DNA of 40,641 nucleotides from positions 1 through 40,641 of IMG/VR virus record IMGVR_UViG_3300008085_000056, one strand, 5' to 3'. The stretch's first letter is position 1, and every line of letters begins with the position of its first letter. The position numbers were made by a program, and so were the translations under genes. Of this stretch, positions 1 through 40,641 are shown in pieces. A model generated the notes under the pieces. It ran no database searches, was not told the DNA's origin, and saw only the letters and a list, made by a program, of their open reading frames with translations. This DNA comes from a virus. Its lineage: Duplodnaviria > Caudoviricetes.

Positions 1-393
1 AAAGATATTTATTTTATTTGTTTAGATATATTAAATGACCAAAAATATCATATGTTTTTGAAAGTTAGACATTGGGATAGAGATTTACCTAAAGATATAT
101 TAAGAGGTTTATATTTTTTATTAAAAGGATATGGTGTTGATAAAGAAACAAATCAAGAAAAAGAATTTGATACCGAATTATTAGAACAATTATATGAAGA
201 ATTAAATTCTAATTTTTTCCAATTGTTCTTCAAATCGATATTAGATTTTAAAAGAAAAGTATTAAAACAAGGAAACAATAATTATGGGCAGAACAAAAGG
301 GGCGCTAAACAAGAACAAGAACACAACGACTCAGACATCGAGGACAACGAAGCGAGTTGGAACGACACGTACTTACACAACTCAACTAGGTGA
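1..393 (+). CDS. hypothetical protein, probably 5'-truncated by the window edge
   Basis: Frame is open from base 1 through ATG 52 to stop 393; overlaps the terminase start by 110 nt; no recognisable motif. Confidence 0.5.
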   Translation, partial: KDIYFICLDILNDQKYHMFLKVRHWDRDLPKDILRGLYFLLKGYGVDKETNQEKEFDTELLEQLYEELNSNFFQLFFKSILDFKRKVLKQGNNNYGQNKRGAKQEQEHNDSDIEDNEASWNDTYLHNSTR

Positions 394-2062
394 AGCTGAT
401 ACTTCACATCCTGAATATATAAAATGTCAAGCAGACCCGATATATTTCATTGAAAAGTATGTTAAGATTCCTCATGTAATCAGAGGCTCGTTACCATTTA
501 TTTTATATCCATTTCAGATAGATTTGGTCAAAAAATTCTTTGACCCCGACTACCTATTGCATCAAATTGTCAAATCACGACAGTTGGGGGTATCTACATT
601 ATATTCTGCTATATCATTGTGGTTAATTACATTTTTCCCTACTAAAACCGTTGCGGTAGTAGCTACAGATAGAGATATTGCACGAGAGTTACATGATAAA
701 TTATTATTTGCGTATGATAATTTACCACCATTTTTAATGGTTAAATGGGCTAATAGAACAACTACAGTTTTAAAATTAAAAAATGGTTCACGTATTAAAG
801 CATATGCTTCACGTAAAAACTCAGGTATTCGTGGTATTGCAGCATCAGTATTCATCATGGATGAAGCTCACTTTATCGTTGGTGCTAATAAAATTTTCTC
901 TCAGATTGAACCTACATTAAACACAGGGGGTCAATTAATAGCATTATCATCTCCTGCTGAACCAACTGGGTGGTTTTACGAAACATATACCAACATTATA
1001 GCAGAAGATTCAGAGTTTAAATTAACTCAATTACCTTGGTTTGTCCATCCCGAAAGACAATTACCCGATGGTTCTCCTGATTGGGAATGGAGAAAAAAAA
1101 AAGATAGGACGATGGATAAACGTGAAGCATCACAGGAATATGATGCTGAATTTGGATTTTCACTTGATTCTTATTTTGACCCAGATTACATCAAACGTAT
1201 TGAATCAACTATGGTTCGTGAACCAATTCGAAAAGAAGGACATTTGTGGATATGGGAAGAACCACAACCCGACCAATCGTATATCGTTTCAGTGGATTGT
1301 GCCGAAGGTGGTAATGATAAGAATGTGGTTCAAGTAATTTCAGTTCCACAAATGGTTCAAGTGGCAGAATATGTTTCTAAAATCCATTATGAAGAGTTTG
1401 GGTGGATACCTGTGCCTATTGCACGAAGATATAATAGTGCATTATTAGTTATTGAAGCGAATGCCGTTGGTACCGCGATTGTTCAACGTAGTAAGGATTT
1501 GAGTTATCATAATATTTATATTCGTGGACAAGGTAAAGAGGGTAAAATTTTAGGTATTACTAAAAAAGATTTTGGTTGGAAAACAACTATGAAAACTAGA
1601 CCATTAATCATTAAACAGTTAGAACAATGTATTGAAGTTCCTGAAATAGATGAAGCATTACAAATACGTTCTGTTAGAACATTGACTGAAATTAAAACAT
1701 TTAAAATGATTAACGGTAAAGCACAAGCAGAAACTAAAAATAAAGCTACTGATGACTGTTTACTGGCACTTGGTATTGGTGTAACGGTATATAGTTTGCG
1801 TGGTGATATTACTATGAAAACTACTAGTACTGATACTATGGATGAATATTTAGGGATGTTAGCATTGGGTACTGCGAGAACAAAAGAAAAAATGGAAACA
1901 TATCTTTCAAAAAAAGAAACACCCGATGAAAATATGCTATCAGATAATATAAAAACACAGATTAGGATGATGGATTATTCTCAACAAGTTATGAGTTCGA
2001 TTATCCCAAAACATATGCAAAAAACTTATTCACATTTGCAATCTCTTATTATAAAACCTTGA
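284..2062 (+). CDS. terL: terminase large subunit (T4 gp17-like)
   Basis: DPIYFIEKYVKI, LYPFQ adenine-binding motif, Walker A KSRQLGVST, Walker B FIMDEAHF, coupling motif SSP, nuclease VSVDCAEG and DDCLLA; directly upstream of portal. Confidence 0.95.
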   Translation: MGRTKGALNKNKNTTTQTSRTTKRVGTTRTYTTQLGEADTSHPEYIKCQADPIYFIEKYVKIPHVIRGSLPFILYPFQIDLVKKFFDPDYLLHQIVKSRQLGVSTLYSAISLWLITFFPTKTVAVVATDRDIARELHDKLLFAYDNLPPFLMVKWANRTTTVLKLKNGSRIKAYASRKNSGIRGIAASVFIMDEAHFIVGANKIFSQIEPTLNTGGQLIALSSPAEPTGWFYETYTNIIAEDSEFKLTQLPWFVHPERQLPDGSPDWEWRKKKDRTMDKREASQEYDAEFGFSLDSYFDPDYIKRIESTMVREPIRKEGHLWIWEEPQPDQSYIVSVDCAEGGNDKNVVQVISVPQMVQVAEYVSKIHYEEFGWIPVPIARRYNSALLVIEANAVGTAIVQRSKDLSYHNIYIRGQGKEGKILGITKKDFGWKTTMKTRPLIIKQLEQCIEVPEIDEALQIRSVRTLTEIKTFKMINGKAQAETKNKATDDCLLALGIGVTVYSLRGDITMKTTSTDTMDEYLGMLALGTARTKEKMETYLSKKETPDENMLSDNIKTQIRMMDYSQQVMSSIIPKHMQKTYSHLQSLIIKP

Positions 2063-2092
2063 TTTTAAATAAAAAAAGATATAATTACATAC

Positions 2093-3739
2093 ATGGCAAT
2101 AAATAAACAAAATAACGATAATTTTCAATTATTTAAACGTTTAAGACGATATTTTTCGGGTAAGACGGTATTAATACCTACAAAAGATGGGGATAAATTA
2201 AAATTAAAATCTGTTAGTGGTGATAAAACCATTAATATGGCGTATGACCGATTATTTACTTTAAAAAATTCATCAGGTTATAATTCATTTATGAATAATT
2301 ATTCATCGAGAGTACAAAATAAAATGTTCTTGACGTATGAATACGATTTAATGGAACGTGACCCAATTATATCTCGTGCATTAACACTTTTAGCACAACA
2401 ATCTTGTTTAACAGATTTACAAGATGAAATGATGCATATCAATTGTGAAAACGAACGAGTTAAAGCATCATTAGAACATTTATTTTATCAAATCTTAAAT
2501 ATTGATACATTATTACCGATGTGGACAAGACAAATGCTTAAATATGGTGATTGCTACGTCTATTTGGACTTACAAGAGGGTATCGGAGTAACAGACGCAG
2601 TAACACTCGGTTCGGGTGATGTAGAGCGTATAGAGGACGAAACTAGAGGTGAAGTAACAAAATTTGTTATTCAAAATATATCAGAAGATTTGAACGAAGA
2701 ATTCATATTACACTTTAGACATGTGTTATCAGTAGAATTTTTACCATATGGAGTTTCATTATTAGAATCCATACGTAAATATTGGAAAATGATGACATTA
2801 TTGGAAGATTTTATGATGGTTTATTACCTATTACGCTCAGTAAATCAACGTGTATTTAAAGTTGATGTTGGTGCAATTGAACCACAGTCTGTACCAAATT
2901 TTATTGAACAGCTAAAGATATTATACAAGAAAAAACCATTGATTAATAGTGATACAGGTGATTATGATATGTTATATGACCCATTATCAGCTATTGAAGA
3001 TATTATTTTACCTGTTCGCGAAGGGTATGAAAATACAACATTTGATGAAATCCCTGCATCCAATGAGACAAATATTATAGAAGGTATTAATTTATTACGT
3101 CAGAAGTTAATGACAGGATTAGGGATTCCTAACTTTATTTTGAATTATGAAGAACAATTAAATTCTCGTGCAACCGCAGGTTCTGAGGATATTAGATTTG
3201 CACAAACTGTAGAATCTATTCAAGCAATCATGATTTCAGAATTGGAAAAAGTTGCAGTAACACATTTAATTCTACAAGGATTTTCTAAAAAAGATGTATT
3301 GTCGTTTACATTATCATTAACTGCACCATCAAATTTACATGAAGCAGAAAAATTAGATACATTAGAACGTATGACAGATGTTGCTTCATCTATGTTAGAA
3401 TCAGGATTTTTTTCAAGAGATTATTTATGGAGAGAAATTTTCAAATTATCTGATTCTGAGATTGAAACCATGAAAAAAGAAATTCAAAATGATAAAATTG
3501 ATGATAAAATTAGTGAAGATACTGTTTCATCTATCGAATTACCCGATGATTCAGAAGTTGGTACAACAGGTGAAGAATCTGATAATGGTGAAGATAAAGG
3601 ATTAGAACCTGCATCTACACCCGATGCAATTCAGAAAGATGCACCAACTGGTAGGGCAGAAGATTTGATGGGAGCAAGGAAACAAAGTTCAAATCCACCT
3701 GAAAGAAGGAACACTACAACATCAGATTTAGAAATTTAA
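2093..3739 (+). CDS. portal protein (T4 gp20-like)
   Basis: YDLMERDPIISRAL, KYGDCY, PYGVSLLE, LLEDFMMVY, RVFKVDVG, EDIILPVR, EDIRFAQTV; follows terL. Confidence 0.92.
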   Translation: MAINKQNNDNFQLFKRLRRYFSGKTVLIPTKDGDKLKLKSVSGDKTINMAYDRLFTLKNSSGYNSFMNNYSSRVQNKMFLTYEYDLMERDPIISRALTLLAQQSCLTDLQDEMMHINCENERVKASLEHLFYQILNIDTLLPMWTRQMLKYGDCYVYLDLQEGIGVTDAVTLGSGDVERIEDETRGEVTKFVIQNISEDLNEEFILHFRHVLSVEFLPYGVSLLESIRKYWKMMTLLEDFMMVYYLLRSVNQRVFKVDVGAIEPQSVPNFIEQLKILYKKKPLINSDTGDYDMLYDPLSAIEDIILPVREGYENTTFDEIPASNETNIIEGINLLRQKLMTGLGIPNFILNYEEQLNSRATAGSEDIRFAQTVESIQAIMISELEKVAVTHLILQGFSKKDVLSFTLSLTAPSNLHEAEKLDTLERMTDVASSMLESGFFSRDYLWREIFKLSDSEIETMKKEIQNDKIDDKISEDTVSSIELPDDSEVGTTGEESDNGEDKGLEPASTPDAIQKDAPTGRAEDLMGARKQSSNPPERRNTTTSDLEI

Positions 3740-3808
3740 TAAAAAAATTAATTAAATATGAAAAATATAATAATTAAATGTACAATACTAAATTTTATTT
3801 AAGAGAAA

Positions 3809-4666
3809 ATGAGCAATATAAAACATTCGAAATATAAAAACACGTATCTATTGTATGAATTTTTAATTCGTCAAACTACGACGGATATTATTAATGGTAC
3901 TACATTAGCTGATAGTTCTGCTTTCAAATTAATAAAGGAACATTTTTCCAAAGGAATATTGAAGAAAGAACTTAAAGTATATAATACTTTATTAAAAGAA
4001 TCTGTTATTACAGAAGATGATAAAAGTGCAGGAGATTTTCTTTTAAATGAAATTTGTGATTTTCACAATTCATTAAATCAAAATCTATTAAATAGAGCTA
4101 AATACAATTTAGTTAAAGAAATTAAGAGAAAATATCAATTGGAATCATTAGTAAATACTAGAATTCCTGAGTATAAAGATAGTGCAACTGTTTATCTATT
4201 CTTAGAAGCTAATAGAAAAAAAGATTTTTTATCTAAAACTAAATTTAGAAAACCAATATTAGAAACACTTAGTAAAAGAAAATTGGTTGAATCTAAACAA
4301 ATTGCTGATATTTTTGAAGGATATGATTCTGATGAAATTAAATTAGCATATCATATTTTAGTTAAAAGATTCAATACAATAGTAGAAAATAAATTGAATG
4401 AAAATCAGAAAAAATTTATTAAAGATTTTATTTATCAAACAACTGATGAATCTGAATGGGTAAATAATCATGTTGTATCGATTAAAAAATCATTGACCGA
4501 ATCTGCTAAAAGATTAACTTCAAAAACAGATAATGAAAAAATATTAAAGTTAAAAATTAATGAAGTGACAACCAATCTTCAAATGTTAGAAAAAAAGAAA
4601 ATATATTCAGATTCTGATTATGAAAAGATTTTACTTTATTATCAACTATTAGAGGAGTTAAAATAA
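3809..4666 (+). CDS. hypothetical head-module protein
   Basis: 285 aa ORF between portal and prohead protease, starting KHSKYKNTYLLYEFL; no functional motif recognised. Confidence 0.7.
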   Translation: MSNIKHSKYKNTYLLYEFLIRQTTTDIINGTTLADSSAFKLIKEHFSKGILKKELKVYNTLLKESVITEDDKSAGDFLLNEICDFHNSLNQNLLNRAKYNLVKEIKRKYQLESLVNTRIPEYKDSATVYLFLEANRKKDFLSKTKFRKPILETLSKRKLVESKQIADIFEGYDSDEIKLAYHILVKRFNTIVENKLNENQKKFIKDFIYQTTDESEWVNNHVVSIKKSLTESAKRLTSKTDNEKILKLKINEVTTNLQMLEKKKIYSDSDYEKILLYYQLLEELK

Positions 4667-4869
4667 TGATGCTCGAAAAAGAAACTTTAGAAGAACTTTC
4701 ATCAACGGGAAATGTAGCAGGTGTCCATACAAAAAATTTCATTGGGAAATCTGATACAAAACCTATGGAAAAAAATGGATATACAAAGTTAAAAGAAGAA
4801 TTATTTTCTAAAAAACTTAAAGAGATAAAAGAAGAATTAGATATTATACGAAAACAATTTAATACATAA
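4666..4869 (+). CDS. small hypothetical head-module protein
   Basis: 67 aa, translationally coupled to the previous ORF (TAATG overlap); LEE-LSSTG could be a protease cleavage site. Confidence 0.6.
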   Translation: MMLEKETLEELSSTGNVAGVHTKNFIGKSDTKPMEKNGYTKLKEELFSKKLKEIKEELDIIRKQFNT

Positions 4870-4875
4870 ACTAAA

Positions 4876-6528
4876 ATGCCTGAATATTCACAGAAACATG
4901 TTTTAAAAGACGAAGCTTTTGTTGCAAAAGTAAACTATACCAATGCAGAATTACTTCGAAAAATAGAATTAGATGAACCAATCTTCTTAACAGTTTTATT
5001 ACAAGCATATGATAAAAAAAATGCTAATGGTAGGATATATCCCAAAGATGTTTTAACTCGTGAAGTTCAAAAATATCAAAAGCTTATAAAACAAAATACT
5101 GCTATTGGAGAATTAGACCACCCTTGCTTTGATGAAAACGTTGATATATTAACATTAGACGGGTGGAAACCGATTGTCGATATTTCCGAAGATGAAGTAG
5201 TATTAACATTTAATATGGATACCAAAAAATATGAATATCAACATATAACAGAAAAAATTGTTGAACATCACGTGGGTAATATGATTAGATTAAAACATAA
5301 AACGTTAAATATGTTAGTAACACCAAATCATAAATTTGTATTAAAAGGTAGAAGTGATAGTACACAAAAAGATAAATATGAATTGATTGAAGCGAGAGAA
5401 TTACAAAATAATAGAAAAAAACGATTGATTAGAACAGAGTCCAATTGGGACGGGTTTCATAAAGAAGTTTGGACATTGGGTGATATTTCTATACCAATGA
5501 GTGATTTTGTTGCATTTATGGGAATATTTTTATCGGAAGGTCATACATCAAATTATACTGATAATGGACATTATACATTTGGGATATCTCAGAAAAAAAG
5601 TAATAATGTTATTAAAATAAAGGAATTATTAGATAGATTACCATTCAATTTTTCATATAGTGGTAATATGTTTACAGCAAATAATAAAAAAATGTGGACT
5701 TATTTAAAACAGTTTGGACAAGCATATGATAAATTTATACCTGCTGATTTAAAATTATTAAATCCTAATTATTTACAAATATTGTTTGATTGGCTGATGA
5801 TAGGTGATGGGACAAGAATTAACACGGTAAAAAATAATGTTAACCGTTATTATAGTACTTCAAAAAAATTAATAGATGATGTACAAGAAATATTATTTAA
5901 ATTAGGTTTTGCATCATCTATAGTAATACAAAAACAAAAAGATAGATTTATTGAAGGTAGATTAATAAAAGAAGAAAATTCTAATGATATATATCGTTTG
6001 ACAGTATATAAAACCAATTATTTACATAATGATAAAAGAAATCTATCCATAACGGAAGAAGAATATGATGGTAAAATATATTGTGTTACAGTTCCTAATC
6101 ATACTATCGTTGTGCGAGATAATCAAAATAAAAGTATTATAATTTCAGGTAATTCTGAAAGAGATATTATCGAGTATAAAACTGCATCACATAAGATAAA
6201 CAAATTGTGGTGGGAAGGAAGTGAATTATGGGGTACTGTTGAAATTTTATCAGGAAAACATTTTCCGATGGCTAATATTTTAAGAGGGTGCTTATTACAT
6301 AATATCCCGATAGGGTTCTCTTCAAGAGGATTAGGTTCTGAATTAGATATGGGTAATGATACTGTACAAGTTGATGAAGATTTTGATTTAATAGGATGGG
6401 ATGCAGTAACACAACCTTCAACATTTGGTGCATTTGCATATATTGCCGAATCAACACAAAAAGCACGTGATAAATATGCAAGTAAAATGAAATCAATAAA
6501 CAAATTAATCTATCAAATTTTAAATTAA
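4876..6528 (+). CDS. prohead core protease (T4 gp21-like) interrupted by an intein
   Basis: KNANGRIYP, GELDHP, ASHKI, IGFSSRGLGS, WDAVTQPSTFGA. Confidence 0.93.
   Translation: MPEYSQKHVLKDEAFVAKVNYTNAELLRKIELDEPIFLTVLLQAYDKKNANGRIYPKDVLTREVQKYQKLIKQNTAIGELDHPCFDENVDILTLDGWKPIVDISEDEVVLTFNMDTKKYEYQHITEKIVEHHVGNMIRLKHKTLNMLVTPNHKFVLKGRSDSTQKDKYELIEARELQNNRKKRLIRTESNWDGFHKEVWTLGDISIPMSDFVAFMGIFLSEGHTSNYTDNGHYTFGISQKKSNNVIKIKELLDRLPFNFSYSGNMFTANNKKMWTYLKQFGQAYDKFIPADLKLLNPNYLQILFDWLMIGDGTRINTVKNNVNRYYSTSKKLIDDVQEILFKLGFASSIVIQKQKDRFIEGRLIKEENSNDIYRLTVYKTNYLHNDKRNLSITEEEYDGKIYCVTVPNHTIVVRDNQNKSIIISGNSERDIIEYKTASHKINKLWWEGSELWGTVEILSGKHFPMANILRGCLLHNIPIGFSSRGLGSELDMGNDTVQVDEDFDLIGWDAVTQPSTFGAFAYIAESTQKARDKYASKMKSINKLIYQILN
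5125..6153 (+). mobile_element. intein with LAGLIDADG-type homing endonuclease (343 aa) in prohead protease
   Basis: Begins CFDENVDILTLDGWK after GELDHP; block B VTPNHKF; endonuclease motifs FMGIFLSEG and WLMIGDG; ends IYCVTVPNH...ISGN followed by Ser. Confidence 0.92.
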
Positions 6529-6529
6529 A

Positions 6530-7753
6530 ATGGCTGATATAAACAACGTTAAAACCCCAAAACCAACTGTAGATACACCCGATGTATTTAATATGCATTT
6601 TATTAAATTCCTAACTAAATCAGGTTGGTCTGATGAAGATATTCGTGAAGAATTTATTGCATTAATTAACAGTATTGTATTATCTACTAAATATAATCCT
6701 GCTTTACAAAAAAGAATGATTAGTTTTTTACAAACTGCAACTAAAACGTTGAATATAGAATTAAACAAATTGGAACTACAGAATAATGATAGTATTGTTA
6801 CCGTGGATAAAGACCAAATTACAAATGGTAATAAAGTAGTTTCAGAAACTAAAAATCGTGTTAAAGAAGGGTTTGCACCAAATGCAGTAGCAAATGATTC
6901 AACATCTATGTTAAATGATTTAAAAAATTATTTGTCGCAATTTAAAACAGATATGTCTTCGATGGGTGCTGATGAAAATCAGATTACTAAATTTGTAGCA
7001 TTGGCATTTAAAGGAACTGATGATAAAAAAGATAAACAATACTTATTAGATAATATTAAAAGAAAATTGGAAGCTTGTCAAAAAAGTTATATGGAAAACA
7101 ATAAACATTCTATAACTGAAAAAGATGATACAGAAACCGATAAAAAAGATGAAAAAGTTCCTGAAGAACAAGGTATAAAATTAGCAAAACCGACTGTGGA
7201 AAAACCTAAAGATGTACCGAATGAAAAAGTATCATCCAAACCTATTGAAAAACAACAACCAAAACAAGTAGAACCACCAAAAAAGGTAGAACCACCAAAA
7301 GAACAATCGGCAACTGAAAAAGGTGATGATGAAGTTAATTCTCTTACTAATGATGAAAAAGATGTTAAAATTAATACTTCGAGAACATTCTTAAAAAATT
7401 ATTTAATAAATGATTTGGGTTGGTCTGTTGATGGGGTGGATGGAATTATTGAATCGTTATTTGGTATACTTGCTAAAGGTAAAGGAAATCTAGATAATCA
7501 AATTACATTAAATAAGAAATTAACACAAATTGAAAAATTATTAAAAAAATCTTATTCGAATGAAATAATAAAATTAGCTAAGTCTAAAAACTTTTCTATT
7601 TCTATGAATAATATTAAGACATTAGCAAGATTATATTATGAATGGAATACTAAAGAATATAATACATTTAAAAATAAAATGTTGAATATATTTAGTATTG
7701 GTAAATCTGCATCAACACAGACTACTATTAACAAACTATTAACTAAAATATAA
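6530..7753 (+). CDS. hypothetical protein, possibly an internal head protein
   Basis: 407 aa with a Lys/Glu/Pro-rich linker (VEPPKK repeats); lies in the head module. Confidence 0.7.
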   Translation: MADINNVKTPKPTVDTPDVFNMHFIKFLTKSGWSDEDIREEFIALINSIVLSTKYNPALQKRMISFLQTATKTLNIELNKLELQNNDSIVTVDKDQITNGNKVVSETKNRVKEGFAPNAVANDSTSMLNDLKNYLSQFKTDMSSMGADENQITKFVALAFKGTDDKKDKQYLLDNIKRKLEACQKSYMENNKHSITEKDDTETDKKDEKVPEEQGIKLAKPTVEKPKDVPNEKVSSKPIEKQQPKQVEPPKKVEPPKEQSATEKGDDEVNSLTNDEKDVKINTSRTFLKNYLINDLGWSVDGVDGIIESLFGILAKGKGNLDNQITLNKKLTQIEKLLKKSYSNEIIKLAKSKNFSISMNNIKTLARLYYEWNTKEYNTFKNKMLNIFSIGKSASTQTTINKLLTKI

Positions 7754-7762
7754 GAGGTCTAT

Positions 7763-7981
7763 ATGGCAATTGGCGTAAAAGTCAGAAATAACAATTTAAA
7801 TGAAGCACTAAAAATTTTTAATAAAAAAGTGTATGATTCAGAATTAATGTTGGATTATAATGAGAAAAAGTTTTTCCAAAGTAAATCAGAAAAACGTAAT
7901 ATAATCAAATCTAAACATAGATATACAAAAAAAATACGAAAAAGATTAAAGAATTCAAAAATTTCTTTGATTATAAAATAA
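7763..7981 (+). CDS. rpsU: phage-encoded 30S ribosomal protein bS21
   Basis: 72 aa basic protein: VKVRNNNLNEALKIFNKKV...NEKKFFQSKSEKR matches the bS21 pattern V.V...le.ALk.Fkkk...r..fekpSe.r. Confidence 0.8.
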   Translation: MAIGVKVRNNNLNEALKIFNKKVYDSELMLDYNEKKFFQSKSEKRNIIKSKHRYTKKIRKRLKNSKISLIIK

Positions 7982-8150
7982 AAAAGCTATACTTAATATA
8001 CAGATATTAAAAAATTAGTGTTACATCAAGCACATCTAAAAAATAACACTATAAATTTATAAAGGCACTTCTTATAAACTAACATAATTTAGTTTTTTAT
8101 CCTTTTAATAATATTAATTTATATTAAAAAAAACAAAAGCCAATAAGGAT

Positions 8151-8186
8151 AACAATATGAAAACAAACAATATGAAAACAAACAAT
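8151..8186 (+). repeat. 15-bp tandem repeat (2.4 copies) at the scaffold start
   Basis: aacaatatgaaaaca x2 + aacaat, giving MKTNN-MKTNN and in-frame ATGs at 8157 and 8172. Confidence 0.85.
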
Positions 8187-9134
8187 AAAAAACCAATTGA
8201 TAGCTCTCTTTTAATTAAAAAAGCATTGGTTGAAGCACGTAGACTAAAAGCATCTGCGGAAGAAATGGTGAAAAAAGAGATTCTTGAATCTATTGCACCA
8301 TCAGTTAAACAAGCATTAAACTCTCAACTTGCAGAAATGGACTCATTTGAGGATGAAGAAATGAATGAAAACGATGATGAAATCATTGAGGATGAAGATG
8401 GATTCGGTGACGAATTTGTTGAAGAAGCCGAAGGTGAAGAAGACGTAGAATTTGAAGATGAAGAATTTTCATCAGAAGAAGAAAGCGTTGAAGACGTTGA
8501 AGACATCGAACTTCCTGAAGAATCAGAAGAAGAAGTTGTTGAAGAAAGTGAATCACCAGAAGGTGAAGATGATGATTTAAAAGCATTCATGGAAGAATTA
8601 AAATCATTAATGGGCGAAGCAGAAGAAGCTAGTTCAGAAGATGATGATGAAGAAGTTGAAGACGAAGAAACACTTACGGAAGGTGAATCTTGTGATGATG
8701 AAGAAGAAAAACTTGACGAATCTAATAAAACGGGTGGAATCAAATTTGAGGCTCTAGTTAAGGAAAACAGAAAACTTAAAAGAGACTTAAATAAAGTATT
8801 TAGTATTATCTCAGAAACTTCAATGGACATGTCTCGTGCGAAAGCATATACATCATTAGTAAAATCTAGAAAACTTACTGAAACTCAGAAATTGAGAATC
8901 ATGAAACAGTTAGATACTGCTAAAACTGAGAGGGATATCAGACGTATTAGTGAATCTATTTCCGCAGTTACGACATCGGTAAATACACCAAAGAAAAAAA
9001 CTAATATTGCAGAAAATAAAAAAGTAGTTGGTAAATTTTCAAAACCTATCAGAACTAGCTTGAAAGAAAACCGTAAACCTGTCGTAGGTTATGACTTTGC
9101 AGACAACTTAGCTCGTCTTGCAGACATCAAATAA
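8157..9134 (+). CDS. prohead scaffolding/core protein
   Basis: Very acidic central region with coiled-coil termini; immediately upstream of major capsid; many (L/I/V)xE sites. Confidence 0.8.
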   Translation: MKTNNMKTNNKKPIDSSLLIKKALVEARRLKASAEEMVKKEILESIAPSVKQALNSQLAEMDSFEDEEMNENDDEIIEDEDGFGDEFVEEAEGEEDVEFEDEEFSSEEESVEDVEDIELPEESEEEVVEESESPEGEDDDLKAFMEELKSLMGEAEEASSEDDDEEVEDEETLTEGESCDDEEEKLDESNKTGGIKFEALVKENRKLKRDLNKVFSIISETSMDMSRAKAYTSLVKSRKLTETQKLRIMKQLDTAKTERDIRRISESISAVTTSVNTPKKKTNIAENKKVVGKFSKPIRTSLKENRKPVVGYDFADNLARLADIK

Positions 9135-9163
9135 TTTAACAATAACAAATAAATTTAAAAAAT

Positions 9164-10750
9164 ATGAATAAATTTCAATCATTCCTTAATGAAGCAGTCA
9201 AAAGACATGAACCTGCATCTAATAATGTCGTTGCAAAACGCCTTGTAGAAACATGGAAAAAAACCAAACTTTTAAATGGTTTGTCTGAAAAAGACGCTTC
9301 CGATTTAGCTATGTTGTTACAAAACCAAGCTAAACAATTATTAAAAGAAGCATCCCGTACTTCTACCGCTGCTGGTTCAGAAGAATGGCATGATATTGCT
9401 CTTCCTGTAGTACGTAAAGTATTCGTAGAAGGTAATGCTAAAAAATTGATTTACACACAATCGATTGATAAACCAACAGGTGTTGTATTCTTCTTGGATT
9501 TCCAAGTTAATGATAATAAACCATCCGCAGGAAGTATCTATAATGCTGAAGAATCAGTTTATGGTACTACTAATGGTGCAAGTGACCCATCAGGTGGTTT
9601 CTACGGTGCAAATCGCTTCAGTTATTCTATGAACTATCAATCTTCTCAAGTTCTTGCAACTACAGGTAGTACTAGTGCAACATGGGACGAATTAGGATAT
9701 AGAGAATCATTATCAGCATCAGTTGCAGCAGGTACAATCTTTAAATTGACTGTTCCTACTTCACGATTATCAGACCCTGATAATTTAGCCCTTGCTTCTT
9801 TTGTATTTAACACAGGCTCACATGTTGATGCCGTATTACGCGATTATACAAAAATTTCAGGTGAAAATTATGTATTCTATTACACATCAGGTTCAGCAGG
9901 TACAGTTCCATCAGGTTCTATTGTAAATGTATCTTATACTAAACAACCTACTCCTGGATATAGAGGTGATTTTGAATCAGGTCAAGCAGGTGTTAGTTTA
10001 CCAACCGAATTGAATATTAAACTAACAAACACTACTGTAGTAGCGAAAACTCGTTGGTTAAAATCTCAAATGACTCCTGAATTAATCCAAGACTTAAAAG
10101 CATATCACACAATGGATGCTCAAAAAGAAGTGGTTAATATCATGTCTCAGTTCTTAACACAAGAAGAAGATTTGGAAATTCTAGAAATGTTATCTCAAGC
10201 AGCTCCAATCAAAAAATATTGGTCTGCACAAATTGGTAGATTCGTAAATGCAACAGATGGTACAACAGATACCAACCAAGCAACATTTACATTATCTCCA
10301 TCGGATTGGTATCGAACTTTAGGTATTCGTATGAACGAAGTAGCGTATGAAATTCAAAAAAGAACTATGCGTGGACGTGCGAATTGGGCAGTTGTTTCTC
10401 CAAAAGTTGCAGCTTTAATCCAATCATTCGAAACTTTCCGTTCTAATGAATCACCTGAAAATACTTACACAGTAGGTTTACAAAGTGTTGGTTCTATTTC
10501 TAACCAATATAAGGTTTACTCAAACCCATATTGGAAAGAAAATGAAATCTTATTAGGTTTCAAAGGAAGTAGCTTCTTAGACTCAGGTGCAGCATATCTG
10601 AATTACATTCCATATATGATGACTCCACCTATCACATCTTTCCAAGATGCTTCTATTCACCAATTCATTCAAACTCGTAACGCCAAAGTTGTTACTCGTC
10701 CTGAATTCTATGCAAAAATCTTGGTTCAAGATTTAGCATCATTCGGTTAA
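9164..10750 (+). CDS. major capsid protein (T4 gp23-like)
   Basis: LLQNQAKQLLKE, LPVVRKVF, PTGVVFFLDF, AKTRWLKSQMTPELIQDLKAYH, GFKGSSFLDSGAAYLNYIP, RPEFYAKI. Confidence 0.95.
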   Translation: MNKFQSFLNEAVKRHEPASNNVVAKRLVETWKKTKLLNGLSEKDASDLAMLLQNQAKQLLKEASRTSTAAGSEEWHDIALPVVRKVFVEGNAKKLIYTQSIDKPTGVVFFLDFQVNDNKPSAGSIYNAEESVYGTTNGASDPSGGFYGANRFSYSMNYQSSQVLATTGSTSATWDELGYRESLSASVAAGTIFKLTVPTSRLSDPDNLALASFVFNTGSHVDAVLRDYTKISGENYVFYYTSGSAGTVPSGSIVNVSYTKQPTPGYRGDFESGQAGVSLPTELNIKLTNTTVVAKTRWLKSQMTPELIQDLKAYHTMDAQKEVVNIMSQFLTQEEDLEILEMLSQAAPIKKYWSAQIGRFVNATDGTTDTNQATFTLSPSDWYRTLGIRMNEVAYEIQKRTMRGRANWAVVSPKVAALIQSFETFRSNESPENTYTVGLQSVGSISNQYKVYSNPYWKENEILLGFKGSSFLDSGAAYLNYIPYMMTPPITSFQDASIHQFIQTRNAKVVTRPEFYAKILVQDLASFG

Positions 10751-10773
10751 TAGTTAACCGAACTGAAAAAATT

Positions 10774-10804
10774 AAGCCTATCATGCAAATGGTAGGCTTT
10801 TTTT
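10774..10804 (+). terminator. rho-independent terminator after major capsid gene
   Basis: aagcctatcat-gcaa-atggtaggctt followed by a T-run. Confidence 0.85.
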
Positions 10805-10884
10805 ATTAAAATTTGATTATGAAATAAAAATACTATAATTAAAGACAAATTCAAAAAATTTTAACAAATTAAATATAAAAATAA

Positions 10885-13170
10885 ATGGCAAAAACAAAAA
10901 TTAAATCCCCTAATATTATCTTTTCCGAAACAGATAAAAGTGCCATAACAGTTAATCCCGAAATAGCAGATTTTTGCATCATTGGTACAACACCATTTGG
11001 ACGTGCATTTATACCAACATTATTTTCATCTTATAATGATTATATTAAACAGTTTGGTTATTATGATATCAAAAAATTAGAAGAATATGTAGGATTTACA
11101 GTTAATAGCACACTTAATGGTACGAATGCATCAGTAATGGTGATATCAGTAATGGGTACTGAAGATTATACAGTAGGAAAAGCGGTAGACATCGTTGGTT
11201 CTAAAGATGACTTCACAGGTTCAATCGCACAATTTTATCTTACATCCCAAGGTATTACCGATGGTATAGATGGATTTGCAGTAAGTGCTACACCTACTTA
11301 TGGAGATATAAAATTACAATTAAAATCGGGTTCAACAGTAGTAGAAACTCTTAATTATAGCTTATCACCAAGTACAAATGGTAGTATAAGTTCAGTAACA
11401 GATTTATCACAAGCGATATCAGACTCTAACAGAGTATATCTGAAATATTATGCTGAACCTTCGAGTAGTTTATCATCAGGTGCAACATTTTCTATAACTA
11501 CATCATCAGCAGAAATAACGATGCCAAGTTATCAAGAAGGTTTATCACCATGGGTTATTTCACAAACATATAATGGAACAAATCATAATCTTTTTAGATT
11601 CGAATCTATATCTCAGGGTGAACAAGTTAATAGACAATTTAAAATTTCTATTATTAATGTTGAATTACCATCTGAAAGAGCAGGGGTAGATATTACTCAT
11701 GGTAAATTTGATGTAATTATTCGTAAATATGACGATGATGATAGTAGTGTAGAAGCATTGGAAATATTTTCTAATGTAACATTAGACCCATCTGATACCA
11801 ATTTTATTGGCAATCGAATTGGTACAGTTAAAGATACTTTTAATCAAACATCGGGACAAATTGAATCAGAAGGAGATTATAATAACAGAAGTAGTTATGT
11901 AAGAGTAGTTTTAGGTAATATTGATGACATTCCTAATGATGCAGTTCCTTTTGGATTTGATGGTTATGCGTTTGGTTTTAATGCTAATGATTCATTTGAT
12001 AATCTTCTAAGACAAGCAGCTTTAACTAGCACTACAGGAGATGATTACTATTCAGGTGTAAATTTTGATAGTAAAAGTAAAACTTTAGGGTTCATTCATA
12101 CAGAATTACCTAAATCTAATTCGCCTTTTTATACTACACAAGCAACACCATTTCTATTATCAAATTCTGATATAACATTAGTACCAAAAAATAATCGTAA
12201 ATTTACATTCGGTATTTTTGGTGCAACTAATGGTATTAGCAAAAGTACAAAAAAATTGATTGGTGCAAATGCAGTTCCATCTAATACTTTTGGGTTGGAT
12301 TTCTCTTCAATTACAGGTAATGGTTATCTTGGATATAAAAAAGCATTGGATTTAATTGCCGATAAAGATAATGTCTTACTTAAAACAGTAGCGTTGGTAG
12401 GATTAAATTTGACAGACCATGCAAACGTATATAATTATGCATTTAATGTAGCTAGTGAGCGTGGTGATATTTTCATCCCTGCTGATGTAACTAAACCTAT
12501 TGCAAATTCAACTAATGCATTAAGCACTATGGAATCATCTATGGAAGGTGCATTTGATACTTCATTTGGTTGTGGGTTAACACCTTGGCAAAAAGTTAAT
12601 AATGTATTAGTACCAATGGTATCAGTATTTCTACGAACATTAGCAAAAAACGATGAAGTTTCAGCACCTTGGTACTCACCATTAGGATTTGAACGTGGTG
12701 TTGTATCAGGTATTCCTTATACTAAATTCTCTCTATCACAAAGAGATGATTTGGATGACTTGCGTGTTAATACAGTAGTCAAATTTGCAGGAGAACCAAA
12801 TGCAGTTCTTTTAAACGATAGAACATTATTGAAACGTGAATCTTCACTATCATCTATAAATGTTAGACGTTTATTAAACGAAGCTAAAATTGAAATCAAT
12901 TTCATTGCTAGAAAATACATTGGTAGACCGTTAACACCTTCTACAAGAAACGCTTTAGCAGGTGAAATAAGAAGTTATTTATCATTTATTCAAGCAAACA
13001 ATGGTTTAGAAACATTCGAAGCTATTTTTGATGAATCGATTAATACACCTGATATAGTAGACCAAGCAATCATACAAGGGGTTATTTATTTAGTTCCTAT
13101 ACGTGCGGTTCGTGGTATTTCTATTGGATTCGTGATAGGTTCTTCTGGAACTTCATTCAACGAAGGTTAA
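10885..13170 (+). CDS. contractile tail sheath protein
   Basis: SPNIIFSETDKS, IIGTTPFGRAFIPT, APWYSPLGFERG, INVRRLL, NTPDIVD, IYLVPIR. Confidence 0.93.
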   Translation: MAKTKIKSPNIIFSETDKSAITVNPEIADFCIIGTTPFGRAFIPTLFSSYNDYIKQFGYYDIKKLEEYVGFTVNSTLNGTNASVMVISVMGTEDYTVGKAVDIVGSKDDFTGSIAQFYLTSQGITDGIDGFAVSATPTYGDIKLQLKSGSTVVETLNYSLSPSTNGSISSVTDLSQAISDSNRVYLKYYAEPSSSLSSGATFSITTSSAEITMPSYQEGLSPWVISQTYNGTNHNLFRFESISQGEQVNRQFKISIINVELPSERAGVDITHGKFDVIIRKYDDDDSSVEALEIFSNVTLDPSDTNFIGNRIGTVKDTFNQTSGQIESEGDYNNRSSYVRVVLGNIDDIPNDAVPFGFDGYAFGFNANDSFDNLLRQAALTSTTGDDYYSGVNFDSKSKTLGFIHTELPKSNSPFYTTQATPFLLSNSDITLVPKNNRKFTFGIFGATNGISKSTKKLIGANAVPSNTFGLDFSSITGNGYLGYKKALDLIADKDNVLLKTVALVGLNLTDHANVYNYAFNVASERGDIFIPADVTKPIANSTNALSTMESSMEGAFDTSFGCGLTPWQKVNNVLVPMVSVFLRTLAKNDEVSAPWYSPLGFERGVVSGIPYTKFSLSQRDDLDDLRVNTVVKFAGEPNAVLLNDRTLLKRESSLSSINVRRLLNEAKIEINFIARKYIGRPLTPSTRNALAGEIRSYLSFIQANNGLETFEAIFDESINTPDIVDQAIIQGVIYLVPIRAVRGISIGFVIGSSGTSFNEG

Positions 13171-13256
13171 AAAATTATGGGAGTGGGTTTAAAAAATCCA
13201 CTTTCCTTATATTTATATATATAAGAAAATCATTATCAACTTTAATATAACACGAA

Positions 13257-13754
13257 ATGTCATATATACAACCTGAAGGATTGATTAGAGGTACACACCA
13301 ATTTCAATCTAAACATTCAAACCAATTCCTATTTTCCGTAGATGATGACCCTACGGTTAAATTATTATGTACTCAAGCATCAAGACCTACCGTATCGTTT
13401 TCCGAAATTGCGATTCCTCACATCAATAAAACGAGATACGAAGCAGGAAGACCAACCTATGAACCTTTAAATATCTCTCTAATCGACTATATAGTTCCAT
13501 CCACATCTCAGTATGTCTCGGCATGGTTAGCGACTCAGGGGGAGATTTTCACGGGTAGAATGGGATATTCCGCATTTTATAGAAGAAAATGTACACTAGA
13601 ATTATTAGACCCAGTTGGCGCAGTTATTGAAAAATGGGATTACTTAAATTGTTTCTTATTATCAGCCAATTTTGGTGAAGTGTCATGGGAAAATGAACAA
13701 CCTATGCAAATCCAATTATCAATCAGATATGATGATGTAATTCAAAGATTCTAA
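13257..13754 (+). CDS. tail tube protein (T4 gp19-like)
   Basis: 165 aa after sheath; ASRPTVSF, YEAGRPTYEPLNISL, LELLDPVGAVIEKW, IQLSIRYD. Confidence 0.88.
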   Translation: MSYIQPEGLIRGTHQFQSKHSNQFLFSVDDDPTVKLLCTQASRPTVSFSEIAIPHINKTRYEAGRPTYEPLNISLIDYIVPSTSQYVSAWLATQGEIFTGRMGYSAFYRRKCTLELLDPVGAVIEKWDYLNCFLLSANFGEVSWENEQPMQIQLSIRYDDVIQRF

Positions 13755-13769
13755 TCTTTAATTTTTAAT

Positions 13770-13799
13770 GCCAATAGTATAATGCTATTGGCTCTTTTT
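13770..13799 (+). terminator. rho-independent terminator after tube gene
   Basis: gccaatagta-taa-tgctattggc followed by tcttttt. Confidence 0.7.
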
Positions 13800-13823
13800 A
13801 TTTTTTAACATTTAGAGGCAAAT

Positions 13824-14594
13824 ATGCAACCAAAACAAACAACACCAATAGTAGACACAGAAACATATATCGAATTAGACCTACCTTCAAAAGGTTTGGT
13901 TTATCCAACAGAAAATTTTTTAAGTTCAGGCAAAATCAAATTACGTTACATGAAAGGTAAAGATGAAAATATCTTTGCTAATCCTGCTTATATTAAACAA
14001 GGTAATGTGATGGAAATGTTATTAAAACAATTATGTGTTGAACCAACATTTGAACCATTAGATTTAATCATGACTGATAAAATTTATTTGTTAATAGCAA
14101 TTAGAATTATGTCGTTAGGAGCAGAGTTTGAGGTTAATAATTTTTCTTGTTCGAGTTGTGGTACAATCCATCCAAAAACTAATGTAGATTTATCAAATAT
14201 TGATGATACTGAACAAATTGAATTTCCATTAGTTAATAATGTAAATGAATATGAGATTCAATTACCACATTCCAAAGATAAAATTAAATTAAAAATTTTG
14301 GATGGTCATGGACAGATGGATTTAATTGCTAAACTCAAACGTACTAATAATAGTAAATTATTTTCATTACTAACATCATCTCTAATTGTAGAACATCCTG
14401 TTTCTAAGAGGTATGTGTATGGAGAAATATTGGATTATGTAGAAAATTTATCTCCGAAAGATACACAATTTATTCGTAAAAAAATTGTGGAAATTTCAGG
14501 TATAACCGAACCATCAATTAAACATTTATGTTCAACTTGTGGTGCAGAAAATAAAATATCCGTAGGCTTAGACGAATCATTTTTTTTTCAATAA
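13824..14594 (+). CDS. baseplate hub / tail assembly protein (T4 gp26-like) with two CxxC pairs
   Basis: ELDLPSKGLVYP, IKLRYMKGKDENI, LLIAIRIMSLG, CSSCG and CSTCG, ends ESFFFQ; between tube and tape measure. Confidence 0.75.
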   Translation: MQPKQTTPIVDTETYIELDLPSKGLVYPTENFLSSGKIKLRYMKGKDENIFANPAYIKQGNVMEMLLKQLCVEPTFEPLDLIMTDKIYLLIAIRIMSLGAEFEVNNFSCSSCGTIHPKTNVDLSNIDDTEQIEFPLVNNVNEYEIQLPHSKDKIKLKILDGHGQMDLIAKLKRTNNSKLFSLLTSSLIVEHPVSKRYVYGEILDYVENLSPKDTQFIRKKIVEISGITEPSIKHLCSTCGAENKISVGLDESFFFQ

Positions 14595-14805
14595 CAATTT
14601 AACAAAAGAGTTCAGTATAACCGAACTCTTTTTTTTCAACAATCGCAATGTTTTCGAATCAGAACTTTTTCAACTAATGCATTATGAGAAAATGTCTTAT
14701 AATGAAATTTTAGATTTACCCACCGACCTTAGAAAAAAATATATAAATTATGTGATAGATATAATTAATAAAGAAAATAATAAACAAAATAAACAAAATA
14801 AATAA
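14587..14805 (+). CDS. gp51-like tail/baseplate assembly ORF, possibly a frameshift extension of the upstream gene (not in ORF track)
   Basis: Open +1 frame FNNNLTKEF...ELFQLMHYEKMSYNEILDLPTDLRKKYINYVIDIINKEN...; first ATG only at 14677. Confidence 0.6.
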   Translation, partial: FNNNLTKEFSITELFFFNNRNVFESELFQLMHYEKMSYNEILDLPTDLRKKYINYVIDIINKENNKQNKQNK

Positions 14806-14811
14806 AATATA

Positions 14812-17382
14812 ATGGAATTATTCGGTTCGGGTTTTACAATTACTTTAGGAGATTTGATGGAAATGTTTGATAAAATGAATAAAGCAAACATTTCTCAATT
14901 TGAAGCTTTATATAATTTGGAAGCGAGTCAAGCAATAAAACAGGCAGAACAAGCTAAAATCATAGAACAATATTTTGACAAGAACCAAACCGCTTTTGAA
15001 ACATTAAAAGGCGAAATTAAAACATTAAATGCAAAACAAACACAATCTAATAAAATTCAAGAAGAAATAAAAACTATAAATGAAAAATTAACTCAAATAA
15101 AAAATGAGAATCAATATAAGGGTAAAGCAGAAAAAGTCAATAAATTAAACCACGACAGGGAAGAATTAGAAAACAGATTATTGGAAAATGAAACGGCTAT
15201 CGAAGGTTTAAACAAATCAATCAAAAGTCAGGCAACGGGCGATGCAGTATTAGTCGAAAGAATTAAATCTCTGACCGATACAATAGAAAATAATATTAAA
15301 GAAATAGAAAAAAAGACAAAAGAAAAGGAGATAGAAGATAGAATAAATCCAAAAAAAAGTTGGTCAAAACGTAAAGAAGTATTACATGAAATAATGATTG
15401 AACATAAATTGAATAAAAATGCTACACAAGGATTTTTGGGATTAAAGGCATCACTTATTCCATTTGCAAAAATATTATTCTTTTCGTCTAAAGTATTAAA
15501 CAAAATCGATGATATTTCTAGAAAAGTTGGTGTATCATCTCAAGATTTATTTGCTGAACGAGAATCGATGTCGTATAATCCCGAAAGCAAACAAAATATT
15601 ATGTCATCTATTACTAATATTGAAACGATGAAAGAATTGCAACAAGCATTAGGTAATGTCGATAACATATCTTTAAAAACATTAGACAATATTTCTCGTT
15701 ATCCAATTTATTTGGGTTATTCTGTTCAAGAATCTGCTGAATTATTAAGTTTATTCAAAGGGATAAATGGAACTAGTGCAGAGGTTTCAGAACAAATGAT
15801 TAGACAAATTTCGATATTAGGGTCTAAAAATGGAATCGGTTATAAAAAATTATTAAGTGACATCAAATCTAATGCGGAATATTATGCTAAATATTCAGGT
15901 ATTGGTTATGATAATTTACTAAAAGCAAATATTACTGCAAATAAATTAGGCATTGAATTTTCAACAATGGCAAAAACTTTAGAATCTCTCAACACGGTCG
16001 AGAGTATTATAGAGAAACAGATGAAAATTGCTATGTTTACCAATACTCAATTTAATCTCGTTGAAGCGGCGTCTTACCAATTTATGGGTAAAACAGATAA
16101 AGCAATGGATTCATTGTATAAAAATCTTAAATTGATTACAAAAGAACAATTTGACCAACCTTATATAAGAGGTATTCTTGCACAAAATTTGGGAGTTTCA
16201 GTTAATGAATTGGTTAAAATGTATAAAATCTCCAAAGATTTCAATGGTGAATTAGCAAAGTCCGCACGAGTAGATATGAATTTTGCCGAAAATATGGGTA
16301 ATTTCACAGAAGTATTTTCTGTGGTTGGATTAAGTAGAATAAAAAACGCTTTTAGTCAATACATATTAGAACCTTTGGCTGAGATTTTAGGTAGTAAAGC
16401 AAGTGGTGGTATAAAGGTCTTAATTGAATTTGTGGCTGATTCGATTAAATTTGCAGGTAGGATTTTAAAAGGCATAGATAATGTATTAGTAAATTTTGGT
16501 GATGTTGGTTCAAAAATGTTAATATTAGTTGGTGCAGTAGGTACATCGATTGCTATATATATGAATTCTGCACGTGCGATAAGTCTTAAAACATGGGCGT
16601 TATTAAAAGATATACATTCAGCGATATTGTATGGTAGAAAAGCAGGTCAGGCAAGTCAACGAACTGATTCTACTACTTTTTTGGGCAAAGCAAAGAATCA
16701 GAGGGGTAAAGTTGGTGGAGCATTAGCATTGACTTTATTACCAACTGCGTTATCATTAGCATCGGGAAATAGTTTCGGTGGGGCTGAAATCGGTTCTCTT
16801 ATTGGTGGTATTGGTGGAGCAGGTTTGGGAGTTTTAATGGGAAATCCTATTGTTGGTGCAATGATTGGCGAAACTTTAGGTGGTATGATAGGTACATGGT
16901 TTTCATCAAGAGATAATACTAATGATTCATTTAATTATAATCCAAAGATTGATTCTATAAAAAACAATGCGATGGGTGCAATAGTACCAACGGGTTATCC
17001 GAATGATTCGTATAAAGCTAATTTATCAACGGGCGAAGCAGTTATACCATTAACATCGAAACGTTCAGAAAAATTAATAGGTGGATTTATTACAAGTTCA
17101 TTAAAAAGTGAAGGTTTAATTCCTTCATCAACAATAGTGCCAAAACAAGCTACCTTATCCAAAGCATCTAATAACGAAACAACAAATGAAAGATTAAAAA
17201 ATGATATTAAACAAGATATTATTAATACTATTAAGATAGATACATCATTTGTTAAAGATATTGTCGATGCAATAAAAAAAATGAATGTGAATTTAACTCT
17301 AAATATTGATAATAAAACTGATGTAAAATCTAATACTCTAAAACGAGCTATGATATTATCAAGCGAATTAGTAAATATTTAA
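14812..17382 (+). CDS. tape measure-like protein
   Basis: 856 aa; long coiled-coil N-terminus, helical middle, Gly/Ala-rich hydrophobic segment, NLSTGEAVIPL; position after tube and chaperone. Confidence 0.75.
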   Translation: MELFGSGFTITLGDLMEMFDKMNKANISQFEALYNLEASQAIKQAEQAKIIEQYFDKNQTAFETLKGEIKTLNAKQTQSNKIQEEIKTINEKLTQIKNENQYKGKAEKVNKLNHDREELENRLLENETAIEGLNKSIKSQATGDAVLVERIKSLTDTIENNIKEIEKKTKEKEIEDRINPKKSWSKRKEVLHEIMIEHKLNKNATQGFLGLKASLIPFAKILFFSSKVLNKIDDISRKVGVSSQDLFAERESMSYNPESKQNIMSSITNIETMKELQQALGNVDNISLKTLDNISRYPIYLGYSVQESAELLSLFKGINGTSAEVSEQMIRQISILGSKNGIGYKKLLSDIKSNAEYYAKYSGIGYDNLLKANITANKLGIEFSTMAKTLESLNTVESIIEKQMKIAMFTNTQFNLVEAASYQFMGKTDKAMDSLYKNLKLITKEQFDQPYIRGILAQNLGVSVNELVKMYKISKDFNGELAKSARVDMNFAENMGNFTEVFSVVGLSRIKNAFSQYILEPLAEILGSKASGGIKVLIEFVADSIKFAGRILKGIDNVLVNFGDVGSKMLILVGAVGTSIAIYMNSARAISLKTWALLKDIHSAILYGRKAGQASQRTDSTTFLGKAKNQRGKVGGALALTLLPTALSLASGNSFGGAEIGSLIGGIGGAGLGVLMGNPIVGAMIGETLGGMIGTWFSSRDNTNDSFNYNPKIDSIKNNAMGAIVPTGYPNDSYKANLSTGEAVIPLTSKRSEKLIGGFITSSLKSEGLIPSSTIVPKQATLSKASNNETTNERLKNDIKQDIINTIKIDTSFVKDIVDAIKKMNVNLTLNIDNKTDVKSNTLKRAMILSSELVNI

Positions 17383-17435
17383 TTTTTTACTATAATTAAT
17401 GATACACAGTAAATATAAACACTAATATAAAAAAT

Positions 17436-17699
17436 ATGTCTCAAACAGATATCACCGCTATGACAAAATTTGCTCAAACAGTTCAAAAAGGAGCTAGCAC
17501 TATACGCACCGATTATTTCAAAACAGAATTATTTGGTGACCCATTAGCAGAAACCCCTAAAGAGTGGGATGGAAAATCGATGATTAATTTTTCGACTTCA
17601 AATACGAGTGGTATGAGTGAATTATTAACAACTCAAGTAACCGCGAATAAATCATCAGAAAGAAGTCTTTACTACTTAAATGATATAAATAATGTCTAG
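17436..17699 (+). CDS. hypothetical protein, paralog of next ORF
   Basis: 87 aa; TDYFKTELFGDPLAETPKEWDGK resembles the next ORF. Confidence 0.65.
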   Translation: MSQTDITAMTKFAQTVQKGASTIRTDYFKTELFGDPLAETPKEWDGKSMINFSTSNTSGMSELLTTQVTANKSSERSLYYLNDINNV

Positions 17700-18060
17700 T
17701 CCGTTAGAATCATTAATTCAATCTGCATCGATGATAACAACTCCAGCTAGAACAACCAATAGTGATTATTTTGGTTTTGGATTTGATTCACCATTCGCAA
17801 CAGATATTAAAGAATGGGATGGGAGAATTGTAGATGTTGATGAGTCAACTGATAGACCCATCAGACGGGGTGAACCTAATTCTTCACGAATGGATAAATT
17901 TTTACTTAATAAATTTGCTATTGCAAAAAAAACTCAAAATAAATTCAATATTGCAAATGATAATTATGATAATGTAAAAAATAAATTTAAAAAAGATAAG
18001 TATTACAACAGAACTGTAGCATTAATTACAGGAGAATCTTCTAAATTTAAAAAGAAATAA
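17692..18060 (+). CDS. hypothetical protein, paralog of previous ORF
   Basis: 122 aa; SDYFGFGFDSPFATDIKEWDGR. Confidence 0.65.
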   Translation: MSSPLESLIQSASMITTPARTTNSDYFGFGFDSPFATDIKEWDGRIVDVDESTDRPIRRGEPNSSRMDKFLLNKFAIAKKTQNKFNIANDNYDNVKNKFKKDKYYNRTVALITGESSKFKKK

Positions 18061-18066
18061 AATCTA

Positions 18067-20031
18067 ATGTCAGATACCAATTATAATATCGAATCTAATA
18101 ATAAATCTAATTTAGTATGGGATAAATTATCCAATAATGCTATTAATAAGATGTACGGTGATTATAATATTGTTGATAATTTTTTAAAAACTAATGATGT
18201 TAAAGATACATTAAATGAATTCGAAAGTAATAAAACATTTAAAGATTTTATTGTAAATAATTTTTTAAACAAAAAAGAATACATTTTAGAACAAACTAAA
18301 TTACACCTTCTAAATAAATTAACAAGTAGATTTTATAATCCATTGGGAATCTATTTATCATTAAAGGTGGAAGATGTGGGAGCAGGAGCATTAGGTCAAT
18401 TGGTTACACAAACTGCATCTACAATTTTAGGTAGTGGTATAGCTTTAACTTCCGATGGGGTTACATTTGCCAATGTAGCAGATGTAGATTCCGATAAATT
18501 ATTTTTTCATAATGTAGATGAATTTAAAGGAGAATATAATAATGATGCAATTAACACTATAGGGCAAAAATTAGTTAATATTGCAACATCAGCAACTATT
18601 GGTGAAATTGCACCAACCCGTTCAATTATAGCACAAGCATTAGCATTTACAATGCGTGATGCCGATGCTTCATTACATTTAGCTGATGGGGGAGGTATGT
18701 ATAATATTAGACCCAATGGTTCTACTGCAATAAAATATATTTATGGAGTAGATTTTTTATTGGAACATCCTATTATAGCAAATAGAATGCGTCAAGAAAT
18801 GGATAAATTGATGATTGCTCAGAATTATCGAATCCCGATGTCACAAGAGTTTATAAATTTAAAAAAAAATAAATCTGAGTATAAAGGGGATTATGGTATA
18901 TGGAGTAAATTTAAGAAAAAACTTGTAAATAATTTAGGGATTGTGGGTAAAGACGGTGATAGTGATAATCATTTTAAAAATTGGTCAGAAAAAGATTTTT
19001 GGAATTCTGTATTTGTATATTCATATTCCAACCACCAACCATCAACTAAAATAAAAGATTACTTGTCATCCCATCGTGATAAAAAAGACAAAAACCCTTC
19101 AGAATTTCCAAATGTTGTTGGTTTGGTATATGGTGATAAATTTGTAAATCCATCTGTAGATAGTTTTCCTACATTTATAACATCTTCTAATTCTACATAT
19201 ACAACTACCAATATTTCTGCAATTTATAAATTTACAAAAAATACAGAACAACTATTTCAAAATATATTGGAATTTGAAGGAAAAGTTACACATGGTAAAA
19301 ATAAGATTTCATCTCATGATATAGATAAAGATACTAATAACCGCAATTTTGGTGGATTATTTCCAATTATTATACATGATATGAAAACAGACTATGTTGC
19401 ACATTTTAATCCTGCGGTTACTTCAATATCAGAAGATATTCAATCCCCACCAGAACCACAAGATTATATTGGTAGGACGGAAACTATACCAATATATAGT
19501 AAAACTACTAGAAATATTACTATTGCATTTACAATTTATTCAACCACACCGACAGAATATTTATTAAATAAAAAGAAATTAGATTTTTTAAGAAGTCTTG
19601 CTTATCCTAAAACTGCAAGTAAAACTAATTTTAGTAGAATAAAATCTCCATTGATACGGTTTTCATTTGGTGATGATTATCAATCTGTGGGTGCATATGT
19701 TAATAATGTTAGTATTACACCAAATTTAGAATCGTTGTGGGAAACACGATTAAATGTACAAGGTGCAAAAATTTATGATATTTCAATAGCATTAACAGTT
19801 ATTCACGATGAAATGCCAATGATTTATGATAACGAAAAATTTGATGGTCACGGTTATCATACAAATGAAATATATAAACAACTTACTACCACACGAACAC
19901 AAATAAAGACGTATGACACTATTGACACAAGTAATCCTGTCATTACATTTCAACCACCACAATCTAGTTCACATTCATATAATAATGTTGATGTAGAAAA
20001 TGGTGCATTTAATAATACAAAGGGTGGGTAA
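18067..20031 (+). CDS. baseplate / tube-initiator-like protein
   Basis: C-terminal region DYIGRTETIPIYSKTTRNITIAFTI...LAYP...SPLIRFSFGD...ISIALTVIH resembles tube-fold baseplate proteins. Confidence 0.6.
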   Translation: MSDTNYNIESNNKSNLVWDKLSNNAINKMYGDYNIVDNFLKTNDVKDTLNEFESNKTFKDFIVNNFLNKKEYILEQTKLHLLNKLTSRFYNPLGIYLSLKVEDVGAGALGQLVTQTASTILGSGIALTSDGVTFANVADVDSDKLFFHNVDEFKGEYNNDAINTIGQKLVNIATSATIGEIAPTRSIIAQALAFTMRDADASLHLADGGGMYNIRPNGSTAIKYIYGVDFLLEHPIIANRMRQEMDKLMIAQNYRIPMSQEFINLKKNKSEYKGDYGIWSKFKKKLVNNLGIVGKDGDSDNHFKNWSEKDFWNSVFVYSYSNHQPSTKIKDYLSSHRDKKDKNPSEFPNVVGLVYGDKFVNPSVDSFPTFITSSNSTYTTTNISAIYKFTKNTEQLFQNILEFEGKVTHGKNKISSHDIDKDTNNRNFGGLFPIIIHDMKTDYVAHFNPAVTSISEDIQSPPEPQDYIGRTETIPIYSKTTRNITIAFTIYSTTPTEYLLNKKKLDFLRSLAYPKTASKTNFSRIKSPLIRFSFGDDYQSVGAYVNNVSITPNLESLWETRLNVQGAKIYDISIALTVIHDEMPMIYDNEKFDGHGYHTNEIYKQLTTTRTQIKTYDTIDTSNPVITFQPPQSSSHSYNNVDVENGAFNNTKGG

Positions 20032-20300
20032 TGATAAGTTATAAACAAAGTATAGATAAAACGACTAAAAAATTAAAGGATAATGTATATATTATCAAAG
20101 AGATTCCATTGAGTGAAGATGATATTTATATTACCTTATATCCAACAGTACCTTTAACACATATTGCACAAACATATTATAATGATGTTGATATGTGGAA
20201 ACTATTAGCATATATTAATAATCTTACGGGTATATATGTTAGTGAAGAAACAACTATTAGAATACCATTAGGTGTTCAAGTTTTATTTGAAGAAGATTAA
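20031..20300 (+). CDS. LysM-like baseplate wedge protein (gp53/tail X-like)
   Basis: LTHIAQTYYNDVDMWKLLAYINNL...TIRIP. Confidence 0.75.
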   Translation: MISYKQSIDKTTKKLKDNVYIIKEIPLSEDDIYITLYPTVPLTHIAQTYYNDVDMWKLLAYINNLTGIYVSEETTIRIPLGVQVLFEED

Positions 20301-20323
20301 AAATATTCGTATAATTATATATT

Positions 20324-22858
20324 ATGGCAAATAATTTTCACTTAGATGTGGTTGGAAAACCATTTTCAAAATCAGTACAAAAAGAATTAAAAAGTAGAAT
20401 AACCTTAAATCAAATTAATGATGATGACGGTAATCTATTAACTCCCTATCATTTACCTTATGTTAAATTAAAAAGATTAAATGATTTACCAAAATGGAAT
20501 ACATCTTTAGATGAATTACAATATTTAAAAGACTATATTAATGTAGAACCTAATCTGCATATCAAAAATAAAAAATTTTGTGAATTAGGATATATTCATG
20601 AAGAAGGTGTATATAAAATTAATGAAGGTTTTAATGAAATATTAAAAAATGATGAATTTAGACCACCACCATCTATCAAAGCTATAAACATTGAACAAAC
20701 AGATTTCACCTTTTATACTATTGATGTGGAATTGATTATTCCAAGTATCAGTGATTTTAATGATATAAAAATGAAATGGTTAGATTTTGGTTTGCCCGTT
20801 GAAGTTGAATGGGGGTGTAATAAATTAATAAATGTTAAACCAACAAAAACAGCTATTGGAGAATTACCCGATACAGACCCATATAAACAAACTCTAGTAG
20901 GAATAATTGCATCATTTGATTATAAAACTAATCCTAATAGAACTATAACTGTTAATCTAAAAATTATTAGTGCTAATTTATTATTTGCATTAGATAATCA
21001 AAATATGGATGTTGAATCTAAAACAGTACAGATTAATGAGATAAAATTATTATTAAGGAGTATGTTAATAGGAACTAAAATTAACGGGAATAGTGTGAGT
21101 CTTGTTGGTTTTAATGATAATCATGATAATATATATTATGTAAGTGACTCTGATACATATATTCATGGGTTAGGAATAATAAAACGAGGACTTAATTTCA
21201 TCACATTGACTGAAAATCCAAGTGGTATTATAAATGGTGGTGAGATAATAAAAACAAACAGCAATCCCGTTGATAAAAAAGCAAAAGCAATGTCTACCAA
21301 AGAATATAAAAATATAGTTGAAAAATATATTAAATTGGCAAAAATATTGAAAATCGCGATTGAAATTGGAAATAAAGAACGTCAAATTCCATGGTATAAC
21401 GTATCTTCATTGGATAATGAATTAATGAGTGCATTAAAAATAAATAAGTCATTGATTTCAACATACGATAATGGTAGTATTATGGAATTAGAAGAATTTG
21501 CAAATGATTTATCAAAAAATATGAATAGATTTATGTCGAATTATTATTCTGATACTTATAAAGATATAGAAAGTATATATAAAACAGTACTTTCTAAATT
21601 AAAATTAAATTCTCAGCAATATTTAGTAGATAAATACTATTTTATTTCTTTACGAGCGATTGAATATATGTTAAATGAAATTTCTACACGTGTACAAGTT
21701 GGTAAACAAAAAGGATTAATCACATTTTTAAATATATCCAATTCCCCCTATGCCAAATTACCAGCCTTGGGTAGTATATACCCTACTAAAATGTTATTTA
21801 ACCCAAAACATAAACGATATGAAAGAAATGATGATAAAAATAAACCCTTTATAGAAACAAAAAATGGTGATATTAATTTGACTAAGGATATTTACATTTC
21901 TGCACCTATTTTTTTTCAAATTATTAATGAGAGTAAAAGTATTTATGGTATTCTAAATAATATTATTGATACTATTAATTATTGTAGTAATGGTATGGTA
22001 AATCTAAAAATTACGGGTGAACATTCCATAGACAATGACTATAAAACTTTGACTTTAACATTACACGATTCTAATATGATTACGGTCAATGTAGAACAAA
22101 CTGAAGAATATTACACATTAGATTTATTCAACCCTAAATATAATTTAAAATCATTAGAAGTTATAACTGATATCCCATCGGATATTGGGTCTATAAGTTA
22201 CATCAGGGATTATATAGCTAAAAAATTACACGAAAAAGATGAAACGGATACTAATAATCGTGGAAAACAAAGAATAACTGCAATTATAGATGATATACCT
22301 ATTATAAAACGAATGTTTGATGCAAATGATGATGGTGAATTAATAAGTTCATTAAAAGATACAATTGATTCTTCATTACAAGATATGGCATCAATATACG
22401 AATCTTCGGAGTTTAATAATAATGAGCGAATGGAATCATCGGTTTTTTTATCATATATATTATTATATTATAGAATATTAATGGAATCATATAAAGTTGA
22501 ATCTGATAGTCTGAATATTAATAATCGATTGGTAGAAATACCATTGAAAATTAGTTTTTCTATTGATGGTATTGCAGGGATAATACCAACACAGATGTTT
22601 AAAGTTACAAATGATAGTTTCCCAATGGGGTATGATATGAAACAACAAACTAATTGGAATTCATTTATTGTTACAAATCAGAAACATACTATTACAAATA
22701 GTTCTTGGACAACTAATATTCAAGCACAATTATATTTATCATCGGTTGCTCATCAAAATGTTACACAACAAACGATAAATAATGAAAAACTAAAAACGGA
22801 ATTATTAAAACTTAAAGAAATATTGGAAGAAATGTTAATAAAGGTATTGACTAAGTAA
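20324..22858 (+). CDS. putative baseplate hub protein
   Basis: 844 aa after the LysM protein; VEVEWG, IPLKISFSIDGIAGI, KHTITNSSWTTNI resemble gp27/late-control-D-like hub proteins. Confidence 0.5.
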   Translation: MANNFHLDVVGKPFSKSVQKELKSRITLNQINDDDGNLLTPYHLPYVKLKRLNDLPKWNTSLDELQYLKDYINVEPNLHIKNKKFCELGYIHEEGVYKINEGFNEILKNDEFRPPPSIKAINIEQTDFTFYTIDVELIIPSISDFNDIKMKWLDFGLPVEVEWGCNKLINVKPTKTAIGELPDTDPYKQTLVGIIASFDYKTNPNRTITVNLKIISANLLFALDNQNMDVESKTVQINEIKLLLRSMLIGTKINGNSVSLVGFNDNHDNIYYVSDSDTYIHGLGIIKRGLNFITLTENPSGIINGGEIIKTNSNPVDKKAKAMSTKEYKNIVEKYIKLAKILKIAIEIGNKERQIPWYNVSSLDNELMSALKINKSLISTYDNGSIMELEEFANDLSKNMNRFMSNYYSDTYKDIESIYKTVLSKLKLNSQQYLVDKYYFISLRAIEYMLNEISTRVQVGKQKGLITFLNISNSPYAKLPALGSIYPTKMLFNPKHKRYERNDDKNKPFIETKNGDINLTKDIYISAPIFFQIINESKSIYGILNNIIDTINYCSNGMVNLKITGEHSIDNDYKTLTLTLHDSNMITVNVEQTEEYYTLDLFNPKYNLKSLEVITDIPSDIGSISYIRDYIAKKLHEKDETDTNNRGKQRITAIIDDIPIIKRMFDANDDGELISSLKDTIDSSLQDMASIYESSEFNNNERMESSVFLSYILLYYRILMESYKVESDSLNINNRLVEIPLKISFSIDGIAGIIPTQMFKVTNDSFPMGYDMKQQTNWNSFIVTNQKHTITNSSWTTNIQAQLYLSSVAHQNVTQQTINNEKLKTELLKLKEILEEMLIKVLTK

Positions 22859-22875
22859 TATATTAGTAATATATT
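22847..22875 (+). promoter_or_regulatory. sigma70-like promoter
   Basis: TTGACT-17 bp-TATATT upstream of the PolA-like gene. Confidence 0.55.
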
Positions 22876-22883
22876 AGAATTCA

Positions 22884-23939
22884 ATGAAAATATTTGAATT
22901 TATAGTAAGCAACACATTAGATTTTATATTAATCAAATCCGAACATAAACGGGTTGATGTGATTAAGGTATCATCGGGTGATAATACACCCTATTTTAGG
23001 TTGTACAGACCTTCAATTGAAGAAACGATTGATATGTTATCTAAACATATTGAAGAGTCTGATGGTCAAATTTTCATTTATAATAAAAAAAATCTTTTTC
23101 ATTTTAGTGTTGACAAACGTATTCAAAATTTGTTATATTTATTTTCCGATTATAACTTTGCAAATTGGCAAAATAACAAAATGGAGACTTATCATGAAAT
23201 AAAAAATATTCCTAATGTTGCGTATCATATTGATGCATTAAATAAACTATCATTTGATTTTTTTGTATATAATGAAGCGCACATTCCAAATCATAATGAA
23301 GTTTTGAAAGCTTGCTCAATATTGAGTTCAGATTTATTACTCAAAGACGATACTATCATAGCAAAAAATTTTAACCCCTACACCGTAACAGGTCGATTGC
23401 ATGACATTGGTGGGAATACCGTAGCAATGCAAAAAGATGATAGAAATAACGTTGTATATGATGGAATAAAACTTGAACTCGATATTGATGGCTTTCACCT
23501 TCGAATTATAGACAAATTATTAAATTTAAATCTTATTCCAAAGAATGAAAAAGCTATTGAAAAAATACACAATGAAGTGTATACATCCTTAGATAGAAAA
23601 GACTTCAAAAAAGAGATTTATAAATCTTTGTATTCTGAGTCATTTCATATACAACACCCTTTTTTCGAACAAGTAAAATCAAAATATAAAACGATGCATG
23701 GGGCATTGAATTATACTAGAAATTTTAATTATGTAATTCAATCCCACGAAGTATTGGAAATGTCTAAAATCATTAATAATATACCAACCGATAGTTATTT
23801 TGATATAACTTTTTATCTTTATGATGGTCTTATAATTGATGCTAAACCAAATAAAATCAATGATATACTATTATATTTAAAAAGTCTAGAATTCCCATTT
23901 AAAATAAAAATGTTAGACAGAGAAAAATTTTTATTTTAA
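22884..23939 (+). CDS. small, divergent family A DNA polymerase-like protein
   Basis: PYTVTGRL, motif A-like ELDIDGFHLRII, motif B-like FKKEIYKSLY, FNYVIQSHE, motif C-like YLYDGLIID; only 351 aa. Confidence 0.7.
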   Translation: MKIFEFIVSNTLDFILIKSEHKRVDVIKVSSGDNTPYFRLYRPSIEETIDMLSKHIEESDGQIFIYNKKNLFHFSVDKRIQNLLYLFSDYNFANWQNNKMETYHEIKNIPNVAYHIDALNKLSFDFFVYNEAHIPNHNEVLKACSILSSDLLLKDDTIIAKNFNPYTVTGRLHDIGGNTVAMQKDDRNNVVYDGIKLELDIDGFHLRIIDKLLNLNLIPKNEKAIEKIHNEVYTSLDRKDFKKEIYKSLYSESFHIQHPFFEQVKSKYKTMHGALNYTRNFNYVIQSHEVLEMSKIINNIPTDSYFDITFYLYDGLIIDAKPNKINDILLYLKSLEFPFKIKMLDREKFLF

Positions 23940-23940
23940 C

Positions 23941-23968
23941 TTGACAAAAACCAAAAGATTCCTATAAT
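23941..23968 (+). promoter_or_regulatory. sigma70 consensus promoter for SSB operon
   Basis: TTGACA-16 bp-TATAAT. Confidence 0.7.
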
Positions 23969-24046
23969 TAACCATGCAATAGCCGAAAGACAAAATCGTC
24001 AAGTGGCAAAAATGCATTAACAAATAACAAAACAATCAAAAATAAT

Positions 24047-25063
24047 ATGGAAACATCCGAACAAGCAAACGCACCAAAACAAATGTCTACTCTTCAATAT
24101 TTACGCCAAAAAGCTCAAGAAGCAGTAGAAAAATCAAACTCACATATTGCTATTTTCGAAGAGGGGGAACACAGAGTTAGAATTCTAGCTAACAAATATG
24201 CAAAATTGGAACTATTCAAATTGCTTTATGTGTATTACCCAAATAAAGGTATCGCATCTGAAATTATAATTTCACCTAAAACATACGGTTTACCTGACCC
24301 TGTTGAAGAATTTTGCTTAGACGAGATTCGTGGTGGTTCATTATCAAAAGAGGAATTCAAAAGAATTTCAGGATTAAGACCTTCGCCTGTATATTTAGTT
24401 CCCGTGATTAAACGTGAAGGGGATAAAGATTCTACCTATGATGAAAAATTTGGTGTTAAGTGGCTACTATTATCAGGTGGATATCCTGATACCGAACCAT
24501 TTGATGATACTAAAGGTCAATTTGGAAGAATCATCAGTGCTTATTTCAAAGCTATAAAACGTAATCCCGAATTAGAAATACAAGATTACAACGGTTTGGA
24601 TTTATATATCGATGTCGTAGGTAAAGATAAATCGGGTACGGGGTATAAAAAAATTGAATATTCTTTCGATACTACTAAAACTCCTGTAGTAGAGTCAAAA
24701 ACTCAATGGAAAGAATTAGTAGCATCTGCAATTGACCCTACAAAAATATTTGCTTCTCCTACATATGAGGAATTAGAAATAATGCTTGCTAAATCCCTTT
24801 CAAAAGGAGCATCAGGAGACCATGAAGAAGAGGAAGATGAAAAACATAAAGCATCTTCAAGACGTAGAAAACGTTCATCAGATGACGATGATTCTGTCGA
24901 AGATGAAATCGATGAAGCTAAAATATTAGCCCAAGCAAGTGCAGTATTCGATGACGATGATGACGAAGAAGAATCAGAAAAAAAACCTGATGTAAAACAT
25001 TCGACCAAAAAAGTTGTTGAAGTTGTTGAAGATGATGAAGATGATGACGATTTACCATTCTAA
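24047..25063 (+). CDS. single-stranded DNA-binding protein (gp32-like)
   Basis: EGEHRVRIL, ISPKTYGLPDPVEEF, YLVPVIKR, long acidic tail ending DDDDLPF; upstream of recA. Confidence 0.8.
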   Translation: METSEQANAPKQMSTLQYLRQKAQEAVEKSNSHIAIFEEGEHRVRILANKYAKLELFKLLYVYYPNKGIASEIIISPKTYGLPDPVEEFCLDEIRGGSLSKEEFKRISGLRPSPVYLVPVIKREGDKDSTYDEKFGVKWLLLSGGYPDTEPFDDTKGQFGRIISAYFKAIKRNPELEIQDYNGLDLYIDVVGKDKSGTGYKKIEYSFDTTKTPVVESKTQWKELVASAIDPTKIFASPTYEELEIMLAKSLSKGASGDHEEEEDEKHKASSRRRKRSSDDDDSVEDEIDEAKILAQASAVFDDDDDEEESEKKPDVKHSTKKVVEVVEDDEDDDDLPF

Positions 25064-25066
25064 ATT

Positions 25067-25101
25067 TAAAATGGGTGATTTTATATCACCCATTTTATTT
25101 T
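25067..25101 (+). terminator. hairpin/terminator after SSB
   Basis: taaaatgggtgat-tttat-atcacccatttta, perfect 13-bp stem. Confidence 0.75.
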
Positions 25102-25128
25102 ATTAAACTTTTAAATTTAAAAAATTAC

Positions 25129-26340
25129 ATGGCTAGAAAGAAAAAAGATGAAGAAGACGAATTAGTAGAAGCGCAAACTGATGATTTATCTAAAATTATG
25201 GAAGGTATCGATGCGGTCAAGAAACTGTATAAGGGTACTGATGCAGGTGATATCAACTTAATGAGTGATATATATGAAAAACTCATGCCATCGGGGTATA
25301 TAACTACAGGAGATTGGATATTAGATTTAATAATTAGTAATAGACCTCATGGTGGATTACCATTATCTAAATTTATAAATATCTTTGGTGATTCATCAGT
25401 TGGTAAATCATTGATAGTAGCAGTTATCATGGCATCATTCCAAAAAGCAGGTGGATATGCAATGTATTTCGATACAGAACGTGCAGTTTTCCCACCATTT
25501 ATGGAGGTATTAGGTGTTGACCCTAAAAAAACAATTTTCATCGGTAAGATGAGAACATTAGAAAAGATTTTTGAAACAATTGTAACAGTTGTTATCAATA
25601 ATAAAAAACGTAAAGTAGATGTACCATTCGTAATCGTAATCGATTCGATGACTGCTACTAATATTGAATCTGTTATCGAAGACTTAACTGCATTTGGAGA
25701 TTCAGGTTTCCAAGGTGGAGCAAAGAAACAAAAAGTTCTTGGAGAAGCATTTCAAAAAATCATAGATTTCATTAAGGATGAAAAGGTGTGTTTTATTACA
25801 ACAGACCAAATCCGTGATAACATGGAACGTGCTAATAAATTCTCTGCGAAAACTCGTAGTACATCGGGTAATGCACAAAGATTTTATTCGGATGTTAGAC
25901 TTGAATTAACGTTAAAGACTAATATCAAAAATTCTAATAAGGAATTTATTGGTACAGAAATCAATGTGAAGACTGTTAAGAATAGAATTGCACCAAACAA
26001 AAGAGAAACAACTATTTTCCTTTATGGAACAAAAGGTTTAGATAAATACAAATCATTCTTGGAACATTTGAAAAAACAAAACATCATTAGTTCTACGAGT
26101 GCAGGTATTAAATACACATTAGAAGATGGTGAAGTATTCAGAATTGATGGTAAGATGCCATCTGAACCACAATTCAAAAAACTTTTGCGTACAGATTCAG
26201 AATTTTTTGATATATTGTATAACAAACTATATCCGAATTATATTGTTAAGTATGACCGTAAAGGTGATGATTACTTTGATGATTTAGATGAAGATTTGAT
26301 TTATGAAAATCCTGAAGATGAAGAATCAGAAATTGATTAA
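25129..26340 (+). CDS. recA: RecA/UvsX-like recombinase (start moved from 25075 to ATG 25129)
   Basis: ITTGDWILD, GGLP, Walker A GDSSVGKS, YFDTERA, VIDS, QIRD, SGNAQRFYSDVRL, KNRIAP. Confidence 0.92.
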   Translation: MARKKKDEEDELVEAQTDDLSKIMEGIDAVKKLYKGTDAGDINLMSDIYEKLMPSGYITTGDWILDLIISNRPHGGLPLSKFINIFGDSSVGKSLIVAVIMASFQKAGGYAMYFDTERAVFPPFMEVLGVDPKKTIFIGKMRTLEKIFETIVTVVINNKKRKVDVPFVIVIDSMTATNIESVIEDLTAFGDSGFQGGAKKQKVLGEAFQKIIDFIKDEKVCFITTDQIRDNMERANKFSAKTRSTSGNAQRFYSDVRLELTLKTNIKNSNKEFIGTEINVKTVKNRIAPNKRETTIFLYGTKGLDKYKSFLEHLKKQNIISSTSAGIKYTLEDGEVFRIDGKMPSEPQFKKLLRTDSEFFDILYNKLYPNYIVKYDRKGDDYFDDLDEDLIYENPEDEESEID

Positions 26341-26345
26341 CTTAT

Positions 26346-26370
26346 AAGGGGATTAACAATCCCCTTTTTT
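26346..26370 (+). terminator. rho-independent terminator after recA
   Basis: aaggggatt-aac-aatcccc followed by T6. Confidence 0.8.
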
Positions 26371-26402
26371 ATTACTATTAACTTTTAAATTAAACTGATA
26401 TT

Positions 26403-27431
26403 ATGGATTTATATGCAAAATTTCTAAAATTTAAACAAGAAAAAGAAATTAGAAAAGCAAAACCAAGACCAATCCTTATATTCGATATGATGTACATATT
26501 TAGGTCACAATTTAGCGCTCAGACGCTTATAACTGAAGAGGGTGTACGAATGGGTGGTGTCGGTGGTGCAGTTCGTTACATCGAGAATATGATTAAATTA
26601 TATAACCCTAAAAATGTTGTTTGTGTATTCGATGGGAAAAATAATGCGAGTAAAAAACAAGAGTTGGATGAAAATTATAAGGCTGATAGAGGTCAAAAAC
26701 ATAAGATGTTACGGTCTCCTTTATCATATGATGAAGCAGATGCACAAAAACAAATGGAATTGGAATTGGGTATGCTTATTAAAATACTTCAATTGCTACC
26801 TGTTAAGACAATTGAAATCAACGGTTTAGAAGCAGATGATGTCATTGGATATTTAACTAAACAATACTATCCTGATAGAAATACTAATGTTATGATTTTT
26901 TCTGCTGATAAGGATTTTATTCAATTGATTGATAACAATACAGTTTGGTATAACTGTAAAAAGAAAGAAATTGTAAATCTTGACAATTATACACAATATT
27001 GGGAAGTTCCAATAGAAAATGTAATCTATATTAGAAGTATTGAGGGTGACACATCAGATAAGTTAGCAGGTATCAAAGGATTGGGTACTAAAACTTTATT
27101 AAAATTACTTCCTGAAATCTCAGAAATCCCTTTTAAATCGATTGATGATTTCTTATCTTTTATACAATCTATACAAGAGCGATTGAGTACCACTAAAAAG
27201 GGTAAATTATTAGTTGAATCAGAAAGTACGATTAGAACATCGTATAACATTATGCAATTATCTAAACCGATGATTGATAATAGTCAAGAACATAAGATAT
27301 TATCTATAATGGACGATGAAGTTTACAATATTAGAAATCGTGATAAATTATTCGACTATCTTAAATCTAATTTATTAACATCAATCATATCAACGTATAG
27401 AATAGATAATTTTTTTAAAATACTACGATAA
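26403..27431 (+). CDS. 5'-3' exonuclease / flap endonuclease (T4 RNase H-like)
   Basis: LIFD, VFDG, YKADR, EADDVIG, SADKDFIQL, GDTSDKLAGIKGLGTKT. Confidence 0.92.
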   Translation: MDLYAKFLKFKQEKEIRKAKPRPILIFDMMYIFRSQFSAQTLITEEGVRMGGVGGAVRYIENMIKLYNPKNVVCVFDGKNNASKKQELDENYKADRGQKHKMLRSPLSYDEADAQKQMELELGMLIKILQLLPVKTIEINGLEADDVIGYLTKQYYPDRNTNVMIFSADKDFIQLIDNNTVWYNCKKKEIVNLDNYTQYWEVPIENVIYIRSIEGDTSDKLAGIKGLGTKTLLKLLPEISEIPFKSIDDFLSFIQSIQERLSTTKKGKLLVESESTIRTSYNIMQLSKPMIDNSQEHKILSIMDDEVYNIRNRDKLFDYLKSNLLTSIISTYRIDNFFKILR

Positions 27432-27434
27432 ATT

Positions 27435-28841
27435 ATGTCAATAACCGATACATTTGAAGTAAGCGAAGAATATGAACTTAAATTATTAGCTAACTTAATA
27501 GATGATGAGATATTTCTAACACAGATAATTGAAATTTTAAAAGAAGAATATTTTAGTACTCCCGAACATCAATGGGTGTTCGCTTTTATTAAGAAGTATC
27601 ATATGAAATATTCATCTATGGCTACTAAAGATGCTTTTATTATTGAAATTAAAAGTCAAGGATTAAAAAAATCTGTTCGTGACCCAATATTAATTATTTT
27701 ACATAAGATATTTGAATTTAAAAAGAAATATACTCGTGATAGTGATATTATTAAGGAAGATTCGTTAATATTTTGTAGAAATCAAGCGGTATCTAATGCA
27801 TTAGTAAAATCGGCAGAATTATTACCATATAAAAAATTCAGCGAGATTCGTCATGTTTTAGATACTGCATTAATGGCAGGTGAAATACAATCTGGTGGTA
27901 TCGATTTTGATAATATCGATGATAGAAGAATAAATAAACCGAGGAAACATCTTATACCGTTGCCTTGGAATGCTATCAATACACGTATTGGTGGGGGAAT
28001 GGCTGAAGGTGAATTCATGGTATTAGTAGCTCCAATGGGTGCAGGTAAAACTATGATTGCTTCTATAATTGCAAAGTATATGCGTGAACATGGACATGAT
28101 TGTTTATTTGCATCATTAGAATTAGATGCAAGAAAAATTAGACATCGAATTGATGCAATGATATTGAATGAACCATTATCTATGGTAAAAGAAGCAGAAG
28201 AATATGCCGATATCATCCATGAAAAAATTCTATTATATCCCAAATCATCATTGGTAATAGAAAAATTTAGTCCTACGGGTACTACTACTTCTACATTACG
28301 TACAAAAATCAAGATGTTGAAATCAAAGGGTATTGAAATCAAGTATATGTTAGTAGATTACTTAGACATTTTAGACACTATTGACCCTGTTCATAACAAT
28401 AAAAAAGATTGGGAAAAACAAGAATTTGTTTCAAGGGATTTATTTGGATTAGCATCTGAATTGAACATAAGAATTGTTGGATTAGTACAAGGTAATACTA
28501 CCGCTTCTGATGCAGAAGTAATATCTGTTAAAACTACATCGGGTGGTACAAAACGTTTACACCCTGCTGATTTAATTCTTGGGTATGCAAGACCCGATAA
28601 CTTTAAAATTCAAAACAAAGCTAACATTTCCTTTATTAAAAATAGATTTGGTAAAGATGGGTATGTATTATCTGCTACTACCAATTATGATTATGGTGTT
28701 ATAAATATTGATGATACTGAACTATCCCCCGATGTTGAAACTAAAGAAGTCGTGGAAGAATCATTAAAGGACAAATATCAAAATTTTGTCAAAAAAAGAA
28801 AAATGTCTGAAAGTAGTGAAGCATTTTCAGATTTAATATAG
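27435..28841 (+). CDS. dnaB: DnaB/gp41-like replicative helicase
   Basis: GGGMAEGE, Walker A APMGAGKT, ASLEL, LVDYLD, ADLIL, IKNRFG. Confidence 0.9.
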   Translation: MSITDTFEVSEEYELKLLANLIDDEIFLTQIIEILKEEYFSTPEHQWVFAFIKKYHMKYSSMATKDAFIIEIKSQGLKKSVRDPILIILHKIFEFKKKYTRDSDIIKEDSLIFCRNQAVSNALVKSAELLPYKKFSEIRHVLDTALMAGEIQSGGIDFDNIDDRRINKPRKHLIPLPWNAINTRIGGGMAEGEFMVLVAPMGAGKTMIASIIAKYMREHGHDCLFASLELDARKIRHRIDAMILNEPLSMVKEAEEYADIIHEKILLYPKSSLVIEKFSPTGTTTSTLRTKIKMLKSKGIEIKYMLVDYLDILDTIDPVHNNKKDWEKQEFVSRDLFGLASELNIRIVGLVQGNTTASDAEVISVKTTSGGTKRLHPADLILGYARPDNFKIQNKANISFIKNRFGKDGYVLSATTNYDYGVINIDDTELSPDVETKEVVEESLKDKYQNFVKKRKMSESSEAFSDLI

Positions 28842-28975
28842 TAGTTATATATAAATTCAAAAAAAACAATTAGTTAAGAAAAAAACATTTTTGTCAAAAA
28901 AATAAAGAATGGGAGTAATTAATGTTTACCCCTTAGAAAATAATAATAATAAACTAAAACAGCAAACTAAATAAT

Positions 28976-31900
28976 ATGAACAAAAAGATAGATGGTAAAA
29001 AACTATTAGGAGATTTCCAATTTATTAGTGGATATTCCAAATACAACGAAGAAATACAAAAAAAAGAAACGTGGTTGGATTCAACAAAACGTGTGATGGG
29101 GATGCACTATATTAAATATAAAGATAAGATAGATAGTAATCCAAAACTAAAAGAATTATTTGATTTTGCACATAGTGCTTATGATGACCAATTGGTATTA
29201 GCATCTCAGAGAAGTCTTCAATATGGTGGTGAACCTACATTAAGAAAGCAGATGCGAATTTATAACTGTGCCGTAACATATTTAGATAGAATTAGAGCAT
29301 TTCAAGAGATTATGTTCATGCTCATGATGGGTTGTGGTGTTGGATTTTCAGCACAAACAAAACACATTGCTAAATTGCCCAAATTATCTGCTCGTAATAA
29401 AGGAACTAAAACTTATATTGTACCTGATACATCAGAAGGTTGGGCGGACTCGTTTGGTGTATTACTATCATCATATGTTGCAGAAGGGTATGATACTACA
29501 TTCCCCGAATATCAAGGATATAAAGTATATTTCGATTACTCTCTAGTAAGACCCGAAGGTGCTTATATTACAGGTGGATTTAAAGCACCGAGTCATAAAG
29601 GGTTGAAAAAATCCATTGAAAAAGTACAAGATTTATTAGATAAAGAAGTATCCTTGTCAGTAAATGTTTCCGTCCCATTCCGTTCAATAGTAGCATATGA
29701 TGTTGTAATGCACATGAGTGATGCTGTACTATCGGGTGGATTAAGACGCAGCGCGACAATTTGTGTATTCTCATTTGATGATACCGAAATGATGAAAGCT
29801 AAAACAGGAGATTGGTATTTAACAAATCCTCAACGTGGGCGTTCTAATAATAGTGTGGCGTTATTAAGAGATACTGTTACGAGAGAACAATTCGATTTTA
29901 TAATAGAATCTACCAAACAATTCGGTGAACCTGCATTCGTATTTGTTGATGATGAAGACATACTTGTAAATCCATGTGTTACTTCCGATACTACGGTCAA
30001 AACTACTGAGGGTACTAAATTGGTCAAAGATTTGATTGGTAAACCGTTTAATGCTATTGTCGATGGGTCGGTTTATAAATCTTTATCAAATGGGTTTTGG
30101 AAAACTGGTACTAAACCCGTGTATCAATTAGAAACTAAAAAAGGTTTTAAAATAAAAGCCACTGGAAATCACCAATTCCAATATAAATTAAATGATAAAG
30201 ATGATTATAAATGGGAAGAGTTATCTAATATCCCGTTAAAATCTAAAATCAGGTTGAATGACCATACCGTATATAATTCGGAATTACAAATAGATTCGGA
30301 GTTTGAACGGGGGTGGGCTATAGGAAGTTTAATTGGTGATGGTACATTCATCGATAACAGCGCACATTTATGTTATTGGGGTGATGTAGAAGAATTGAAT
30401 GTAGCTAAAACCATATTGAATTCTCATTTCAAGTCGTACGATAAATTAAAAGTTGGTACTACATTTGAAGATAAAACTACATTTTCATCCAAAAAATTGC
30501 AAATGTTAGCTCAGAAATTGAATATAATACGTGGTAATAAAATTTTAAATTCAACGGTTGAAACTCAATCGGATAACTTTATTAAAGGGGTATTACGAGG
30601 ATATTTCGATTCAGATGGGAGTGTTCAAGGTACACAAGAAAAAGGAGTATCGATACGATTAACATCTATAGAATTACAAAATTTAGAAATTGTACAACGT
30701 ATGCTTTTACGATTTGGTATTATGAGTTCTATTTATAAAAATAGAAGAATAGAACAACTGAGAGAACTACCAGATGGACGTGGTGGTACAAAGGAATATT
30801 TGTGTAAGCATATACACGAATTAGTTATCTCCAAACAAAGTTTAAAAAAATTCAATGATATAATTGGTTTTTTTAATAAAGATAAATCAGAAAAATTGGT
30901 AGATTTACTATCTAAATATAAAAGACAGTTAAACAACGATAAATTTTATGATACAGTTGTATCTATTAATTTGATTGGTTACGAAGATGTGTATGACGTT
31001 ACTATCGATGAAGTTCATGCGTTTGATGCGAATGGTTTTTATGCACATAATTGTGTCGAAATATCGTTCAAACCTTTACACCATTTAACAAATGAATCTG
31101 GCTGGCAAACTTGTGTATCACATGATACTAAACTTATTACTAAAACAGGTATTGAAACTATTGGGAATCTTAGTGATAATAATTTATCTGCTGAAATTTG
31201 GAATGGTGAAAAATGGAGTCTAGTGACCCCCGTAAAAACAGGTGAAAATAAAAAATTATATAGAGTTCTGTTTGGTGATGGTTCATATTTAGATTGTACT
31301 GATAATCACACATTTTTGGTGAAAAATAGATTCGAAAAGACTTATCGAGAACTTGAAACTAAAGATTTAATCAAAGAATTAGTTAATACTAAATATACTT
31401 TGTCCGTGCCACGAGTCAATATTACATATGATAGTGGTATTCACGAAGAATATGCGTATGAATATGGATACATTTTAGGTGATGGGTGTGCAACAATTCA
31501 TCATAAAGACGTTGAATTGAAATATAGAACACCATTTGCATCATTATATGAGGATATAAATCTACCTCTAAGAGGTAATATTGGAACATCACAATTTAAT
31601 TCATACGGGACTAAATTCCATAATATATATTTTATAGATGTTGATAAAAAATTTAGTTTTGAATTAAAATATGATTATGGGCTTCCAAAAACAATATTTA
31701 CATGGGATAGAAATAGCATTATAAATTTTGTTGCAGGTTGGATAGATGCTGATGGTTCAGCACAAGGTAATGGTTGTAGATTATATGGTGAAGAACATAA
31801 ACTACGTGATGCCCAATTGTTATTGACTAAAATTGGTGTTAATTCATCAATTAATAAATTAGGTAACGTTGGTGATAAGACATCAATGAATTTAGTTAGA

Positions 31901-33466
31901 AAACGTGAATTATGGTATTTGCAAATAGCTGATACTAAAGATTTAAAATCGTATAGATTAAATTTAGAATCTAAATCAGTTAAAGCAAAAGGAAAATCAC
32001 AGACTATAAAAGATATAATTTTATTAGATGGTATCCACGATACATATTGTTTTACAGAAAATGAAAAACACCAAGGTGTTTTTAATAATGTATTAACAAA
32101 ACAATGTAACTTAACTGAAATCAATGGTTTACTATGTAAAACACGAGAAGACTTTTTACGTGCGTGTAAAGCTAGTGCAATCATTGGAACGTTTCAAGCA
32201 GGTTTTACATATGAACCATATTTAGGTAAAGTATCTCAAGAAATTATGGAACATGAAGCATTATTGGGATGTTCTATTACAGGATTCATGAATAATCCAA
32301 AAATATTATTTGATGAAGACTTGTTAAGAGAAGGTGCTAAACTCATATTGGAAGTGAATGAAATCGTTGCGGAAATGATTGGTATTAATCCAACCGCTCG
32401 TGCAACATGTACCAAACCATCAGGAAATGCATCTGTGATGTTAGGAACAACATCTGGTATTCATGGAGAACATTCAAAGCGTTATCTAAGACATAAACAA
32501 TTAAATAAGATGGATGAATATGGACAGTATTTATATTTAAGAAATCCCGAAATGTTTGAAGATTCTGTATGGAGTTCGACTAAATCTGATTGGTCTGTAG
32601 CATTCCCGATTGAAGCACCCGAACATTCAATATTTAATTCCGATTTAAAAGGAGTTAAATTATTAGAATATGTACTCAAAGTACAAAATTCTTGGGTAGA
32701 AGCAGGAACACGTGTTGAACGATGTGTTCATCCTAAACTTAGACATAATGTATCTAATACAATTAGTGTAGATAATTGGGATGAAGTGGCAGATTTTATA
32801 TTTGAACACAAAGATAAAATTACAGGTGTATCCTTATTAAGCGATTCGGGTGATAAAGATTATAATCAAGCACCTTATACAGCGGTTTATACTCCAAAAG
32901 AGATGTTGAAAGAATATGGTGATAGTGTCGTATTCGCTTCAGGATTGATTGTAGATGGGTTAAAAGCATTTGATAATAACTTATGGTTAGCATGTGATAC
33001 TGCGATGGGTATAGGCTTAAAATTATCTTATACTAATTCAGAAGTAGAAAACATTATTAACAAACCATTTGAAAATAATGATGAACGACTACGATACATT
33101 GAAGACCTTTGGGTCAATTTAGGTATTAAGCGTAGAATTGCATCTAAATTAGCAAAAACCGATGAGTTACCAACAGTATACGAGTACAAAGAATACTTAG
33201 ATAATGTTATACTATCAGATACATTTAATGGTGCAATGAAAAAAGATTGGATTAGAAGATTTAAATCATTTGCAAATAAATATCTCAAAGATGATAAGAA
33301 AAAAACTTCATATCTACTAAAAGATGTTTACAATTGGCATAAATGGTCTAGAATTACTGCAAACTTAGAACCAATCGATTGGTCTTCGTTGGATATTCAA
33401 CCTCAATATACAGATATTGATACGTTGGGTGCTATTGCATGTAGCGGTGGCGCATGTGAAATCTAA
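28976..33466 (+). CDS. nrdJ: ribonucleotide reductase, probably class II (B12-dependent, monomeric NrdJ/RTPR type), with two inteins; about 806 aa after splicing
   Basis: YNCA, GCGVGFS, GGLRRSA, RSNNS, GEP, NP/CVE, CNLTEIN, KPSGNAS, C-terminal ACSGGACEI; no beta-subunit gene adjacent. Confidence 0.8.
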   Translation: MNKKIDGKKLLGDFQFISGYSKYNEEIQKKETWLDSTKRVMGMHYIKYKDKIDSNPKLKELFDFAHSAYDDQLVLASQRSLQYGGEPTLRKQMRIYNCAVTYLDRIRAFQEIMFMLMMGCGVGFSAQTKHIAKLPKLSARNKGTKTYIVPDTSEGWADSFGVLLSSYVAEGYDTTFPEYQGYKVYFDYSLVRPEGAYITGGFKAPSHKGLKKSIEKVQDLLDKEVSLSVNVSVPFRSIVAYDVVMHMSDAVLSGGLRRSATICVFSFDDTEMMKAKTGDWYLTNPQRGRSNNSVALLRDTVTREQFDFIIESTKQFGEPAFVFVDDEDILVNPCVTSDTTVKTTEGTKLVKDLIGKPFNAIVDGSVYKSLSNGFWKTGTKPVYQLETKKGFKIKATGNHQFQYKLNDKDDYKWEELSNIPLKSKIRLNDHTVYNSELQIDSEFERGWAIGSLIGDGTFIDNSAHLCYWGDVEELNVAKTILNSHFKSYDKLKVGTTFEDKTTFSSKKLQMLAQKLNIIRGNKILNSTVETQSDNFIKGVLRGYFDSDGSVQGTQEKGVSIRLTSIELQNLEIVQRMLLRFGIMSSIYKNRRIEQLRELPDGRGGTKEYLCKHIHELVISKQSLKKFNDIIGFFNKDKSEKLVDLLSKYKRQLNNDKFYDTVVSINLIGYEDVYDVTIDEVHAFDANGFYAHNCVEISFKPLHHLTNESGWQTCVSHDTKLITKTGIETIGNLSDNNLSAEIWNGEKWSLVTPVKTGENKKLYRVLFGDGSYLDCTDNHTFLVKNRFEKTYRELETKDLIKELVNTKYTLSVPRVNITYDSGIHEEYAYEYGYILGDGCATIHHKDVELKYRTPFASLYEDINLPLRGNIGTSQFNSYGTKFHNIYFIDVDKKFSFELKYDYGLPKTIFTWDRNSIINFVAGWIDADGSAQGNGCRLYGEEHKLRDAQLLLTKIGVNSSINKLGNVGDKTSMNLVRKRELWYLQIADTKDLKSYRLNLESKSVKAKGKSQTIKDIILLDGIHDTYCFTENEKHQGVFNNVLTKQCNLTEINGLLCKTREDFLRACKASAIIGTFQAGFTYEPYLGKVSQEIMEHEALLGCSITGFMNNPKILFDEDLLREGAKLILEVNEIVAEMIGINPTARATCTKPSGNASVMLGTTSGIHGEHSKRYLRHKQLNKMDEYGQYLYLRNPEMFEDSVWSSTKSDWSVAFPIEAPEHSIFNSDLKGVKLLEYVLKVQNSWVEAGTRVERCVHPKLRHNVSNTISVDNWDEVADFIFEHKDKITGVSLLSDSGDKDYNQAPYTAVYTPKEMLKEYGDSVVFASGLIVDGLKAFDNNLWLACDTAMGIGLKLSYTNSEVENIINKPFENNDERLRYIEDLWVNLGIKRRIASKLAKTDELPTVYEYKEYLDNVILSDTFNGAMKKDWIRRFKSFANKYLKDDKKKTSYLLKDVYNWHKWSRITANLEPIDWSSLDIQPQYTDIDTLGAIACSGGACEI
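29975..31051 (+). mobile_element. intein 1 of RNR with LAGLIDADG endonuclease (359 aa)
   Basis: CVTSDTTV start after NP, ATGNHQF, IGSLIGDG, LRGYFDSDG, ends VYDVTI...YAHN then Cys. Confidence 0.93.
31112..32104 (+). mobile_element. intein 2 of RNR with LAGLIDADG endonuclease (331 aa), C-terminal Gln
   Basis: CVSHDTKL start, CTDNHTF, YGYILGDG, VAGWIDADG, ends TYCFTE...VLTKQ then CNLTE. Confidence 0.9.
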
Positions 33467-33480
33467 TAAAAACAATAAAA

Positions 33481-33512
33481 TGGGTGTATCTAAAAAATAC
33501 ACCCAATTTTTT
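33481..33512 (+). terminator. rho-independent terminator after RNR
   Basis: tgggtgtat-ctaaaaa-atacaccca followed by a T-run. Confidence 0.75.
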
Positions 33513-33540
33513 GACAAATGATAATTATTTTGTATATTAT
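33511..33540 (+). promoter_or_regulatory. sigma70-like promoter upstream of accessory genes and cassette array 1
   Basis: TTGACA with TATATT (16 bp) or TATTAT (18 bp). Confidence 0.55.
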
Positions 33541-33568
33541 CAATAAACAATAAACAAACTACATTATT

Positions 33569-33985
33569 ATGATTACAATTGATACTATAGTGAAAACTAG
33601 TTCAACTATTTCTAGTCCACACGATTTAGATATCGATTATTTAGATATCAATATCAAACTTTCTAAATTAAAAAACTATTTAATTGATTCGTGTATAGAC
33701 CCCGATTTATCAAAAATTGATAATGACTCGGATGAATATATTATTCTCCAATGCGAAGATATGTTTACCATCGATGATATGTATGCTCAACATGATGTTT
33801 CCGAAAATGTAAATGTAGATATAGAAATTGAAGAAATTATTGAAGAAATAAAATCAAACAATATACCTATCAAACTCGAAGAGTATAATAATTTGGATGA
33901 AGAAATAAGACATAAATTTTTAATGGATTTTTTAGAAAGAAATAAAAATATACGATTGGAAGAATTTATTATTAAACTTAAATAG
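33569..33985 (+). CDS. hypothetical acidic protein
   Basis: 138 aa ORF, no motif. Confidence 0.6.
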   Translation: MITIDTIVKTSSTISSPHDLDIDYLDINIKLSKLKNYLIDSCIDPDLSKIDNDSDEYIILQCEDMFTIDDMYAQHDVSENVNVDIEIEEIIEEIKSNNIPIKLEEYNNLDEEIRHKFLMDFLERNKNIRLEEFIIKLK

Positions 33986-33986
33986 T

Positions 33987-34244
33987 ATGAAAGATTTGAA
34001 TATTATGTATAAAGAATCACCCAAATTTCCCACATGGGAAAAGATTGAAGGTATTGGTGTACTCCCAGATAAACAAGAAATTAAAATTTACTACAATGAA
34101 TACGTGGCAAATTTGGGTGATTTAATGGAAGATTTTATTAAGCACCAATCAAAACCATTTTGGAAACGAAATTATTATCATATCTACTTATCTAAGATAT
34201 ACAAAGATATGCTTAATAAAATTGAACTTAGACATGGTATTTAA
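33987..34244 (+). CDS. hypothetical protein
   Basis: 85 aa ORF ending just before the first palindromic site. Confidence 0.6.
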   Translation: MKDLNIMYKESPKFPTWEKIEGIGVLPDKQEIKIYYNEYVANLGDLMEDFIKHQSKPFWKRNYYHIYLSKIYKDMLNKIELRHGI

Positions 34245-34251
34245 TTGGTTA

Positions 34252-34373
34252 TAACGTTTTGCATATACCCGAATGGGGATTACGAAGCAATAACTATCAA
34301 TTAACAATGAATATTAACCGAAGTACAAAGTTACATTTCAGCACTAAACCCCTCTTTTTGGTATATGCTGTTA
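34252..34373. repeat. attC-like site S1 (122 bp)
   Basis: TAAC gtttt gcatatacc ... ggtatatgc t GTTA. Confidence 0.75.
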
Positions 34374-34422
34374 TAGCCAGTGCTTCTTTCAACGGAATTA
34401 TTAACTTTTAAATAATAAACAA

Positions 34423-34764
34423 ATGAAATTAAAATCAAGATTCAAAAAGGCTTTATTTGCTTTCTTCAAAGAGGAAATATTAAGCTCTGTTGGTTACAAT
34501 CAACCAATGCAAACTATTCAGCACATTTGTAAAGAAATGCGAATGACTGAAATCCGTTCTGAAATATTATTATCGGATGTAGGTAGTGAACGATACGGGC
34601 TACCTGCAAATGTGGTTTATGAAAAATCACTTGAAGAAGCAAGAAGAAGGTTGTTTGAAGAAAGTATGAAGTTTATTCAAATAGATGAAAAATCTGTTAT
34701 TGACCCACACATATATCCGACCAGAGCAATTAAAGTAAGCCTTTTTGTAGGTGTACGCTCTTAG
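34423..34764 (+). CDS. cassette A hypothetical protein
   Basis: 113 aa; segment ends gttatagccagtgct (34370) and agcattggctataac (34777) are complementary at 14/15. Confidence 0.75.
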   Translation: MKLKSRFKKALFAFFKEEILSSVGYNQPMQTIQHICKEMRMTEIRSEILLSDVGSERYGLPANVVYEKSLEEARRRLFEESMKFIQIDEKSVIDPHIYPTRAIKVSLFVGVRS

Positions 34765-34773
34765 CATTGGCTA

Positions 34774-34900
34774 TAACGTAAAAGGCTATGTGTAGTGCCT
34801 TTTTCAAATTACGTACTAACTTAATTAAAAGTAGAAATGATGAATACAGAACAGAACTCCGATAACCCACAGAGTCAGCAATTAAATATAGCCGATGTTA
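34774..34900. repeat. attC-like site S2 (127 bp)
   Basis: TAAC gtaaaa ggctatgt ... atatagcc gat GTTA. Confidence 0.7.
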
Positions 34901-35049
34901 TGGTTGGTTTTTTAGAAATGAAAGCGAAAGAGCATAAATGTAAACCAAGTGAATTAAATATAGGATATTACGAAGGTGAAGCATTTCTTTATAAGACATA
35001 TTACGACAAATATCACGAAACACAAGTAGCTTGGGAGAGCAAGATTTAA
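34837..35049 (+). CDS. cassette B hypothetical protein (starts inside S2)
   Basis: 70 aa; ends gttatggttggtttt and aaaattagccataac pair at 12/15 plus 3 G-T. Confidence 0.7.
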   Translation: MMNTEQNSDNPQSQQLNIADVMVGFLEMKAKEHKCKPSELNIGYYEGEAFLYKTYYDKYHETQVAWESKI

Positions 35050-35081
35050 TAACTGGTGAAGTCACTCGTTAAAATTAGCCA

Positions 35082-35201
35082 TAACGGTTATAAATAAAAG
35101 CAGTATGAAAGAAAAGATAAAAGATTATATAAGGCAGTATGTTAAAGGTGGCTACACACTTGATGAAGTAGCAGACGATATATTACTTTTATTTAGTGTT
35201 A
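35082..35201. repeat. attC-like site S3 (120 bp)
   Basis: TAAC ggtta taaataaaagcagtat ... atattacttttattta gt GTTA. Confidence 0.75.
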
Positions 35202-35284
35202 GCAAATCTGCTAATACCGAAAATGAAATAAATGTGGATGACCCGAATGCACCTTGGAACTGGAAAAATAGTAGTGAACTTTAG
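35105..35284 (+). CDS. cassette C small protein, 59 aa (not in ORF track; starts inside S3)
   Basis: MKEKIKDYIRQYVKGGYTLDEVADDILLLFSVSKSANTENEINVDDPNAPWNWKNSSEL; ends gttagcaaatctgcta and tagctgtttactaac are partly complementary. Confidence 0.6.
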   Translation: MKEKIKDYIRQYVKGGYTLDEVADDILLLFSVSKSANTENEINVDDPNAPWNWKNSSEL

Positions 35285-35292
35285 CTGTTTAC

Positions 35293-35418
35293 TAACGTTT
35301 TTGGGCTTTGTGTCCGTTGGCGACTTAAACCACAAATGTTAAATTGAAAGACGAATATTGATATGAGCAAAAAGTTGAATTGAAAGACGAAACCACCAAT
35401 GGCACAAATAATGTGTTA
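35293..35418. repeat. attC-like site S4 (126 bp)
   Basis: TAAC gtttttgggc tttgtgtccgttgg ... ccaatggcacaaa taatgt GTTA. Confidence 0.7.
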
Positions 35419-35640
35419 ACATCAACCTTTTCTTTCAACGAAAAGGTTGCTTGGGATAGTCATTTTGGTTATGAGATTGGATATTTTTTAGGCGAAGGAC
35501 ACGTTTATGAAACATACTTAATTGATGTTAAAACTGGCGTTGTTCACGAGCCTACTTGTTATCCTAAATCGGAAATTCATAAATACTCAAACGAGTTGAT
35601 TGATAAACTCGCTAAAAAATATGATTATGAAAAACGTTAA
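35380..35640 (+). CDS. cassette D hypothetical protein (starts inside S4; possibly damaged at both ends)
   Basis: 86 aa from TTG; an out-of-frame ATG at 35363; stop codon lies inside S5. Confidence 0.6.
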   Translation: MKDETTNGTNNVLTSTFSFNEKVAWDSHFGYEIGYFLGEGHVYETYLIDVKTGVVHEPTCYPKSEIHKYSNELIDKLAKKYDYEKR

Positions 35641-35754
35641 ATGTATGAAATGTAGGCGAATAGGAACTACTACCTTATCCACATGCGCAAACTAAATAGA
35701 AAGTAGAAAAGTATAAACCTGCACTGAACCACCTATATTTTATACATATTGTTA
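35632..35754. repeat. attC-like site S5 (123 bp, degenerate AAAC core)
   Basis: aAAC gttaa atgtatgaaatgtagg ... cctatattttatacat att GTTA; arms closely resemble S7. Confidence 0.75.
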
Positions 35755-35784
35755 GGCGTATGTGCTTTTAAATCGGAGGTAAAG

Positions 35785-35967
35785 ATGAAATACAAAGTTT
35801 ATATCGTAAAAACAGATGATGAAACCAAGGTGGCTACATTCATCGAAGCAGATTTTAATTGGGGTTGTGGTTTTGACACAATCGAAGATGCTAATGATAG
35901 GATTCGAAGCAGAGGTTATGACTATGTCCATTATGTAATACTCCCTTATGTGTACATGACTTCTTAG
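35785..35967 (+). CDS. cassette E hypothetical protein (60 aa from ATG 35785)
   Basis: GGAGGT 4 nt before ATG; ends gttaggcgtatgtgct and agcattacacctaac are complementary. Confidence 0.7.
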   Translation: MKYKVYIVKTDDETKVATFIEADFNWGCGFDTIEDANDRIRSRGYDYVHYVILPYVYMTS

Positions 35968-35976
35968 CATTACACC

Positions 35977-36102
35977 TAACGGTTCGCAGCTATATTTAGT
36001 TGCGGTTTTAGAAAACGAAAACTTTAAATAAAAACAGAATTATGTTAGAAAATGAAAACATAAATGAATCAGAAACTCCGCAATTGAATATAGGCACTGT
36101 TA
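35977..36102. repeat. attC-like site S6 (126 bp)
   Basis: TAAC ggttcgcag ctatatttagttgcgg ... ccgcaattgaatatag gcact GTTA; first 17 nt identical to S9. Confidence 0.8.
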
Positions 36103-36269
36103 GGCGTAGTGCTGATATGTGGTGGAAAACATTAACTCACGATACAAGAGTGAAATATGCAACAGAACAACTTTCCAAAAAAGGTCAGATTTTTAGATAT
36201 AACAATGATGGTTTAATTTCTGGATTCACTTTATCGGATGTGGTAGAGTTGTTCGAGCATCACGGCTAA
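36042..36269 (+). CDS. cassette F hypothetical protein (starts inside S6)
   Basis: 75 aa; stop codon is the TAA of the terminal TAAC; ends gttaggcgtagtgct and agcatcacggctaac pair at 12/15. Confidence 0.7.
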   Translation: MLENENINESETPQLNIGTVRRSADMWWKTLTHDTRVKYATEQLSKKGQIFRYNNDGLISGFTLSDVVELFEHHG

Positions 36270-36340
36270 CTTGTTTATATATGAACTAATGTGTAACATT
36301 TATAACTAAACTGTTACACACCAAAGGTTTAACGTTACAC
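36264..36340 (-). other. candidate attI-like primary recombination site
   Basis: Last TAAC is not followed by a long palindrome; minus strand reads tatataaacaaGTTAGCC; GTTACAC at 36313 and 36334 plus an inverted copy at 36291. Confidence 0.45.
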
Positions 36341-36422
36341 TTTAAAAATAAAAAATAAAAATTAATAAAAGGTATTTTATATTATGATTCTAATAAAAGA
36401 ACAAAATCCAACATGATGTAGA

Positions 36423-36953
36423 TTATGATAACTCTTCTTCTAATTGATTATCCACTGGTGTAGGTGTTGATGGAGAAGTGTTTGCTTCTTTAATTGCATT
36501 ATATTTAGATGATACATTACCTGTGTAAAAAATACCAATATTTACCCATGTAAATTCTACATATAACTCCATTGTTTTAATTATGTCATCCCATGACATA
36601 CCATTTAAAGTTTTATAAAGATAGTAACCAATTAATATAGTTACGAATACTTGAAACGTTTTAAAAATTTTATAAGATATTTGGGTTTTTTTATTTTTTA
36701 AATCATCGCGTTTAAATTCTGTTGCTTTGATGGTTATATACTTCGTAGCAGTATTAGCACTCATATATAATCCAATGTTTGTCCAAGTGAATTCAGACCA
36801 TAATTCAAATAAATCATAAAAAAATTTAAACTGATATTCATATAAAAAAATATTATATAAATATATAAATAAACAAAAAAAAGATACTACTATTTGTAAT
36901 ATAACAAACCAACGGAATTTAACCGATTCCATATTTACAAACAATGATTCCAT
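36423..36953 (-). CDS. membrane protein with internal duplication
   Basis: 176 aa; two repeats of a hydrophobic helix followed by EL(W/Y)xEFTWxNIGxxxxxNxxxKY. Confidence 0.7.
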   Translation of the reverse strand: MESLFVNMESVKFRWFVILQIVVSFFCLFIYLYNIFLYEYQFKFFYDLFELWSEFTWTNIGLYMSANTATKYITIKATEFKRDDLKNKKTQISYKIFKTFQVFVTILIGYYLYKTLNGMSWDDIIKTMELYVEFTWVNIGIFYTGNVSSKYNAIKEANTSPSTPTPVDNQLEEELS

Positions 36954-36973
36954 ATAATTAATTATATGAAATC

Positions 36974-37120
36974 TTATCTATTTGTTAAGTCTTCCTTTAT
37001 TTTTTTCTTTTCATCATCAGATAAATTTCTCCACGTGATTATTTCATTTATATTACGCTTACAACTGATACACACATCATCTACCAATTTACATATTTTT
37101 ATACACGGTGATGTTTCCAT
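36974..37120 (-). CDS. DUF1289-like four-cysteine small protein, 48 aa (not in ORF track)
   Basis: METSPCIKICKLVDDVCISCKRNINEIITWRNLSDDEKKKI matches SPCxxxC...CxxCxRxxxEIxxW. Confidence 0.8.
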   Translation of the reverse strand: METSPCIKICKLVDDVCISCKRNINEIITWRNLSDDEKKKIKEDLTNR

Positions 37121-37305
37121 TAGTTACTAAACAATTCCCACGTAGCTATAATTTCTGTACCAACTGTTGCACTAAATACATCAATTGCAACTTTAGATAA
37201 AACTACTTGAAAAGAATGACCTACCTTTACAGGTTCATCAAGATTTTTATACATTTTATGTAGTTGGTCAATAAATAATTTTTGGTGTGACATATGAATA
37301 TCCAT
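37120..37305 (-). CDS. hypothetical protein
   Basis: 61 aa; TAATG overlap with the DUF1289-like ORF. Confidence 0.5.
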   Translation of the reverse strand: MDIHMSHQKLFIDQLHKMYKNLDEPVKVGHSFQVVLSKVAIDVFSATVGTEIIATWELFSN

Positions 37306-37358
37306 TTAGTTATGTGATTACTCCTATAAGATACAAGTAAATAATTAAATTTACAAAT

Positions 37359-37946
37359 TTATTTTCTTCGGTTATTATAATGTTTTTGTGCAACATCGTT
37401 ATTTAACCCATAGTCAATGAGAACTAAATCCCCATTCCTATTTATACCCCATGACGATGGGCGTTCTAAATCTGTATATGATTTATCTACACCAAAAGAT
37501 GTTACATATTTATGGATATCACTTAGAAATTCATCTGATTCATCTGATAATTCTATTTGTTCAAAACTATAATTACCATGAATTGTATATATTAAATACT
37601 CAAATAAATACTTCAACGAAAATCCTGCTTTAGATTTGAATGAATCTCTGGTAACTTTTTTGCATTTTTCCATTATAAGAAAAGAATTATCGGATGCAGT
37701 ATAAATAATTTCAGCTAAAAAGGATGGTGCATATCCATCATTATATAAATTTGATTCAACTTCATTTTGAGCTATACCTTTAACATTTTTTGCAACTTTA
37801 ATTACATAATCACCTGCATCATAAACATCTCGCGAACTTCCTTGTGCCATTTTTTCAAACCACATGGAAGCGTGTCGTTTCAATTTGGCATATACTATTT
37901 GTTCTTGTTCAGGTATTTTACCTTTTACTATATCAACAATACTCAT
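37359..37946 (-). CDS. protein kinase-like (PKL fold) protein
   Basis: Gly loop QGSSRDVY, VIKVAK, QNEVE, LIMEK, DLERPSSWG catalytic-loop-like, LVLIDYG. Confidence 0.75.
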   Translation of the reverse strand: MSIVDIVKGKIPEQEQIVYAKLKRHASMWFEKMAQGSSRDVYDAGDYVIKVAKNVKGIAQNEVESNLYNDGYAPSFLAEIIYTASDNSFLIMEKCKKVTRDSFKSKAGFSLKYLFEYLIYTIHGNYSFEQIELSDESDEFLSDIHKYVTSFGVDKSYTDLERPSSWGINRNGDLVLIDYGLNNDVAQKHYNNRRK

Positions 37947-38668
37947 TACTTATTCTCCTTTGGTTCTATTATAGATAAAATTTGTTCCATCGAATCCACC
38001 ATTTCTTCACGTAATTTTTTAATTTTATTAGTTGCTCGTAATGTTTTAAACACTAAATTTTCTTCTGAGAAATTACCCTTGGATGATGATAATCCCGTTT
38101 GGCGTATCTGTTTGATTCTATTTTTCAATTTGATAGCTTCGTGATACTTGGTAAGAGGGTCTTCGGTATTAGAAAGATTATCAATAGCATTAACAAAAGA
38201 AGAAATATATAAATCTATTTTTTTTCTATTGATATATGGGATTTCACGATACTTCGGTTTTTTAATCCATACATTATCAATTAACGAATAGATGGCATCA
38301 GATTTATTATCATCATTTTTATCTTCTACATATAATTCTACTTCAACACCATAAATTTTGATATCATAATCGTTATTGAAATTAGCCTTTTTAGAATTAA
38401 CAAATGCTCTAATAGTTTTATTGTCACCTTGTATTTTTTCAAAGTCTAAAATAATATGTAAATCGATATCAGATTTATTATTCCATGTATAGTCCGCAGA
38501 ACTCCCTACAAATTTTATATCAATAATTTCAGCATCGATTTCCAATGTTTCATAAAATTTCTCTGCGATTAATAATAGTTTGTTACGGACATTGGATTTT
38601 AACCTATCCAATTCCCACAAGTCTGGATTTAATTCCTTCTTTGGTAATCCAAAAATTCTTCTCGGCAT
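37946..38668 (-). CDS. Pol beta-superfamily nucleotidyltransferase
   Basis: FVGSSADYTWNNKSDIDLHII (GS..DxD), third acid in EVELYVED, FSEENLVFKTLR. Confidence 0.8.
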   Translation of the reverse strand: MPRRIFGLPKKELNPDLWELDRLKSNVRNKLLLIAEKFYETLEIDAEIIDIKFVGSSADYTWNNKSDIDLHIILDFEKIQGDNKTIRAFVNSKKANFNNDYDIKIYGVEVELYVEDKNDDNKSDAIYSLIDNVWIKKPKYREIPYINRKKIDLYISSFVNAIDNLSNTEDPLTKYHEAIKLKNRIKQIRQTGLSSSKGNFSEENLVFKTLRATNKIKKLREEMVDSMEQILSIIEPKENK

Positions 38669-38680
38669 ATTATTTTATAG

Positions 38681-38709
38681 TTGACATTATTGATATAGTT
38701 TATTATATT
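38681..38709 (+). promoter_or_regulatory. sigma70-like promoter upstream of small genes and cassette array 2
   Basis: TTGACA-17 bp-TATATT. Confidence 0.6.
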
Positions 38710-38757
38710 AATTATAAGTAAACTGATATAAATTAAATATAATTTATATCAATAATT

Positions 38758-38958
38758 ATGACAACGCAAATAAGCAATAAATGTATACAAATTGAATCTG
38801 GTGAATGGCTTTATAAAGGTTGTTTCATCCAAGAATCGGTACACCCACGTCTGGTAGGTAAGTACGAAGTCTTTAAAAATAATAAATCACAAAGTCATAT
38901 TGGTAGATGTTACACATTTACCGAAGCTAAAAAATTATGCAGAGAAAATCATCAATAG
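38758..38958 (+). CDS. hypothetical protein
   Basis: 66 aa ORF directly after the promoter. Confidence 0.6.
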   Translation: MTTQISNKCIQIESGEWLYKGCFIQESVHPRLVGKYEVFKNNKSQSHIGRCYTFTEAKKLCRENHQ

Positions 38959-39369
38959 AACACTTAAAACACATAACACCTAAAACATCAAGGGATTTTA
39001 GGAGTGAAAATTATGGAACATCTAATGAACCACCACCATCTTGGGAAGTAGGTGGAATAAAAATAAAAATTGAGGATGTTCAAAAGTATCTTGATGAAAA
39101 TAATATACCAGTTATTGAAATTCCCATAAAGGATATATTTAATAAATGTGCTCATAGAGATAAAACAGATAAAGAAACATTAGATAGAAGTGAAAGGTCT
39201 GATTTGAAATTTCCAATAATAGTCTTAAAAAAGAATGGAAAATATCATATGGTTCTAGATGGACATCATAGATTATTGAAAGCTAAAAAATAATAATATT
39301 GATAAAATAAAAGCAAGAGTATTTAATTTAGAAGATGCTCCTGATGGATATAAAAAAGTGTTTTCATAA
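38937..39369 (+). pseudogene. ParB/Srx-like N-terminal domain protein, frameshifted in an A6 run near 39290
   Basis: FPIIVL...VLDGHHRLLKA; removing one A continues the frame as KNNNIDKIKARVFNLEDAPDGYKKVFS to stop 39369. Confidence 0.65.
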
Positions 39370-39385
39370 AAATTAATAAGTATAT

Positions 39386-39718
39386 ATGAAAAAATTTAAA
39401 TTAATAAGATTGAGAGATGGTAAGGGTTTGGTTGGTGACATAATAGAAATATATCCTGTTTTGGGAAAGGATGATAATAAAATATTGGGTGAGATTTCGA
39501 ATTCTTATACATCGGAGGATTATCCTAATTTATACAAAGAAATAAAAATAGGTCACTGTATCAATATATTATACGGAAATGATAATTGGATGACTACAAC
39601 TATTCTCGAAAAGTTAGAATATAAAAAAGATTATATTAAGTTCAAAACAGAATATAGCATATATGATTGTATTATATTGAAAGCTAAAAATAATAAAAGA
39701 TTATCTTTATGTCCTTAA
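39386..39718 (+). CDS. hypothetical protein
   Basis: 110 aa; WMTTTILE...IKFKTEYSIY. Confidence 0.6.
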   Translation: MKKFKLIRLRDGKGLVGDIIEIYPVLGKDDNKILGEISNSYTSEDYPNLYKEIKIGHCINILYGNDNWMTTTILEKLEYKKDYIKFKTEYSIYDCIILKAKNNKRLSLCP

Positions 39719-39802
39719 AAAATTATTAAAAATGTGTGGTGGGGTTTTTCTAAAATTTTCTAACACTAATGTTAATTCAGAGGATAGAACCACACTTACA
39801 CA

Positions 39803-39929
39803 TAACGTGCCGAGTATATGAAATGTAGGCGTTTAAAAGCACTTACATTTCAGATTAACAACAAAGGCAGATTAAGTTGAATAACGGTTAAAACAGCACT
39901 TACTCGCCTATATTTTATATACTGTGTTA
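39803..39929. repeat. attC-like site S7 (127 bp)
   Basis: TAAC gtgccg agtatatgaaatgtaggcg ... cgcctatattttatatact gt GTTA (19-bp stem, 2 G-T). Confidence 0.8.
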
Positions 39930-39947
39930 GCCACAGTTGTTTGAGCG

Positions 39948-40187
39948 ATGGACTTAACAAACGAAATAATCGAAAGAAATGGTTTTAAAAGAGTTAACAA
40001 TAGTATGTGGAAACTTGATTGTATAACTCTCCAAAATGCATATACTGATGAAGGTGGTGATATTCTTAATAAAATATTGACCACTAAAAAAGCATATAAA
40101 GTTTGTGTAAATGGTAAATATCTTCGAATGATTACTTATGAATACCAAATACATCAACTTTTAGAACGCAAACTGTGCGTTGGCTAA
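39948..40187 (+). CDS. cassette G hypothetical protein
   Basis: 79 aa; ends gttagccacagttg and taattgtggctaac pair at 12/14 plus 2 G-T. Confidence 0.72.
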   Translation: MDLTNEIIERNGFKRVNNSMWKLDCITLQNAYTDEGGDILNKILTTKKAYKVCVNGKYLRMITYEYQIHQLLERKLCVG

Positions 40188-40194
40188 TTGTGGC

Positions 40195-40273
40195 TAACGG
40201 TTGCAAATATGAGAAGTAAATTTTACCAATTAAAAATAAACAAATCAAAATTTATTTCTTATATTTGTTGTTA
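40195..40273. repeat. attC-like site S8 (79 bp)
   Basis: TAAC ggtt gcaaatatgagaagtaaatttt ... aaaatttatttcttatatttgt t GTTA (22-bp stem, 3 G-T). Confidence 0.8.
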
Positions 40274-40309
40274 TATACAGTTTAATTTTTATTTAAAACG
40301 AAAAAAATT

Positions 40310-40531
40310 ATGAATAACGAAAAAGTTGAAAATTACGCAAAATCTCTTGTTAAGCACGGTTTGTATTCAACAATTGATGAAGCACGAGCAGAATCTATTA
40401 GATGGCACAAAAAACAAGAACGTGGATTAGAAGAACCACTTCAATGTCCGCACCACCCTGATATAGAAACCACAGTAACACATACTGAAAATGGTGGGAT
40501 GATTGTTGAATACAAACTTCCTAAAAATTAA
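40310..40531 (+). CDS. cassette H hypothetical protein
   Basis: 73 aa; ends gttatatacagtttaattttta and taaaaattaaattgtatataac pair at 21/22. Confidence 0.75.
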   Translation: MNNEKVENYAKSLVKHGLYSTIDEARAESIRWHKKQERGLEEPLQCPHHPDIETTVTHTENGGMIVEYKLPKN

Positions 40532-40539
40532 ATTGTATA

Positions 40540-40631
40540 TAACGGTTCGCAGCTATGAGCAGTACAGCCTTGCACATAGTTTCAATTTAAACACAAAAGT
40601 TAATTGGCTGTATTGCTTATAGGTGCTGTTA
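40540..40631. repeat. attC-like site S9 (92 bp)
   Basis: TAAC ggttc gcagctatgagcagtacagcc ... ggctgtattgcttataggtgc t GTTA. Confidence 0.8.
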
Positions 40632-40641
40632 TGGGCAGTAC

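Follow-up and report, generated by a model that had tools for sequence, protein, structure and literature searches.

The region 34252..40641 of this phage DNA raises the question of whether its small genes, each associated with a long hairpin, are mobile cassettes, and which type of recombinase would move them. The window analysed, 40,641 nt of the record IMGVR_UViG_3300008085_000056, covers about 25% of the genome of a large, T4-like phage that encodes UvsX, the other 75% being unseen. Our reading, which we hold with considerable confidence, is that the region contains two arrays of units, each made of a TAACG...TGTTA site and the gene behind it, gained or lost at the TAAC core, and that the arrays are likely part of an integron-like system found in Bacteroidota as well as in their phages; this system would use a Xer-like tyrosine recombinase, absent from the fragment, on a folded single strand. 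The nine sites (S1-S9) of the initial annotation, with their shared TAAC...GTTA frame and the AAACG of S5, were all recovered, and the seven sites given there as 120-127 bp are S1-S7, measured at 120-127 nt. The features are the following, with scores in bits from the covariance model described below:

34252..34373, + strand: site S1, TAACG...TGTTA, 122 nt; 80 bits, in the training set; opens unit A
34423..34764, + strand: ORF A, 113 aa, without family match; 14/15 positions pair between the segment ends
34774..34900, + strand: site S2, 127 nt; opens unit B
34837..35049, + strand: ORF B, 70 aa, start inside S2; ends pair 12/15, 3/3 mismatches being G-T
35082..35201, + strand: site S3, 120 nt; 35 bits, untrained site; opens unit C
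35105..35284, + strand: ORF C, 59 aa, start inside S3; the ends need a gap to pair
35293..35418, + strand: site S4, 126 nt; opens unit D
35380..35640, + strand: ORF D, 86 aa from a TTG inside S4; ends fail to pair, 7/15
35632..35754, + strand: site S5, AAACG core, 123 nt; opens unit E
35749..35967, + strand: ORF E, 72 aa from a TTG (60 aa from the ATG at 35785); ends pair with a gap
35977..36102, + strand: site S6, 126 nt; opens unit F; 70-90% similar to sites of many other phages
36042..36269, + strand: ORF F, 75 aa, start inside S6; ends pair 12/15
36256..36290, + strand: lone end site TAAC-N5-TATAT without hairpin, TAAC at 36267; closes array 1
39729..39806, + strand: right end of a cassette type found whole in other phages; 74-76% identical to the ends of units in L050 and L027
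39803..39929, + strand: site S7, 127 nt; opens unit G and marks the left edge of the 737-nt block absent from the variant
39948..40187, + strand: ORF G, 79 aa; ends pair 12/15; 16 unnamed homologues, 56-95%
40195..40273, + strand: site S8, 79 nt; 44 bits, untrained site; opens unit H; 88% similar to one of the array sites of jumbo phage LR756500
40310..40531, + strand: ORF H, 73 aa; ends pair 21/22
40540..40641, + strand: site S9 (to 40631), 92 nt, and the first 10 nt of its unit; 57 bits, untrained site

The rule of one small ORF per complete segment, proposed in the initial annotation, was borne out, but the sites do not merely precede the ORFs in B, C, D and F, where the start lies inside the site loop. 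The lone end site at 36267 and the cassette-type end at 39729-39806 before S7 had been overlooked; the left end of the latter type was not found within the window. Neither Pfam nor PHROGs gave a useful family for any of the eight cassette ORFs. A weak match of ORF G to Pox_VLTF3 (E=0.008), below the cut-off, was rejected, and ORF A scored at chance level in the ESM Atlas (0.80-0.82).

The covariance model was trained on 40 sites, 6 of them from the window, S3, S8 and S9 being outside the training set. Run on the window, it returned exactly the nine sites at 35-92 bits, the next best hit scoring 13.9 bits; the site scanner detected no site on either strand of positions 1-33500, and ARAGORN reported nothing in the window. 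The consensus stem has 18 unbroken pairs, 17 of them with compensatory changes, and a 3'-arm bulge at 19 nt or less from GTTA occurs in 1 of 224 sites. The spacer offset is 2-4 nt, and this asymmetry at one core, already pointed out for the window, is present in 214 of the 224. Instead of the extrahelical bases of attC, the stem carries G-T wobbles, on one strand regardless of gene direction, the inner-stem ratio of G-T to A-C being 56:9 in phage rows and 23:0 in bacterial rows; outer position 7 is a G-T pair in 67 of the 83 phage segments that pair well, and in bacteria in 20 of 21. Genes run with the G-T-rich strand in 114 of 121 phage segments, those of the window included, and against it, which is the classical orientation, in 22 of 23 bacterial segments. 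Such sites are frequent in Bacteroidota and in phages of that phylum; they are present in chromosomes, 32 of 36 genome matches being Bacteroidota by title.

The two ends of the same unit are also complementary. Over 15 nt including the core, 14 positions pair in A and H and 12 in B, F and G; C and E reach 8 and 9, improving once a gap is allowed (anchored scores 6 and 5, respectively), and D reaches 7. Unit D is likely worn, since its two ends no longer pair. The complementarity announced for ends of the same segment was thus retained for A, B, F, G and H (and for C and E with a gap), but not for D. Against all 40,320 re-pairings of the eight segments, cognate ends gave 52 matches over 10 ungapped nt for a mean of 29.1 (p=7.4e-5), and 56 against 14.3 when gaps were allowed (p=5.0e-5). 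Among the 121 phage segments, cognate pairing was 6.9 of 10 versus 3.6, the best of 2,000 permutations giving 4.0. When the circular junction was modelled, its top strand folded better than that of the linear site in 7 of 8 units and worse in B, the gain being below 1.5 kcal/mol in 4 of the 7.

The small-gene units are likely mobile cassettes, since a variant form lacks two of them precisely at the shared core sequence. In this form, present in 2 of 8 sequencing runs, position 39801 is joined to 40539 without units G and H (the 737-nt block), only the letters ATAACG being common to both sides. The joint was seen in X1 (side 24; this run may be the source sample) and in X22, on a 331-nt contig with 124 + 103 nt and no other letters; the depth of the variant was 5.1 and 3.7 in the two runs listed with the joint. 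All 8 runs showed loose ends at 39803, and 4 of the 8 listed also showed them at 40539-40541. This natural pair with and without the block locates the exchange point within ATAACG. The unit is the upstream site plus its gene, cut at TAAC, and the phage genes lie opposite to those of classical cassettes because the unit carries its site upstream. Site S9 is 100% identical over 103 nt in L116, where it opens a different unit, whose 251-aa ORF resembles a DNA methyltransferase, a label read from its sequence rather than from a family scan.

In 6 independent comparisons, the blocks that different phages have in common stop at the following TAAC +3/+4; their starts at TAAC are partly imposed by the search pattern used. 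One such block is 98% identical over 474 nt (L016/L056), and L026 and L028, 96% identical over 7.3 kb, diverge at TAAC +3/+4. Three blocks are bounded at GTTA instead, two of them starting there (L033/L039 and L034/L064) and one ending there, and in 7 other contexts hairpins of the S9 type stand before different genes; hairpins and genes are therefore also re-assorted by a route outside the model proposed below. No circular junction was seen in any contig of the runs examined. A joint 35299->35197 in X2 was rejected as a circle, the intervening letters not being known and the copy differing from unit C. The joints 39828->39908 and 39932->40540 were also set aside, since further letters separate their two sides and they derive from related arrays of other genomes. 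A homologue comparison restricted to pairs of detected sites returned mostly duplicate records and was uninformative, and none of the RNA datasets listed contained this region. Since no close relative spanning the arrays was found, no gene order could be compared between whole relatives: the capsid relatives (L001-L006) and reductase relatives (L008-L013) are without array, the nucleotidyltransferase-like ORF as query gave no relative locus, and the T4-like relatives Mel-JY01, immuto and LR756508 have no site (0 in 3/3). The initial view of mobile, shufflable cassettes in at least two arrays holds for gain or loss at the AAC core, but circular intermediates were not found and the cassettes are not of the classical attC/IntI type.

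With a matrix built from only 6 recombinase-linked end sites, the lone TAAC-N5-TATAT at 36267 ranks first of the 389 TAAC words in the window and appears to be attI-like; a possible second end site at 38974 had a negative score and was dropped. In other phages, such an end site precedes a Xer-like recombinase of about 265 aa without the IntI insertion. This gene, whole or as a fragment, lies 3' of the array and in the same direction in all 9 loci holding it (two loci belonging to one phage), 234-361 nt past the last detected site in 8 of the 9, and starts 46-56 nt after the lone TAAC. Adjacency is the only tie between this enzyme and the sites, and a Xer-like recombinase of this kind probably moves the units. 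Behind the end site at 36267 there is no recombinase gene, and the statement that the window holds no tyrosine recombinase was confirmed, remnants included (best tblastn E 0.16). A PF00589 match is likewise absent from 39 of 49 site-bearing viral records, among them 8/8 of those at least 90% complete. The idea that the enzyme would be IntI-like was not supported: the linked enzymes score 145-170 bits with TIGR02249, below the cut-off of 265 in 6/6 cases, and their insertion region counts 28 residues, about 48 fewer than the 76 of VchIntIA. Among their best profile matches is the XerA-like NF040815 (168-190 bits, cut-off 220), and the best structure-sequence match is the XerA-like PDB 4a8e (E=2.4e-32).

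The system behaves like an integron, yet on the tests of membership it falls outside the IntI and attC families. Common to both are the AAC/GTT cores, a folded site in which the spacer is unpaired and the loop variable, the single gene per unit, the pairing of the unit's own ends, the exchange at the core of the TAACG-reading strand and, in other phages, a hairpin-less end site adjoining a tyrosine recombinase. The initial comparison to integron cassettes cannot be taken in the classical sense, however, with genes that face the opposite way, sites without extrahelical bases and a linked enzyme without the IntI insertion. The R''-L'' arm of attC has two or three extrahelical bases, in whose place the present family has conserved G-T wobbles; integron IntI carries the insertion that the enzyme of about 265 aa does not; and the phage genes run toward the end site, whereas a classical integron gene is read from attI toward attC. 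In classical cassettes, too, the ends are known to pair further than the core, over 9-11 nt (Bouvier et al. 2009, PMC2727003, which also gives the attC anatomy), against 15 nt with a fixed mismatch here.

Clusters of attC in phages have already been published (Qi et al. 2023, PMC9892861), and share with our arrays the integrase-less attC-like sites in virulent phages and the methyltransferase cargo. The covariance model finds 7 sites at E<=0.01 in the P12002L phage of that study, which itself tested two, and P12002L_attC1 (25.3 bits), the sole site of six tested that IntI1 failed to recombine, belongs to the present family. The accessible part of PMC9892861 treats the sites as attC for IntI and describes neither end pairing, nor gene inversion, nor a Xer-like partner. 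In the cultured Flavobacteriia phages Ingeline, Freya and Leef, 'integrases' with 33-38% identity to the array-linked enzyme, interpreted as a sign of temperate lifestyle (Bartlau et al., PMC8776804), each begin a short distance past a lone GCTAAC, with small genes of the same orientation ahead of them; no intact array was present in the 1.7-2.4 kb inspected beside them. As for XerC/D and archaeal XerA, the best matches of the linked enzyme are XerA-like, yet all scores are below the curated cut-offs. In pdif modules, each module is flanked by short double-stranded XerC/XerD sites, whereas the present sites are covarying hairpins of 79-127 nt, all in one orientation. Our literature search found no description of this system.

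We propose that the TAACG strand, equivalent to the attC bottom strand, would fold when single-stranded during phage replication, and that the recombinase would bind the core box and inner stem and cut within TAAC. In the released circle, the unit's own ends would re-form an outer stem of 11 bp with the G-T pair at position 7, and a lone end site, that at 36267 for example, could receive the circle and be regenerated, so that the newest unit joins at the 3' end of the array. Since the genes run toward the end site, the units would be transcribed from upstream phage promoters, with translation often starting inside the site. The enzyme could be encoded elsewhere in this genome, or supplied by the host or a co-infecting phage.

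A rival possibility is that the units are frozen relics, former cassettes without site-specific movement now in this lineage, the variant being due to a deletion led by microhomology or by UvsX. The phage does encode UvsX, no recombinase follows the end site at 36267, units C, D and E are worn, an orphan end precedes S7, the 8/8 near-complete records have no catalytic domain, and jumbo phage LR756500 retains 13 sites with its recombinase only in an internally deleted form. We nevertheless consider this explanation unlikely: the joint coincides exactly with the conserved core, its two sides sharing no more than 6 letters, S9 is identical in another context, and near-perfect ends are retained in units A and H.

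Two other explanations concern the hairpins themselves. Classical attC sites from a host integron, forming an ordinary CALIN recombined in trans by host IntI, would account for the AAC/GTT cores, the size range and the strand signature, which agree with attC bottom strands (PMC9892861, Table S3), for the cut point in the equivalent box, and for the fact that phage CALINs are known (PMC9892861). This seems to us quite improbable given the 3' arm without extrahelical base, the offset of 2-4 nt, the low TIGR02249 scores and short insertion region of the linked enzymes, and the failure of IntI1 on P12002L_attC1 (PMC9892861). Hairpins acting as mRNA structures for processing or translation control, repeated before small genes, would be in agreement with the G-T-rich strand being the mRNA strand in phages and with the four ORFs beginning within a site; but the same strand bias exists in bacteria despite genes on the other strand, none of the 4,227 Rfam families matches at E<=1, and the pairing of a segment's distant ends and the joints at TAAC are left unexplained, so that we give this explanation hardly any credit.

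According to surveys made with IntegronFinder, Bacteroidetes have almost no complete integrons (PMC9024848). Since the present sites are common in Bacteroidota and differ from attC in features that IntI reads, a whole cassette system may have been overlooked so far. A broader proposal, on which we are evenly divided, is that of a second class of integron, with a short Xer-like recombinase without the IntI insertion and folded single-stranded sites marked by G-T wobbles rather than extrahelical bases, common to Bacteroidota chromosomes and lytic phages, in which the reversed build of phage cassettes would suit phage transcription, and phages without the enzyme, this one included, would still swap cassettes with a recombinase in trans. 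Such a system would explain mechanistically how large phages come to carry series of small accessory genes and methyltransferases, and the way in which a tyrosine recombinase acquired single-stranded hairpins as substrates without the IntI insertion could be tested on a natural case.

The nine hairpin sites of the form TAACG...TGTTA (S1-S9) proposed in the initial annotation were all found again, with the sizes claimed, when the window sequence was re-checked, and the counts of paired bases between the two ends of each segment (the stretch between successive sites) were correct on recount. When the ends of the eight segments were re-paired over 40,320 permutations, the cognate ends matched better (p=7.4e-5 and 5.0e-5); segment D shows no pairing, and segments C and E pair only with a gap. 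A covariance model trained on 40 sites returned exactly S1-S9 in the window, three of the nine being absent from the training set, and the weakest of them scored 35 bits against 13.9 bits for the next match.

As a virus record the window is linear and about 25% complete; it has T4-like genes (terminase, portal, capsid, sheath, UvsX, helicase, ribonucleotide reductase). Among cultured phages, Mel-JY01 (38%) and Flavobacterium phage immuto (35%) match its capsid best, and the runs in which the stretch occurs carry the labels aquifer, cold spring or hot springs metagenome. The following features were recorded:

4876-6528: prohead protease with an intein including a LAGLIDADG domain
28976-33466: ribonucleotide reductase, 1,496 aa, with two intein/LAGLIDADG stretches
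33987-34255: 85-aa ORF 5' of S1, its terminal TAATTGGTTATAAC resembling the ends of units A and B
36289-36340: inverted repeat TGTGTAAC...GTTACACA, then TAACGTTACAC
37946-38668, minus strand: between both arrays, 240-aa nucleotidyltransferase-like ORF (PF01909, E=2.8e-4) adjoining a 195-aa ORF of phrog_4301
38937-39370: 118-aa ORF (phrog_17560) with C-terminal VLDGHHRLLKAKK

A left end matching the terminus of the 85-aa ORF was looked for and not found; this stretch is possibly an older worn unit. The 118-aa ORF has a terminus that we take to be ParB-like and an apparent continuation in another frame past 39290, and its start resembles a worn version of the KTTIREFLNE-type leader found in cassette genes of the comparison locus L116.

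A pattern made from S6 retrieved 53 viral loci, and one made from S1 retrieved 36 genome loci, by title 32 Bacteroidota and 1 Planctomycetota; membership of its sites in this family suggests that the host of the window phage belongs to the Bacteroidota. Across 121 distinct phage segments the end pairing reaches 11 nt past GTTA, with a characteristic mismatch at position 7. On the TAACG strand this position reads G-T in 67 of the 83 phage segments with at least 7/10 other matches (38 weaker ones being excluded) and likewise in 20/21 bacterial segments. The inner stem comprises 18 pairs without a bulge, with compensatory changes at 17; one pair is G-T in 39 of 40 sites, and G-T outnumbers A-C by 56:9 in phage rows and 23:0 in bacterial rows. 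Genes run in the direction of the G-T-rich TAACG strand in 114/121 phage segments and opposite to it in 22/23 bacterial segments (in 13 of the 36 genome loci no paired end was recovered). Since the strand bias is the same although gene direction flips, it goes with the site rather than with the transcript, and would be more in keeping with a folded DNA substrate than with an mRNA structure. In classical attC sites extrahelical bases steer IntI, whereas the present family has none. In the run X2, contigs with S7-like (39803-39934) and S8-like (40195-40273) sites reach depths of 2,400-2,700, the window phage being at about 40, which indicates that far more abundant genomes in that sample carry the site family.

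Contigs from 8 of 24 listed runs were aligned to the window. A joint 39801->40539 is present in two of the eight, X22 and X1 (which may be the window's own source sample), and is not among the matches listed for the other six. In X22 a 331-nt contig crosses it with flanks of 124 and 103 nt and zero differences. This variant lacks a block of 737 nt made up of S7, G, S8 and H. The two ends of the block have only ATAACG in common, which is too short for an assembly overlap or for homologous recombination. A cut at GTTA would have left S7, and S7 is missing; the cut was thus not at GTTA. Other contigs diverge from the window precisely at 39803 and 40539. In X2 the contig over 40079-40568 (units G-H) has a depth of 19.9 against 42.5 for the left-hand contig, a difference that a mixed population would produce, though contig depth is a weak measure.

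A fragment of S9, used to scan metagenomes, retrieved 9 loci. In L116, which is either another phage or another part of the window phage's genome, the window's terminal 103 nt stand unchanged behind a different unit, and the S9-type site opens a methyltransferase-like gene of 251 aa that finishes with a paired end of its own. Hairpins of one type precede different genes. When the fetched loci were compared, six independent comparisons gave shared blocks (170 nt or longer) stopping at the next TAAC +3/+4; two blocks begin, and one ends, at GTTA. Together with the TAAC-bounded joint, these blocks indicate that a unit is mostly a site plus its downstream gene. The Table S3 primers of PMC9892861 put TAACG at the start of the classical bottom strand of aadA7 and of the two PH101 sites. 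The plus strand of the window therefore corresponds to that bottom strand, the cut falls in the same box as the attC cut (PMC2727003), and the genes are opposite to those of classical cassettes. Two arrays 50 kb apart on one 276-kb record (L052 and L068) have in common a 406-nt block, 86% identical and starting at TAAC, and a recombinase stands beside only one of them.

Of the 49 site-bearing viral records that were searched (another five loci were set aside), 10 matched PF00589: eight enzymes of about 265 aa (seven distinct, one with an early stop), one fragment and one unrelated 379-aa integrase. The enzyme or its piece is 3' of the array and co-directional at 9/9 loci with the enzyme in the fetched flank, starting 46-56 nt past a lone TAAC-N5-TATA-like site. 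These enzymes score under every NCBIfam cut-off; TIGR02249 is matched in two pieces by five of six, and they have 28 residues where VchIntIA has 76. The Bacteroidota loci L089-L091 have longer homologues (352-452 aa, about 40% identical) at the head of their arrays, facing the cassettes.

At the end of array 1, as at that of the array in jumbo phage LR756500, stands a lone TAAC; in the window it lies at 36267 and ranks first among 389 TAAC words under a matrix from six recombinase-linked end sites. The inverted repeat at 36289-36340 lies directly 3' of it, at the recombinase start position in related phages, and may be a terminator, binding sites or a deletion scar. The earlier statement that the window holds no tyrosine recombinase was upheld, neither gene nor remnant being found within it. 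The catalytic domain occurs in none of 8 near-complete site-bearing viral records, and LR756500 keeps 13 sites with an internally deleted recombinase gene. Recombinase loss is common, which fits both supply in trans and frozen arrays.

Qi et al. (2023, PMC9892861) detected 17 CALINs among 10,705 phage genomes and showed that IntI1 recombines five of six sites, the sole exception being P12002L_attC1 of a cultured Polaribacter phage. This site is flanked by two co-oriented methyltransferase genes; it reaches 25.3 bits under our covariance model, yet missed E<=0.01 in the whole-genome search. The model places 7 sites at 14502-39245 of P12002L, several adjoining methyltransferase genes, and no recombinase of the array-linked family was found in this phage. 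A literature search, with most subscription papers outside its coverage, found no description of the site family or the linked enzyme.

Unit boundaries, end pairing, polymorphism and the adjacency of array and enzyme are the established part of a mechanism in which the TAACG strand would fold when exposed in replication and the recombinase, cutting within the TAAC of two sites, would free a circle. The ends of this circle would re-form the outer stem, and it could then enter an end site, regenerating that end site. The arrays of the window are real and polymorphic and form an integron-like cassette system outside the IntI/attC family, and P12002L is a ready test system for the supply of recombinase in trans.
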